Source of the DNA: Dehalococcoidaceae bacterium
GTDB taxonomy: Bacteria; Chloroflexota; Dehalococcoidia; Dehalococcoidales; CSSed11-197
Reading direction: 5' to 3'
Assembly (NCBI GenBank): GCA_016928015.1
Contig: JAFGLQ010000041.1
Coordinates: 1-56,679 of the forward strand
DNA length: 56,679 nt
This document shows, piece after piece, positions 1-56,679 of this stretch (position 1 is the first letter of the stretch; each line of letters begins with the position of its first letter). The position numbers and the translations under genes were made by a program. The notes under the pieces are model-generated. The model made no database searches and was not told where the DNA came from. It worked only from the letters and a program-made list of their open reading frames with translations.

Positions 1-112
1 CCACTTGACGGGACACTACCCTATTGTATCCAGGAAGTATTAAAACCATGTTTAGAAAGCGTTAAAACCATGTAAAATAAATGTAAAAACTTTGTAATGA
101 AAAGGAGACAGT

Positions 113-142
113 CTAAGGGGGAAGCTACAGCTTCCCCCTTAG
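113..142 (-). terminator. GC-rich hairpin 30 nt downstream of the phoA-like stop; possible intrinsic terminator
   Basis: Inverted repeat ctaagggggaagct / agcttcccccttag (about 12 bp usable stem). On the minus strand it is followed by the moderately U-rich CUCCUUUUCAUU. Confidence 0.45.
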
Positions 143-172
143 ATCTATTTAGCGTAGTCCCCTGTATCGATT

Positions 173-1564
173 CTATTTCAGTGCGGCGATTATCGTTTGG
201 CCTATTTCTATATTGTCTATATATTTACCACGAACAATGTCCTTTTCATCAGCAGCTGATTTGAATAGGCGGGCAACGTCCCCCTTGGCGAAAAAGGGAA
301 TGATGTTATTGGTGTGGTCGCCGCTGTGCCATTCCATGCCCGGAAGATTGCCGGCGCCATTGTTTACTACTGCTTCCCAGCCAGGATCCGAATTTGGGCC
401 GGTCAGGTAGCCGCACTCATGATCGCCGGTTACGATAACTAGGGTTTCTCCCCAGTTAGAGTTTTTGATAACCCAATCGACCACTGCTTCCACGGTCATG
501 TTGAAATCGATTTGTTCTTCAATCATGCGACCGGACTGGCTGGCATGACTGGCCCAGTCGACAGCGCCGCCCTCGACCATAAGGAAGAAGCCATCCTTGT
601 CATTATCCAGGATATTCAGGGCGGCTCTGGTCATTTCTTCCAGAGTAGGTACGGTTTCGATCAGAGGTACAACATAAGGATCGGAATATCCGTCACCGCT
701 GCGGCTTTGTTGAAGGGTGGTGTAAACGTAAGGTATTCCTAGAACCCGGGTAGCGGTATCACCTTCTGACATAGCCTGGAAACCGGCTCGATCTCGGATA
801 ACCACCCAGCTGTCGGCAACACCGTCACCGTTTGCATCTGCGCCCGTGACATTGAAGTCGTCCGTAATGTCTGCCCAGGTGGTAGCTCCACCGACATATT
901 TCTCCTTGCTGGTAGGATCCTGAGGGTCGCCATTGTTGTCATAATCCGGGGCGCCGCAACCCATGATGACGTCTACTGCACTCTGATAAATCATTTCATT
1001 GGCGATCCCCGCATAATCGTTGCGGGTGATATTATGAGCGACGAAACCAGCCGGAGTAGCATGGCTGAATTCAACGCTGGTAACCACACCAGTGGCCTTG
1101 CCTAGTTCTTCTGCGTATTCAATTATATGCTTGAGGGTTTCACCATCAGGTCCGACGCCGATGCGTCCGTTTCGGGTCTTTACGCCAGTGGACATAGCGG
1201 TAGCGGCAGAAGCTGAATCGGTTGCATTGGTTTTCACATAGTCGAAATCACCCCAGGCAAGCTTAGTTAAATAACCATAGATATTGCCATCGTTTTCCAC
1301 TTCGTAGGTGCTCATGCCGGTTTTGGTGGGGAACTTTTCATAGACTTGAGAGCCAGTTTTTCCGTATTGATAGTAATTGGTGGCTTCGATATGATTGTAA
1401 CCCCACCCGTCACTTATCAGGACTATCACATTTTTAACGCTGGCATTGGAGTTGATATTCTTCGGTGCAGCGGATGCAAATGAAGGCACAGCTGTAACAA
1501 TGGCAAGACAAGTTATCGCGGCTATAGTAAATCCCTGTATTAACCTGCTTTTTGTATGATTCAA
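173..1564 (-). CDS. phoA: secreted alkaline phosphatase (PhoA family)
   Basis: 463-aa ORF with an N-terminal signal peptide ending PSFASA. Alkaline-phosphatase nucleophile region TDSASAATAMSTGVKT, plus metal-site-like GDHE and HSGDH near the C-terminus. TTG start preceded by AGGAG. Confidence 0.85.
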   Translation of the reverse strand: MNHTKSRLIQGFTIAAITCLAIVTAVPSFASAAPKNINSNASVKNVIVLISDGWGYNHIEATNYYQYGKTGSQVYEKFPTKTGMSTYEVENDGNIYGYLTKLAWGDFDYVKTNATDSASAATAMSTGVKTRNGRIGVGPDGETLKHIIEYAEELGKATGVVTSVEFSHATPAGFVAHNITRNDYAGIANEMIYQSAVDVIMGCGAPDYDNNGDPQDPTSKEKYVGGATTWADITDDFNVTGADANGDGVADSWVVIRDRAGFQAMSEGDTATRVLGIPYVYTTLQQSRSGDGYSDPYVVPLIETVPTLEEMTRAALNILDNDKDGFFLMVEGGAVDWASHASQSGRMIEEQIDFNMTVEAVVDWVIKNSNWGETLVIVTGDHECGYLTGPNSDPGWEAVVNNGAGNLPGMEWHSGDHTNNIIPFFAKGDVARLFKSAADEKDIVRGKYIDNIEIGQTIIAALK

Positions 1565-1891
1565 TGTTTTGCTCCTATTTAATCGATGTATTTTGATTTA
1601 AAAGAATGCGCACTGTCGATTCCTGCCGGTCTTAAAAGCAATTCACCTCCTCTGAATTTAGTGAGCACCACTACTATAAGCAGTTGACTGAGGTGCTTGT
1701 ATCCAGAGTAACATCCACTTGTTTTGGTTTGATTAGGGTTTTGTTTTGTACAGTTTAAATTTGTGTAAAATTTTTTTAAGCAGGGCTTGTTGCCAAATAT
1801 TTCACAATTGGTTTTATTTTCGTTCCGTCTAGCTGAGGCATGAATAAATCTGAAATAATATTTATTTTTGGTTTTCTTATCCTAGTCAAAA

Positions 1892-1922
1892 AATGGGAGG
1901 GATACTTGATATCCCTCCCATT
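1892..1922 (-). terminator. orphan intrinsic terminator (minus-strand orientation)
   Basis: Perfect 13-bp inverted repeat aatgggagggata / tatccctcccatt with a 5-nt loop. On the minus strand it runs straight into UUUUUUG. There is no U-run on the plus strand and no intact ORF upstream of it. Confidence 0.55.
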
Positions 1923-2045
1923 GAAAAACTGGTGTCTGGCAGTTTTTCAGACTTACCTAAACGGGGTGTATCAATTTGGTTGTTGGTCAAAGCTAACAAT
2001 TGTCAGGATTGTGTAAACAGGTTATCAGCCAGACTTGGCATGTAG

Positions 2046-2299
2046 GATTTACATGAGCATGTGCGCGATTTTGCTGCATCAACGATTTAACAGATAGCCA
2101 CGATTATCAGTTTCGTCGAAAAGTCGTTTGCCTCCAACAGGCCTGTAGGTGTTTCTTGTAGAGCAGGGTTGGGAATAACCGGGACAATCTTGACCTGCTA
2201 CCCAGGATCAAATGTTATGATGCAGAGGCAGCCATTAAAGAAGTTCGTGCAAAAAAGCCGGGTTGTATCGAAAATAAAAAGCAGGAAGATGCCATATGA
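2046..2299 (+). pseudogene. decayed dual-specificity (Cys-X5-Arg type) protein phosphatase
   Basis: Frame A reads DLHEHVRDFAASTI*QIATIISFVEKSFASNRPVGVSCRAGLGITGTILTCY, a PTP loop (V)xCxAGxGxTGT with the His and Arg positions substituted. After a frameshift near 2200, frame B reads PRIKCYDAEAAIKEVRAKKPGCIENKKQEDAI*, a typical DSP C-terminus (AI..vR..RPg.IE...Q). It carries an in-frame TAA at 2088-2090 and a TAG at 2043-2045. Weaker traces extend upstream to about 1960. Confidence 0.45.
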
Positions 2300-2728
2300 G
2301 AATATCCATCTACAATATACAAGCAGTCCTGACAATCCCAAAATATTTAATCTTTCTCCACTACAACAATCAAAGTGTAAAGACTGTCGGTTTAAGCCTA
2401 ATATTACATAACTATTAATTTGTACCCTGGCTCAACTATAGAATTCCTGCCTTCTTTAATGGTGGTGCGATCCAGCAAGGCCTTGAAATATTTCCATTTA
2501 TCTTCAGGAACTGATATTATCTATTTTGGGTTATAAGAAATCTATTTGTTAACAAGGCTAAACGTAATAGAAAAAGTTCTGCCTATTGTAACCCTATCTC
2601 CATTTTATTTGCATGCATTGTTTTTTAGATAATTAATAAATTTTGCCGGCCATAAATGGGCCTGCGGTTTCGTCGGGCTTTACAACCCGGCAATTACTTT
2701 TTCCAATAAGATTCATTAAGGAGCAAGC

Positions 2729-4348
2729 GTGGCATTAGCCCATCAGGAAGTAACACAAAGCAGCAATAACAGCCTGTCAAGCGAAGTAGCCAGAAGGCGT
2801 ACTTTTGCCATTATTTCTCATCCGGATGCCGGCAAAACTACCCTGACCGAAAAACTCCTGCTTTACGGCAATGCCATAAACATCGCCGGGGCGGTGAGGG
2901 CCCGGGGTGCGCTGCAGAGTACGGCATCCGACTGGATGGAGATGGAAAAACAGCGCGGCATATCGGTTTCAGCCACCGCTCTGGAAATGGACTACAAGGG
3001 ATACCGGATAAACCTGCTGGATACACCCGGTCACCAGGACTTCAGCGAAGACACGTACCGGACGCTGATGGCAGTAGACAGCGCCGTAATGGTGCTTGAC
3101 GGTGGCAAAGGGGTTGAACCGCAAACAGAGAAGCTGTTCAAGGTATGCCGCTTGCGGGGGATTCCGATCCTCACCTTTATTAACAAGATGGACCGCCCCG
3201 GCATGGATCCGCTGGAACTGCTCGACGAGGTAGAAAAAGTACTTGGAATCAGTGCTGTACCGGTTAACTGGCCGGTCGGTGACGGCCCGTCATTTCAGGG
3301 GGTCTACAGCCTGAAAGAAAAACAGGTTCTGCGGTTTCAGCGCACCGTTCACGGCCAGTTTCGCGCGCCGGTTGAAGTAGCCGGGCTGGATGATCCGGAA
3401 CTTTTTTCACTGCTGGGCGACAATGCCGCTCGCAGCCTGATAGATTATGTAGCTCTTCTGGACGGGGTTGTTGGGGCTTACAGTAAGGAGAAATTTCTCT
3501 CCGGCGAGATAACGCCGGTGTTTTTCGGAAGCGCCTTGAATAATTTCGGCGTGGAGCCGTTTTTAGATGCCATTCTCGGGTTGATGCCTCCGCCCGCCCC
3601 GCAGGTTACCGAAAATGGAATTGTGAACCCGGACAGCCCCGAATTTTCCGGCTTTATCTTCAAGGTCCAGGCCAACCTGGATCCGCGCCACCGGGACAGG
3701 ATGGCTTTCATGCGGATCTGTTCGGGACATTTTCGTAAGGATATGCTGGCGCACAACCCACGGCTGGGTAAGGACGTGCGCCTCTCAAGAGCGTTCAAGC
3801 TTTTCGGGCAGGATAGAGAGCCCATAGAAGAGGCTTTCCCGGGAGATGTCATCGGTATTATCAGCCCGGGCCTGCTTTCTATCGGCGACACCCTGACAAC
3901 CGGCAAGCCTTTCCAATTTGCACCGATACCGCGTTTTGCTCCCGAGCATTTTGCTAAGCTGATCAACCGGGATATTACTCGGTACAAGCAGTTCAATAAA
4001 GGGCTTTCCCAGCTTGAGGAAGAAGGAGCGGTCCAGGTACTTTACACCGAAGGCTTTCACCGCCGGGAGCCGGTGCTGGCAGCGGTTGGAGTACTGCAGT
4101 TTGACCTTATTCTATCCCGCCTGCAGGAAGAGTATGGAGTGACCGCCCGGGCCGAACCCCTGCCTTACACCATTGCCAGGTGGGCAAGCTCGAATTCCCC
4201 GGATATTAAAATCGGGAGCCTTGCCAGGCGTTCCAATATGATTTGCCGCGATTCGCAAGAGCGGGCGGTTATCCTGTTTTCGGGTTCGTGGGACTTCGAT
4301 TACTGCCGGAAGGAAAATCCGGAAATCAATTTCAGTGAACTCGGGTAA
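2729..4348 (+). CDS. prfC: peptide chain release factor 3 (translational GTPase)
   Basis: 539 aa. Motifs RRRTFAIISHPDAGKTTLTEKLL (G1), DTPGHQDF (G3) and NKMD (G4), with an RF3-like length and C-terminal domain. GTG start with a TAAGGAG Shine-Dalgarno sequence. Confidence 0.9.
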   Translation: MALAHQEVTQSSNNSLSSEVARRRTFAIISHPDAGKTTLTEKLLLYGNAINIAGAVRARGALQSTASDWMEMEKQRGISVSATALEMDYKGYRINLLDTPGHQDFSEDTYRTLMAVDSAVMVLDGGKGVEPQTEKLFKVCRLRGIPILTFINKMDRPGMDPLELLDEVEKVLGISAVPVNWPVGDGPSFQGVYSLKEKQVLRFQRTVHGQFRAPVEVAGLDDPELFSLLGDNAARSLIDYVALLDGVVGAYSKEKFLSGEITPVFFGSALNNFGVEPFLDAILGLMPPPAPQVTENGIVNPDSPEFSGFIFKVQANLDPRHRDRMAFMRICSGHFRKDMLAHNPRLGKDVRLSRAFKLFGQDREPIEEAFPGDVIGIISPGLLSIGDTLTTGKPFQFAPIPRFAPEHFAKLINRDITRYKQFNKGLSQLEEEGAVQVLYTEGFHRREPVLAAVGVLQFDLILSRLQEEYGVTARAEPLPYTIARWASSNSPDIKIGSLARRSNMICRDSQERAVILFSGSWDFDYCRKENPEINFSELG

Positions 4349-4439
4349 AACCGTTCCGGCAACAAACCTCGTTATGCCTGGATGTATTTTCCTATTATTC
4401 GCTCGACAGGGTTTTTGTAAACCGCCGGGGTGATAAATA

Positions 4440-5459
4440 TCAACCTTTATATGGCTGACCTGAGAGCTTCAGTGTTTTTAGTGCGCGTATAGTGACCCAT
4501 TTGCTGGGTTTGTTCTTTGGTCCGAAGTTAAGCCAGACCTTGTCACCGGTATAGTTGTATTCAAGAGCCCAACAGCCGTTTATGTCCTGCTTGGATTCGA
4601 TAAGTTTTAGCGTATTGGACAGCCTCGAATCGCGGCCGTAGCCCAGACCTGCCAGCGCTTCGGCTATTTGCAGGATATCGGTTATATAAAATACAGGGAA
4701 ACCGAATTTCCACCAGTTGGAGCTGGGTTTATCGGCATAGCCGCAGGGGTAATCGGCCGTGGCCGGGTCGATGCTGAAAAGAAAATCAACCCCGGCCTGT
4801 ATTGCCCGGTCAATTACAGCGGTTCGCTTTGAAGCGGGCAATTTGCAAAAAGCCAGCATTATTTTGGCTGCGCCCCAGGCACAGGGCAGTTTGTTGTTGG
4901 GGCCGCAGGCAAAACCGGGGCCGCATTGATAGGCGTAATAGCGAACCGGCGCCATCCTGTCTGCAGCGGGGGCGACCCCTTCACCGGTTACGCTGCGAGC
5001 CATCCATTCGAAAGCCTTTTGCAACTTTTCCGCCGGATAGCCCAGGTCCAGTAAAGCGGCGCACAGGTTGCCCTGCAGGCAGTCGATGGTTCCCGAAGGC
5101 GTGCCGTTGACCGAAAACTGTCCGCCCGGGGTCAGGGCGTGTTCGACAAGGTAGTCGCAGGCAGCGGCAAGCCTCGTATCCATTTCGATGGAGGCGCCGA
5201 GTTGAGACAGGAGTATGATTGACCAGACCGTGCCGGTGTACTTGGGTGAATAACCCGCTTTCGGTTTCACCCAGTAACCCTCCGAGTTCATCCTGTCCAG
5301 GACATGCGCAATCGGGCCGTTGCGGTGTGCCTTGATTCGGGCTTTTCTCAGTTCATCCGGACCGGGGCTTGCCAGTTCGCGCATGGCCAGGTACCTGGGA
5401 CCGATATCTTCCGGCTCCAGCAGCCAGTCCAGGGCGCGCATTTCCGGCATCGAAAGCAT
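4440..5459 (-). CDS. hypothetical Cys-rich protein, possibly alpha/alpha-toroid (prenyltransferase/squalene-cyclase-repeat-like)
   Basis: Long ORF with repeated aromatic/Gly-rich segments (GYWV, WSIILLSQLG, CAWGAAKIMLAF, NGCWALEY) reminiscent of terpenoid-cyclase-like repeats. The start is ambiguous (Met at 5459, 5450 or 5441). The 25-aa N-terminal extension on the ORF track is probably spurious. Confidence 0.4.
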   Translation of the reverse strand: MLSMPEMRALDWLLEPEDIGPRYLAMRELASPGPDELRKARIKAHRNGPIAHVLDRMNSEGYWVKPKAGYSPKYTGTVWSIILLSQLGASIEMDTRLAAACDYLVEHALTPGGQFSVNGTPSGTIDCLQGNLCAALLDLGYPAEKLQKAFEWMARSVTGEGVAPAADRMAPVRYYAYQCGPGFACGPNNKLPCAWGAAKIMLAFCKLPASKRTAVIDRAIQAGVDFLFSIDPATADYPCGYADKPSSNWWKFGFPVFYITDILQIAEALAGLGYGRDSRLSNTLKLIESKQDINGCWALEYNYTGDKVWLNFGPKNKPSKWVTIRALKTLKLSGQPYKG

Positions 5460-5649
5460 GATTAAGATAATAATCCTTGCCGGGCAGATAAGCAACAGCC
5501 GAGTGTCGGGCTGTTTCCGGCAACCGCCGGGCAAGGCCTAATGATAGGGTGAGTTTTTTATGCTGGTCGGTACGACATCTGAATATGCCATAAAAGACAC
5601 CTGTAATCTTCGCCGGATTGTCCTGCCAGAATGAAACGTCCGGTTCCGG

Positions 5650-7437
5650 CTAGCTGCCGGAAGGTTCCAGCACGATCAGGGTGGTGTCAGCCTTGAATTC
5701 CTGCCTGGATTCAGTCGTAATAACCGTAAGGTTGCTGTTTTTATCCAGGGCAAACAGCGGCACAGACTCTTTGCCGTAAAGCGAAACTATTCCGGCCCTA
5801 TCCGCTGGATCATCCAGTTTCCTGAGTTTTATTTTGCCGCGTTCGAATAATTCGGTGATCCGGTCGTAAGTAGCGGTATTATCGAAAAGGGTTCTTCCCG
5901 GCAGATGTTCGAGGTAGTGTTTTTCCGATGGCTTGCTTTCTTCCAGTGGCAGCATGAATACGTTGGAACTGCCGAATTCCTTGCTCAGCCTCAAATCTAC
6001 CAGCGTGTTGTAGTTATCGTCGGCGGTAACGGCAATAATATAGCCGTATTCGCTGAAGTCGGTATCGTCAAGGAAGCTGCCGGCAAGGGCATCGGCATAT
6101 ACAGCATTCAGGCCCTTGCGCCTGGCATAGGCCACATTTGCCTTGTTGTTATCGATTATCAGGCATTTGATGCCGCTTTCGGCAAGCAGGGCTGCGGCGC
6201 TCCTGACCCATGCCTGGCCGCCGACAAATATGACCCCCTGGGGATTTATCTGGCTGGTTTTTGAAACACGCATAATGAGCGGGGGTATGACGCTTGAACA
6301 CAGAATGGTGCCAAAAACAACGGCAAACGTAACCGGCAGAAGCAATTCGCCTGAAGGGAAACCTTCCCCACTCAAGCGGAAAGCGAAAACCGAGGCAATC
6401 GAAGCCGAAACAATCCCTCTGGGCGCAATGGAAGACAGCAGCAGTTTTTCGCTGGTTTTCAATCTGGATTTTATGGTCGAAGCGAATACGCTGAGTGGTC
6501 TGGCGGCCAGCACAAGGATCAGGATGAACATCACCAGCGACAGTGAAAGCGGTTCGAAGAGAGACAGTTCAAGCCTGGCAGACAGGATGATAAACATCAG
6601 CGAAATGAGGATTACCCGCAGATTTTCTTTAAATTCCAGTATGTTGGCGATACTGGCCTGGCTCTGGTTGGCGAGTGCCGCCCCCATGATAATGGCGGTA
6701 AATAACCCGGCATTCGGCTGGATTAGTTCAGAAACCAGAAATACCGCCACAAGTATTCCCAGGGTAGCCGGGATGTGCAGGTAGTCCGGCAAAATATGGC
6801 GTTTCAAAGCCTGGATGATAACTACAGCTCCGCCGATGCCCAGCGCAATACCCGAACCCAGCGACTTGAGGATTATGACCAGGGTCTGCAGGGCGGCATC
6901 GCCCGTGCTGCCGCCGACCAGGATTATTTCAAGAACAATCAGCGCCAGTATGGCACCAATGGGGTCGATTAATATACCCTCCCATTTGAGAAGGGTCGAT
7001 ACGGTATTACCGGGGCGCAGGTGTTGCAGCAGGGGTATTATCACGGTCGGGCCGCTGACTACCAGAATGGCGCCCAGCAACAGCGCCAGGGGCCAGTCCA
7101 TACCCAGAACATACACCGCTGAAATACTGCCGATAATCCACGTGACAAGCACGCCCAGGCTTATCAGCCTTATGACGGAAGGTGCGCTGGACCTGACTTC
7201 CCTGATTTTAAGGTTGAGGCCGCCTTCGAACAGGATAATAGCTACGGAAAGGGCTACTAAGGGTTCGAACAGCTCTCCGAACAAAATATCCGGGTCGAGC
7301 AGCCCCAGAACGGGGCCGGCGATAAATCCGGCGGTAATGAGAAAAAGAATGGAGGGCACCCGGGTAAACCAGGCAATCAACTGCGAGGCTACGCCCAGAA
7401 ACAGTATTAGAACAAGCTCAATAAGTATGTTATCCAC
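5650..7437 (-). CDS. cation:proton antiporter (CPA1, Na+/H+ exchanger) with C-terminal RCK/TrkA-N-like domain
   Basis: About 12 predicted TM segments. The N-terminus VDNILIELVLILFLGVASQLIAWFTRVPSILFLITAGFIAGP is typical of the Na_H_Exchanger family. The C-terminal soluble region has a Rossmann-like VIFVGGGQAW. The likely start is the in-frame GTG at 7437; the 32 aa upstream on the track look non-coding. Confidence 0.8.
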   Translation of the reverse strand: MDNILIELVLILFLGVASQLIAWFTRVPSILFLITAGFIAGPVLGLLDPDILFGELFEPLVALSVAIILFEGGLNLKIREVRSSAPSVIRLISLGVLVTWIIGSISAVYVLGMDWPLALLLGAILVVSGPTVIIPLLQHLRPGNTVSTLLKWEGILIDPIGAILALIVLEIILVGGSTGDAALQTLVIILKSLGSGIALGIGGAVVIIQALKRHILPDYLHIPATLGILVAVFLVSELIQPNAGLFTAIIMGAALANQSQASIANILEFKENLRVILISLMFIILSARLELSLFEPLSLSLVMFILILVLAARPLSVFASTIKSRLKTSEKLLLSSIAPRGIVSASIASVFAFRLSGEGFPSGELLLPVTFAVVFGTILCSSVIPPLIMRVSKTSQINPQGVIFVGGQAWVRSAAALLAESGIKCLIIDNNKANVAYARRKGLNAVYADALAGSFLDDTDFSEYGYIIAVTADDNYNTLVDLRLSKEFGSSNVFMLPLEESKPSEKHYLEHLPGRTLFDNTATYDRITELFERGKIKLRKLDDPADRAGIVSLYGKESVPLFALDKNSNLTVITTESRQEFKADTTLIVLEPSGS

Positions 7438-7603
7438 TTGACTCCAACGAATATCAAATTGCACAGATAATAAACCCTGCCCGCTAAAAAAACAAGGGAT
7501 TTCATTTGACGCTGGGCCGGCCTTTGGATACACTATTGAAGGCCCCCTGAAACCGGCCCGACCGGATTACGCCTCAATTCGAGTATTACCAGCAGGAGGC
7601 AGC

Positions 7604-8299
7604 TTGTTACGAATTATTAGAGAAATAACCCTGGAAGTGCTCCAGGCTATTTTACCCCTCACTCTTGGAGTCATCGCCATTAATTTCATGTTCATCCGCA
7701 TGCCAACCCAGGTGTTCGTGCAGTTTATCTTCGGGGCGGTGATGGTAATCGGAGGCATGATTTTATTCCTGCTGGGTGTGCGGTTGGGCATATTGCCCAT
7801 GGGGGAAGCTATCGGTTCTGAATTGCCGAAACGCCGGTTTGTTCCGTATATCCTGGCGGTGGCTTTTCTGCTGGGATTTTCAGTAACGGTGGCTGAACCG
7901 GATGTAATGGTCCTTTCAGACCAGGTAAACACGGTTTCCGGTGGCAGTATATCCAACACGCTGCTGGTGGGCGTTATAGCTGTAGGGGTCGGTTTTTTCG
8001 TTGCGGCGGCTATTTTGCGGATCGTACTGGGTTTTCCGATTACCTATATGCTGGCGGCAGGTTATGCCGCGATTATAATACTTTCGTTTTTTACCCCTCC
8101 CCAGTTTGTTCCGGTGGCGTTTGATGCCGGAGGTGTTACCACGGGGCCGGTCACCGTACCGGTAATTCTGGCTCTCGGGATCGGTTTCAGTTCGGTTCTT
8201 GCCGGCCGTTCTACGCTGGGGGACGGCTTCGGGCTTATCGGGCTGGCTTCCATCGGCCCGGTTATCGGAGTGATGCTAATGGGGGTAATCCTCTATTGA
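7604..8299 (+). CDS. DUF1538 family integral membrane protein (paralog 1)
   Basis: 231 aa, polytopic. Shares motif blocks with the next gene (AEPDV.VL / GEPAVRVL; FDAGGVTTGPVTVP / FDSGGVATGPMAVT; DGFGLIGLASIGPV / DGFGLISLIALAPI). TTG start 4 nt after AGGAGG. Confidence 0.7.
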   Translation: MLRIIREITLEVLQAILPLTLGVIAINFMFIRMPTQVFVQFIFGAVMVIGGMILFLLGVRLGILPMGEAIGSELPKRRFVPYILAVAFLLGFSVTVAEPDVMVLSDQVNTVSGGSISNTLLVGVIAVGVGFFVAAAILRIVLGFPITYMLAAGYAAIIILSFFTPPQFVPVAFDAGGVTTGPVTVPVILALGIGFSSVLAGRSTLGDGFGLIGLASIGPVIGVMLMGVILY

Positions 8300-9045
8300 G
8301 CGGGCTGAATCTTTTTCATGGTTTCGGGGGTACCATCATAACTGTATTGAAATCGGTAGTACCCATCGTTGCCTTTTTTATAATCTTCCAGCTCATATAT
8401 TTAAGACTGCCGTGGCGTTATCTGGCCAGGATATTTTTTGGGGTTTTACTGACTCTTGCCGGGGTGGCCATATTCTTACAGGGAGTCAAGGCCGGTTTCT
8501 ACCCGGCGGGCACGGAAATAGGTACGTTCCTGGGCGCTATCCATACCAAATGGCTGCTTGTACCCTTCGGGGTGGCAATGGGGTTTCTGGCAACCTTCGG
8601 TGAACCGGCTGTCCGGGTGCTAAGCTATCAGGTCGAGAAGGCTTCCGGTGGCTCCATAAGGAGTTCCCTTGTTCTTTACGGCATTTCCATGGGAGTGGCC
8701 CTTTTCGTAGGCCTGGGTATGGCGCGCATTGTGTGGGGCATCCCGTTAAACTACATTGTTATCCCCGGTTATATCCTGGCTATAATACTCATGTTTGCAA
8801 GTGACAAGACGGCGGTTTCCATTGCCTTTGACAGCGGCGGGGTGGCAACCGGACCCATGGCGGTAACTTTCCTGCTGGCGGTAGCCGTAGGTATCACTTC
8901 TTCCATTGAAGGCCGGGACCCGGTGGCCGACGGTTTCGGCTTGATTTCACTGATTGCTCTGGCGCCGATACTTTTTATCATGCTTGCAGGGTTGTATTTG
9001 AAAATAAGACTCAAACGCAGAGGTGAACAAAATGGGAACGGATAG
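8296..9045 (+). CDS. DUF1538 family integral membrane protein (paralog 2)
   Basis: 249 aa, paralogous to 7604-8299. Its start overlaps the upstream stop (ATTGA), implying translational coupling. Confidence 0.7.
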   Translation: MSGLNLFHGFGGTIITVLKSVVPIVAFFIIFQLIYLRLPWRYLARIFFGVLLTLAGVAIFLQGVKAGFYPAGTEIGTFLGAIHTKWLLVPFGVAMGFLATFGEPAVRVLSYQVEKASGGSIRSSLVLYGISMGVALFVGLGMARIVWGIPLNYIVIPGYILAIILMFASDKTAVSIAFDSGGVATGPMAVTFLLAVAVGITSSIEGRDPVADGFGLISLIALAPILFIMLAGLYLKIRLKRRGEQNGNG

Positions 9046-9388
9046 GAACCTGATTATCACCATAGTCAAAAAAGGCTGGGGTGATGAAGTACTCAAGGCG
9101 TCCATCAAAGCCGGGGCTGCCGGCGGCACGGTCGTACTGGGAAGAGGCTTAGGGGTGCATGAGCAGCAGACTATACTCGGTATATGTATCGAGCCGGAAA
9201 AGGAGCTGGTATTTTCGGTAACCGAACCTGCAAAGACCGATGAGATACTGGAGGTGATTAAAACCACCGCCGGGCTGGATAAGCCGGGTACCGGGCTGGC
9301 TTTTGTCATGCCGGTCAACCGGGTGGTCGGTGTTGTCCACGAGGAGGCGCCGGGAACTGCAAAATGCTTCGAAGACAAAAAAGAATAA
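9032..9388 (+). CDS. PII-like (GlnB superfamily) signal-transduction protein
   Basis: 118 aa from the ATG at 9032 (GAGGTGA Shine-Dalgarno 5 nt upstream). It overlaps the end of the DUF1538 gene by 14 nt. The pattern LIITIVKKGWGDEVLKASIKAGAAGGTVVLGRGLG...ELVFSVTE...EILEVIKTTAGL...GLAFVMPV fits a beta-alpha-beta-beta-alpha-beta PII fold with a short T-loop-like segment. Confidence 0.65.
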   Translation: MGTDRNLIITIVKKGWGDEVLKASIKAGAAGGTVVLGRGLGVHEQQTILGICIEPEKELVFSVTEPAKTDEILEVIKTTAGLDKPGTGLAFVMPVNRVVGVVHEEAPGTAKCFEDKKE

Positions 9389-9436
9389 CCACTTTACACA
9401 ACAGTTGCAATTGACCGTTCCCGTTGCCGGCGGCTA

Positions 9437-9465
9437 TTGACCCTGCTTGCAGGCCGCTCTATAAT
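9437..9465 (+). promoter_or_regulatory. consensus sigma70-type promoter
   Basis: TTGACC (9437-9442), a 17-nt spacer, then TATAAT (9460-9465), 33 nt upstream of the ATG at 9499. Confidence 0.6.
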
Positions 9466-9498
9466 TTCTGAGGTAGCAGACCTTAACAGGAGAACGAT

Positions 9499-9918
9499 AT
9501 GGCTGAAAAGGAATACCGGGAAAAAGAAGAAAAAGAAGAAAAGCGTACCGAGAAGGAAGAAAAAGGGCGTGAAGAGAAGTGGCGTTCCGATCCCATAAAC
9601 GCCGTTACCTGGGCAGCCGTTCTGGTATGGCTGGGCTTGATACTTCTTGCCAGGACAACCGGTTTTATGGACGGCTATGACTGGTGGGACCCATGGCCAA
9701 TATTTTTGCTGGGATGGGGTGTAATCATGCTTGTCCAGGCAGTTGTCCGGGGATTAACCCCTGGCCAGCGCTGGTGGGCCCCCGGCAATATGATATTCGG
9801 CTTCATCCTGATTGGCGTAGGTTTGGGTTTGCTTTACGGCTGGGGCTTCATTGCGCCGGTGGTGCTTTTTGCCATTGCCGCTACCATACTGTTCAGCGCT
9901 TTTGTAAAGAAGAAGTAA
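9499..9918 (+). CDS. small membrane protein with Lys/Glu-rich N-terminus
   Basis: 139 aa. The N-terminal 28 aa are K/E low-complexity (EKEYREKEEKEEKRTEKEEKGREEK), followed by 3-4 hydrophobic helices. AGGAGA Shine-Dalgarno upstream. Confidence 0.6.
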   Translation: MAEKEYREKEEKEEKRTEKEEKGREEKWRSDPINAVTWAAVLVWLGLILLARTTGFMDGYDWWDPWPIFLLGWGVIMLVQAVVRGLTPGQRWWAPGNMIFGFILIGVGLGLLYGWGFIAPVVLFAIAATILFSAFVKKK

Positions 9919-9919
9919 C

Positions 9920-11068
9920 CTAAAGCCGCCCTAGATTCAAGGAAGCAAACTCCGTCCAGAGGTAGTTGAGCGGCGTCCACCAATTCTCCCGGCCGATGCA
10001 GCGGAAATAGGGCGGTTCGAATGCCCGGATTATATCGCCTATGCGATAGCGCGCCAGTATGGGAGTTGAAACCACCAGGCTGCCGTTCTCACCGGGTTTC
10101 ATTTCATGCAGCATTTTGGTCTTGCCGCCGGTGATAACCTCAAAGAAAAACAGGTCGTAGTTGGGCACCCAGGCCCGTTTTACGTCCATTTGCTGGCCGA
10201 ACATGCCTTCGGTGGCACCGTAAATTTCCCGGATAACGGCCTCGGAACCGTAATAGTCTCTGAGCGCCGGGGCATACCGCGTATTGATGCCCGCAACACT
10301 GCCCAGGGTCAGTATTTTCACCTTCCACAGTTCTTTGGGATAGATGCCGTGTTTGGATTTCAGGTGACGGGCAAAAAGGGATGCGGTGGGAGCTACACCG
10401 CCTACCAGTGTCACGTTTTCGTTTTTGCACTTTTCATAGGCCAGTTCGAAGCGCCTCTCCCAGTCATTGAGCGTTTTGCCGCCGCCCAGCGCATCGATTT
10501 CCTCCTGGGTGGGTAAGGATCGGATGGGGGTGCCGGTAGAGACGTATTTTACGTAGATGCCCGAGCTGTACCCGTATTCAAGTTCCCTTTCGCCTGCCTT
10601 TATCTTGCCGACCACGGAAGGGAAGTTGAGGTTGAGATTTACCCCGCCCAGCAGGCCGAAGTCCCGGGTGGAAGCCACGTAATTGAGCATGGCTCTGCCG
10701 GCGCACAGGCGCATGTCGATATCGGTTTGCGTCATGGGGATGAACTTGGGTTCGTTTTTTGTGGTGCCCCGGGTGATTGCCCAGCCCAGGGGTTCTTCAT
10801 AAAGCATCAACCCGGTGTCCCCTTCCATCACCTTCTGGATCAGGGGGTAGTATTTCTCGTAGGTCATGACCGGGAAGCTGCGGCGGTAATCCTCGACGGA
10901 AGCAATACCGTCTGCATTATACAGCCGCCCGTAAGCTGTCCTGGCATAACCTTTGAGCAGGTCCTGGAGTACCTTTTGCTGAGCGGAGGCAGGATCGGCG
11001 ATGGACTGATACCATGGAGCGAGGAAGCCTTCAAGGCGTTTTAACATTTCGGGGTTAACTTCAATCAT
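9920..11068 (-). CDS. GH3-like adenylate-forming (acyl acid amido synthetase superfamily) protein, short form
   Basis: 382 aa. N-terminal pattern QQKVLQDLLKGYARTAYGRLY...SVEDYRRSFPVMTYEKYYPLIQKVMEGD...ITRGTTKNEPKFIPMT matches the GH3 family signature (GTT..pKfIP). Confidence 0.5.
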   Translation of the reverse strand: MIEVNPEMLKRLEGFLAPWYQSIADPASAQQKVLQDLLKGYARTAYGRLYNADGIASVEDYRRSFPVMTYEKYYPLIQKVMEGDTGLMLYEEPLGWAITRGTTKNEPKFIPMTQTDIDMRLCAGRAMLNYVASTRDFGLLGGVNLNLNFPSVVGKIKAGERELEYGYSSGIYVKYVSTGTPIRSLPTQEEIDALGGGKTLNDWERRFELAYEKCKNENVTLVGGVAPTASLFARHLKSKHGIYPKELWKVKILTLGSVAGINTRYAPALRDYYGSEAVIREIYGATEGMFGQQMDVKRAWVPNYDLFFFEVITGGKTKMLHEMKPGENGSLVVSTPILARYRIGDIIRAFEPPYFRCIGRENWWTPLNYLWTEFASLNLGRL

Positions 11069-11172
11069 GCCAGCCTCCTGTTTATAAGCTGGTTTATACT
11101 AATACAGCCGGGGAGGGTATTTCAAATAATTGGGTGCACACAATCTGAAACGGGCAATTATCAGGCCTGTTG

Positions 11173-11201
11173 TTGTCCAAAGAAGCCGGCTTGGGTATAA
11201 T
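11173..11201 (+). promoter_or_regulatory. sigma70-type promoter for tRNA-Arg
   Basis: TTGTCC (11173-11178), a 17-nt spacer, then TATAAT (11196-11201). The tRNA 5' end lies 15 nt downstream. Confidence 0.55.
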
Positions 11202-11215
11202 TATGAGGTTCGCGT

Positions 11216-11291
11216 GCCCCAGTAGCTCAGTGGATAGAGCAGCGGTTTCCTAAACCGCGTGTCGTGAGTTCGACTCTCACCTGGGGTACCA
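11216..11291 (+). tRNA. tRNA-Arg (anticodon CCU), CCA encoded
   Basis: Manual cloverleaf: acceptor GCCCCAG/CTGGGGT, D arm GCTC-AGTGGATA-GAGC, anticodon arm GCGGT-TTCCTAA-ACCGC, variable GTGTC, T arm GTGAG-TTCGACT-CTCAC, discriminator A, then CCA. Confidence 0.9.
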
Positions 11292-11292
11292 C

Positions 11293-11790
11293 TTACTGCC
11301 AGTAGTTGTACCAGAACATGGAAATGGTGGTATCGTAGCCCGGGTAATCACTGCCTTCGTAGATGTCGATAGTTACCGCATCCATTCCCATCGAGAGCTG
11401 AAGTTTGGTTGCTTCGGGGTTGGTAAAAACGTCCCAACCCAGAGGCTTTAGCTCTGACATGTAGTATTCAAAGACCTGCTGAGGGCTTGCCGGTATCACG
11501 TACCAGGCATATATTCCCGGCACTCACTCCGGGGCTTCGATGAAATCGATTCTAACCGTGCCCGGGAATAGAGGCACCGCTTCATGGTCAACGCCGACCC
11601 CCACTTCACTGCCCGGGACTCGCGCCAGTTCGGTTGGAACCGGACACAGGGTTTCAGCGCCTGCTCCATCAGGATTCAGCCCTGCATCAATTTCAACCAT
11701 GACGCCGGCGGTACACCCGTTCAACAATAGCTGACCGGCGAGTATAAATATTATTACCAGGAGTTTCGGAAAGGTTTGGTTATTCACCAC
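11293..11790 (-). pseudogene. lipoprotein gene interrupted by a single in-frame TGA (pseudogene, recoding or sequence error)
   Basis: The ORFs 11524-11790 (signal peptide plus lipobox LLNGC) and 11293-11523 are in the same frame, separated only by the TGA at 11524-11526. Read through, the motif VPLFPGTVRIDFIEAPE-*-VPGIYAWYVIPASPQQVFEYYMSELKPLGWDV forms one continuous domain pattern (PLxPG ... Y.....s...v..fY...l...GW) common in small lipoproteins. Confidence 0.5.
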
Positions 11791-11920
11791 TATCTCATCC
11801 TCCTCCGCTCATTATTAAGCTTGAATCCGTAACATATAACTGATACTGGCTATCAGTACTGCTATTATTTTACCAGATTCGGCGTATTATTGAAAATCGT
11901 ATACGACTGGAGGACCAGCA

Positions 11921-12640
11921 CTAATTGCCGGGAACGATCTGTCCCCTGGCGGAGATGGTGATTTCCTTCAGGGGCAGGTTTTTACCGGCCAGAGCCATGG
12001 CCTTTTTAACCATATATGTTAGCCCCGAACAGCATGGCACTTCCATTTTTACCACGGTGATACTTTTTGGGCTCGACTGGCGCAGTATATCAGTCAGTTT
12101 TTTAAAATGAGCATCGTAATCATCCAGCTTGGGGCAGGCAACCAGCACGGCACGGTTGTGGATAAAATCCCGGTGGAAATTGGAGTAGGCAAAAGGCGCG
12201 CAGTCTGCAGCAAGCAGTATATCGGCATCATTTAAAAATGATGCTGCCGGCGGCACAAGGGCAAGCTGTACCGGCCAGTGGGTCAGCATGGAGGAACTTT
12301 CCGCCGGCTCTACAGCCGGGGCAGCCTGTTTATCGAACAATTTCATTAAGGCCGAAGGACACCCAACCGGTTGGGGTTCGGTGCCTTCTTCTTTACTAAG
12401 ATGGTTTTTTACAGCCTGTTCATCGAATTCAGCCGCTACCCGTTCTTCGATGGTGATGGCTCCCCTGGGGCATTCGCCCAGGCAGGCACCCAACCCGTCA
12501 CAGTATACTTCGCTGACCAGCCTGGCCTTACCGTCAATGATCTGCAGGGCACCTTCAGCGCACGACGGCACGCACGCGCCGCAGCCGTCACATTTTTCTT
12601 CGTCGATTCTAATAATCTTGCGCCTGATTTTTTCAGCCAT
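11921..12640 (-). CDS. 4Fe-4S dicluster domain protein with Cys-containing C-terminal domain
   Basis: 239 aa. Two ferredoxin-type motifs (CDGCGACVPSC and CDGLGACLGECP). The C-terminal domain has conserved Cys residues (ADCAPF, VACPKLDD, VPCCSG). Confidence 0.75.
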   Translation of the reverse strand: MAEKIRRKIIRIDEEKCDGCGACVPSCAEGALQIIDGKARLVSEVYCDGLGACLGECPRGAITIEERVAAEFDEQAVKNHLSKEEGTEPQPVGCPSALMKLFDKQAAPAVEPAESSSMLTHWPVQLALVPPAASFLNDADILLAADCAPFAYSNFHRDFIHNRAVLVACPKLDDYDAHFKKLTDILRQSSPKSITVVKMEVPCCSGLTYMVKKAMALAGKNLPLKEITISARGQIVPGN

Positions 12641-12665
12641 GGTTTACTCCCTGCATTAATTCGGG

Positions 12666-13454
12666 TTAGTTATCCGGCAACCTGCGGGAAATCCGGGACA
12701 GTTCATCTTTACCCTGGTCATTCAAGCCCAGCAGGTCGATTTGGGCCTGCAAACCTGCCCGGGTGCCGTTGCCGCCCGCGAACCCATTAACTCTTGCCGC
12801 GGCGGTAGAATTGACCAGCCGGCTGGTTTGGGGGTAGATAGCGGCGTATTCAGCCGCAAGCAAAGAGTTCTGCCTGAGGTAGTATTTCTGATGGTAGTCC
12901 TCGGCAAGGTAGAATGCTCGATACGGGGCTATCTCGGTATAAACCTTGCGGCCCAGTTTTCTTTCCTGCTCCTGCATGGACGCGACGGCTTTAAGCCGCT
13001 GCTGTTCATTATGATAGAAAATTACAGATTTGTACTGTGTGGTTTTTCGAAGCGAAGGGTCATGGCCGGCCCAGAATATTTCCAAAAGTGCCGGGTAGGA
13101 AATGACAGCCGGGTCATAGTCCAGTTGGACTGTTTCGGTATGGTCTGCCAGGTTCAAGTATGTCGGGTCAAGGGTAGTGCCTCCGGCATAACCGACCCGT
13201 GTTCGTACAACTCCTTCAATGCTCCCGAAACGGGAATCAGGCCCCCAGAATCAGCCCAGGGCGAAGGTGGCTGTTTCAATTCGGGCCGGGACGGTCGAGT
13301 CTAAAACGGGCAAAGTTCCGTTCAAGTTTTCCATATCACCTGCTCCAATATCAATATTACCTCCCCGGCTGCAGGCGGGCAGTATCCATCCCGTAACGGC
13401 AACCAGGGCAATCAGGCAGAAAAACAGGCGGCTTGTTTTTCTTGCGCATCTCAC
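12666..13454 (-). CDS. msrA: peptide-methionine (S)-S-oxide reductase MsrA, predicted selenoprotein (UGA = Sec at the catalytic position)
   Basis: ORFs 13251-13454 and 12666-13157 plus the 93 nt between them form one frame. The translation reads ...IETATFALG-[TGA]-FWGPDSRFGSIEGVVRTRVGYAGGTTLDPTYLNLADHTETVQLDYDP...YKSVIFYHNEQQ...FYLAEDYHQKY, a full MsrA. The TGA occupies the Cys of the canonical GCFWG active site. Alternative start at the ATG at 13334, preceded by GGAGCAGGTGAT. Confidence 0.8.
13220..13239 (-). promoter_or_regulatory. candidate SECIS-like hairpin downstream of the msrA UGA
   Basis: The mRNA segment UUCCCG-UUU-CGGGAG forms a 6-bp stem (one G-U pair), extendable by G-C and U-A pairs with one bulged A. 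Its apex lies 24-26 nt after the UGA, within the distance range reported for bacterial SECIS elements. It was not validated with a covariance or SECIS model. Confidence 0.35.
13251..13253 (-). other. in-frame UGA, predicted selenocysteine codon of msrA
   Basis: Plus-strand tca is TGA on the minus strand. It is flanked by codons for G and FWG of the MsrA active-site motif. Confidence 0.75.
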
Positions 13455-13457
13455 CTT

Positions 13458-13868
13458 TTACCCCGTTTCATCACCCGAAGGGGAAAAATCCAGGGCAAGG
13501 GAATTGATGCAATAGCGCTGTCCGGTGGGCGCCGGCCCGTCCGGAAAGACATGCCCCAGGTGAGCGCCGCATTTACTGCATATCACTTCGGTCCTGGTTC
13601 TGCCGTGGCTGAAATCCGGCTCCGTATCAACGCTGGTGTCAGAAACCGGGGCATAGAAGCTGGGCCAGCCGGAACCCGAATCGTACTTGGTCGAGGAAGC
13701 GAATAACCGGTTGCCGCAGCAGACACAGCCGAAACTGCCTTTCTCGTGGAAGTCATAATATTTGCCGGTAAACGGCGCTTCGGTGCCTTTTCTGCGGGTG
13801 ATGTCAAATTGTTCCGGGGTAAGCCGGTTTTGCCATTCCTGTTCAGGTTTATCAATTTCATACATCAC
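13458..13868 (-). CDS. msrB: peptide-methionine (R)-S-oxide reductase MsrB
   Basis: 136 aa. Zn-site CxxC pairs (CVCCG, CSKCG), then GWPSF, and [10 protein letters not shown]...RYCINS with a catalytic Cys. Confidence 0.9.
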
Positions 13869-13906
13869 TATCTATCCTCCTGAAATGCAGACGCTGCGGT
13901 TAATTG

Positions 13907-15316
13907 TCATGTCTTGAAAGTCTCCTTGAGCCTTTCGACAGCCGCCCTGTCCCGTTCTTCGATGCGGCGCATATCGTCAAAAAGGCTGCTCTCCTGGCCG
14001 ATAAAATGGGTGCCGAGGTCTCCGGAAACAAATCTGGGGTTTTCCAGGATGGCTTTGTGCAGGATGATGTTGGTCTTGACGCCTACAATTATATACTCAT
14101 ATAACGCCCGGCGCATCCTGAGGATGACTTCTTCCCGGTTTCTGCCCCAGGCTACCAGCTTTGAAATCATGGGATGGTAGTAAGGACTGATCATAAATCC
14201 GTTGTAAACACCCGAATCAACCCTGATACCGATGCCTCCGGGCGAGCGATAGCCGGACAACCGGCCGGGGGAAGGGGTGAAATTGTTCAGCGGGTCCTCG
14301 GCGTTGATGCGGCACTCTATGGACCAGCCGTTGAGTTTTACCTCCTGCTGGCTCACTGAAAGCGGCAGGCCGCCGGCGATGCGCAGTTGTTCCTTGACTA
14401 TATCGATGCCGGTCACCATTTCGGTAACGGTGTGTTCGACCTGGATGCGGGCGTTCATTTCGATGAAATAGAACCGGCCGCCCGAGTAGATGAATTCCAC
14501 CGTACCGGCGCCCAGGTAACCGACCTTGCGGGCAAAATCTACAGCCTGCCGGCCCATCTGCTGCCTGATTTCAGGTGTGATTACTGGTGAGGGGGCTTCC
14601 TCGACGAGCTTGTTGTGCATTCTCTGGATGGAACATTCTCTTTCGCCCAGGTGTATGATATTGCCGCAGGAGTCGGCCAGTATCTGCACTTCTATGTGGC
14701 GAGGATGCTCCAGGTATTTTTCGACATACACCTTTCCCCGCCCGAACGCTCTTGAGGCGATTGCCGAGCTCATTTCGAGAGAGCGTTTCAATTCGCTACG
14801 GCTCTTTACCACCTGCATGCCGATGCCGCCGCCGCCGTCACATGGTTTTATGATTACCGGATAACCGATTTTTTCGGCTTCCTGTTCAATTATATCGGGT
14901 TCAGTGCATTCGTTTATGCCCGGTACTATCTCTATGCCGGCTTCCTGGGCGGTGGTCCGGGCGGCCGTTTTACAGCCGACCAGTTCCAGCACCCGGCTCG
15001 AAGGTCCTATAAAAATGATGCCTGCCTCTTCGCAGGCACGGGCAAAATCGGAGTTTTCAGCCAGGAATCCGTAACCCGGATGAATAGCCTGGGCGCCACA
15101 ATTCAGGGCGGCCTTTATAATGCCCGGGATATTGAGGTATGAATCCCGGGCGGGGGCAGGCCCTATGGAACAGGCTTCGTCGGCATATTTGACGAATATG
15201 GAATCCCTGTCCGCTTCGGAATAAACGGCAACCGTAGCAATACCGCTTTCGCGGCAGGCGCGCATTATCCGGATGGCAATCTCGCCCCGGTTGGCTACCA
15301 GCACTTTGTTTATCAT
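13907..15316 (-). CDS. accC: biotin carboxylase (acetyl-CoA carboxylase AccC / pyruvate carboxylase subunit A type)
   Basis: 469 aa. N-terminus KVLVANRGEIAIRIMRACRE, ATP-grasp core, and EMNARIQVEHTVTE. There is no BCCP or carboxyltransferase gene next to it. Confidence 0.85.
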   Translation of the reverse strand: MINKVLVANRGEIAIRIMRACRESGIATVAVYSEADRDSIFVKYADEACSIGPAPARDSYLNIPGIIKAALNCGAQAIHPGYGFLAENSDFARACEEAGIIFIGPSSRVLELVGCKTAARTTAQEAGIEIVPGINECTEPDIIEQEAEKIGYPVIIKPCDGGGGIGMQVVKSRSELKRSLEMSSAIASRAFGRGKVYVEKYLEHPRHIEVQILADSCGNIIHLGERECSIQRMHNKLVEEAPSPVITPEIRQQMGRQAVDFARKVGYLGAGTVEFIYSGGRFYFIEMNARIQVEHTVTEMVTGIDIVKEQLRIAGGLPLSVSQQEVKLNGWSIECRINAEDPLNNFTPSPGRLSGYRSPGGIGIRVDSGVYNGFMISPYYHPMISKLVAWGRNREEVILRMRRALYEYIIVGVKTNIILHKAILENPRFVSGDLGTHFIGQESSLFDDMRRIEERDRAAVERLKETFKT

Positions 15317-15426
15317 TACCGGCTCCTATCAAAACGGGAATACGAATCGAAGGGTTGGGTAAACTGCTCAAGTATAATTATAGCGTTTTTCAGGATTTTC
15401 AGTGGACCCGGCTGCGGATTGCCGGA

Positions 15427-15771
15427 TTAGCTTGAAGAATTCATCTCTTTGTTAAGAAAATAGCTGATCACGGTGCGTATAATCACGATAGAGCCCAGGA
15501 TGGCGATCTCTTCCAGGCTGGGTTCGACGACCGTGCGTATGACATCGGCGCCGATTAAGAATTCCAGCCCCAGCAGCAGGTGTTGGCCCACCTGGTTGCG
15601 TATCTGGGTGATGGAAAGGGGTTTTATCGGAAAGCCTTTACGGCGCTGGAGCGGGATGGTAACGAATTCAACCGTTCCCCGTATTACCCCCCAGGTAATA
15701 ATGGCGATACCGGCAATGGCTATCGCCCAGGCGGTGTATTCGAGAATGATCACGAGGTGGGGAACCTCCAT
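15427..15771 (-). CDS. DUF1622-like small membrane protein
   Basis: 114 aa with 3 TM helices. Contains the LLLGLEFLIGADVIRTV motif. Confidence 0.5.
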   Translation of the reverse strand: MEVPHLVIILEYTAWAIAIAGIAIITWGVIRGTVEFVTIPLQRRKGFPIKPLSITQIRNQVGQHLLLGLEFLIGADVIRTVVEPSLEEIAILGSIVIIRTVISYFLNKEMNSSS

Positions 15772-16494
15772 CTAAATATTCTCATTATTGAATTCCCTGA
15801 GTACTTCACGGATTTTCTGTTTGAGCTCGTCGTGGGCAACGCCGGCGCCTTTTTTACCCTCTAGCTTTTCCAGCCGTTCTTCTATGCGGGTTTGTTCGTT
15901 CAGCATCAGGCGGATGGCTTCGGCTACCGGGTCCGGGAGTTGGCCGTGTTCCAATAGATCTGCAGGGCGCCGTCGTTCGTCCACGATTCTACCCGGAACA
16001 CCCACTACGGTTGCATCCGGCGGCACCGGTTTGACCACCACCGAACCGGCGCCGATGCGGGCGCCGTCACCGATAGTAATGGCGCCCAGTACAATTGACC
16101 CGGCGCCGATGACAACATTATTACCGATAGTTGGGTGGCGTTTGCCTTTACTCAGAGTGGTCCCGCCCAGCACCGAGCCCTGGTACATGAGAACATCGTT
16201 GCCGATTTCGCTGGTTTCGCCAATCACCACCCCGGAACCGTGGTCTATGAAGAAACGGCGGCCGACAACAGCAGCCGGGTGGATTTCTATGCCGGTCAGG
16301 AACCTGCCGGCATGAGCAACCATGCGGGCGAAAAACCCCAGGTGATGGCGCCATAAAAAGTTGGCGAAGCGATGGTATCGGATAGCATGAAAGCCGGGGT
16401 AGAAAAACAGCACATCCAGTATGCTCCTGGCGGCCGGGTCCTTGTCGAAAACGGTTTTGATATCCTCTTTGAGGACGGCTAGAAATCCGGGCAT
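15772..16494 (-). CDS. cysE: serine O-acetyltransferase
   Basis: 240 aa. N-terminal SATase helical region (DPAARS...[15 protein letters not shown]), then left-handed beta-helix hexapeptide repeats ([30 protein letters not shown]...[20 protein letters not shown]). Confidence 0.85.
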
Positions 16495-16502
16495 AGGGGG
16501 TA

Positions 16503-16841
16503 CTATTCGACCTCCTCAGCAACTACTTCACGGTCAATCCACTCCAGGTATTCCTGGTTGCCCCCGAAAACCGGCAGGGCGATGATTTCGGGGACTTCGT
16601 AACTGTGGACCTCTTTCACCAGCCGGATTACTTCATCTAAAAGTTCGGTTCTGGTTTTCACGATAAGCAGGCTTTCCTTATCCTGCTGGATGACGTTATT
16701 CCACCAGTAAAGTGAACTTATTTTAGGGACGATGTTGACGCAGGCGGCTTTACGCTGTTCCAAAAGGACGCGGGCTATCAACTGGGATTCCTCATCCTGG
16801 GAAGTGGTTATCAGCACAATTGCAAACCCGTTTCTGTCCAC
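16503..16841 (-). CDS. cutA: divalent-cation tolerance protein CutA
   Basis: 112 aa. Motif [32 protein letters not shown]...[22 protein letters not shown] matches the CutA1 signature. Confidence 0.8.
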
Positions 16842-16854
16842 CCGGCACTCTCCT

Positions 16855-17769
16855 TTAACCCAGTTCTATCATGCGCTCGACCGCTTGCAGCGCCCGGCCC
16901 CTGATACCATCTGCTACTTTAACCTCTCCAGCCATATGCTGTAAAGAGGCAAGGACATTGTCCAGGCGGATTAGCTGCATATTTTTACATTTGGCTTTAT
17001 CTGAAGCGGCAATGAAGGTATTGGAGGGGCTCTCTTTTCGCAGCCGGTACAGCATGCCGGCATCTGTTGCCACAATTATTTCATTGCCCCGCGATTGGCG
17101 GCAGTAGCGTACCATACCGCCGGTACTGAGTACTTCATCGGCCAGCGCCAGCACTTCCAGCCGGCATTCCGGGTGGGCTATTACCACGGCCTCGGGGTGC
17201 TCATCTTTGCGTTTAAGAATATGTTCCGGCATGATGCCGGCATGGACCGGGCAGTAACCCGGCCAGAATTTAATATTTTTACCTGTTTGGGATTGTACGT
17301 AGGCGCCGAGGTGCTGATCCGGTACGAAAAGTATATCGTTAGTGTCCAGGCTGTCGACTATCTTGACGGCATTGGCTGAAGTACAGCATATGTCGGAGAG
17401 GGCTTTGACGGCGGCTGTTGAGTTTACATAAGTAACGACGGTATAGCCCGGCAACTCCTTCTTGCGGGCGTCGAGTTCTTCAGCAGTAACCATATCGGCC
17501 ATCGGGCAGCCTGCATCGGGGACCGGCAAGAGAACAGTCTTGTGAGGCGAAAGGATGGAAGCGGTTTCGGCCATGAAGTGAACTCCGCAGAACACGATTA
17601 CTTCTGCGCCGGTGCTGGCGGCCAGACGGCTGAGTTCCAGAGAGTCGCCGACAAAATCGGCAATCTCGTGGATTTCCGGCCGCTGGTAGTTGTGTACCAG
17701 TATTACCGCTTGCCTCTGCTCCTTGAGAAGGTTGATCTTTCTGACAATATCGGATTTGGGCTCGATCAT
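16855..17769 (-). CDS. nadA: quinolinate synthase
   Basis: 304 aa from the internal ATG. NadA-like sequence begins at MIEPKSDIVRKINLLKEQRQAVILVHNYQ. Conserved Cys residues are present for the 4Fe-4S cluster. The ATG overlaps the fdhD TGA (ATGA). Confidence 0.85.
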   Translation of the reverse strand: MIEPKSDIVRKINLLKEQRQAVILVHNYQRPEIHEIADFVGDSLELSRLAASTGAEVIVFCGVHFMAETASILSPHKTVLLPVPDAGCPMADMVTAEELDARKKELPGYTVVTYVNSTAAVKALSDICCTSANAVKIVDSLDTNDILFVPDQHLGAYVQSQTGKNIKFWPGYCPVHAGIMPEHILKRKDEHPEAVVIAHPECRLEVLALADEVLSTGGMVRYCRQSRGNEIIVATDAGMLYRLRKESPSNTFIAASDKAKCKNMQLIRLDNVLASLQHMAGEVKVADGIRGRALQAVERMIELG

Positions 17770-18536
17770 GTGTTTATTCTCCAGTGATGGGTATAGCTTG
17801 TTACGGCGCCTTCTTTGGAACACCTTAACAGGGTTATGCCGGTTTTTTCCGCCAGTTCGATGCCCGTATCGGTCGGCACCGCTTTGGTCAACAGTATGGG
17901 AACCCGCCTCAGAGCCACTTTCAGCAGCATTTCGGAAGACACACGCCCGGAAAGGATTACCAGGTGTTTCCCGGTATCGATGCCCGAAACCAGGCACTGG
18001 CCGAATACCTTGTCCAGAGCGTTGTGGCGGCCGATATCATCTTTGAAAACCATGATCTTTTCCGGACTGGCCAGCGCAGAACTGTGCACTCCGCGAGTAG
18101 TAATGTATGTCGGTGAAGCATTGAGAAACAGGTTCATCAACCGTGACGCCTGGGCTGCCGTCAAGCAGGTTTGTGTGTCTGTGACCGGCATAAGCCCCTT
18201 GCGTTCGAAGGATTTTCCCTTACCGCCGCCGGTGGCGATTAACGGCTTGAAGGACGGCGGGGCCTCGACCGTTGCAAACGTTTCAACTTCGGCAGTCTGG
18301 TTAGGGGTATCAACGGTGATGCTTTTTATATCCTCATACTGCCGGATCAACCCCTCGGAAAAAAGTATACCCAGCACCAGGTGTTCCAGGTCCGCCGGTG
18401 TGCAAAGAGTAGTAACCAGTTCGGCACCATTAAGCCGGATGCTGAGAGCGAACTCGCAGCACACCGTTTCATCTACCCGGCGGCTGCCCTCAGGGCCGTG
18501 CCTGAAAGCCGAAACTTGTATTGTTTTACTGTTCAA
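17766..18536 (-). CDS. fdhD: formate dehydrogenase accessory sulfurtransferase FdhD
   Basis: 256 aa. Contains EFALSIRLNG, DLEHLVLGILFSEGLI, RGVHSSAL, DIGRHNALDK and LSGRVSSEMLLKVA. Confidence 0.85.
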   Translation of the reverse strand: MNSKTIQVSAFRHGPEGSRRVDETVCCEFALSIRLNGAELVTTLCTPADLEHLVLGILFSEGLIRQYEDIKSITVDTPNQTAEVETFATVEAPPSFKPLIATGGGKGKSFERKGLMPVTDTQTCLTAAQASRLMNLFLNASPTYITTRGVHSSALASPEKIMVFKDDIGRHNALDKVFGQCLVSGIDTGKHLVILSGRVSSEMLLKVALRRVPILLTKAVPTDTGIELAEKTGITLLRCSKEGAVTSYTHHWRINT

Positions 18537-18553
18537 ATTCTTCTTGCCGTCAG

Positions 18554-19609
18554 TTAAAATTTACCTTCCAGCGCATTGTAAAACGCCCGCCAGAACGGGT
18601 CAACAATGGGGTGAACCAGGCTGGTTTCCCTGCCTTGCCTGACCAGGACCATGCCGTCTTCCGGACCGGTCATCTCGCCGGCAATCGAGGCAAGGATCCC
18701 CCTGGCGTTGAGGACACTGACAACCTCTTCGGCTTTGTGCGGCCGGCAAAGCACGATAAGGGTGCCCTCTGAAATGGAAGCGTAAGGGTCGATTTTGAAA
18801 AACCGGCAGATCTCATTTACAGTGTCTTCCACCACGATTTTTTCAAGTTCCACCCTGACTCCCAGCCCGGCGGCTTCAGCCAGTTCGTAAAGCCCGCCCC
18901 AGATACCGCATTCAGTGGCATCGTGCATGGCGCTGACGCCTTCGTCCCGGACGCCGACGGTTATGGCGGCCAGAGCATCTTCTACCGTGGTCATCTTATA
19001 AAATACACCTTCGGCCTTTTGACGGAACTCAGAGCCGAACTCTGTTTCGATTATAGCCGGAAACATGGCGGCAAATATACCAACGGCTTCTATTGCCGGC
19101 CCCTTGGAAATGATGACCTTGTCACCTTTGCGGGCGAACCTGGGAGTAACGTATTCATCCAAACCGCCTACACCGATAACAGTAGCCCCGCCAACCATGG
19201 GATAATGGCAGTTTTCATATCTGCCGGTATGGCCGGTGATGATATTGATGCCAAGGTTTTCACATTCGCGGTGCATGGCGTCCCACATGATGGTGAGTTC
19301 ACGTTTGGTCATATTCATGGGAAGGTTGAGGTCTATGCTCAAGTACCTGGGCTTGAGACCGGATGTAGCCGAGTCCGAGGCCAGGATATTGATGGCAAAC
19401 CAGGCTGCCCTTTCCCACCCGTATTCAGGTACGATAAACACCGGGTCGGTGGTGAACGATACCGCCATATTGCCGATTTCGGCAATGCCTACATCTGTAC
19501 CGTGTTTCGGGCCTACCAGCACATCCTTATTCTTTGCCCCCAGGCGAGGGAATATGATTTCGCTGAATATGTCAGCTGAAACCTTGCCTATTTCGGGTAT
19601 TTCTGCCAT
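18554..19609 (-). CDS. AIR synthase-related protein (PurM/HypE/ThiL/SelD superfamily), function unknown
   Basis: 351 aa. PurM-type N-domain (GTDVGIAEIGNMAVSFTTDPVF...AINILASDSATSGLKP) and C-domain (GDKVIISKG). It lacks the SelD N-terminal Cys/Sec-Lys loop and the HypE C-terminal Cys. Confidence 0.7.
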   Translation of the reverse strand: MAEIPEIGKVSADIFSEIIFPRLGAKNKDVLVGPKHGTDVGIAEIGNMAVSFTTDPVFIVPEYGWERAAWFAINILASDSATSGLKPRYLSIDLNLPMNMTKRELTIMWDAMHRECENLGINIITGHTGRYENCHYPMVGGATVIGVGGLDEYVTPRFARKGDKVIISKGPAIEAVGIFAAMFPAIIETEFGSEFRQKAEGVFYKMTTVEDALAAITVGVRDEGVSAMHDATECGIWGGLYELAEAAGLGVRVELEKIVVEDTVNEICRFFKIDPYASISEGTLIVLCRPHKAEEVVSVLNARGILASIAGEMTGPEDGMVLVRQGRETSLVHPIVDPFWRAFYNALEGKF

Positions 19610-19699
19610 TGGTAAATCATTCTCCTCTCATATTGGTTTGAATAATACAGCCGCCCCGCTGAAAAAGCCAGCAGAAGCGGCCGGCTGGAAGTCTATGCG

Positions 19700-20896
19700 C
19701 TAGGACTGTGCCTTTTTTTCGGCTCGCAGGCGGGCGACAAGCTTGGGCAATTCCTCCAGGGTTTTATCAATATCGGCATCGGTGGTCCATTTTCCCAGCG
19801 AAAAACGCAGGGCTCCCTGGGCTTGTTCTACACTGCGGCCCAGGGCCATCAGCACATGGGAAGGAGTAACGCCGGCGGCGGTGCAGGCTGCTCCGGCGCT
19901 GGCACAGATACCGTGCTTGTTGAGTTCCCAGCTCATGGAGAAATAATCCTCCGGTTTTTCCTTTGGACCGTGTTTTTCGATAGCCACCCCGTCGAAACAG
20001 AAGTTGGCATTATTGGGCAGGCGGTTTGCCGTATCGCCGTTTAGAACGACACCTTCGATATTCTGCATTACCCCGTTTATCAGCCTGTCCCTTAGCGGCT
20101 TGAGGCGCTGGATTTCGGCGTCCATATCCCTGCTGGCTACCTGGGCGGCTTTGCCGAATCCCACGATGAGCGGTACCGATTCGGTTCCGGAGCGGATACC
20201 CCTCTCCTGACCGCCGCCGTAAATTATGGGGGCAATTTGAGAACCCTGCCGTATATAAAGGGCTCCGATGCCTTTTGGACCGTAGAATTTGTGAGCCGTC
20301 AGCGACAGCATATCCACTCCGAGTTCTTTGACATCGATACGGGACCGGCCGATAGCCTGAACAGCATCGGTATGGCAGTAGATGCCGTATTCCAGGGCGA
20401 TGCCGGCAATTTCCTTGACCGGTTGAATTGTGCCGATTTCGTTGTTGGCGAAAATAGTAGAGATGAGTATGGTATCGTCGGTTATCGCCTGGCGGATTTT
20501 TTCGACATCCACGATACCGTTGGGTTCGACCGGTACAAAAGTAACTGAAAAACCGTTTTTCTCCAGATGGTGACAGGTTTCGAATACGGCATGGTGTTCA
20601 ATGTTGGTCACTACGATATGGTTGCCCAAGTCTTTGGAAACAGCCGCGGTTCCCATGAGCGCCAGGTTATCGGCCTCGGTGCCACCGCTGGTGAAAATTA
20701 TCTCCTCGACACCGGCGTTGATAAGTTCGGCTACCCGGGCACGGGCTTGCTCAACCGCCAGGCGGGCCTCCTTGCCCTTTTCATGGATGGAAGAAGCATT
20801 GCCGTATTTCTCGATAAAGTAAGGCAGCATGGTTTCCATGACTTCAGGGTGCACCGGGGTGGTGGCGGAATAATCAAGATAAACCGGTTTTTCCAT
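19700..20896 (-). CDS. nifS: cysteine desulfurase (NifS/IscS class I)
   Basis: 398 aa from the ATG at 20896 (AAGGAGG 8 nt upstream). Contains VYLDYSATTP, a PLP-Lys region SLTAHKFYGPKGIGALY, and the active-site loop SAGAACTA. Confidence 0.85.
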   Translation of the reverse strand: MEKPVYLDYSATTPVHPEVMETMLPYFIEKYGNASSIHEKGKEARLAVEQARARVAELINAGVEEIIFTSGGTEADNLALMGTAAVSKDLGNHIVVTNIEHHAVFETCHHLEKNGFSVTFVPVEPNGIVDVEKIRQAITDDTILISTIFANNEIGTIQPVKEIAGIALEYGIYCHTDAVQAIGRSRIDVKELGVDMLSLTAHKFYGPKGIGALYIRQGSQIAPIIYGGGQERGIRSGTESVPLIVGFGKAAQVASRDMDAEIQRLKPLRDRLINGVMQNIEGVVLNGDTANRLPNNANFCFDGVAIEKHGPKEKPEDYFSMSWELNKHGICASAGAACTAAGVTPSHVLMALGRSVEQAQGALRFSLGKWTTDADIDKTLEELPKLVARLRAEKKAQS

Positions 20897-21024
20897 ACCC
20901 ATTTCCTCCTTGCGCCGGCTGGTGCTGCTGGACGGCTGTAGCCGGTTCCAGGTTGAGTAAATGTTATATTTCAGGCCCGGGTTTGTCAATCAGAAGAGCT
21001 TGTTGCTGAGTGAGGCCGTACTGG

Positions 21025-21807
21025 TCAGGCGGGCTTGGTCTTGGCTTGCCCCTGGCCGTTGCGGGGTTTATAAACGAACCGGGAAAGCAGAATGGACAGT
21101 TCCAGCAGTAAAATCAACGGTATGGCGATCACGGACTGGTTAATCGGGTCGAACGTGGGTGTAACTATAGCGGCGACTACAAAGGCAAGAACAATCCACC
21201 ACCTGCGTTTGGAAGCCAGCCATTGCGGCGTTACCAGCCCCATACGGGCCATGAACATGATGATAACCGGGGTTTCGAAGATGAAACCGACCCCCAGGAT
21301 TAACCGGGTTACCACGTCAAGGTAGTTGGAAATACGGATCTGGGTTTCCGCCTGTTCTTTTAGAAAATCGAGTAAAAAACCCATTGCCGGCGGCATGGCG
21401 ACATAATAGGCAAACGCAACACCAGCCAGGAACATGAACACCACGAATGGCAGTATGGTAAATACGTAGCGTTTTTCCCGGGAGGTTAAAGCCGGCGCTA
21501 CGAAAGCAAACAGCTGGTAAACCAGAACCGGCATGGCCATGATCACACCACCGGCCAAGCTGACCCTGAAGAAGACCCCCAGGTTTTCGGTGAGTTCAAT
21601 GGCTATCAGATCTACATTACCGGCGGGTTGTTTCAAGAATTCAATAATGCTTTCGGCGAAAATGAATGCCACGGCGGTAGTTATCACCAGGGCAACGACC
21701 GACTTTATCAGCCGGTCCCGCATCTCCGTCAGATGAACCATGATGGGCATGCCCTGGGTTTCTGTTTCGCCGGCGCCGGAATCGTTCCGGGGTGGGGTTT
21801 TAGCCAT
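21025..21807 (-). CDS. tatC: twin-arginine translocase subunit TatC
   Basis: About 260 aa with 6 TM helices. Contains HLTEMRDRLIKSVVALV and the FAFVAPAL..REK motif. Its start overlaps the tatB-like stop by 8 nt. A later Met (MPIMVHL) is also possible. Confidence 0.85.
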   Translation of the reverse strand: MAKTPPRNDSGAGETETQGMPIMVHLTEMRDRLIKSVVALVITTAVAFIFAESIIEFLKQPAGNVDLIAIELTENLGVFFRVSLAGGVIMAMPVLVYQLFAFVAPALTSREKRYVFTILPFVVFMFLAGVAFAYYVAMPPAMGFLLDFLKEQAETQIRISNYLDVVTRLILGVGFIFETPVIIMFMARMGLVTPQWLASKRRWWIVLAFVVAAIVTPTFDPINQSVIAIPLILLLELSILLSRFVYKPRNGQGQAKTKPA

Positions 21808-22408
21808 TGGCTGCCTCGGACCCGCTGCCGGGTTTATCAGTATCGGTGGTGGCCTCCTGGACACGGCTCTCCACCACTTCTTTCAGGTCCTGAGCTTCTT
21901 CTTCAAGTGTCTGCTGCAGCTGTTCGCCGCCTTTTTCTACCGCTTCGGTCAGCTTGCGGGAATCTTCGGCGATGGATTCTTTAAGTTCAGCGGCTTCCTG
22001 TTCCAGGTCTGTGCTTATTTCCTCGATGCTTTCGCTGAGTTCCTGACTCATTTCCCGGCTGTCGCTCTGGATTCCAGAGACAATTTCATCGGCATCCTTG
22101 CTCAGGGATTCGGTCATTTGCCTGGCTTCTGAATCTACGGCGCCCTTGAGTTCATCGGCATCTTCATTCAAGGATTTTCTTAACTGGGAGATATCATCAC
22201 GCACGGACCTGAAATCATCGGCAATGCCTCCCTCACCGTCCTCGTCATCTATACCCAGTGCTTTGGTCATTTCACCGGTGAGCCCGGAAGCCATCTTGCG
22301 AAATTCACGGTAGTACCGTCCTGCCTTGCGAGCGTATTCCGGAAGCTTATCCGGGCCCAGTACGATAAGGGCAACCACCAGCACCAGCAGTATCTCCATT
22401 ATGCCCAT
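21800..22408 (-). CDS. tatB: TatB-like Sec-independent translocase component with long acidic helical tail
   Basis: The N-terminus MGIMEILLVLVVALIVLGPDKLPEYARKAGRYYREFRK is a TatA/B TM plus amphipathic helix. It is followed by about 150 aa of D/E/S-rich repetitive sequence. Confidence 0.7.
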   Translation of the reverse strand: MGIMEILLVLVVALIVLGPDKLPEYARKAGRYYREFRKMASGLTGEMTKALGIDDEDGEGGIADDFRSVRDDISQLRKSLNEDADELKGAVDSEARQMTESLSKDADEIVSGIQSDSREMSQELSESIEEISTDLEQEAAELKESIAEDSRKLTEAVEKGGEQLQQTLEEEAQDLKEVVESRVQEATTDTDKPGSGSEAANG

Positions 22409-22499
22409 ATCAGATTAACTCTCTCAGCCTTTTCAGACGTCCGGACGGTTTATTTGGCAGTTGTAAAATAAACGAACCCGCAATTCGAATGTATAGCAA

Positions 22500-22712
22500 C
22501 TAATCCAGCTTTCTTATAACCTTTTTCTTCTTGACGGTTGGCTTCGGTTCTTCGGTTCCGGGAGCGTCCTTTTTCTTGCCCCGAAGAAAAGATGCCCCTT
22601 TGCCAATGCCCTTGCCGATAAACTCGGTTACCTGGGGCAGTTTGCCGACACCGAAAATAATTATCAGTATGACAATTATAAGGACTATTTCCAGTGGACC
22701 AGGTGGCCGCAT
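22500..22712 (-). CDS. tatA: twin-arginine translocase subunit TatA/E (copy 1)
   Basis: N-terminus [28 protein letters not shown]... ATG at 22712 with GGGAGGG 7 nt upstream. Confidence 0.8.
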   Translation of the reverse strand: MRPPGPLEIVLIIVILIIIFGVGKLPQVTEFIGKGIGKGASFLRGKKKDAPGTEEPKPTVKKKKVIRKLD

Positions 22713-22862
22713 AATCACACCCTCCCTTGCTCGGAGCCGGATTCAAGAGCAGGCGCAACCCGGCTCCTGGAAATTAACGAAGGAAAATATTTCAAATTGC
22801 GAAGAAACATCCCGCACCATGAGCCGGAAAAAGCTCAACAGCCCGAGCCGGTTACATGGTCG

Positions 22863-23168
22863 TTAAACTTCGGCTGAAGTATCGCCAGCTTCGGATTCGG
22901 CCGGTTTGGCTTCTTCCGGGGCGCTGGACTCTCCAGCTTCACTTTTCGCCGGTGCTGTTTTCTTTACTGTTTTCTTAGTCTTGCGTTTTGCCTTTTTCTT
23001 GGTGGTTTTATCGGCAGCTTCTTCATCGTCTTCGCCTTTGGCGCCACGGCGGAAGGCATTGATCCCTTTACCCAGTGCCGCGCCTACCTGAGGCAGTTTG
23101 CCGACACCGAAAACTATGAGAATGATGAGCAGGATTAAACCTATTTCCAGAGGACCTGGTGGCCGCAT
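22863..23168 (-). CDS. tatA: twin-arginine translocase subunit TatA/E (copy 2)
   Basis: N-terminus [42 protein letters not shown], followed by a basic/acidic tail. GGGAGGA Shine-Dalgarno. Confidence 0.8.
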
Positions 23169-23314
23169 AACTTTTTCCTCCCTAAGATTGTCTCAAAATA
23201 CTCTGGTTACTGTTAGTCAGAGGATAAGGGCATAGTTTTGAACGCTGTAACTAGCTTTCAATGATACACCAACCAAAAATTGATGTCAATTTGACCGGCT
23301 TTGTTGATACTGAC

Positions 23315-23342
23315 TTGATTAAGAATTATCAACCGTTATAAT
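23315..23342 (+). promoter_or_regulatory. candidate sigma70-type promoter of the fol operon
   Basis: TTGATT (23315-23320), a 16-nt spacer, then TATAAT (23337-23342), about 60 nt upstream of folP. Confidence 0.4.
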
Positions 23343-23400
23343 ATCATGGAACAAGAAGCGTACGGGCAATCCGGAAAGCGCCCGGTAATGGCAGAAAGGC

Positions 23401-24225
23401 ATGAAAGCGGTGCGAATAGGCGGAGTTGATTTTAACTGGGGCCAGCGGACTTACGTCATGGGGATTATAAACGTGAGCCCGGATTCATTTTCAGGTGACG
23501 GGCTTACCGGTATCGAAAACGCTGTCGAACAGGCCAGGAGCTTCGTTGCAGCCGGTGCCGACATTCTGGACATAGGCGGAGAATCGACCCGTCCCGGTTC
23601 GGAGCCGGTAGCCGTTGAAGAAGAAATGAGGCGGGTTATCCCGGTTATAGAAAGGATTGCAGCACAACTGCCGGTACCGCTGAGCATCGATACGTATAAG
23701 CCCGAAGTAGCCCGGCGGGCACTGGAAGCCGGGGCGGACATGTTAAATGACATCTGGGGGCTTAAAAAGAGTTGTGAACTGGCGGTGATTGCGGCTGAAC
23801 GCGGGGTTCCGATAATTCTGATGGCCAACCAGCGGGAGGAACCGGCTGAAAATATCGTCCCCGCCGTAATCGCCGACCTTGACCGGGCGGTAGAATTAGC
23901 TCTGGCTGCCGGAGTCGCAGAGGAAAACATTATTCTGGACCCGGGAATCGGTTTTGGCAAGACAGTTGAACAGAACCTTGAACTCATTCGTTGCCTGGAT
24001 AAACTCAGGGTTTTGAAAAAACCCCTGCTGCTGGCTACTTCGCGGAAATCCGTTATCGGGCAGATACTTGGACTTGCCGAAAATGAGCGGGTGGAGGGTA
24101 CGGCAGCTACCGTCGCCATAGGGATTGCCTCAGGCGCCGATATTATCCGTGTCCATGACGTGCTGGCCATGTCGCGCGTGGCACGCATGAGTGATGCCAT
24201 TGTAAGGAGTAGAAATGAGCGATAG
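23401..24225 (+). CDS. folP: dihydropteroate synthase
   Basis: 274 aa. Contains MGIINVSPDSFSGDG, DIGGESTRPG, SIDTYK, DPGIGFGK and RVHDV. Confidence 0.9.
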   Translation: MKAVRIGGVDFNWGQRTYVMGIINVSPDSFSGDGLTGIENAVEQARSFVAAGADILDIGGESTRPGSEPVAVEEEMRRVIPVIERIAAQLPVPLSIDTYKPEVARRALEAGADMLNDIWGLKKSCELAVIAAERGVPIILMANQREEPAENIVPAVIADLDRAVELALAAGVAEENIILDPGIGFGKTVEQNLELIRCLDKLRVLKKPLLLATSRKSVIGQILGLAENERVEGTAATVAIGIASGADIIRVHDVLAMSRVARMSDAIVRSRNER

Positions 24226-24721
24226 GCTTGTAACCGTATATCTTGGCCTGGGGTCCAATATGGGCAGCCGCAGCCAGAACCTGGAAAAAGCGCTCGGTTA
24301 TATCACTCAACGGATGCGCCTTATAAAGAAATCCTCGGTATATGAAACCGAACCCGTGGGTAATACCGAACAACCGAAATTCTTAAACATGGTATGTGAA
24401 GTAAAAACCATGCTGACGCCCGAAACATTGTTACTGCTTACCAAAGGCGTGGAACAGAAGTTGGGCCGGCCTGCCAAACACCCCAAGGACTCACCCAGGA
24501 CCATTGATATCGACATATTGTTTTACGGAGACCAGGTGTTTTCCAGCCCCGACTTGATAATTCCGCACCCGCGGTTGTCCAAAAGGGCTTTCGTGCTGGT
24601 GCCGCTCAATGAAATTGCACCTGAACTGGTTGACCCCGCCAGCGGCAAACAAATCGCCGAACTCTTGAAAGAAGTCCAGAAGGGTATCCGGGGTGTACAC
24701 AAAATCGGAGGTTGTGAATAG
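24215..24721 (+). CDS. folK: 2-amino-4-hydroxy-6-hydroxymethyldihydropteridine diphosphokinase (HPPK)
   Basis: 168 aa. Contains YLGLGSN, SSVYETEPVG...QP.FLN, RTIDIDIL and IPHPRL..RAFVL.PL. It overlaps folP by 11 nt. Confidence 0.9.
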   Translation: MSDRLVTVYLGLGSNMGSRSQNLEKALGYITQRMRLIKKSSVYETEPVGNTEQPKFLNMVCEVKTMLTPETLLLLTKGVEQKLGRPAKHPKDSPRTIDIDILFYGDQVFSSPDLIIPHPRLSKRAFVLVPLNEIAPELVDPASGKQIAELLKEVQKGIRGVHKIGGCE

Positions 24722-24722
24722 A

Positions 24723-25100
24723 ATGTATCTGGTCAACGTTGAAAGACATTTCGATGCCGCCCATTACCTGAGGGGGTACCAGGGCAAGTGTGAAAGCCTT
24801 CACGGCCATCGCTACCAGGTTGCGGTACGCCTCAAGGTAAATGGAACAGATGAAACAGGGCTTGCTTATGATTTTACCCGTCTCAAAAAGGAAGTCGATG
24901 TGTTACTGGAGCGGTTCGATCATACCTGCCTGAACGAGGTAGAGCCATTCCGGGAGATAAATCCTTCGGCGGAAAATATTGCCCGTACAGTTTACCACGG
25001 CCTTGAGGCCGCATTGGGCAAGCTGCCGGCGGGGGCCGCTCTTGATGCCGTTACCATCTGGGAATCACCCGACTCCTGGGTCGAGTTCAGGCCGGATTAA
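24723..25100 (+). CDS. queD: 6-carboxytetrahydropterin / 6-pyruvoyltetrahydropterin synthase family protein (COG0720)
   Basis: 125 aa from MYLVNVERHFDAAHYL. Metal and catalytic motif GKCESLHGHRYQV. Its ATG is 1 nt after the folK stop. The gene symbol is tentative (see finding). Confidence 0.75.
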   Translation: MYLVNVERHFDAAHYLRGYQGKCESLHGHRYQVAVRLKVNGTDETGLAYDFTRLKKEVDVLLERFDHTCLNEVEPFREINPSAENIARTVYHGLEAALGKLPAGAALDAVTIWESPDSWVEFRPD

Positions 25101-25118
25101 CTGAAGCCGCCCGGCAAG

Positions 25119-26258
25119 TTACCAGGACTGCCGGTAAAGGGCTGCGACAGTATCGGCTTCAAGCGGTAGAGGATGCTTGACCAGCCACGGTGCGGTCTTG
25201 ACGGCACATTCGGCCATAGCCGGAATTCGGGCATCTTCTATATCAAAATCTCTCAGCTTCAGCCCCATGCCGATTTGAACCAGCCATTGCCTCACAGCAC
25301 CGATGCCGTCGTTGTGCCCGAATACGTTTTCTCCCAGCCTGGCAAAGCGCTTATGTCTTACCGGATAGGTGTATTCCATCCATGCCGGCAGAAGTGCTGC
25401 CAGCCCGTCTCCGTGGGCAATATCGTAGAAACCGCTGACGGCATGCTCTATACCGTGAAGGGTCAAAGCACCGTCACCGCCTCCCAGGGAGATAAAATCG
25501 GAACAGGCAATGGTAGATGCCCAGGAAAGCTGCGTACGGCTTTCAATATCGTTTAAATCGGCGCTCGCGCGCGGTAAAAAGGTGACCACCAGCTTGAGGG
25601 CTGTTTCTATTATGCCATCGGTAAGGGGCGCCGGATTTTCAGCCGTTATGTATCGCTCCAGCAGGTGGCAGAAAATATCCACCCCTCCCTGAAGGGTGGG
25701 TTTCAAGGGCAGGGTCAGGGTAAGTTCCGGGTCGACGATCGAAACCGCCGGGTAAGCGCAATTCCGTCCAATGGTGCACTTTTCATGGGTTTCCCAATTG
25801 GTAATTACGGCGCCGCAGTTGGATTCCGAGCCGCTGGCTGCTACCGTGGGCACTGTTATCAATCCGGGAGCTTTGCCTTCTGGCTCTTCCTCTTTAGTTA
25901 TATAATGCCAGATCGGTTTGCCGCCAGCGGCGGCAATAACTACCCCTTTGGCGCCGTCCATTACGCTGCCGCCACCCAGGGCAATTACCAGGTCAAGGCT
26001 TTCTTCCTTAACCAGCCGGGCGCCTGAGTCAACGGTAGTGGAACGGGGGTTGGGTTCTACCCGGTCGAAAACAACGGTTTCTACCCCGGATTCCTTCAGG
26101 ATCGACAGCGCTCGATCCAGCAACCCGCAAGCCCGTATGCTGTTTTTGCCGGTTACCAGCAGGGCGCGTTTGCCGGTGGCTGCCGCATGACTGCCGAGCT
26201 GCCGGAAGGCCCCGGGCCCGAATATGATTCTGGTGGGGATATAGAAAGTAGTCAGCAC
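25119..26258 (-). CDS. iron-containing (group III) alcohol dehydrogenase
   Basis: 379 aa. Contains GGGSVMDGAK and His-rich metal-site segments (HLLERY, HGIEHAVSG..DIAHGDG). Confidence 0.8.
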   Translation of the reverse strand: MLTTFYIPTRIIFGPGAFRQLGSHAAATGKRALLVTGKNSIRACGLLDRALSILKESGVETVVFDRVEPNPRSTTVDSGARLVKEESLDLVIALGGGSVMDGAKGVVIAAAGGKPIWHYITKEEEPEGKAPGLITVPTVAASGSESNCGAVITNWETHEKCTIGRNCAYPAVSIVDPELTLTLPLKPTLQGGVDIFCHLLERYITAENPAPLTDGIIETALKLVVTFLPRASADLNDIESRTQLSWASTIACSDFISLGGGDGALTLHGIEHAVSGFYDIAHGDGLAALLPAWMEYTYPVRHKRFARLGENVFGHNDGIGAVRQWLVQIGMGLKLRDFDIEDARIPAMAECAVKTAPWLVKHPLPLEADTVAALYRQSW

Positions 26259-26298
26259 TGATGTATTATAACATGCTGCCGGAACGTCCGGCCAAAAA

Positions 26299-27468
26299 TC
26301 ACAGCTTGTTCAAGCGGTTTTCCAGCCATTTTTGCTTCTGCAGGGTGCGAGTCTGTTCATCAACGGCCCGGTAACCGGCAAGAAATTCGCTCCTGAACTG
26401 CTCGAAGTAACTTTGCCGGATGGATTGCCTTATACCGGCCATCAATGTCTGCAGGAAGCTCAGATTATGGATACTGGCGAGTCTGAGCCCCAGAATTTCG
26501 CCGCTTCTGAAAAGATGGGCAAGGTAACCGGCGGAGAAATTACGGCACGTATAACAACTGCACCCTTCTTCGACAGGCCCGTCAAGGGACTGGAAACGGG
26601 AGTTTTTGATATTTATTCTGCCGCCAGCTGTATACAATCCTCCATTTCTGGCAACGCGGGTAGGCAGTACGCTGTCGAAAATGTCGATTCCCCGGCTGAC
26701 TGCTTCTACCAGGTCCTCGGGCGAGCCGACCCCCATCAGGTAACGGGGTTTGGTTTCAGGAATCAGAGGCACCGTGATATCCAGCATATGCCAGGTGTCT
26801 CTTTTGGCTTCACCCAGGCTGAGGCCTCCAAGGGCAAAACCGTCAAATTCAAGCCCGGTAAGGCTTTCGGCAGATTTTCGGCGAAGTTCGCAGTCCGTAC
26901 CCCCCTGTATGATGGCAAACAGTTGCTGGCCGGTGGCAGTTCGGGCTTTCAGGCACCTTTGAGCCCAGTCGGTAGTGCGTTCTACGGCACGGGCAATTTT
27001 CAGGGGATGGGCATCCGGGTGAGGCACTTCATCCAGCACCATCATGATATCCGAGCCCAGCGCCTGCTGGAAATCGATAACGTTTTCCGGGGTAATGTGG
27101 TGTTTCGAGCCGTCGATATGGCTTCTGAAGGTTACGCCTTCATCGGTTATTTTTGCCAGTGGCGAAAGGCTGAAAATCTGGAAACCACCCGAGTCGGTAA
27201 GGATGGGATTGTGCCATCCCATAAAACGGTGCAATCCACCTACCTGCGCGATGAGTTCGATTCCCGGCCTCAAGTACAGATGATAGGTATTGGAAAGTAT
27301 CATGCCGGCACCGGTGGCCGATACCTCTTCAGGTGTAAGGGTTTTTACCGTCGCCTGGCTGCCTACCGGGCAAAAGGCAGGAGTCGGTACCGTACCGTGC
27401 CGGGTTGCCAGTTCACCGGTTCTGGCCGCCGAGTGCCGGCTGTCTCTGGTAATAACAAAATTATCCAT
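26299..27468 (-). CDS. tgt: tRNA-guanine transglycosylase (queuine tRNA-ribosyltransferase)
   Basis: 389 aa. Contains TPAF.PVG, LSNTYHL, DSGGFQ, GLSLGE, and the zinc motif CSCYTC...YLAHL. Confidence 0.9.
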   Translation of the reverse strand: MDNFVITRDSRHSAARTGELATRHGTVPTPAFCPVGSQATVKTLTPEEVSATGAGMILSNTYHLYLRPGIELIAQVGGLHRFMGWHNPILTDSGGFQIFSLSPLAKITDEGVTFRSHIDGSKHHITPENVIDFQQALGSDIMMVLDEVPHPDAHPLKIARAVERTTDWAQRCLKARTATGQQLFAIIQGGTDCELRRKSAESLTGLEFDGFALGGLSLGEAKRDTWHMLDITVPLIPETKPRYLMGVGSPEDLVEAVSRGIDIFDSVLPTRVARNGGLYTAGGRINIKNSRFQSLDGPVEEGCSCYTCRNFSAGYLAHLFRSGEILGLRLASIHNLSFLQTLMAGIRQSIRQSYFEQFRSEFLAGYRAVDEQTRTLQKQKWLENRLNKL

Positions 27469-28327
27469 GTTTTACCCACAAATCCAGCACCATCAGCAGA
27501 AACAGCAGGCCCAGATAAGGGAAGCTGGAAAACTTGTATACTTTCCAGGCTCCGGCTGAGTCTGTCGACCGGAGCAGCCGCAGGTTGGCAATAACCAGTA
27601 TGGCGCCCAGGATGATGGCGCCTGTCAGGTACAGCCATCCGAAACCACCCTCAAAATAAAGCGCCACCGAAATTGCCAGCAGCAAAAGACTGGAAAAAGC
27701 CATCAGCCTGAGAGCGGTTTCCGGTTTAACACTCATGGGAAAAAAGGTGATACCAGCATTGAGATATTCCTGCCGCCGCGCGACCATGACTCCCCAGACG
27801 TGTGAGGGGAGCCATATTATGATGAGCAAACATATCAGCCCGATTTGCCAGTCGAGGACAGGTTTAACCGCAAACCAGCCCATAAGCACCGGGGCACAGC
27901 TGGCGATGGCTCCCTGCGGAAATACGCAGGTCACCTTTTTGCGAAAGGTAATGGCTACGATGGTCCCGATGAGGTCTGCAGCAAACGCATACGGGTGAAC
28001 CAGCCAGGCCAGTACCAGGCCGGCTGCCGCAAGTACAGCCAGCATTGGCAGTACCTTTTCAGCCGGGTATATCCGCCCGGCAGCCAGGGCGCGGTTCCGG
28101 GTACGCGGCATAAGGATGTCAAGATTTCGGTCCAGGTAATTGGTAAGCCCGTTGGCGGCGGCGCTGGCAATCAGGATAGCCAGAACTGCCAGGCCTACGT
28201 CGTCCCAGGGAGGATCGCCCCTGCCGGCAACGATGGCGGTGGCGGTGCCGATAAAGGTAAGCAGTGCGGTTTCACGGGGCTTTAAAACATTTATATAATT
28301 GGATAAAGCATATAAAAAGCCGGCCAT
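27461..28327 (-). CDS. UbiA-family prenyltransferase (heme O synthase CyoE/CtaB-like)
   Basis: 288 aa with about 8 TM helices. The motif NYLDRNLDILMPRTRNRAL fits N..D...D..M.RT..RP. It overlaps the tgt start by 8 nt. Confidence 0.65.
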   Translation of the reverse strand: MAGFLYALSNYINVLKPRETALLTFIGTATAIVAGRGDPPWDDVGLAVLAILIASAAANGLTNYLDRNLDILMPRTRNRALAAGRIYPAEKVLPMLAVLAAAGLVLAWLVHPYAFAADLIGTIVAITFRKKVTCVFPQGAIASCAPVLMGWFAVKPVLDWQIGLICLLIIIWLPSHVWGVMVARRQEYLNAGITFFPMSVKPETALRLMAFSSLLLLAISVALYFEGGFGWLYLTGAIILGAILVIANLRLLRSTDSAGAWKVYKFSSFPYLGLLFLLMVLDLWVKHG

Positions 28328-28341
28328 TATAATTTGTCCTC

Positions 28342-30132
28342 TTATTTTCTAGATGTCATTGCACGGGTGTAGGCGCTGACAATATTGTGCCGCCTGAGTA
28401 CCCCCAGCAGTTTCTGCGGGTTCCCTCTTTCGACTACCGGTATGCGCCCGACATCGGAGCCGATTATCACCATCACGTCATGCAGAGTCTGGTCCGGATA
28501 GGCAACCTTGGGATTCCGGGTGGCTATGTCAGCCACCGTCATATTTTCAGTAGAACCCCGCTGCATCGCTGAAACCAGGTCAGTGACGGTTACCACTCCC
28601 GCGAGATTGCCGTTTTCGTCCAGCACGGGAAAACCGTGGTGGCCGCTTTTTTTCAGTTTATCACTCAATTCGTCAATCGGCATGTTGAGATCCACTGTCG
28701 GAAAGTTGCGGCTCATTATCTGGCTTACCGAAATTTCCTTCATGGGGTTTCCCTGCACTATTTCACGAATATTGATGCCCTTTTTAAGCAACCGCTCGGA
28801 ATATATGCTTTCCGGGGTAAACATGCGCCCCAGTATGGTGGCCACTACCACTGATATCATAAGCGGCAGAATCAGGGTATAGCGCATGGTGAGTTCGAAC
28901 AGGATAATAATGGCGGTAATCGGGCCCCTGACAACGACTGCGAAAAATGCACCCATGCCAACCAGGGCATAAGCTCCGTAAGATGCTGTCATATCGGGCA
29001 GCAGGGCATGCAGCCCGTAACCGAAAATGCCGCCCAGCATGGCTCCGATAAACAGAGACGGGGCGAAGACGCCGCCGCTGCCGCCGCTGCCCAGGGTTAT
29101 GGAGGTAGCCAGTATTTTCAAAAACAGTAAAGCTGTAAGGGTGCTTAATGCCAGATCCTCGGTCAGGGCCTGGTCCAAGGCCCCAAAGGGAATGAGGCTG
29201 CCCGAGGCATCAAAGTGCATCCCATAACCCACCCCGAATATCTCGGGGAAAAAGAAACCGATGATTCCCACCGCAAGCCCGCCGATGGCTGGCTTGAGCC
29301 AGGTGGGAATCTGCAGACGGTTGAAAAAATTTTCGGTTCTGTAAAAGAAACGCACAAACAGTATGCCGCAGCCGCCTACCAGTACGCCCAGCAGGGCATA
29401 AGGTACCAGTTCGGCATAATTCACGATGCTGTATTCGGGCAGCGAAAATGATGTCGGGTGGGCTTCGCTGAAAAGAAATATCTTGGCTATGATATTGGCA
29501 GATACCGAGGAGATGACAATGTAGCCGAACCGGGGATTGATAAAGTTGCCGGCGACTACTTCCAGGGCAAATATAATTCCTGCCAGGGGAGCGTTGAATG
29601 TGGCTGAAATACCGCCGGCGGCGCCGCATAAAAGCAGTGTTTTTACCCACTCTTCGTTGAGATGGAATAACTGGCCGATTGAAGAACCGGCTGAAGCGCC
29701 GATATGTACAATGGGACCCTCCCTGCCTACAGAACCGCCGGAGCCGATGGACAGAGCCGAAGCCAGGATTTTAACAGGAGTTACCTGCCAGCGGATGCGT
29801 CCGGCCCGCAGGGCATAAGCTTCCATGACTTCCGGCGGGCCTTCGCCCTTGACTTCACTGGCAAGATAGCGGATTATCAGTCCTACCAGCAACCCGCCGA
29901 CAGCCGGCAGGACAATGACATAATAATCACCGAGAAAGGGTAAGGCGCGGCTTCCTCCGTAGAAAAAAAGCCAGTTCAGCCATTTGATGGCCTGCCAGAA
30001 AACCACGGCGCCGAAACCGGCGATTACCCCTACCAGAACGGAAAGGGCTACCCCGAAAACCAGTTCGTTGGAACGCACCCGGTTGAAGAGTTCAATCAGC
30101 AGGTCCGCTTTGCCAGTTGATTGCCTGTCCAT
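28342..30132 (-). CDS. ClC-family chloride channel / H+:Cl- antiporter with C-terminal CBS pair
   Basis: 596 aa. Selectivity motifs GSGGSVGREGP and GGVFAPSLF. Two CBS-like repeats lie in the last ~140 aa. Confidence 0.85.
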   Translation of the reverse strand: MDRQSTGKADLLIELFNRVRSNELVFGVALSVLVGVIAGFGAVVFWQAIKWLNWLFFYGGSRALPFLGDYYVIVLPAVGGLLVGLIIRYLASEVKGEGPPEVMEAYALRAGRIRWQVTPVKILASALSIGSGGSVGREGPIVHIGASAGSSIGQLFHLNEEWVKTLLLCGAAGGISATFNAPLAGIIFALEVVAGNFINPRFGYIVISSVSANIIAKIFLFSEAHPTSFSLPEYSIVNYAELVPYALLGVLVGGCGILFVRFFYRTENFFNRLQIPTWLKPAIGGLAVGIIGFFFPEIFGVGYGMHFDASGSLIPFGALDQALTEDLALSTLTALLFLKILATSITLGSGGSGGVFAPSLFIGAMLGGIFGYGLHALLPDMTASYGAYALVGMGAFFAVVVRGPITAIIILFELTMRYTLILPLMISVVVATILGRMFTPESIYSERLLKKGINIREIVQGNPMKEISVSQIMSRNFPTVDLNMPIDELSDKLKKSGHHGFPVLDENGNLAGVVTVTDLVSAMQRGSTENMTVADIATRNPKVAYPDQTLHDVMVIIGSDVGRIPVVERGNPQKLLGVLRRHNIVSAYTRAMTSRK

Positions 30133-30134
30133 AA

Positions 30135-30584
30135 TCAGTCTGCCGGATAGGGCGGCTGCCTGTCATACCCGGCTGTTTTAAGATAATCCTCGAGAATCAC
30201 GGCAGCAGCTACGGCATCGTCACGTGCAGCCCTTTTTGCTCTTCTGCCGGCCAGAATATCCTGCGCCCGGCTGGTTGAAAACCGCTCATCCTGAGTGACA
30301 ACCGGTATGTTCAGGCTGCGGCTGATTTTTTCAATTATTGAAGCTGTTTTATGCGCCTGCGGGCCCAGGCTGCCGTTCAGAGAATGCGGCACCCCGGCAA
30401 CCACCAGAGTGACGGCATGGTCGGCAGCGGCCTGCCTGACAGCATCAATAATTTCTTCGTCATTCTCACACCGGAGGGTGATTAAAGGAGAAGCTATAAG
30501 CCTGAGAGGGTCGCTTAAGGCTATTCCCAGCCATTTTTCTCCGATATCAACCGCCATAACCCGCCCGGGGAGCTCGCCAGCCAT
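30135..30584 (-). CDS. ruvX: putative pre-16S rRNA nuclease / Holliday junction resolvase-like YqgF
   Basis: 149 aa. The sequence VMAVDIGEKWLGIALSDP...VVAGVPHSLNGSLGPQA...DERFST matches the YqgF family pattern. It follows alaS directly, a common arrangement. Confidence 0.8.
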   Translation of the reverse strand: MAGELPGRVMAVDIGEKWLGIALSDPLRLIASPLITLRCENDEEIIDAVRQAAADHAVTLVVAGVPHSLNGSLGPQAHKTASIIEKISRSLNIPVVTQDERFSTSRAQDILAGRRAKRAARDDAVAAAVILEDYLKTAGYDRQPPYPAD

Positions 30585-30587
30585 AAT

Positions 30588-33203
30588 CTATTCTTGCCCG
30601 ATAACTTTCCTGGCGGTTGCCAGAGCTGCCTTGAGCAGTTCCTTTTGCTTGCCCCCGCCGGTGGCCATTTCCGGTTTCCCTCCGCCGCCGCCGCCGGCCG
30701 TGCGGGTGACTTCCCGGATAATATTACCGGCATGATAGCCCTGTTTGACCAGGTCGCCGGTTACAGCGGCGACAAATACGGGTTTATCCTGGACAACTGA
30801 AGACAATATCACTATACCGCTGCCCAGTTTACCTTTAAGATAATCGGCCGTATCCCGGAGCAGTTCCAGGCTGCAGTCCTGCATGTGGGAGATTATGACG
30901 CGCGCCGCGCCGATATTTTCAACCTGTTCCAGAAGACTCTGGGCTTGCTGAAGAGCTGCCTGTCGTTTCAGGTTTTCCAGGTTTTTATTCAGCGTGGTAT
31001 TTTCACTTATCAACCAGCCGATTTTCTCTCCAAGATCGTCCGGAGGGCAGTCCAGAAGGCCGCAGGCCTGGGTTATTATTTGTGCCTGCCAGCGGCAAAG
31101 GCTTTCAGCTGCTCTGCCGGTCACCGCCTCAATTCTTCTGAGCCCCGCGCCGACCGAGAATTCTCCCGTGATACGAAACAGGCCGATTTCACCGGTGGCC
31201 GAAACGTGAGTACCGCCGCAAAGTTCGGCTGAAACCGGAGGATTGCCAACCCTTAAAACTCGCACTTCCTGGCCGTATTTTTCATCGAAGATGGCTATCG
31301 CTCCACTTTCAATCGCCTGACGTACAGGCAGAGTTTCGGCCCATACCGACAAATCAGAGCGGATATGGGCATTTACCATTTCCTCCACACTTGCCAGTTC
31401 TTCAGCAGAAAGAGGTTTCAAGTGCGAAAAATCAAATCTGAGCCTTTCAGGATTTACCAGCGAACCGCGCTGCTGGGCGTGGGTGCCGAGTATGTGTCTC
31501 AAGCTGATGTGAAGCAGGTGGGTGGCAGTATGGTTGCGGGCAATATCCTTGCGGCGGCACTGGTCTATTTCAGCCGTTACAGCTTCGCCAGTTTTTAAAC
31601 TGCCGCGGTTCAGTTTTCCGTAGTGTATTATGCTGTCTGCAGGGCCGGCAACAGTATCAGTTACTTCAAATTCGGCATAATCGGAACGGATGAATCCGGT
31701 GTCGCCTACCTGGCCGCCTTTTTCCGCATAGAAAGGGGTGTGCTCCAGCACCAGGCCGCCGCTCTGACCCTCAGCTATGTAACCGGCAAGGTTTCCGTCG
31801 AGAATGATCCGGCTGATGCTGGTGGACCGGGCCGGGTTCTGGTAGCCTACGAAACAGGTCCCAGGGAGATCGAGGCAACTTTCCTGAACGATTTTGCCGG
31901 CATTAAAGCGGTGACTGGCTTTGGCTCTTTCTTTCTGTTCTGCCATTGCCGCTTCGAACCCGGAATTATCCACTTCAAGGCCTTTGCGCTGGCTGATTTC
32001 CCGGGTTAGTTCCAGCGGAAAGCCGTATGTATCATAAAGTTTAAATACATCCTTGCCGTTTAAAATGCGGTTGTCGGAGAGGGCTTTTTCGATAAAACCG
32101 TCCAGCAGTTCCAGCCCTACCGAAAGCGTTTCATTGAAACGAGCTTCCTCAGCCTGGATAACGTTGAGTATAAGATGCTGCTTTTCCTTTAACTCAGGAT
32201 AGTTCTTGCCCATAAGCTTTATGGTGAGGCCGGCGATATTTGATAGAAAAGGTTCTTTCAGTCCCAGCCGGCGGCCGTAAAGGGCTGCCCGGCGTATAAG
32301 ACGGCGCAGGACGTAACCGCGACCGTCACTACCCGGCATTACCCCATCGGCAATAAGGAAACTTATGCCCCTGCCATGTTCGGCAATCACCCTTGTAGAC
32401 CTGTCTGTTTCTTCATCCGTGCCGTAGGCTGTGCCGGCAATCCTGGACGCTTCAGCTACCAGGGGTTTCAGAAGGTCTGTTTCGAAAATGGTCTTTTTCC
32501 CCTGAACTACTGCTGTAATGCGTTCGAGCCCCATTCCTGTATCGATGCTGGGTCGCTTTAAAAGCTGTCGTGAGCCGCTTTTTGCCTGGTTGAACTGGAT
32601 AAAAACCAGGTTCCAGATTTCTACGAAACGGCCGCAGCTGCAGCCAGGGTTGCAGTCCTGGCGGCCGCAGCCCGAATCGATACCGTAGTCGTAGTGGATT
32701 TCACTGCAAGGGCCGCATGGGCCGGCTTCACCCGGAGGGCCCCAGAAATTGTCCCGTTCGCCCAGCCGGACAATGCGCTCGGCCGCTACACCTTTAGCCC
32801 GCCAGAGCTCGATTGCTTCATCATCATTCTCAAAGACGGTAATCCACAATTTTTCGCGATCCAGCTTCAGGTGCTCGGTGACGAATTCCCAGCCGTAATC
32901 AATAGCGCCGGCCTTGAAATAATCTCCGATTGAGAAATTGCCCAGCATTTCGAAAAAAGTACAGTGGCTGGTATCTCCCACACATTCGATGTCAGTGGTA
33001 CGAAAGCATTTCTGGCAGGAAGCCAGGCGTTTTGAAACCGGCGTTTCTTCTCCCAGAAAATAGGGTTTGAACTGTACCATGCCAGCGGTATTGAGCAGCA
33101 GGGTCGGGTCGTTTTGAGGTATGAGAGAAGAACTGGGCATGACCAAATGGCCCTTATCTTCGAAATACTTTAAAAACAGCGCTCTTAATTGTTCGCCGGT
33201 CAA
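30588..33203 (-). CDS. alaS: alanine--tRNA ligase
   Basis: 871 aa. Contains FFEMLGNFS, the editing-domain HxxxH (HTATHLLH) and CGGTHV, and a C-terminal DHHA1-like tail. Confidence 0.95.
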   Translation of the reverse strand: MTGEQLRALFLKYFEDKGHLVMPSSSLIPQNDPTLLLNTAGMVQFKPYFLGEETPVSKRLASCQKCFRTTDIECVGDTSHCTFFEMLGNFSIGDYFKAGAIDYGWEFVTEHLKLDREKLWITVFENDDEAIELWRAKGVAAERIVRLGERDNFWGPPGEAGPCGPCSEIHYDYGIDSGCGRQDCNPGCSCGRFVEIWNLVFIQFNQAKSGSRQLLKRPSIDTGMGLERITAVVQGKKTIFETDLLKPLVAEASRIAGTAYGTDEETDRSTRVIAEHGRGISFLIADGVMPGSDGRGYVLRRLIRRAALYGRRLGLKEPFLSNIAGLTIKLMGKNYPELKEKQHLILNVIQAEEARFNETLSVGLELLDGFIEKALSDNRILNGKDVFKLYDTYGFPLELTREISQRKGLEVDNSGFEAAMAEQKERAKASHRFNAGKIVQESCLDLPGTCFVGYQNPARSTSISRIILDGNLAGYIAEGQSGGLVLEHTPFYAEKGGQVGDTGFIRSDYAEFEVTDTVAGPADSIIHYGKLNRGSLKTGEAVTAEIDQCRRKDIARNHTATHLLHISLRHILGTHAQQRGSLVNPERLRFDFSHLKPLSAEELASVEEMVNAHIRSDLSVWAETLPVRQAIESGAIAIFDEKYGQEVRVLRVGNPPVSAELCGGTHVSATGEIGLFRITGEFSVGAGLRRIEAVTGRAAESLCRWQAQIITQACGLLDCPPDDLGEKIGWLISENTTLNKNLENLKRQAALQQAQSLLEQVENIGAARVIISHMQDCSLELLRDTADYLKGKLGSGIVILSSVVQDKPVFVAAVTGDLVKQGYHAGNIIREVTRTAGGGGGGKPEMATGGGKQKELLKAALATARKVIGQE

Positions 33204-33309
33204 GGCATGTCTCCTCGGCAGATTAATTTATATATACCTGAAGATTATATCCCCAGTATTTGAGATTAGGCAAGAAAAGCCCTTAGAGACTTAATATCGC
33301 GAGGTTGAA

Positions 33310-34764
33310 TCAGCGCCAGCGCCAGAAGGAAGGCATAAAAAGCACCAGTATGGTAAATATTTCAAGCCTGCCGGCGAGCATGCAAAAAATAAGCACTGTT
33401 TTACCGGCCGGTGGTACGAAGGCATAATTGCCTACCGGGCCTACCATGCCAAAACCCGGGCCTACGTTACCCAGACAGGCTACAACCGATGAAATTGCCG
33501 TAATGGGCTCCAGGCCGATGGCACTCATTATCATGAAAGCCCCGCCGAGAAGTACCGTATACAGCAGGGTAAGGCTGAGCACCCTGGATACTATGGAATC
33601 AGGCAGGGTTGCCCCTTCGATTTTTATGGGAATAACGGTATTGGGTTTGAATACCAGGGTCAGGCGCCGGTGGATATATTTAGCCAGTACGATAAGCCGG
33701 ATGACTTTCAGGGCGCCACCTGTAGAGCCGGCGCAGCCGCCGATTAACATCAGGATTAACAGCGCCGCCTTGGAAAATGTAGGCCAGAGGTCAAAATTGG
33801 TAGTGGCAAATCCTGTGGTGGTCATAATCGAGGCGATCTGGAAAGTACCGTACCGGAAGGCTTCCCCCGGGGAAAGGCCCATCTGGCTGACCAGGTTCAG
33901 GCTGATAATGGTGCCGCTTATAACCAGGATGGTAGTATACAGCCTGAATTCGGCATTCCGGGCCAGTTTCAGCGGCTGGCGTTTAAAGAAAAGGAAATAA
34001 TACAACCCGAAATTGACACCGGCCAGGACCATGAAAACGGTTACTATTATTTCAACCCAGAGGTTGTTATAGGCGGCAATGCTTAAATCCACCGGCGCAA
34101 ACCCGCCGGTGGGCATGGTGCACAGAGTAATATTGACCGCATCGAATGGAAGCAGCCCGGCAAAGCGAAGCAGAATATACTGGAGAACGCTCATGCCCAG
34201 GTAAATAAGCCACAGGGCTTTGGCGGAATCGCGAATACGGCCAGTCAGCCGTTCACCGTACTGGGTGCCGGGCATTTCAGCTTCGATAAGGTGGGCCGAA
34301 CCCAGACCGAGGACGGGAAACAGGGCTACAAACAGCATGATAATTCCCATGCCGCCCAGCCATTGCGTCATTGAACGCCAGAGTAACAGGCCCATTTCCT
34401 GGGTTTCAATGGAGGTGAATACCGTCGCACCGGTTGTGGTAAAACCGCTCATGGCTTCGAAATAAGCATCGATGAATGAAGGCATTGCGCCGGATATGTA
34501 GTACGGCAGTGCACCGGCGGCCGAAGCAGTTACCCAGCCGCCGGCCACCAGTACGATGGCTTCCCGGGTGGAGAGGCGGTTCTGTTTGAGCGGTGTAAGC
34601 AGCCGGATGGCGATACCAGCACCCAGTGTAATTAAAATCGAAAATCCAAAAGCTGATGCACAACTGCCCCCTGTATACAGGCTGACGCCCAGTGGCAGAA
34701 CCATGGCAATGCCAGTGCCGATGGCGATAAGGCTGAGATAATGCAGGATTACCCTTAGTTTCAT
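33310..34764 (-). CDS. trkH: potassium uptake protein TrkH
   Basis: 484 aa, polytopic. Repeated M-P-M pore motifs (SGFTTTGAT, TTTGFAT, GGCAGSTGGALK). Confidence 0.85.
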   Translation of the reverse strand: MKLRVILHYLSLIAIGTGIAMVLPLGVSLYTGGSCASAFGFSILITLGAGIAIRLLTPLKQNRLSTREAIVLVAGGWVTASAAGALPYYISGAMPSFIDAYFEAMSGFTTTGATVFTSIETQEMGLLLWRSMTQWLGGMGIIMLFVALFPVLGLGSAHLIEAEMPGTQYGERLTGRIRDSAKALWLIYLGMSVLQYILLRFAGLLPFDAVNITLCTMPTGGFAPVDLSIAAYNNLWVEIIVTVFMVLAGVNFGLYYFLFFKRQPLKLARNAEFRLYTTILVISGTIISLNLVSQMGLSPGEAFRYGTFQIASIMTTTGFATTNFDLWPTFSKAALLILMLIGGCAGSTGGALKVIRLIVLAKYIHRRLTLVFKPNTVIPIKIEGATLPDSIVSRVLSLTLLYTVLLGGAFMIMSAIGLEPITAISSVVACLGNVGPGFGMVGPVGNYAFVPPAGKTVLIFCMLAGRLEIFTILVLFMPSFWRWR

Positions 34765-34770
34765 TACGGG

Positions 34771-36141
34771 CTACTTAAACAGCTTCTCCACATCGTGGAC
34801 AAAACTAATCGGGGTGACAATGACAACATGGTCTCCGGGTTCGACCAGGGTTTCGCTTGGCGGTAGAAAGACATCATTGCCGCGTACGATGGCGGCGGCA
34901 ACTGCCTCAGGCGGCAGGCCAGCATCGCTAATCTTACGGTTGGTAATGTGAGCAGTGGCGCTGGCCATGAATTCGATGGCTTCCAGTTTTTCGCCTTCCA
35001 GCAGAGCGGTCGCTACAGCGCCGCCGTGCAGTACGAAACGAGTTATTTCATCTGCGGCCAGCAGAGTAGGTAAAGCGGCTACATCTACGCCGATAGCTTC
35101 GGCAAGGGGTATGTAGCCAGCGTTATTGATTACTACCATACTACGTGGCACCCCCAGTTTTTTAGCCAGCAGGGCGCTCAGGATATTGAGTTCATCGTTC
35201 ATGGTAGTGGCTACATAGGCATCGGCTGTGGGGACGCCATGCTCGGTCAGGAAATCACGGTTGGTACCTGAACCATGGATTATTTCCACATTGTCCAGTT
35301 TGGCAGCCAGATCCTCGGCTTTGGCAGCATCACTTTCGATCAGGCGTACTTTAGCGCCACGGCGAGCCAATCCTTCTGCAGTCAGGTAGCCGATCCGGTC
35401 TCCTCCCAGGATGACAATTTTTTTAGCCGGACGCTGTGGAGTGCTCAACAGTTGCCCCAGTTCGTTCATGTGGTCTTTAACCGCCGCCAGATAAAGAGAG
35501 TCGTCCTTTTCGATCAGAGCATCATTCTTGGCGGATACGAGCTCCCCCTGCCGGATTATGGTGGCTATGACTGCCGGGTGAGGCAGCTTTTTAATAACCT
35601 GGGCAATAGTCAACCCAACCAGGCTTTCATCTTCAATCCTGAATTCACGGATTTGAATCATACCGCCGGCAAAATTTTCCATAGGGGTCGAATACAGGCT
35701 TGAGAGGATGGCGATTATTTCCTGTGCGGCAGTCATTTCCGGGTTTATAAACACGTCGATCCCCAGTTTCTTGGGCCTGATAATCCTTCTCGGGGAAAGC
35801 GGTGATTTGCCGCCGGAAACGAAATACACCGAAAAATCAGGGTTGCGGATTCGCGCAGCCGTAGTTGAAGCACCAAGTTCCTTGGACATAAAGCAGGTTA
35901 TCATATTGGTTTCATCATTATTGGTAACCGCCAGCACCAGGTCTGCCCGCTCTACTTCTGCCTGTTTCAATGTCTTGGGTGTAGCCGAGTGGCCCTGAAT
36001 GGTTTTTACATCCATCTGATGGCGGATTTTATCCAGCGCTTCACTGGATTGTTCTATTACCAGGACCTCGTGGCCCTCCTCGGTCAGCAGGGAAGCTATA
36101 TGCGAGCCGATGATACCGCCACCGGCGACTATAATATACAT
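34771..36141 (-). CDS. trkA: Trk system NAD-binding subunit TrkA
   Basis: 456 aa. Two tandem RCK_N Rossmann units (IIVAGGGIIGSHIA and IVILGGDRIGYLTA), each followed by an RCK_C domain. Confidence 0.85.
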   Translation of the reverse strand: MYIIVAGGGIIGSHIASLLTEEGHEVLVIEQSSEALDKIRHQMDVKTIQGHSATPKTLKQAEVERADLVLAVTNNDETNMITCFMSKELGASTTAARIRNPDFSVYFVSGGKSPLSPRRIIRPKKLGIDVFINPEMTAAQEIIAILSSLYSTPMENFAGGMIQIREFRIEDESLVGLTIAQVIKKLPHPAVIATIIRQGELVSAKNDALIEKDDSLYLAAVKDHMNELGQLLSTPQRPAKKIVILGGDRIGYLTAEGLARRGAKVRLIESDAAKAEDLAAKLDNVEIIHGSGTNRDFLTEHGVPTADAYVATTMNDELNILSALLAKKLGVPRSMVVINNAGYIPLAEAIGVDVAALPTLLAADEITRFVLHGGAVATALLEGEKLEAIEFMASATAHITNRKISDAGLPPEAVAAAIVRGNDVFLPPSETLVEPGDHVVIVTPISFVHDVEKLFK

Positions 36142-36274
36142 TCAATTTCCATCCAATTCATTTATTCGTTTGAAGCAGTTGCCACCCGTCAGCCAGCCGG
36201 GCAAAGGGTTCAGCAGTGTTGAATTTTAGGCTCTCACACGACGCCTGTCAATAGCCGCACCCGGCTTTTTCAGG

Positions 36275-36303
36275 TTGAAGTGCTTTGGGATTCAGCGTAA
36301 AAT
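36275..36303 (+). promoter_or_regulatory. candidate sigma70-type promoter
   Basis: TTGAAG (36275-36280), a 17-nt spacer, then TAAAAT (36298-36303), 40 nt upstream of the ATG at 36343. Confidence 0.4.
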
Positions 36304-36342
36304 TAGCCTGTATCGCAGTTCATTCCATTTGAGAGGTGAAGG

Positions 36343-36582
36343 ATGGAACAGAATTATACCTCCGAGCAGCAGGCGAGCGAGTTAAACAAGCTGATGGCAA
36401 TAGCCAGTGACACCCAACTGTCGGCTGATATACGTTCGCGGGCAATTAAATCCATGGGCAGCATCGGCAGCCACGAAGCACTGCTGTGCCTGCTGGAGAT
36501 TGTTGCCAATGACGGCAATTCCACCAGGGAGCGGGAGATGGCCCTCAAACAGGCTGGTTCCATTGTAAAACGCGGTCGGTAA
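36343..36582 (+). CDS. small HEAT-repeat-like protein
   Basis: 79 aa. The sequence IRSRAIKSMGSIGSHEALLCLLEIVANDGN..REREMALKQAG resembles PBS-lyase/HEAT_2 repeats. GAGAGGTGAAGG Shine-Dalgarno. Confidence 0.5.
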   Translation: MEQNYTSEQQASELNKLMAIASDTQLSADIRSRAIKSMGSIGSHEALLCLLEIVANDGNSTREREMALKQAGSIVKRGR

Positions 36583-36609
36583 ATGATTAAAGAAAAGGGT
36601 TAAAACGTA

Positions 36610-37707
36610 ATGAGCCTGAATATCGGCATAATCGGCCTCGAAATGAGCGGTCGAACCACTATTTTTAATTGCCTGACAAGCTCCGGGGCAGATACCGGGC
36701 GCTCAAGGCAGGAGGAGCACATCGGCATCGCCCGCGTACCCGATGAGCGTGTTGACAGGTTGAAGGAACTGTTCAAATCCAGAAAAGCGGTTTACGCCGA
36801 GGTCAAATATGTTGACCTCGGCGCTTCACTGAAAAGTGCTGCCAGGGATTTCAACCTTAGCGGCAAACTCCTTTCGGAACTGGGAGCCGCCGATGCGCTT
36901 TTATGCGTGGTGCGCAGTTTCAAGGATGAATCCGTACCGCACCCTCAGGGGAGCGTCGATCCAGCCAGAGATATTGAGGCCATGGAGCTCGAGCTTAATT
37001 TTTCCGACCTGGCTATTATCGAAAGAAGGCTTGAACGGCTTGGAATTCAGCTCAAAAGCGCCCGCTCAACAGAGCGTCCCGGCCTGGAGGCGGAAGCCGG
37101 ATTGCTCGGGCGTATAAAGAAAGAACTTGAAGCGGGTACGCCTCTGCGGCGCCAGCCCCTGATTGAAAGTGAACTTAAAACCATTTCAAGCTACCAGTTT
37201 CTGAGCCTGAAGCCCCTGCTGACCGTGGTAAATACAGGCGAGGAAGACCTGGGCAGCACTGTTGAGATGGAAGAAGCTTTGAACAGACGGTTCGGCGATA
37301 AATGCCACCGGATTCTTGCCCTTGCCGGTAAGCTGGAAATGGAACTTGCCGGCCTGGATGAAACGAGCCGCCAGGACTTCCTTTCGGATTTTAACATTGC
37401 CGAGCCCGGCCTGCAAAAGGTACTCCGGGCTTCGTTTGACCTGCTGGGCCTGATTTCATTTTTAACCACCGGGGAAGACGAGAGCCGTGCCTGGCCGATA
37501 CCCAGAGGCATCAGCGCCCCACAGGCAGCCGGACGGGTTCACAGCGATATTGAAAGGGGTTTTATCCGCGCGGAAGTTGTGTCATACCCCGACCTGATGC
37601 GTCTGGGCAGTTACCCGGCTGTAAAAAAGGAAGGCCTGTTCAGGGTGGAAGGCAAGAACTATATTGTGCAGGATGGGGATGTAATCAATTTCCTGTTCAA
37701 CGTATAG
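36610..37707 (+). CDS. ychF: YchF/OLA1-family ribosome-binding ATPase homologue with degenerate nucleotide-binding motifs
   Basis: 365 aa. The C-terminal TGS/DUF933 region is canonical (APQAAGRVHSDIERGFIRAEVVSYPDL...RVEGKNYIVQDGDVINFLFNV). The N-terminal P-loop reads GIIGLEMSGRTT instead of G(L)PNVGKST. Confidence 0.75.
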   Translation: MSLNIGIIGLEMSGRTTIFNCLTSSGADTGRSRQEEHIGIARVPDERVDRLKELFKSRKAVYAEVKYVDLGASLKSAARDFNLSGKLLSELGAADALLCVVRSFKDESVPHPQGSVDPARDIEAMELELNFSDLAIIERRLERLGIQLKSARSTERPGLEAEAGLLGRIKKELEAGTPLRRQPLIESELKTISSYQFLSLKPLLTVVNTGEEDLGSTVEMEEALNRRFGDKCHRILALAGKLEMELAGLDETSRQDFLSDFNIAEPGLQKVLRASFDLLGLISFLTTGEDESRAWPIPRGISAPQAAGRVHSDIERGFIRAEVVSYPDLMRLGSYPAVKKEGLFRVEGKNYIVQDGDVINFLFNV

Positions 37708-37740
37708 TTGTGCACAGGCTCCGGGTCGTTTAACCATGCT

Positions 37741-39189
37741 TCAATGGTTCCGGTCGTTGCCGGCCTGATTTTCCCGCCATACCTGGTCCGGGCCGGCGCT
37801 TCCTTTAAGGTAATCATCAATATCCCGGGCAGCCTTCCTGGCTGCCCCCATGGCGCTGATTACCGTTGCTGAGCCGGTTACCACATCGCCCCCGGCCCAT
37901 ACGCCGGGCCGTGTAGTACGGCCGGTAGTTTCATCACAGACCAGAGTGCCCCACCGGTTGACTTCCAGCCCTGGAGTAGAACGTGAGATAAGCGGGTTAG
38001 GGGTCGTACCCAGGGCGACTATGGCTACGTCCAGTTCCATCTGGAACTGACTGCCGTCCTGCGGTACCGGCCTTCGCCGGCCGCTTGAATCCGGCTCACC
38101 AAGTTTCATTCGTATGCATTCAACACCGGTGAGGTTTCGTTTCTCATCTCCTAAGAATCTTATCGGGTTAGCCAGGAATACAAACTCAATGCCTTCTTCA
38201 ACCGCATTTTCAACTTCCTCGCGCCTGGCTGGCATTTCAGCTTCCGAGCGCCGGTAAATTACGTAGACTTTATCAGCACCCAGTCTCAAAGCAGCCCGGG
38301 CAGCGTCCATGGCTACATTTCCACCACCGATAACAGCTACTCTTTTACCGGTTTTGACCGGTGTGTGGTAGGTGGGGAATTGATATGCGTGCATCAGGTT
38401 TACCCTGGTTAAAAACTCGTTGGCCGAGTATACACCGCTCAGATTCTCGCCGGGAATATGCATAAACAGCGGCAACCCTGCTCCGGTGCCGAGAAAAACG
38501 GCATCGAAGCGGCCCAGGAGTTCATCGACAGTTTCGGTTTTGCCAATAACGGTGTTAAGTTCAATGTCGACTCCCAGGTTCTTAACATTATTAACTTCCT
38601 CATCAACAATTGCCGACGGCAGGCGAAAATCGGGAATCCCGTATTTTAAAACTCCCCCGGGCGTGTGAAGGGATTCGAAAACTGTAACCCCATGGCCCAT
38701 GCGGGCCAGGTCGGCCGCGGCAGTTAGACCGGCAGGGCCGGCACCAACGACAGCAACTTTTTTACCGCTCGGGGCAGCACCGGGTACGGCAAAAACGGGA
38801 CTGTTTTGCATCCTTTCCCAGTCGGCAACGAAGCGCTCCAGGCGTCCAATAGCCACGGACTCACCTTTTTTATCCAGAATGCACAGCTGTTCGCACTGGG
38901 TTTCCTGCGGGCATACCCGGCCGCATATTCCGGGTAGGACATTATCCGACTTTAATATATTCACGGCTGCGGCGAAGTTTTCTTCGGTTATGGCTTTTAT
39001 GAAACCAGGAATATCAATGCCAACCGGACACCCATCAATACATTTGGCTTTTTTGCACTGCAGGCAGCGTGTGGCTTCGGCAACCGCCATTTGGGCAGTA
39101 TAACCGAGGGCGACTTCATCAAAGTTATGCCGGCGTTGCCGGGCGCTCTGGCGGGGAATGGCAGTTCTTGAAACGGGGCGCTCTTTCAT
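37741..39189 (-). CDS. nfnB: NADPH-dependent glutamate-synthase-beta-like oxidoreductase (NfnB/SudA type)
   Basis: 482 aa. N-terminal Cys clusters (CLQCKKAKCIDGCP, CGRVCPQETQCEQLC), two dinucleotide folds (VAVVGAGPAGL, VAVIGGGNVAMD), and a WAGGD segment. Confidence 0.8.
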   Translation of the reverse strand: MKERPVSRTAIPRQSARQRRHNFDEVALGYTAQMAVAEATRCLQCKKAKCIDGCPVGIDIPGFIKAITEENFAAAVNILKSDNVLPGICGRVCPQETQCEQLCILDKKGESVAIGRLERFVADWERMQNSPVFAVPGAAPSGKKVAVVGAGPAGLTAAADLARMGHGVTVFESLHTPGGVLKYGIPDFRLPSAIVDEEVNNVKNLGVDIELNTVIGKTETVDELLGRFDAVFLGTGAGLPLFMHIPGENLSGVYSANEFLTRVNLMHAYQFPTYHTPVKTGKRVAVIGGGNVAMDAARAALRLGADKVYVIYRRSEAEMPARREEVENAVEEGIEFVFLANPIRFLGDEKRNLTGVECIRMKLGEPDSSGRRRPVPQDGSQFQMELDVAIVALGTTPNPLISRSTPGLEVNRWGTLVCDETTGRTTRPGVWAGGDVVTGSATVISAMGAARKAARDIDDYLKGSAGPDQVWRENQAGNDRNH

Positions 39190-39192
39190 AAT

Positions 39193-40038
39193 CTAGCTCC
39201 GATGCCCCTGTTGTTCCCCTGCGGTGCACTGGTAGGAATATTTTTCCTGGTCCAGGTAGGTTGTCTGTCGGCTCATAAATTCATCCCAGTCAACCAGATG
39301 CCCGTCGAATTCAGGGCCTTCAACGCAAGCGAATTTGGTTTCATCTCCCACGCTTACCCGGCAGCAGCCGCACATGCCGGTACCGTCAACCATTATCGGG
39401 TTAAGGCTGACTATGGTCTTGACAGCATATGGCCGGGTGGTAAGCGAAGTAAACTTCATCATGGCTGTAGGGCCTATAGCGATCACACGGCTGATTGGCT
39501 CGCCGCTATCCAGGATTTCTTTTAACGGCTCGGTTACCAGCCCTTTGCGCTGATAAGAACCGTCATCGGTGGTAATTATCAATTCGTCACTGTCCTGCCG
39601 GAGTTCTTTTTCCCAGAACATCAGGTCCTTGTTTCTCACTCCCACAATAGTAACTATTCGGTTGCCGGCCTGTTTCAGGGAACGAATTATCGGCCTGATG
39701 ACAGCGATGGCGAAGCCGCCGGCAACGCAGACTACCGTGCCGAAACGCTCGATTTCAGTAGGGTGGCCCAGAGGCCCCGCCAGGTCGGCAACCGCATCTC
39801 CGGGTTTAAGACGGGATAAACTGCAGGTTGTGGTGCCGACCGCCATGAAGACAATTGTAATAGAGCCTTCTTCAACGTCCCAGTCGGCAATGGTAAGAGG
39901 AATGCGCTCTCCTTCCTGGTCAATCCTCAGGATGATAAACTGTCCTGCCCTGGCCTTGCGGGCGATCTGTGGAGCCTGCAATTTGAAAAGATAAATACCG
40001 GATGTTAATTTTTTTACTTGTAGAACCTTATACAACAC
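39193..40038 (-). CDS. nfnA: ferredoxin-NADP+ reductase-like subunit (NfnA/SudB, PyrK-like)
   Basis: 281 aa. FAD-binding barrel (GQFIILRI...RIPLTIAD), NAD fold (CVAGGFAIA), and a C-terminal 2Fe-2S Cys cluster (GMCGCCRV...CVEGPEF). GTG start, 3 nt upstream of nfnB. Confidence 0.8.
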   Translation of the reverse strand: MLYKVLQVKKLTSGIYLFKLQAPQIARKARAGQFIILRIDQEGERIPLTIADWDVEEGSITIVFMAVGTTTCSLSRLKPGDAVADLAGPLGHPTEIERFGTVVCVAGGFAIAVIRPIIRSLKQAGNRIVTIVGVRNKDLMFWEKELRQDSDELIITTDDGSYQRKGLVTEPLKEILDSGEPISRVIAIGPTAMMKFTSLTTRPYAVKTIVSLNPIMVDGTGMCGCCRVSVGDETKFACVEGPEFDGHLVDWDEFMSRQTTYLDQEKYSYQCTAGEQQGHRS

Positions 40039-40129
40039 TTGACCCCTTGCCCGGTTTATATAAAAGGGAAAACGGGTTCTTATTAAAACATTATTGGACT
40101 GATAAGTTCAAGTTAACAGGTTATATCGA

Positions 40130-40158
40130 TTGCTCCACCCGGTTGCAGAATGTATAAT
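40130..40158 (+). promoter_or_regulatory. candidate sigma70-type promoter of remA-gmk
   Basis: TTGCTC (40130-40135), a 17-nt spacer, then TATAAT (40153-40158). Confidence 0.4.
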
Positions 40159-40229
40159 AACTGGACCCATTCTTTCAAAAGGTTCAGGCCCGTTATCTTA
40201 TCAAATAATTCCGAAAAGGGGTAGTTTCG

Positions 40230-40526
40230 ATGGATGGAGAACTGGTACACATAGGTTTCGGCAACATTCTGGTAATGGATAAAGTCGTGGCAATCGCCGC
40301 TCCGGGCTCAGCTCCGATAAAAAGGGCCGTTCAGGATGCGAAAACCACCGGCAAATTGATTGATATGACCAGCGGGCGCAGGACGAAGGCGGTTATTTTT
40401 ACCGAAAGCAGTCATATCGTTCTGGCGGCGCTGGCTCCTGAAACCATTACAGGACGCCTGCAGGTGATGCGGGGAGGTACGGTAATCAAGCCGGAAACAG
40501 CAATGGTAGAGAAAGCGAGGAAATAA
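40230..40526 (+). CDS. remA: RemA/DUF370 family regulator
   Basis: 98 aa. The sequence HIGFGNILVMDKVVAIAAPGSAPIKR...GKLIDMTSGRRTKAVIFTESSHIVLAALAPETI matches RemA/YlzA. It lies upstream of gmk, as in many genomes. Confidence 0.8.
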   Translation: MDGELVHIGFGNILVMDKVVAIAAPGSAPIKRAVQDAKTTGKLIDMTSGRRTKAVIFTESSHIVLAALAPETITGRLQVMRGGTVIKPETAMVEKARK

Positions 40527-40540
40527 CTACGGAGATTCAA

Positions 40541-41143
40541 ATGACCGGTAACCGGCCGCTGGTGGTGGTCATATCAGGGCCATCCGGAGCGGGCAAGGAT
40601 ACGGTACTCAACCGCATGAAGGAGCGGGGGATTGAAGCGGATTTCATAGTGACCACCACCACCCGGCCGCGCCGGGATTATGAGGTCCACGGTGTCAGCT
40701 ACAATTTTGTAACCCCGCAGACTTTCGAGGAAATGATTAAAAACAACGATCTGCTTGAGTATGCCCAGGTTTACGGTAACTGGTACGGCGTGCCCAGGCG
40801 GGCGGTGCTGCAAGCTCTCGAGAGAGGGTCGGATGCTATAATAAAAGTTGATATTCAAGGCGCCGTCACCATTAAAAATAACCTACCGGGTGCCTGTTTC
40901 GTATTTATCACTCCCCCCAAAATTGCCGAATTGCCCGGCAGGCTGAAGAGGCGTAATACCGAAACGGAAACCGAAAGGGAGCTTCGGCTCAAGACCGCTG
41001 GGAGCGAATTCGATAAACTGCCCATATTCGATTATGTAGTACTCAACCCGGAAGGTGAAATTGATACTGCAGTGGAAGACGTGCTTGCCATTATCAGGGC
41101 GGAGAAGTTGAAAGCCGGCTCTGCTTTTAAAGGCTTGAATTAA
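40541..41143 (+). CDS. gmk: guanylate kinase
   Basis: 200 aa. P-loop ISGPSGAGKDT, plus TTRPRR..E..G..Y.FV and YGNWYG. Confidence 0.9.
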   Translation: MTGNRPLVVVISGPSGAGKDTVLNRMKERGIEADFIVTTTTRPRRDYEVHGVSYNFVTPQTFEEMIKNNDLLEYAQVYGNWYGVPRRAVLQALERGSDAIIKVDIQGAVTIKNNLPGACFVFITPPKIAELPGRLKRRNTETETERELRLKTAGSEFDKLPIFDYVVLNPEGEIDTAVEDVLAIIRAEKLKAGSAFKGLN

Positions 41144-42141
41144 ATAATCCGGCCGAGGATCCAGGAAAACAGGTGGCCCAGGCCGCCGCAAACCGGAAAT
41201 GTAATAACCCAGGCAGCCAGTATGTTGCCGGCTAATCCCCAGCGAACTGCAGAAAGCCGGCGGGTTGCCCCGACTCCCATGATAGATGAACTGATGCAGT
41301 GAGTTGTGCTTACGGGTATTCCCATTGCAGAAGCAATCTCAATCACTGTTGCCGCTGAAGCTTCGGCAGCAAACCCGTGAACCGGCCTCAAAGTTGTTAC
41401 TCTCATGCCCAGCGTTTTGATTACTTTCCAGCCGCCAAAAGCCGTGCCGGTGCTTATGGACAGGGCGGAAATAACGATTATCCACAGGGGGATGGATTCC
41501 CACAATTGCTGTTGTCCCGTATAAAATACAAATGCCATAGTTATAATACCGATAGGCATTTGCCCGTCGTTTTTACCATGGCTGTAGGCCATAAATGCGG
41601 CTGACACTATTTGCAATTTGCCGAATCTGGCCTGGACCTCGGTCGGAGTTTTTCGTCTGAACAGCCAGAACAGGGCCAGCATGAAAATAAAACCCCCGAT
41701 AAAACCAAGCAAAGGAGCCGTTCCTACGGCTGAGGCAACAGTGGCGATGATATTCCAGTTAACGGCCGAGGCGCCCGATGCGGCGACTCCGGCAGCCGCC
41801 AGGGCGGCTATGAAACCATGTGTCAAGCTTACCGGCAAGCCGTAGAAAGTGGCCGTGGCGGTCCAGATTATGACAGCGGCCAGTGCGGCAATTACGGTCT
41901 GATAAGAGATAGCTTCGGGTGTCAGAATACCCTTGCCGATTGTAATGGCTACCGCCGAGCCGGTTGCTGCTCCGAGCATATTGAAAACAGCCGCCAGCAT
42001 GACGGCTTTATGCGGGGAAAGGGTGCGGGTACCCACCACGGTGGCAATGGCATTGGCGGCATCGTTGAAACCGTTTACAATACCAAACCCGAGAGCCAGC
42101 ACGATAATGACTATCAGAGCCATTAGGGATGGCTCAGGCAT
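41140..42141 (-). CDS. pit: inorganic phosphate transporter (PiT family)
   Basis: 333 aa. PiT signature repeats GFNDAANAIATVVGT and HGKNDGQ...VSTTHCISSSIMGVG. Confidence 0.85.
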   Translation of the reverse strand: MPEPSLMALIVIIVLALGFGIVNGFNDAANAIATVVGTRTLSPHKAVMLAAVFNMLGAATGSAVAITIGKGILTPEAISYQTVIAALAAVIIWTATATFYGLPVSLTHGFIAALAAAGVAASGASAVNWNIIATVASAVGTAPLLGFIGGFIFMLALFWLFRRKTPTEVQARFGKLQIVSAAFMAYSHGKNDGQMPIGIITMAFVFYTGQQQLWESIPLWIIVISALSISTGTAFGGWKVIKTLGMRVTTLRPVHGFAAEASAATVIEIASAMGIPVSTTHCISSSIMGVGATRRLSAVRWGLAGNILAAWVITFPVCGGLGHLFSWILGRII

Positions 42142-42748
42142 TCTTAAGTGCTACTCCTTCCAAAACGTTGGCTACATCCTCACAACGGTCGGTGGCGGTT
42201 TCCAGGTGCTGGTATATTTCGCGCCATTTTATTACTTGCATGGCTTCGTTGTTGTCGTTAAAAAGTTCTGCCAGAGCCTGGCGGTATATCCGGTCGGCAA
42301 TATTTTCCAGCCGGTTTATTTCGACACAATGCGAGAGCATGTCTTTAAGATCGGACCGGTGTCTGAGCAGGGGAACTGCCTTCTGAATTTCAAAAGTTCC
42401 CTTTAATACGATTTCCGCCAGTTCCTGGCATTGGGGCGTGGGTTCGGTTATCCGGTAAAGGAACATGTCATCTGCGGCAGAGTGTATCAGGTCGGCAACA
42501 TCATCCATAGATTGGGCCAGAGTGGCGATATCTTCACGGTCGAACGGAGTGACGAACGTGCGGTGGAGAAGGGCTATTATTTCGTGGGTGATGCCGTCTC
42601 CCCGGTGTTCCAGGTCGGATATTTTTACTGAGCGGGCTTCAATGGAATCCCAGCTGAAAACCATGTCCTTCAACGCCCGAGCAATGTCTACCAGGTTGCT
42701 GGCGCTGGCTTCGAAAAGCCCGAAGAACTTCTTTTCCTGCGGAGTCAA
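42134..42748 (-). CDS. DUF47 / PhoU-like PiT accessory protein
   Basis: 204 aa, helical. It overlaps the pit start by 8 nt, and the DUF47-PiT pairing is a conserved arrangement. Confidence 0.75.
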   Translation of the reverse strand: MTPQEKKFFGLFEASASNLVDIARALKDMVFSWDSIEARSVKISDLEHRGDGITHEIIALLHRTFVTPFDREDIATLAQSMDDVADLIHSAADDMFLYRITEPTPQCQELAEIVLKGTFEIQKAVPLLRHRSDLKDMLSHCVEINRLENIADRIYRQALAELFNDNNEAMQVIKWREIYQHLETATDRCEDVANVLEGVALKNA

Positions 42749-42842
42749 ATTAAATTTAAATATGAAGCACCTCCTGGTTTATTCAGGCCTGCACTTTCAG
42801 TATAACCGCTGTCTTCCTGCCGCTGTCAATAGCCCGGGGTGT

Positions 42843-43430
42843 TCAAGCCAGGAAAAACCAGCGCATTATGTCTATAATACGGTCCAGGACCGGGTTCAAC
42901 AACCGGAAAGCAATCAGGAAAAACAGGGCAACCAAAAGACCTAAAACTGCCCCTCCGAGAATATCCAGGGGGTAATGGACCCCTACGTAAATCCGTGAAA
43001 GCCCTTGTATGCCTGCTATCGTTAGCAGAACAGCACCGGCTTTACGGTTGTAGAAGAATATTCCCCAGGCCAGTCCGAACAGAACCGAAGCCGAATTGGA
43101 TGGGAACGATGGATCCGTCGGCGCATAAAACAGAAGGTTGACATCCAGTTCTTCAAAAGGCCGCTGACGCACCCATATGTTGTTAATTATTTCCACCATG
43201 CCCTGAGATGTGCCGAGTGAAGCTGAGGCCACCATTACGCCTTTTTGCATATGGCGGCGGTTCCCGGGGTTACGTGTACCTGTCCACAGCGCCATCATAA
43301 TGAGGCAGCTTGCAATAATAACAAAATAGTCGTTGGCAATGGAAAGAACTACATTATCCAGAAAGGGTATGTGGCCGCTGAGGCCGTTGATCCACAGCAA
43401 TAAAGCGCGGTCAAATTCTAGCCACGCCAT
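42843..43430 (-). CDS. PAP2-family phosphatase (type 2 undecaprenyl-diphosphatase-like)
   Basis: 195 aa, membrane protein. Acid-phosphatase motifs RQRP, PSNSAS and SRIYVGVHYPLDILGG. Confidence 0.75.
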   Translation of the reverse strand: MAWLEFDRALLLWINGLSGHIPFLDNVVLSIANDYFVIIASCLIMMALWTGTRNPGNRRHMQKGVMVASASLGTSQGMVEIINNIWVRQRPFEELDVNLLFYAPTDPSFPSNSASVLFGLAWGIFFYNRKAGAVLLTIAGIQGLSRIYVGVHYPLDILGGAVLGLLVALFFLIAFRLLNPVLDRIIDIMRWFFLA

Positions 43431-43822
43431 TTGAAGTTCCTCAAACGTGCCATTATCGCCTGCAGGTAGGTCCGGCTTTTCAAAGCCTCGAATCCGTCCT
43501 CAAGCGGTGTATCGGCGGTTTTAAAACGCCTGTGGTTGGCGATGGAAGAGATGATTATATTCAGGGCGATGGCGCTTACTATCGCCAGCATGAACAGGAA
43601 AAACTGTTGACCTCCCTCTATTATGCCGGTCGGATTGCGCCAGTTCCAGGTAGCGATCGCTCCCAGGCAGGGAACCATGACAAACAGAGCCATAATGCAA
43701 TTGGCCTTAGGATTATGAATAAACATAATACCCTTGAGGCCGGCAAAACTCGAGGACAATTGAATAGTCGCAGTAGAAAGAAGCACTACCAGTCCGTAAT
43801 ATTCGAAAGCAAGTTCAAACAT
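43418..43822 (-). CDS. hypothetical membrane protein
   Basis: 134 aa with 4 hydrophobic helices. It overlaps the PAP2 gene start by 13 nt. No motif recognised. Confidence 0.45.
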   Translation of the reverse strand: MFELAFEYYGLVVLLSTATIQLSSSFAGLKGIMFIHNPKANCIMALFVMVPCLGAIATWNWRNPTGIIEGGQQFFLFMLAIVSAIALNIIISSIANHRRFKTADTPLEDGFEALKSRTYLQAIMARLRNFKWRG

Positions 43823-43961
43823 GATTTACAAATTAGAAAAATAGGCTTAAAGAATGCATAAATAATAGCCTAATAATACCGGTTGTGGCAATTTATCCGG
43901 TTTAGTGTATTAAGATAGAAATATCGTTGTTGTGTTAAAATAGCAAAAAAACCGGGGTATT

Positions 43962-44960
43962 ATGCTGTACCTGTTTGTGGGTAAAGACAATTATTCTTTA
44001 AATCAGGCGCTGCGGGAATTAAAAACCGGGCTCAATGCCGGTGAGTTGCTGGAGGCCAATACTGTCAATATCGACGGGAGAAGAACGACTCCCGGCGAGG
44101 TTAGCCTGGTAGTTTCCGCTTTGCCTTTTCTCGCCTCTAAGCGCCTGGTTATCGTGGACGGGCTGTTGGAGCGGTTCGATAAAACGGCAGATCGAGCCAA
44201 GCGGGGTAAAAACAAAACCGCCGCCGGATCTCCGGACTCCCCCCAAAGCTTTGCTGAGGTCCTGCTCCAAAAACCGGACACGACAATTCTGGTGCTGACA
44301 GCCGGGGAAGTTTCCAGATCAAACCCGCTTTTTAAAAGGCTGCAATCTGAAGCAGTCTTGAATGAATTTCCCCTCCTGAAAGATACCGAATTGGCGACCT
44401 GGGTTAAACAGCAGGTTGCGTTGCGCGGTGCTGCTATCACCCCCGAAGCGGCAAGAGCCCTGGCTGAACAGGTTGGAGGAGAACTGTGGGCTATGGCCAA
44501 CGAAATAGACAAGCTTGTTGCTTATGCCGGCGGCCGGCAGATCAGCGTTACTGATATCGGCTGTCTGGTCGCCTGGTCACCGGAAGCCAGTATTTTCAAA
44601 ATGGTGGATTCCGTCATTGAAGGCAAGGCAAGCCAGGCTGAAGCCGAGCTTGAGATACTGCTGTCGGAAGGTATGAATTCAGGGCAGATACTGGCCATGC
44701 TCAGCCGTCAGGTACGCATGATCACCCTGGCCCGCGACATGATCGAAAGGGGTCTTTCTCAATCTGAGATACAGGCAAGGCTGGGTATAACTCATGACTT
44801 CGTATTGCGCAAAACCCTGCAGCAGGCCAGGCGGCATACCATTGAGCGTTTGAAGTTATTCTACAAACGGCTTGTTGAGGCTGATTTCACCATAAAAACC
44901 AGCCGCCTGGAACCCGAGCTGGCCTTGAGTGTGCTGGTTGAAAGCCTGGCAAGAAACTGA
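43962..44960 (+). CDS. holA: DNA polymerase III subunit delta
   Basis: 332 aa. It begins LYLFVGKDNYSLNQAL, contains LVIV and a helical C-terminal domain, and has the length and layout of HolA. Confidence 0.75.
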   Translation: MLYLFVGKDNYSLNQALRELKTGLNAGELLEANTVNIDGRRTTPGEVSLVVSALPFLASKRLVIVDGLLERFDKTADRAKRGKNKTAAGSPDSPQSFAEVLLQKPDTTILVLTAGEVSRSNPLFKRLQSEAVLNEFPLLKDTELATWVKQQVALRGAAITPEAARALAEQVGGELWAMANEIDKLVAYAGGRQISVTDIGCLVAWSPEASIFKMVDSVIEGKASQAEAELEILLSEGMNSGQILAMLSRQVRMITLARDMIERGLSQSEIQARLGITHDFVLRKTLQQARRHTIERLKLFYKRLVEADFTIKTSRLEPELALSVLVESLARN

Positions 44961-44965
44961 TACCG

Positions 44966-45166
44966 CTAATTTTTTACCGACCAGACAAGGGCTACAACCC
45001 ATCCGATGAAAGACCAGCCCAGAAAGAAATTAAGCAGGAAGATAGCCAGGGTGTTAGGATGTTTGCGGGTTACGGCCAGTATTGTAGGCAGGAAATAGAG
45101 CAATAGTCCCAGGATAAAGAAAATTATGCCTACCCCATTAAAAAGAAAACTGATTATTCCGTCCAT
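44966..45166 (-). CDS. small membrane protein of the superinfection-immunity (Imm-like) family
   Basis: 66 aa with two TM helices. Contains YFLPTILAVTRKHPNTLAIFLLNFFLGWSFIGWVVALVWS. Confidence 0.6.
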   Translation of the reverse strand: MDGIISFLFNGVGIIFFILGLLLYFLPTILAVTRKHPNTLAIFLLNFFLGWSFIGWVVALVWSVKN

Positions 45167-45281
45167 TCCGGCTGCCTCCTTATTGTAAATAACAGCTTAC
45201 TATGCTCGGGCAATACCGCGCAACTGTTTTGATACAGTTTGGTATGGCAATGCGGGCGCTTAAAACCGGGAACCGGACTTG

Positions 45282-46094
45282 TTAACCACGGCCGCGAAAA
45301 CAGTTAATCTGTTCTTTCAAGCTCAGGGCCGCCTCGCGGCTTTTTTCGGCAAAATCCGCCTTCAGGGATGCGTGTATGATTTGGCGCGAAGAGTTAATCA
45401 GGGCCATTTCGCCCTGCCGGTTTGTGCCGTTCTCAACCGCCATTCGAATATCTCCACCCTGCGTGCCGATTCCCGGTATTAGTAACAGCATATCGGGGCA
45501 CTGCCGGCGAATAACGCCCAGTTCGTCCGGATGAGTTGCTCCCATTACAAGGCCGATGTTGCCGTGACGGTTCCACTCGGCAGCTTTTCCGGCAACGGCA
45601 CGGTACAGGGGGATACACCCTTCCCGGGTTGTAACTTCAAGGTTCTGGAAATCAGCCGAGCCGGGATTGGACGTACGGCACAGAACAAATATACCGCGGT
45701 CCGTGTATTCAATAAATGGCGCCAGCGAATCCCTGCCCATATACGGATTAACTGTGATTCCATCAAAGCCGAGCTGTTCGAATACCGCCGACGCATAGGC
45801 TTTTGAAGTATTGCCGATATCAGCCCGCTTGGCATCAGCAATTGCCGGGATATCAGCCGGTATACACTGCCGGGCATACTCAAGATAATAAAAAGAACTC
45901 TTCCCCAAAGCTTCGAAAAAAGCGAAATTCACCTTGTAGGCACAAACCAGGTCCCGGGTAGCATCTATGATACTTCGGATAAAATCTTCCAGTCTTATGC
46001 CTTCCGGCAAAAGGCTGGTGTCAGGGTCCAGCCCTACGCACAGCAGACTGTTGTTGGCTGCAGCAGCTTTTTGCAGTTTTTGAGTAAAGTTCAA
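45282..46094 (-). CDS. pyrF: orotidine-5'-phosphate decarboxylase (type 2)
   Basis: 270 aa. Contains LCVGLDPD, ADAKRADIGNT and PGIGTQGG. Confidence 0.85.
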   Translation of the reverse strand: MNFTQKLQKAAAANNSLLCVGLDPDTSLLPEGIRLEDFIRSIIDATRDLVCAYKVNFAFFEALGKSSFYYLEYARQCIPADIPAIADAKRADIGNTSKAYASAVFEQLGFDGITVNPYMGRDSLAPFIEYTDRGIFVLCRTSNPGSADFQNLEVTTREGCIPLYRAVAGKAAEWNRHGNIGLVMGATHPDELGVIRRQCPDMLLLIPGIGTQGGDIRMAVENGTNRQGEMALINSSRQIIHASLKADFAEKSREAALSLKEQINCFRGRG

Positions 46095-46244
46095 AACACT
46101 TCTCCTTGATTTGAGATGATATTAGCAACCGAAGCGTCGCCAGTCAAGCCTGGCGCCGGTCGAATACCATTCGGTAGCACTTTTGTTTTATCTGCCGAGC
46201 GGTTATAATTTAGTGTGTTTTACCGCGGTCGGGAGAGCCTGAGT

Positions 46245-47021
46245 ATGTTTAAAAGAACTGCCGTCGCTTTTACGGTGATGATACTGGCCTGCTTTGCTGT
46301 ACTCGGATGTTACGGTGCTGTGCGCGGCTCTGGAAAAATAGTTACCCGGTCATATGATTTTGTTGATTTCAGCCGTGTAGAAATATCCTCTGCCTTTGAT
46401 GTCGAAGTAGTCCGCGGCAGCGCTTTCAGCATTTCTGTTACTGCCGATGACAATATGTTTGATTTTATCCGGGTTTCACAGATCGAAAACACTTTGAAGA
46501 TAGGCATGAGCCCGGGTTACAGTTATTTTCCCAGTGTGCTGATTGCCAGGGTGGTCATGCCGGACATTGAGAGCCTCAGTGCTTTCGGGGCATCCCGTGT
46601 CGAGCTCTCCGGTTTCACTTTCGAACACGAATTCGCAGCTGACGTAAGCGGAGCCAGTACCCTGGAATTTACCGGTGCTGTGATGGGGGATGTCAGGCTC
46701 GATGCAGGTACTGCGTCACGAATTCAGGGAATAATCCAGGCAATCGATATTAACTTCGAAGTCACCGGAGCCAGCCGGGCTAATCTCAACGGTAATGCAC
46801 GCAATGTGCATATTACCGGGGGTGGTGCCTCGAATATCGATATATCCGGCCTGGAGGCTCACAACGCTACCGTGGGTTTGAGCGGAGCATCTTCGGCTTT
46901 GGTCAATATTAGCGGCCGTCTGGATGCCGGCCTGACAGGCGCTTCTCACCTGAAGTATATTGGACAACCCGAGTTGGGCAACATAAACCTTTCAGACTTT
47001 TCCACAGTAAGCCAGCAGTGA
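46245..47021 (+). CDS. DUF2807 (putative adhesin head GIN domain) lipoprotein
   Basis: Signal peptide plus lipobox MFKRTAVAFTVMILACFAVLGC. Repetitive beta-helix-like segments follow (GSGKIVT..., VSGASTLEF, TGASRANL, GGGASNIDI, SGASSALV, TGASHLKY). Confidence 0.65.
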   Translation: MFKRTAVAFTVMILACFAVLGCYGAVRGSGKIVTRSYDFVDFSRVEISSAFDVEVVRGSAFSISVTADDNMFDFIRVSQIENTLKIGMSPGYSYFPSVLIARVVMPDIESLSAFGASRVELSGFTFEHEFAADVSGASTLEFTGAVMGDVRLDAGTASRIQGIIQAIDINFEVTGASRANLNGNARNVHITGGGASNIDISGLEAHNATVGLSGASSALVNISGRLDAGLTGASHLKYIGQPELGNINLSDFSTVSQQ

Positions 47022-47085
47022 TGTTAGAATTACGCAAATTTTCCATCACGATCCTGAAGTGTCGGCCGGTAACCAAGAAGGCATA

Positions 47086-48435
47086 ATGCTGTCAGCCCGG
47101 TATCAGCAAGCCCTGGACTATCTTTACAGCCTGGTTGATATGGAATCCAGGCACGAACTAAGCCCGGAAGTATTGTTTGACCTGCGGCGGATGGAAAGAC
47201 TGTTGGAAAAGTTTGACAACCCGCATTTGAAAATCCCCTGTGTGCATATTGCCGGCACCAAGGGTAAGGGCAGTACAGCCGCCATGATTGCCAGTGTGCT
47301 TACCGAAACCGGCCTGAAGACCGGCCTTTACACCTCACCCCACCTGATCGACCTGACGGAACGGCTGAAAATAGACGGGGTGGATATTGACACAGAGGCA
47401 GTTGTTGAAATTGTTGACGAGCTGGAACCCGTAGTAAATGCGATTAACGACAGAGCTGAGTTTGGGTGCCTGACTACTTTTGAAGTGCTTACCGCTATGG
47501 CATTCATATATTTTGCCAAAAGCGGCGCAGATGTTCAGGTGATCGAAACCGGGCTCGGCGGCCGTCTGGATGCCACCAATGTTGTCTGCCCGGAAGTTGC
47601 CGTAATTACCCTGATCGGCCTCGATCATACAGGCGTACTGGGCAGCACTCTTTCCCGGATAGCCGGAGAAAAAGCGGGAATTATCAAGGCAGGCAGTACG
47701 GTAGTGAGCGCCTCACAGCCGGCGGAAGCCGCCCTGGTTATTCGCGAAACCTGCAGCCGCATGGGCGCCAGCCTGATAGAAGCGGGTAGCCGGATTAATA
47801 TAAGTTGCCGGGGTTATGCCGGCAGTGCTCAGGTTTTTGATGCTGCAGGCGATCTGGCAAATTATCATATTGAATTACCCCTTCTGGGCAGTTACCAGGC
47901 AGCCAATCTGGCCTGTGCCCTGGCATGCCTGGAAGCGCTTGCGGCAAAGGGCTACCGGATTTCAAAAAGCCAGATTGAAAAAGGCTTAGGAAAAGTAAAA
48001 TGGCCCGGACGTTTCCAGATTCTGGCTGCGCAACCTCTTCTGATTGCCGATGGCGCGCATAATCCGGAAGCTATTGGCGCGCTTTTAAAGGCGCTGGAAG
48101 ACTATTTAACCGGCGCCAGGCCGGATATCAGGAGATGTACGCTCATATTCGGTACATCCAGGGACAAGGATATAGCCGGAATGGCAGCCAGGCTTCATGA
48201 CCGTTTTGACAGAATACTGCTTGTGAGCTCGGACCACCCCAGAGCTGCAGAACCGGAAACGATCGGGTGCGAGTTTGCCCGTTACGGCAGAAAAACAGAG
48301 ATAGCGGAAAACGTAGCCCAGGCCGTGAAATCAACTATGGCATCTGCGGCACATGACGAGCTGATCCTGGTGACGGGTTCTCTTTTCGTTGCAGGCAATG
48401 CCCTGGCCAGCCGCAGGACCGAAGGGTTGTACTAA
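47086..48435 (+). CDS. folC: bifunctional folylpolyglutamate synthase / dihydrofolate synthase
   Basis: Mur-ligase P-loop HIAGTKGKGST, plus TSPHL, ETGLGGRLDATN and DGAHNP. Confidence 0.85.
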   Translation: MLSARYQQALDYLYSLVDMESRHELSPEVLFDLRRMERLLEKFDNPHLKIPCVHIAGTKGKGSTAAMIASVLTETGLKTGLYTSPHLIDLTERLKIDGVDIDTEAVVEIVDELEPVVNAINDRAEFGCLTTFEVLTAMAFIYFAKSGADVQVIETGLGGRLDATNVVCPEVAVITLIGLDHTGVLGSTLSRIAGEKAGIIKAGSTVVSASQPAEAALVIRETCSRMGASLIEAGSRINISCRGYAGSAQVFDAAGDLANYHIELPLLGSYQAANLACALACLEALAAKGYRISKSQIEKGLGKVKWPGRFQILAAQPLLIADGAHNPEAIGALLKALEDYLTGARPDIRRCTLIFGTSRDKDIAGMAARLHDRFDRILLVSSDHPRAAEPETIGCEFARYGRKTEIAENVAQAVKSTMASAAHDELILVTGSLFVAGNALASRRTEGLY

Positions 48436-48692
48436 ACCGACTCGAGTTCCTGGTTTCTGGCTTCTTCGGGCAGCATTATTCCAAGGACTTTTTGCATGGC
48501 CAGGGTGTGGGAACACATCCCCCAGCTTTCAAAAAACGGGCAGTTGCAAATCCATTGCCCGTTTTGATAACTGGTGGTGTGGGTGTTGTTATCGCCCCTG
48601 ATGGTGACGGTGAAATTGCTGAAAGTTATGCGTTCCGGTTCGCGGGCATATAGCTTGGCCTTTTCAATTTTCCCGATGAGACTCGACTGCAT
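48432..48692 (-). CDS. small SWIM zinc-finger protein
   Basis: 86 aa. CxC...CxH motif (WICNCPFFESWGMCSHTLAM). Confidence 0.55.
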   Translation of the reverse strand: MQSSLIGKIEKAKLYAREPERITFSNFTVTIRGDNNTHTTSYQNGQWICNCPFFESWGMCSHTLAMQKVLGIMLPEEARNQELESV

Positions 48693-48940
48693 TTTTGCCC
48701 TCCTTAAACTTGTTCCGGTTAAAAAGCGGTAATTCGCCTGTGGCCAGTAAACCGGGATAAATCAAGAACCGCTCGGCAGAGCCTTGAAATCAGGGAACGG
48801 GACTTATATTGTCTTACCGCCTTTAATTTTAACTTGTTTGGTCCGGTAAAGTCCACCGCCGTTTGGGGAGCCTCAATCCTGAAAATAAGAAAACAGAAAA
48901 AGGGTTAAAAAATAAATTTCCCAAAAACTGGTCTGATTGG

Positions 48941-50095
48941 TTAACCAAGCATGTTAAGCAGGACTCCGGCGACAACCGCAGAACCGATAACCCCAGCAAC
49001 GTTTGGCCCCATGGCATACATTAGCAGGAAGTTTTTGGGATTTTCCTTTTGTCCTACGTGCTGTACAACCCTGGCTGCCATGGGTACAGCTGAAACCCCG
49101 GCAGCTCCGATAATGGGATTGAATGGCTCCCTGGAGAGTACCTTCATGAGCTTGCCCATAAGGACTCCACCGGCAGTACCTCCGGCAAAGGCGACCAAAC
49201 CCAGGCCCAGAACCATCAGGGTTTCAGGTTTCATGACCACATCCCCCGGCATCGAAGCACCGATGCTGAGCATGAGAATAATGGTAGTAATGTTGATCAG
49301 GGAATTCTGTGCCGAAACGGAGAGCCTCTCGACCACGCCGCTTTCCCTTAGCAGGTTGCCGAACATAAACATGCCTACCAGCGGCGCGCTCTGAGGTACC
49401 AGCAGGATAACTACAATTGTGCATATGACGGGGAACATGATTCTCTCGCGCCGGGATACCGGTCTGATCTGAGACTGCATATATGTCTGGCGTTCTTTTT
49501 TGCTGGTCAGCGCCCGTATAATCGGCGGCTGGATAAAAGCAACCATGGCCATGTAGGAATAAGCCGCTACAGCGGCGACCCCCATCAGATCCGGGGCGAG
49601 TTTGGATGTAAGGTATATGGTGGTGGGGCCGTCAGCGCCGCCGATTATAGCTATGGCAGCCGCTTCCAGCAGCCCGAAATCAGCTATACCGAAATGACCC
49701 AGCGCCAGCGCACCCAGAAAAGCAATAACGATTCCCAGTTGTGCAGCGGCTCCCAGGATAAACAGTTTAGGTTTGGCAATCAACGGGCTGAAGTCGGTCA
49801 TCGCTCCCAGGCCGATGAAGATGAGTTGAGGTAATACTGTATAGCGCAATAACCCGAATTCAATGAATATGCCCAGCAGGCCGGCCGAACCGATTTGGCC
49901 TCCTACCTGTTGCGGCTGGATCAGGAGCCCTGTTCCAGGCAGGTTGGCAAGGATCATGCCGATGCCTATGGGCAGAAGCTCGTAAGGCTCCCATTTTTTG
50001 GATATGGCCAGCCAGATAAAAACCAGGCCGATGACAAGCATAACCGCATTGGCCCAGGTGAGCTGGAACAAACCCAGGTTCAGGAATTCGTTCAA
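48941..50095 (-). CDS. oadB: sodium ion-translocating decarboxylase beta subunit (OadB/GcdB/MmdB family)
   Basis: 384 aa, polytopic. Characteristic segments GIGMILANLPG, GGADGPT and GPNVAGVIGSA. TTG start with an AGGGGA Shine-Dalgarno. Confidence 0.8.
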   Translation of the reverse strand: MNEFLNLGLFQLTWANAVMLVIGLVFIWLAISKKWEPYELLPIGIGMILANLPGTGLLIQPQQVGGQIGSAGLLGIFIEFGLLRYTVLPQLIFIGLGAMTDFSPLIAKPKLFILGAAAQLGIVIAFLGALALGHFGIADFGLLEAAAIAIIGGADGPTTIYLTSKLAPDLMGVAAVAAYSYMAMVAFIQPPIIRALTSKKERQTYMQSQIRPVSRRERIMFPVICTIVVILLVPQSAPLVGMFMFGNLLRESGVVERLSVSAQNSLINITTIILMLSIGASMPGDVVMKPETLMVLGLGLVAFAGGTAGGVLMGKLMKVLSREPFNPIIGAAGVSAVPMAARVVQHVGQKENPKNFLLMYAMGPNVAGVIGSAVVAGVLLNMLG

Positions 50096-50098
50096 AGA

Positions 50099-50275
50099 CT
50101 ATTCCCCTGCTACATTATTGTTATTTGCCGGCCGGGCATCGCCGTTGTCGTTGCCCGGTATCCTGGTCAGGATAAAGGAAGCCAGGATAACTATGAACGA
50201 CAGGAACAGCAGCACGGCAAAGGTAAACCCGAAGGCTACCGCGGTTATTTCCCAGGCTTCTGCCCAATCTATCAC
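50099..50275 (-). CDS. OadG-like small membrane subunit (micro-ORF missing from the ORF track)
   Basis: Hand translation gives (GTG)MIDWAEAWEITAVAFGFTFAVLLFLSFIVILASFILTRIPGNDNGDARPANNNNVAGE*. It has one TM helix and a polar tail, like decarboxylase gamma subunits. Its stop lies 3 nt before the oadB TTG. The start codon is uncertain. Confidence 0.45.
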   Translation of the reverse strand: MIDWAEAWEITAVAFGFTFAVLLFLSFIVILASFILTRIPGNDNGDARPANNNNVAGE

Positions 50276-50380
50276 GTCGAACTTGTCCTTGATGTAATTC
50301 GATATTTCATATACAAGAGAAGGGCTAAAAGCAAATATTGCTTTACCGCCCTTCCTCCGGTTTTCTACCCAGACTTCCCC

Positions 50381-52870
50381 TTAAGCGTCTATGGAAAGCG
50401 CCGTAATATTTTCCTCGCAGCCTCCCAAATCCTTCTCGGTGCTCGAGATCGCTATCTTGTCATCTACCAGATCCACCTTGATGGTGCCGCCGGCTTTAAA
50501 GGTACCCTTGAGCAGTCCTTCGGAAATCGGATCCTCCAGCAAATCCTGGATCACTCTCTTGAGAGGCCTGGCTCCGAATACTTCATCGTACCCTTTTCTG
50601 CCCAAGAAGTCCTTGGCTTCCTGGCTGACCTCAAGGCTTATTTCCTTTTCCTTCAGCTGGCTGGTGACGTTCTGCAGGGCGATATCAACAATAGCCAGTA
50701 TCTGCTCCCGCGAAAGCGGATGAAATACTATCACGCCATCCAGCCTGTTGACAAATTCAGGTTTGAATGACTTCTTTACTTCACCCAGCAGCTTTTCTTT
50801 CATAGTCTCGTAAGACTGCTGTTGGGTTTTAGCTTCATCGGTATGAGAAGAGAAGCCAATCTGGGCTCCCTTACGGATGAGTTCAGCTCCGATGTTGGAA
50901 GTCATGATAATGATGCTGTTGCGGAAGTCCACCCTTCTGCCCTTGGCATCGGTTAGATGGCCGTCATCAAATATCTGTAAAAGTATGTTGAATACGTCAG
51001 GATGGGCCTTTTCTATTTCATCCAGCAGTATGCACGCGTAGGACTTGCGCCTCACCGCTTCCGTAAGCTGGCCGCCTTCTTCAAAGCCGACATAACCGGG
51101 AGGGGCTCCCACCAGGCGGGAAACAGCAAATTTTTCCATGAATTCACTCATGTCGATGCGTATCAGCGAATCCTCGTTGCCGAACATGAACTCGGCCAGG
51201 GCTTTAGCCAGTTCGGTTTTACCCACACCGGTAGGACCCAGGAAAAGGAAATTACCTATCGGGCGGTGGGGATCCTTGATGCCTGCCCGCGCCCTCCTGA
51301 CCGCCTTTGAAATGGTGTTTATGGCTTCTTCCTGCCCGACAATGCGTTCGTGCAGGGCGTCTTCCATCTTAAGCAAGCGCTCTGTTTCGTCGCTGGCCAG
51401 CTGTACCAGTGGAATACCGGTCCACATGCTGACTACTTCGGCGACGTCTTCTTCCCTGACGACTACACTGCTCTGGTCCATTTTGGCCAGCCATTCTTCT
51501 TCTTCGTTGCGGATCTGTTCTCCGATTTGCAGTTCCTGCTGTCTGAGTTCGGCGGCATCATCATACTGCTGGCTGGCAAGAGCCGCTTCTTTATCTTTGC
51601 GATAACGCTCTTCGACCTGCTTGAGTTTCTTGATAGAACTGGGACGGGTGCCGTAACGGATTCTCACTCTGGAGGCCGCTTCGTCGATGATATCGATGGC
51701 CTTATCCGGCAGGTATCTGTCGGGGATATAGCGTGATGCCAGGGTTACTGCCGCTCTTAAAGATTCATCGGATATTTCCAGCTGGTGGTGCTCTTCATAG
51801 CGTTTTTTAATACCGCGTAAAATTTCCAGGGCTTGATCGGACGATGGTTCTTCAACCAGAACAGGTTGAAAACGTCTTTCCAGAGCGGCATCCCTTTCCA
51901 CATATTTGCGGAAATCATCCAGGGTGGTGGCACCGATGCACTGCAGTTCACCTCTGGCCAGCGGGGGTTTAAGGATATTGGCCGCATCGACAGCGCCTTC
52001 GGCTGCACCGGCTCCCACCAGAGTGTGGAACTCGTCAATGAACAGGATACAACCGCCTGCATTTCTTATTTCATCAAGGATTTTCTTTAAGCGTTCTTCA
52101 AATTCACCGCGGTACTTGGTTCCGGCCACTACCGAAGCCATATCCAGCGCGACAATGCGTTTTTCCTCCAGGGTAGCAGGAACGTCTCCGGCAATAATTC
52201 GATGAGCCAGGCCTTCAACTATGGCGGTTTTGCCTACACCGGGCTCCCCTATAAGCGCCGGGTTGTTTTTGGTGCGCCGGCTCAGAATCTGGACTACGCG
52301 CTCAATTTCTTTATCCCGGCCGATTACCGGATCAAGCTTGCCTTCACGGGCAGCGGTGGTCAGATCGCGACTCACCTGGTCCAGGGTGGGTGTGCGGCTG
52401 GGGCGGCCGGTTTTACTTTTTGTGCTGGAAAGAGAGAGCACACGGGCAATTTCAGCCCGTACTCTTTCCTGATTGATATCCAGGCTCTGGAGCACCTTGG
52501 AGGCTACACCTTCACCTTCCCTCAGGATGCCCAGCAACAGGTGTTCGGTGCCTATATAACTGTGGCCCATTTGCCTGGCTTCATCTATAGCCAGCTCAAT
52601 AATCTTCTTTGCCCGGGAGGTTAACCCCGAAGTGCCGGTGGTCTGTTTTTCACCGGCGCCAATAACATATTCCACTGCCTGTCTGACCCTGGCCAGGCTT
52701 ACACCCATACCGGTGAGGACCTTGGCGGCTATGCCTTCTTCCTCGCGTATCAGGCCCAGCAGAATATGCTCGGTGCCGATATAGCTGTGGTTAAACCGCT
52801 GAGCTTCTTCCTGTGCAAGGGTAAGTACCCGGCGGGCATGTTCACTGAATTTATCAAAACGACTTGCCAA
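50381..52870 (-). CDS. clpC: ATP-dependent Clp protease ATP-binding subunit ClpC (class III stress AAA+ chaperone)
   Basis: 829 aa. Double Clp_N repeat ([13 protein letters not shown] twice), two Walker A sites (GEPGVGKTA and GPTGVGKTE), and a UVR-like linker ([12 protein letters not shown]). TTG start. Confidence 0.9.
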
Positions 52871-52914
52871 AATTTAACTCCCATACCGATCAATGTAGCG
52901 GTGTCCTACTTATG

Positions 52915-52943
52915 ATTATAGAATAAAGCCCTGTTAAGGTCAA
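52915..52943 (-). promoter_or_regulatory. consensus sigma70-type promoter of clpC
   Basis: On the minus strand: TTGACC (52938-52943), a 17-nt spacer, then TATAAT (52915-52920), about 45 nt upstream of the clpC start. Confidence 0.6.
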
Positions 52944-53055
52944 TGAAGAAAGCGGTTTTCAAAGCTGTTATTTTGTATTTTCAATCGTGGAGGCCGGTTG
53001 CTGTCTCCGGGAAGCCTTGACCCCGGCCGTGCAGGCATATTATGCTAAAACGCAC

Positions 53056-53799
53056 ATGAAAGGGAAAGTGTACCTGGTCGGTATAGGCACGGGCAATCCG
53101 GCGGATCTGACTCCCAGAGCGAAAGACACGCTGCTGGCAGCCGGCATAATCATCGGGCATGAGGCCAGCCTGAAGTCGGTAGCCGGCCTGCTCGGCGGCA
53201 AGCGGGTAGTCGGTGGCACGTTAAGCCCCGTGGAGCGCTCATCAATTGCGGTCGATTTTGCCGAGGAGGGTGAAACGGTGGCGATTATTTCATCCGGTGA
53301 TCCGGGCGTCTACGCCATCGCCGCGACTTTCTTCAATTACCTTAAAGAAAACAATATTGCCATCAGTGTGGAAATCGTTGCCGGCATTACTACTGCCTCC
53401 AGTGCTGCAGCCCTGCTCGGCAGTCCGTTGGGCAATGACTTTGCCGTTATCAGTCTGGCAGACCAGGCCAGCCGCTGGCAGGCAACCCGTTGCCGGATTG
53501 AACAGGCGGTATCTGGCGATTTCGTAATCGTGCTATATAACCCACTGGGCAAAATCGGCCCCGGCCGGCTGGAAGAACTGTTGGGTATCTTGAATCTTTT
53601 TAGACAACCGGCTACCCCCGTTGGTCTGGTTAGAGGTGCCGGCTGCGAGAAAGAGTATGTAAAGGTTGTCCGCTTGTGCGAGTTGAAGCCATCGGATATT
53701 GACAACGATACACTGGTAATTGTTGGAAACTCGGAAACATATGTTTATGACGGATGGATGGTAACTCCCAGAGCTTATCAGCCCGGGCTGGGTTATTGA
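53056..53799 (+). CDS. cobJ: precorrin-3B C17-methyltransferase / cobalt-factor III methyltransferase (CobJ/CbiH family)
   Basis: 247 aa from MKGKVYLVGIGTGNP. Contains IISSGDPGVYA, VIVLYNP and DNDTLVIVGNSET...TPRAY. It belongs to the tetrapyrrole methylase superfamily. Confidence 0.7.
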   Translation: MKGKVYLVGIGTGNPADLTPRAKDTLLAAGIIIGHEASLKSVAGLLGGKRVVGGTLSPVERSSIAVDFAEEGETVAIISSGDPGVYAIAATFFNYLKENNIAISVEIVAGITTASSAAALLGSPLGNDFAVISLADQASRWQATRCRIEQAVSGDFVIVLYNPLGKIGPGRLEELLGILNLFRQPATPVGLVRGAGCEKEYVKVVRLCELKPSDIDNDTLVIVGNSETYVYDGWMVTPRAYQPGLGY

Positions 53800-53808
53800 G
53801 CCCGGGCT
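53780..53808. repeat. two copies of the self-complementary motif AGCCCGGGCT, 9 nt apart, between convergent genes
   Basis: AGCCCGGGCT occurs at 53780-53789 and 53799-53808. The copies can pair with each other (10-bp stem) or fold individually. The element spans the cobJ stop, and no U-run follows it. Confidence 0.35.
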
Positions 53809-53816
53809 GCTGCTGT

Positions 53817-54947
53817 CTAGTTCCCGGCCGAAACCGGCATCAATTCTTCGAAAGCTTCAGCCAGCCTGGCATAATCATATCCGGCATCTACAGACTTTAC
53901 TGCCGGAGTCAAGGCTCCGGTTTCTTCGGAGTCGCCGGCATCAGTCAAACTGTCCAGGTCGACACGGGTCCGGCAAACAACACCTCCGCCTGAAACAGGT
54001 TTGATCAGCCGGTGGTGATCCTTTATCCTGTTTATTACTGCGCTGTCGGGCTGTTCCTTCCCGGTAAGGGTGTCAAGAATAATGTCCGGGCGGCACAGCC
54101 TGTACTTATCAGCAACCACGCGGATATCATCCGGATGATCGCCGATATAGAGCATTACGTTAGGCCAGGGGTTGAGCGCTGTAAATACTTGCACCATTGG
54201 TTTTAAATCCAGCCACTGGCGTTCGTCGCTTAAGATTCTGGCTTTCCAGTTGGGTTCCACGAACCCGGTTTTCAGGGCGACATATTTTTTCAATTTTAAC
54301 GAGTAGACAATTAATTCAGGTACAGTAAAAGTAACATGTGTACTGTGGTCGAAGATCATCTCACTTAGAGGCTCCAGGGAGGGAGGCACTTCGGATCGTT
54401 CGTACTGGCTGTCTCCTTCCATTGAAGAAGAGTACAAATTGCAGTCGTGAACAGGCATGGCGAGAGCTTCGGATGGTTCCAGCCATTTCAACAGCGAGAA
54501 AACCATCCACCGTTCGTATCCCAGGTTGTAATATCTGTTAAAATAGCTTTGAATATCGAGCCTGCCCGTCTGTTCGAAGTCCTCCGGTGTTATCTTTTCC
54601 TTTAACAGATCGAACAAAGGGTTGAATACAGGGCGCATCATACCGTTGAGCGGGTCGTTGACCAGCCATCTGAGCGGGGCGGCAATCTTGGTTTGTCCGT
54701 GAAGTCCGAGAGCGGCAACAGCTTTGGTTTCTGCTTTGAAAAACTCGAATTTGAGTTCTTCCGCCAACGCCAGTTCGCGGGAAAAATACTGCCTGATAAA
54801 ATTTTCGCGTACCCTGTCGAAGCATACATAGAACTCGTCTCGCACATCAGACGGAATCGTTACCGAAGCGGATTCGATTTTTATTGCAGGCCTGGTTTTG
54901 ACATAACCTTCCAGCGTCCGCAAGTCTTCCTGCCAGTTATAATCCAT
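53817..54947 (-). CDS. hypothetical protein (no recognisable domain)
   Basis: 376 aa from the ATG at 54947 (AGGAGGGAAAT ATG). It is soluble with mixed alpha/beta composition and an acidic C-terminal tail. It lies downstream of yqeC-xdhC on the same strand. Confidence 0.6.
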   Translation of the reverse strand: MDYNWQEDLRTLEGYVKTRPAIKIESASVTIPSDVRDEFYVCFDRVRENFIRQYFSRELALAEELKFEFFKAETKAVAALGLHGQTKIAAPLRWLVNDPLNGMMRPVFNPLFDLLKEKITPEDFEQTGRLDIQSYFNRYYNLGYERWMVFSLLKWLEPSEALAMPVHDCNLYSSSMEGDSQYERSEVPPSLEPLSEMIFDHSTHVTFTVPELIVYSLKLKKYVALKTGFVEPNWKARILSDERQWLDLKPMVQVFTALNPWPNVMLYIGDHPDDIRVVADKYRLCRPDIILDTLTGKEQPDSAVINRIKDHHRLIKPVSGGGVVCRTRVDLDSLTDAGDSEETGALTPAVKSVDAGYDYARLAEAFEELMPVSAGN

Positions 54948-55008
54948 ATTTCCCTCCTGTCCGGCAATAAATAAACTATGATACTTTAATATAAAGAAAA
55001 CCAAAAAC

Positions 55009-55030
55009 ATTATGCAATTGATTGCATAAT
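55009..55030. promoter_or_regulatory. 22-bp AT-rich palindrome between xdhC-like gene and the hypothetical gene (operator or weak terminator)
   Basis: ATTATGCAAT-tg-ATTGCATAAT (10-bp arms). On the minus strand it is followed by GUUUUUGGUUUUC. Confidence 0.35.
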
Positions 55031-55058
55031 GGCGGGTGCCGCTTTCTTCGAATGCGGG

Positions 55059-55832
55059 TTAGTCGGCCCTTTTTACCTGGATCATCTGGGCCAGGATGGA
55101 AACCGCTATCTCTTCAGGAGTATGGGCGTGAATAGGCAGTCCTATCGGAGCAAAAATACCGGATAACTCCTCGTCGGTAATCCCTCGGGACTTGAGGTTA
55201 TCATAAACCGCTTTGTTTTTTGTTTTGCTGCCTATCATCCCGATGTAGCGCGCCGGCGTTTTCAGGGCACCTTCCAGGACAACCTCGTCGTTTTTGTGGC
55301 CATAGGTGACAATAACAATATAACTGCCCTTTTCAATTTTAAGTTCCTCGAACGAATCCTTGAATGGAGCGGTAAGTGTAGTTATTGCATCCGGGAACCT
55401 TTCCGGGATCGCAAACCCGGGCCGGTCATCGATTACAATAACTTTGAATCCGACCAAGGCGGCCATTTTGGAGAGCGCATGGGCAATGTGGCCTCCTCCG
55501 AAGATAAAAAGGGTTGGAGTCTGCAAAATGGGCTCGATAAAGACTTCCATATCGCCTCCGCAAATCATGCCAACACCTTCATCGGGCTTTTTGAGTTCAT
55601 ATTTGAAACGCTCCGGTTTTCCTTTGCGAAGTACCTCTCGGGCTGCACGGATAACCTCTTTTTCAACACTGCCGCCGCCGATGGTGCCTTTGATGGAGCT
55701 ATCCTCCAGGACTATCATTTTGGCTCCTTCTCCCCGCGGAGTGGAACCGCTGGCGGCAATAAGTGTCACCAGGGCAGCTTCTTTGCCTTCCGCTTTCAGT
55801 CTGGCTACCTCTTCGTAAATATCAATTTCCAT
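55059..55832 (-). CDS. XdhC/CoxI-family molybdoenzyme maturation protein (YqeB-like)
   Basis: 257 aa. N-domain LVTLIAASGSTPRGEGAKMIV...GTIGGGSVE, and Rossmann domain LFIFGGGHIAHALSKMAALVGFKVIVIDDRP. Confidence 0.75.
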   Translation of the reverse strand: MEIDIYEEVARLKAEGKEAALVTLIAASGSTPRGEGAKMIVLEDSSIKGTIGGGSVEKEVIRAAREVLRKGKPERFKYELKKPDEGVGMICGGDMEVFIEPILQTPTLFIFGGGHIAHALSKMAALVGFKVIVIDDRPGFAIPERFPDAITTLTAPFKDSFEELKIEKGSYIVIVTYGHKNDEVVLEGALKTPARYIGMIGSKTKNKAVYDNLKSRGITDEELSGIFAPIGLPIHAHTPEEIAVSILAQMIQVKRAD

Positions 55833-55854
55833 GTTCCTGTCCTGTTGAATATTT

Positions 55855-56640
55855 TTATAATTGGATTACGCCGATTACGGGGTTTGCATTCCTGAGTGTT
55901 CCCATTATAACACGGCTGAATATGGAGTGTCCGCTCAGCCGCCGGGCAATATCAAGTGCGCCACTCAGGTCCTCATCCGATTCTATCTTGTTGATAAAAG
56001 CAATTATTCGGGCGCCTGCCGGGCTCCCCTTTGCGATTCCCCGGGGGTGCAGAAGTAAATCCGCCACGACTTGCGGGGTTATCGTATCATCCGGGGCAAT
56101 ACCTATAACATCCGCGGCTATTTCGTGCCTGAATAGAGAGCGGTTTGCCGGCTGCCCAAGGCAGTCTATTCCCACCATGGCGACCACCAAGGTGGTCGAA
56201 CCGGCGATAACCGGTTCGGTGGCACTGGGGATTTTTACCGGTTTTTGATTGGCTCCGTCGGCTTCTATGATTATGTAATCGGCAAAACCGGCAAGCTTGT
56301 TGATCGTGGCGGTATCCGGGCCGCTGAGCTTACCGGAGTCCTTTTGCGAGCATGCCAGAGTGAGGTGGGGATGATTGGCAAGCGCCTGGCCGGCTCTGGC
56401 CAGCAGAGTTTCAGGTTTGTCTTCCAGGATCAAATACCCGGTTGCCTGCGAGAGCAGTATGTGGGTGGTGGTTGTGGTGATTACCGGTTGACGTGCGTGC
56501 TCGAGCTCGCCGGCAAGTTTTTGCATCAGGGTGCTTTTCCCACCGCCGCCCACCAGGCTTATTATTTCCCGGGTGGCAAGGCCCAGTGCGGTTGTCAGGT
56601 TGACATTCCGGAGAGTATTTACCGTTTTATGACCAGCCAA
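55855..56640 (-). CDS. yqeC: YqeC-family putative selenium-dependent molybdenum hydroxylase accessory protein
   Basis: 261 aa. Contains IISLVGGGGKSTLM, TTTTTH, IIEADGANQKPVKIPSATEPVI, and VVAMVGIDCLGQP...LFRHE...INKIES, which matches the YqeC family pattern as I recall it. TTG start after GGGAGGAGGGGGGAG. Confidence 0.65.
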   Translation of the reverse strand: MAGHKTVNTLRNVNLTTALGLATREIISLVGGGGKSTLMQKLAGELEHARQPVITTTTTHILLSQATGYLILEDKPETLLARAGQALANHPHLTLACSQKDSGKLSGPDTATINKLAGFADYIIIEADGANQKPVKIPSATEPVIAGSTTLVVAMVGIDCLGQPANRSLFRHEIAADVIGIAPDDTITPQVVADLLLHPRGIAKGSPAGARIIAFINKIESDEDLSGALDIARRLSGHSIFSRVIMGTLRNANPVIGVIQL

Positions 56641-56679
56641 ACTCCCCCCTCCTCCCAGATTCGGGCATTTGCGTCAAGA

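Follow-up and report, generated by a model that had tools for sequence, protein, structure and literature searches.

The question raised by this locus is whether a TGA codon in the middle of a methionine sulfoxide reductase gene (msrA) ends translation or is read as selenocysteine (Sec). The window, i.e., the whole stretch of 56,679 nucleotides that was analysed, is an entire contig of a metagenome-assembled genome (MAG) of Dehalococcoidaceae (Chloroflexota). Judged by sequence comparison, the region is very probably a functional msrA for a selenoprotein of the type of CoMsrA, the MsrA of Clostridium (Alkaliphilus) oremlandii OhILAs, with the UGA read as Sec. The features on which this reading depends are listed in Table 1.

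Table 1. Positions of the features at the msrA locus and in its vicinity, in window coordinates
Feature	Position	Strand	Details
Full msrA CDS, UGA read through	12666..13454	minus	262 codons + TAA stop
In-frame TGA, predicted Sec codon (residue 68)	13251..13253	minus	nucleophile position of GCFWG
Predicted lipoprotein signal peptide	13371..13454	minus	MRCARKTSR, hydrophobic core, LPA-C28
Alternative start Met41	13332..13334	minus	GGAG upstream, 8-nt spacer
MsrA catalytic domain (residues 61-196)	12867..13274	minus	GUFWG, conserved His188 and Tyr191
C-terminal helical domain, CoMsrA-type (residues 197-248)	12711..12866	minus	aligns with CoMsrA residues 145-197
Putative bSECIS, upper hairpin	13220..13239	minus	folding; covariation in 124 Sec-msrA genes; absent from Cys forms
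Possible lower helix, weak	13209..13252	minus	13247-13252 with 13209-13214; encloses the hairpin and the GA of UGA
GenBank CDS MBN1369198.1, 184 aa	12666..13220	minus	start ATT 13218-13220
msrB, Cys form of 136 aa without signal peptide	13458..13868	minus	SelR 2.8e-50; TIGR00357
Candidate second UGA-recoded gene, 165-aa lipoprotein, no known family	11293..11790	minus	TGA 11524-11526; hairpin 11489-11508

The msrA reading frame and its TGA codon

A 67-aa open reading frame with a GTG start (13251..13454) and a 163-aa open reading frame (12666..13157) lie in one shared frame on the minus strand, and the intervening 93 nt (13158-13250) are in the same frame. The initial annotation had joined the two pieces and the gap into one gene, and this is borne out, the TGA being the sole codon that interrupts the frame. 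The GTG start (13452-13454) is 3 nt past the msrB stop codon, the frame is open for 194 codons past the TGA, and the read-through product (262 aa in total) reads ...IETATFALG-U-FWGPDSRFGSIEGVVRTRVGYAGG...HTETVQLDYDP.... A systematic scan of the window for two long segments in one frame with a single TGA between them yields about 50 pairs, mostly noise in non-coding frames. Among these, msrA alone has a recognisable domain spanning the stop; a further genuine case emerged afterwards at 11524-11526.

TGA is the ordinary stop of 9 of the 37 genes annotated with confidence, among them fdhD (17766..18536) as well as the first DUF1538 gene (7604..8299), and the large genes on the contig match full-length profiles. 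Since TGA terminates these nine genes, the genetic code is standard, and codes 4 and 25 are excluded, in line with the original proposal of local recoding rather than a changed code. On the present reading, the GenBank annotation of msrA, a truncated 184-aa fragment, is wrong: because it starts at the ATT, the annotated CDS lacks the whole active-site segment.

Domains and family membership

With Cys written for Sec, the msrA product matches the Pfam profile PMSR (PF01625) with 143.8 bits (cut-off 23.7, E 6.5e-42), the match spanning residues 61-196 and profile positions 1-148 of 153. The active-site motif is G67-U68-F-W-G, in which the nucleophile takes the second position. The best solved relatives found by phmmer are the CoMsrA chains 4U66, 4LWJ and 7C13 (E 3e-58). 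Residues 58-248 align with chain residues 6-197, through the catalytic and helical domains, with an identity of about 55%, estimated by eye across 191 residues, and U68, His188 and Tyr191 pair with Cys16, His137 and Tyr140, respectively. Cys16 is the residue named catalytic in CoMsrA, for which the helical domain at the C-terminus (residues 145-209) is also described (PMC4333827). The TGA column thus coincides with Cys16 of the C. oremlandii enzyme, which upholds the earlier placement of the TGA at the catalytic Cys. The Pfam profile MsrA_helical (PF20939) gives no match to the window MsrA at E<=0.001; it is recorded for close relatives, e.g. P0003.

The only Cys residues of the product are at positions 3, 13 and 28, all in the signal peptide or lipobox. 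As none occurs past U68, the enzyme belongs to the 1-Cys (here 1-Sec) type.

Conservation of the TGA and selection on the flanking codons

The database proteins closest to the window MsrA are without exception calls truncated at the N-terminus, of 163-181 aa. Their contigs (L001-L006) come from independent JGI and Logan metagenome assemblies and show the order msrB-msrA-Fer4. The TGA is kept at the msrA codon in L001 and in L003-L006; three diverged groups of orthologues, taken from independent assemblies, retain it, with 69-85% amino acid identity downstream of the TGA. A Logan contig from SRR13394437 (L247) matches the window at 100% identity across 2005 bp, with the TGA in place. In a pattern scan, the msrA TGA is present in at least 120 species-representative GTDB genomes of many phyla. 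The initial annotation had called Sec-containing MsrA rare and described in a few organisms; such rarity does not hold, as the same count indicates, and MsrA also figures among the experimentally verified bacterial selenoproteins in a review of 2026.

Purifying selection acts on the codons past the TGA, where dN/dS is 0.22 against L001, 0.27 against L003 and 0.12 against L006. The 31 codons from the TGA to the first in-frame downstream ATG, GTG or TTG are nearly invariant, the segment FWGPDSRFGS...DPTY being among the best-conserved parts of the protein, and ETATFALG directly before the UGA is likewise conserved. Upstream of the TGA as a whole, dN/dS is about 0.8-1.1, a value that is expected for a signal peptide and linker but lends the translation of this stretch no positive support.

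A hairpin downstream of the UGA

The core stem of the hairpin pairs 13231-13236 with 13222-13227 (U.G, U-A, C-G, C-G, C-G and G-C) around a UUU loop at 13228-13230; the extra pairs U13239-A13220 and G13238-C13221 extend it, with A13237 bulged. Counted from the U of the UGA, the loop occupies nt 24-26, where the apex had been placed before. The lower helix contains three G.U pairs among its six, and the MFE of the 50-nt stretch is -11.2 kcal/mol. The folding energy of the region does not differ from that of shuffled sequence (z 0.30 for 83 nt, z 0.57 for 50 nt). Taken alone, the window hairpin is indistinguishable from shuffles; what speaks for it comes from comparison.

Across 124 distinct TGA-msrA genes, columns 16-23/27-34 are 80.6% paired and show 80 double-sided changes; shuffled controls give 32 +/- 3.6, and 0 of 500 attain the observed value. 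Examples of covarying pairs in these genes are columns 19/31 (U-A in 54, G-C in 35) and columns 23/27 (G-C in 82, A-U in 20). At least five of the six core pairs form in 85% of the 124 genes, as against 2% of 111 msrA genes with TGY at this codon, and the mean MFE of the region is -10.75 kcal/mol in the Sec forms versus -4.0 kcal/mol in the Cys forms. The hairpin is maintained by synonymous-site choice within the codons for D-S/A-R/Q-F-G. The Gly codon of the 3' arm has G as its third base in 111 of 124 Sec forms versus 11 of 111 Cys forms (Fisher 3e-38), and control Gly codons are without such a bias. The downstream hairpin is therefore specific to the Sec forms of msrA. The suggestion that it could serve as a SECIS element gains from this SECIS-like behaviour over the 124 genes and from its absence in the 111 Cys-codon genes.

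The published bSECIS rule, as summarised in PMC13188914, is a stem-loop 16-37 nt past the UGA with a stem of 4-16 bp, a loop of 3-9 nt, an MFE of <= -7.5 kcal/mol and a G within the first two positions of the apical loop. The window hairpin, with a UGA-loop spacing of 19-20 nt, a 6-bp stem plus two pairs, a 3-nt loop and -7.7 kcal/mol, lies within the limits on spacing, stem, loop length and MFE, its stability being marginal. The first loop base is G (GUU) in 117 of the 124 Sec-msrA genes; the window has UUU, a variant that it has in common with L001, L003, L006, L121 and L101. The loop becomes GUUUC, with a G among its two leading bases, only when the pair G13231-C13227 opens at a cost of 1.2 kcal/mol; this conformer has -6.5 kcal/mol locally and -10.0 kcal/mol with the lower helix.

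RNAalifold did not recover the hairpin as the consensus of the 124 sequences, and gave instead a different weak fold on invariant columns (-2.16 kcal/mol, no covariation). The argument for the hairpin is accordingly carried by the pair counts for the named structure and by the contrast between Sec and Cys forms. A search of 13150-13300 against Rfam gave no match to a SECIS family even at E<=10.

Alternative explanations

The TGA could be an error for TGC or TGT, the window being from a metagenome-assembled genome, but the identical contig of SRR13394437 includes the TGA, and related contigs among L001-L006, from other samples, carry it as well, so that an error has practically no chance of being the explanation. 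It is also exceedingly improbable that a nonsense mutation has inactivated a Cys-type msrA. The public record in effect agrees with such a pseudogene, as it annotates a truncated 184-aa product, and the contig shows no Sec machinery; nevertheless, the TGA persists in the three diverged orthologue groups and in at least 120 other genomes, dN/dS downstream is low, the frame stays open for 194 codons, and a hairpin under synonymous selection accompanies the codon only when it is TGA.

Two separate products, a 67-aa secreted peptide ending at the UGA and a truncated MsrA-like protein starting at TTG 13157 or ATT 13220, are what the ORF finders and GenBank call for msrA. A protein begun past the UGA, however, would be without the nucleophile and the GCFWG helix, while the segments on both sides of the UGA (FWGPDSRFGS...DPTY and ETATFALG) are conserved, and this arrangement is very improbable. 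Finally, the UGA might be read without Sec, through near-cognate insertion of Trp or Cys or through reassignment to sense. Some public calls do show W (GWFWG in P0012 and P0017), and the SECIS loop is atypical. These W calls, however, are the same TGA rendered by the gene caller under another translation table, as shown for P0243/L249; 9 of 37 genes have TGA as their stop, and TGA was not seen to interrupt any other conserved gene on the contig; Trp as the nucleophile would kill the enzyme; and the strict co-occurrence of hairpin and TGA is what recruitment of SelB predicts. Readthrough of this kind is thus most unlikely, and decoding of the UGA as Sec is retained as the preferred reading.

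The N-terminus and probable export

The N-terminal sequence consists of MRCARKTSR, then LFFCLIALVAVTGWI, then LPA-C28, and its hydrophobic core reaches a 15-residue Kyte-Doolittle maximum of 2.57. Pro at position -2 of the lipobox is unusual, and the homologue P0004 has ILPGC; the Cys homologues bear classic lipoboxes at the matching place (ILPGC, ILTGC and LAGAC). In comparison with L001, the hydrophobic core and lipobox are conserved and the linker is variable. From these sequence features, the precursor probably carries a lipoprotein signal peptide with cleavage and lipidation at Cys28, in which case the enzyme would sit on the membrane's outer face. In L003 and L006 the orthologues are without the signal-peptide segment, and Met41 falls in the alignment where the sister-lineage orthologues without a signal peptide start; initiation there would yield a cytoplasmic form instead.

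A hydrophobic N-terminal segment is found in more than half of the Sec-MsrA forms, and many of them may therefore be exported or membrane-anchored. Export would raise the question of how a 1-Sec MsrA is reduced beyond the cytoplasm.

Neighbouring genes and a probable second UGA-recoded gene

The msrB gene is directly upstream of msrA, and this order is repeated in L001-L006; the two genes are probably translationally coupled. No exact-sequence match to the window MsrB is present in the assembly index, and no grx gene is adjacent to msrA.

The second in-frame TGA, 1.7 kb from that of msrA, is conserved and hairpin-associated. A word-index homology search with the 11293-11790 product gave no match; its homologues came from an exhaustive HMMER search, and a Foldseek comparison of its model with the PDB gave nothing at E<=0.001. 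Relatives of this lipoprotein have C-x-C in place of its U, and the Cys forms of the family adjoin DsbD/CcdA-like and thioredoxin genes. The gene would supply the second of two Sec codons in a conserved four-gene cluster comprising msrB, msrA(U), a gene for a Fer4/AF_0155 protein and the lipoprotein(U) gene. It is likely that the product represents a genuine, previously unlisted selenoprotein family.

A functional coupling of Sec-MsrA with the 165-aa lipoprotein is much less certain than this. In its full form, the lipoprotein(U) would recycle the lipoprotein Sec-MsrA in an extracytoplasmic selenium relay for methionine repair, analogous to the 'tandem use of selenocysteine' in C. oremlandii, where Sec-Grx reduces Sec-MsrA; such a relay is an unlikely, if conceivable, arrangement.

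Selenocysteine machinery

ARAGORN, Rfam and NCBIfam (the last on 20 large ORFs) revealed no selA, selB, selC or selD on the 56.7-kb contig. The only tRNA found by ARAGORN and Rfam is tRNA-Arg(CCT), and tRNA-Sec was not found at thirteen related loci. The AIRS/AIRS_C protein at 18554..19609 was considered as a selD product and rejected, since it scores 46 bits in NCBIfam, where the cut-off for SelD is 125; its best NCBIfam match is HypE, also below cut-off, and no GxGC/UK-type extension occurs in the frame upstream. It adjoins a NifS-like desulfurase and has a selD-like look in synteny. MAGs of Dehalococcoidia are known that encode 46-49 selenoproteins (BSepDB, PMC13326102), and the candidate second TGA-recoded gene on the contig supports the decoding of UGA as Sec in this organism.

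Discussion

Proposed mechanism

During translation, SelB-GTP-Sec-tRNA(Sec) would bind the hairpin, which lies 15-34 nt past the UGA, and bring selenocysteine to the codon in competition with release factor 2, after which 194 more codons would be read. By homology with CoMsrA, the U68 selenolate would attack methionine-S-sulfoxide in oxidised proteins, releasing methionine, and a thiol or selenol from outside the protein would act as reductant to recycle the selenenic acid that results. An external reductant would be needed because the protein is without internal Cys, and the predicted extracytoplasmic location would call for one other than glutaredoxin. The dependence on SelB, the incorporation of selenium, the export and the nature of the reductant are points that we infer.

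Relation to known systems

Homologues with Sec and Cys at the same position do exist, as the initial reading of a Sec/Cys pair had anticipated. CoMsrA (PDB 4LWJ, 4U66; PMC4333827) is the closest solved case: both enzymes share Sec as the nucleophile of GCFWG (predicted for the window MsrA), a mature form devoid of further Cys, a catalytic domain followed by the unusual C-terminal helical domain, and the conserved residues His137/Tyr140 of CoMsrA. They differ in that CoMsrA is a 209-aa cytoplasmic protein with U16, whereas the window MsrA is extended at the N-terminus by 67 residues, with a predicted lipoprotein-type signal peptide, and has U68; in that the SECIS loop is UUU in place of the GUU typical for the Sec-MsrA family; and in the host, a Clostridium in one case and a Chloroflexota (Dehalococcoidaceae) MAG in the other. 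CoMsrA is recycled by (seleno)glutaredoxin rather than by thioredoxin, and no such partner is among the neighbours of the window msrA. Sec gives CoMsrA a 10-20-fold advantage in activity. Kim et al. reportedly studied the selenoprotein MsrA of C. oremlandii in 2009.

The Cys-type lipoprotein MsrAs of Dehalococcoidia and Chloroflexota (P0004, P0006, P0010 and P0029) are about 50-56% identical to the window MsrA over 85-99% of the query and have in common with it a signal peptide, linker, catalytic domain and helical domain. Unlike it, they have TGY at the nucleophile, and the Cys forms as a class are without the downstream hairpin. The Sec-MsrA of Chlamydomonas reinhardtii, which we take to be an independent acquisition of Sec, is eukaryotic and differs in its 3' UTR SECIS and SBP2/eEFSec machinery. 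It resembles the window enzyme in that Sec replaces the catalytic Cys (PMC9404770, PMC13188914).

As in the E. coli fdhF-type bSECIS, the window hairpin lies inside the coding region just past the UGA. It agrees with the bSECIS consensus in its upper stem of 5-6 bp, the one bulged base below and its -7.7 kcal/mol, and departs from it, as that consensus (Zhang and Gladyshev 2005) is summarised in PMC13188914, in having no G in the loop of the MFE conformer.

Significance

The enzyme type has been crystallised from C. oremlandii (Lee et al. 2015, PMC4333827). As a Sec-MsrA has thus already been expressed, assayed, crystallised and listed in a review, the window gene brings no new principle. What is new here is the GenBank misannotation and the presence nearby of a second, undescribed gene that is likely UGA-recoded, Sec-MsrA itself being known and widespread. 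The recoded gene beside msrA appears to match no listed selenoprotein family. The census of at least 120 species-level genomes in many phyla yields a clean family-specific SECIS model for re-annotation. Since GenBank gives the gene as a fragment and the closest public predictions are truncated or have W in place of Sec, these Dehalococcoidaceae are under-called in both functional repertoire and selenoproteome.

Reading frame and enzyme type of msrA

The TGA at 13251-13253 is the sole interruption of the msrA frame, and the description of the gene in the initial annotation as a single frame split by one TGA is accurate. The read-through product has 262 aa (...IETATFALG-U-FWGPDSRFGSIEGVVRTRVGYAGG...) and, with Cys substituted for U, scores 143.8 bits against Pfam PMSR (cut-off 23.7). 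Among solved structures, its best matches are seven chains, all of a single protein (4U66, 4LWJ, 7C13, 4LWK-M, 4W8C; E ~3e-58), of which residues 6-197 align with MsrA residues 58-248. 4LWJ is a Cys variant of CoMsrA, the MsrA of Clostridium oremlandii, which natively contains Sec; the Sec form surpasses the Cys form 20-fold in activity and is recycled by glutaredoxin, not thioredoxin (PMC4333827). In the alignment, the predicted selenocysteine (U68) falls on Cys16 of CoMsrA, which places the TGA at the catalytic Cys as had been claimed; His188 is matched with His137, and Tyr191 with Tyr140. There is no Cys downstream of U68, and the alignment extends through the helical domain; on these grounds the window MsrA is predicted to be the same type of enzyme as CoMsrA.

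Table. Coordinates of the features discussed
Feature	Location	Strand	Remarks
Read-through msrA	12666-13454	minus	67-aa ORF 13251..13454, 163-aa ORF 12666..13157 and the 93 nt between them, in a single frame
GenBank msrA (MBN1369198.1)	12666-13220	minus	184 aa; ATT start at 13218-13220; without the GUFWG active site
msrB			SelR domain, 136 aa; stop 3 nt ahead of the msrA GTG start
Fer4/AF_0155 protein gene	11921-12640	minus	239 aa; N-terminal 2x[4Fe-4S] ferredoxin, C-terminal AF_0155-type Cys-rich domain
Probable second recoded lipoprotein gene	11293-11790	minus	165 aa; TGA 11524-11526; hairpin 11489-11508
Conserved trio	17766-20989	minus	NifS-type cysteine desulfurase 19700..20989, AIRS/AIRS_C 18554..19609, FdhD 17766..18536
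Signal-peptide-less msrA orthologues	L003:9857-10546, L006:2986-3654		counterpart in window 13332-13454
Sister-lineage integrase stretch	L003:12023-14366, also L004, L005		counterpart in window 9920-11291

Evidence for translation through the TGA

The four closest proteins in a collection of 5.8 billion sequences have 163-181 aa, with gene calls that start past the TGA. The contigs of these four come from independent JGI metagenomes and Logan assemblies (L001-L006), in which the gene order accC, msrB, msrA, Fer4/AF_0155, two small ORFs and tRNA-Arg is common and the homologous codon is TGA in every case. Past the TGA, the protein identity to the window is 85% in L001, 76% in L006 and 69% in L003, and dN/dS is 0.22, 0.12 and 0.27, respectively; the stretch from the TGA to the first downstream in-frame ATG, GTG or TTG is almost invariant. 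Moreover, a Logan contig of run SRR13394437 matches window 11265-13269 at 100% identity, with the TGA in place. The conserved TGA, the identical contig, the dN/dS values and the invariant stretch together exclude a sequencing error, a pseudogene and a truncated product.

A changed genetic code is likewise not indicated. TGA is the terminator of 9 of the 37 well-annotated genes of the contig, fdhD and the first DUF1538 gene being among its ordinary uses as the initial annotation had stated, and large genes such as alaS, clpB and trkA give full-length profile matches. The code is therefore standard and the UGA recoding local, as had been proposed. The in-frame UGA of msrA is a confirmed observation, and its interpretation as a selenocysteine codon is supported to the point of being very probably correct.

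The probable SECIS hairpin

The hairpin following the UGA, the position of which had been correctly located, has an energy of -7.7 kcal/mol locally and -11.2 kcal/mol with a weak lower helix. Its z-scores against shuffles (0.3-0.6) are unimpressive alone, and Rfam has no model matching it; the hairpin was therefore tested comparatively, in a gapless alignment (A1) of 124 distinct TGA-msrA sequences in which column 1 is the U of UGA. In the hairpin columns (16-23/27-34), 80.6% of the cells are paired, and both sides are changed in 80 cells, against 32 ± 3.6 in shuffles (none of 500 reaches 80). Slid controls are all worse. The covarying column pairs include 19/31 (U-A in 54, G-C in 35), 23/27 (G-C in 82, A-U in 20) and 18/32 (C-G in 72, U-A in 16). 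RNAalifold, left to its own consensus on A1, did not recover the hairpin.

As a control set, 111 distinct sequences with the same pattern and TGY (Cys) were obtained from a metagenome scan. At least five of the six core pairs are present in 85% of the Sec forms versus 2% of the Cys forms, and all six in 60% versus 1%; the mean hairpin MFE is -10.75 and -4.0 kcal/mol, respectively. The contrast persists with GC3-rich Cys forms. It extends to synonymous sites: in the 3' arm, the Gly codon ends in G in 111/124 Sec forms versus 11/111 Cys forms (Fisher 3e-38), with no preference for G at two control Gly codons, and a G in column 23 is paired with C in column 27 by 82 to 0 in Sec forms and 14 to 12 in Cys forms. 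The hairpin is thus under selection only in genes with TGA at this codon, which is what a SelB-binding element should show, and its earlier proposal as a candidate SECIS is borne out by covariation in the Sec forms and near-absence from the Cys forms.

The bSECIS consensus has a loop of 3-9 nt with G within its first two positions, a stem of 4-16 bp, a spacing of 16-37 nt and an MFE ≤ -7.5 kcal/mol (PMC13188914). The window hairpin fits in spacing (19-20 nt), stem, loop length and energy. Its loop, however, is UUU, in contrast to GUU in 117 of the 124 relatives, and is led by G only when the closing G-C pair is opened (GUUUC, +1.2 kcal/mol); the base of its core stem is U.G instead of the C-G of its relatives. 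The UUU loop originated by a synonymous CGG -> CGU change. It is common to three sister lineages and occurs independently in a Nitrospiraceae MAG (L121) and a Synergistales MAG (L101), and therefore is tolerated in nature.

Distribution of Sec-MsrA

The pattern G-TGA-FWGP[DE]xxFG, scanned in one genome per GTDB species, gave at least 120 matches, and all 120 matches listed are msrA with TGA at the nucleophile. Among those listed are Chloroflexota, Planctomycetota, Desulfobacterota, Bacillota (with cultured Desulforamulus and several alkaliphilic Bacillaceae), Actinomycetota, Acidobacteriota, Nitrospirota, Verrucomicrobiota, Synergistota, Myxococcota and others. The gene is a new member of a selenoprotein family that is already known, has been characterised by experiment and is widespread.

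Some frames are over-long: those past U run for 292-366 codons in three loci (L068, L060, L122), far above the usual Sec-MsrA length, and 242-510 in-frame codons precede U in L054, L033 and L068. Fusions, for example with MsrB, may account for such frames; the upstream frame of L054 resembles an MsrB C-terminus.

Localisation of MsrA

Residues 1-28 (MRCARKTSR, LFFCLIALVAVTGWI, LPA-C) have the look of a lipoprotein signal peptide, and Cys-type homologues in related MAGs carry classic lipoboxes (ILPGC, ILTGC, LAGAC) at the matching position. The hydrophobic core and lipobox are conserved between the window and L001, with one conservative and two synonymous changes in 21 codons; the linker after the lipobox is highly variable. 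In the census, a strongly hydrophobic 15-mer lies upstream of U in 67 of 120 Sec-MsrA genes (complete upstream frames only). The alternative is a cytoplasmic MsrA initiated at Met41, which lies 8 nt downstream of a GGAG of its own and is aligned with the starting Met of the L003 and L006 orthologues, both without the signal segment. On balance, export and membrane anchoring are the favoured reading of the sequence and somewhat probable. Because such close orthologues do without the signal peptide, either the clade appears to have acquired or lost export in recent times, or translation may start at both sites.

A probable second recoded gene and its neighbourhood

ORFs 11524..11790 (88 aa, lipobox LLLNGC) and 11293..11523 (76 aa) are in one frame with only a TGA between them, and an exhaustive HMMER search found single-chain homologues across the junction; in distant ones, the TGA aligns with the second Cys of a C-x-C motif. 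The stop is TGA without exception in the seven TGA-containing members, which span five lineages; the frame runs on for ~76 codons, and the codon following TGA is a non-start in five. The L249 member, a 34%-identical protein, shares with the window 27 identical nucleotides past the TGA, which form the hairpin CUGGUA[CGUGA]UACCRG (loop GU 23 nt after UGA); in three members, a U.G pair has become U-A. Over the first eight codons past the TGA, three synonymous and no non-synonymous changes separate the window from L003. The AlphaFold model (pLDDT 81.7; >90 for most of residues 70-160) is a single domain with the predicted Sec in a turn between two strands. Foldseek gave no significant PDB match for it, and neither Pfam, NCBIfam nor the family models cited in the table of a 2026 review match the protein. 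A Cys-form member adjoins DsbD_2, Thioredoxin_3 and rhodanese genes. The gene probably represents an unlisted selenoprotein family.

The Fer4/AF_0155 gene lies between both recoded genes in all related lineages (L001, L003-L006, L247), and a redox link of its product to MsrA or the lipoprotein is possible. In a sister lineage (AlaRS 89% identical), tRNA-Arg(CCT) is followed by a tyrosine integrase gene and small genes of the HTH and zinc-finger kinds, suggestive of an element that integrated at the tRNA; in the window and L001, this place is taken by a GH3-family gene.

Annotation and Sec decoding

The window is a complete contig of a GenBank MAG recorded as Dehalococcoidaceae bacterium, and its AlaRS is MBN1369221.1 (100% identical). 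The nearest public msrA gene calls (P0001-P0003, P0019) are truncated like MBN1369198.1. Some predicted homologues (P0012, P0017) read GWFWG, with Trp at the Sec position, and P0243 of the second family (L249:689-1075) reads PPEWD, with Trp where the DNA has TGA, as checked at the DNA level for P0243 only. Evidently, a gene caller applied a TGA=Trp table to such entries, which conceal selenoproteins in protein databases.

None of selA, selB, selC and selD is on the 56,679-bp contig. An AIRS-family gene resembling selD fails the SelD models; as SelD, HypE or ThiL its product scores 46-86 bits against NCBIfam cut-offs of 125-252. The trio to which it belongs, also found in L001 and L003, may form a module that handles sulfur or selenium. 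BSepDB includes Dehalococcoidia MAGs in which 46-49 selenoproteins are counted (PMC13326102), which is indirect support for UGA decoding as Sec in this organism, and the second recoded gene strengthens that case. Points worth recording are the misannotated msrA, its probable export as a lipoprotein, the variant hairpin loop, the SECIS model specific to this family and the candidate gene nearby.
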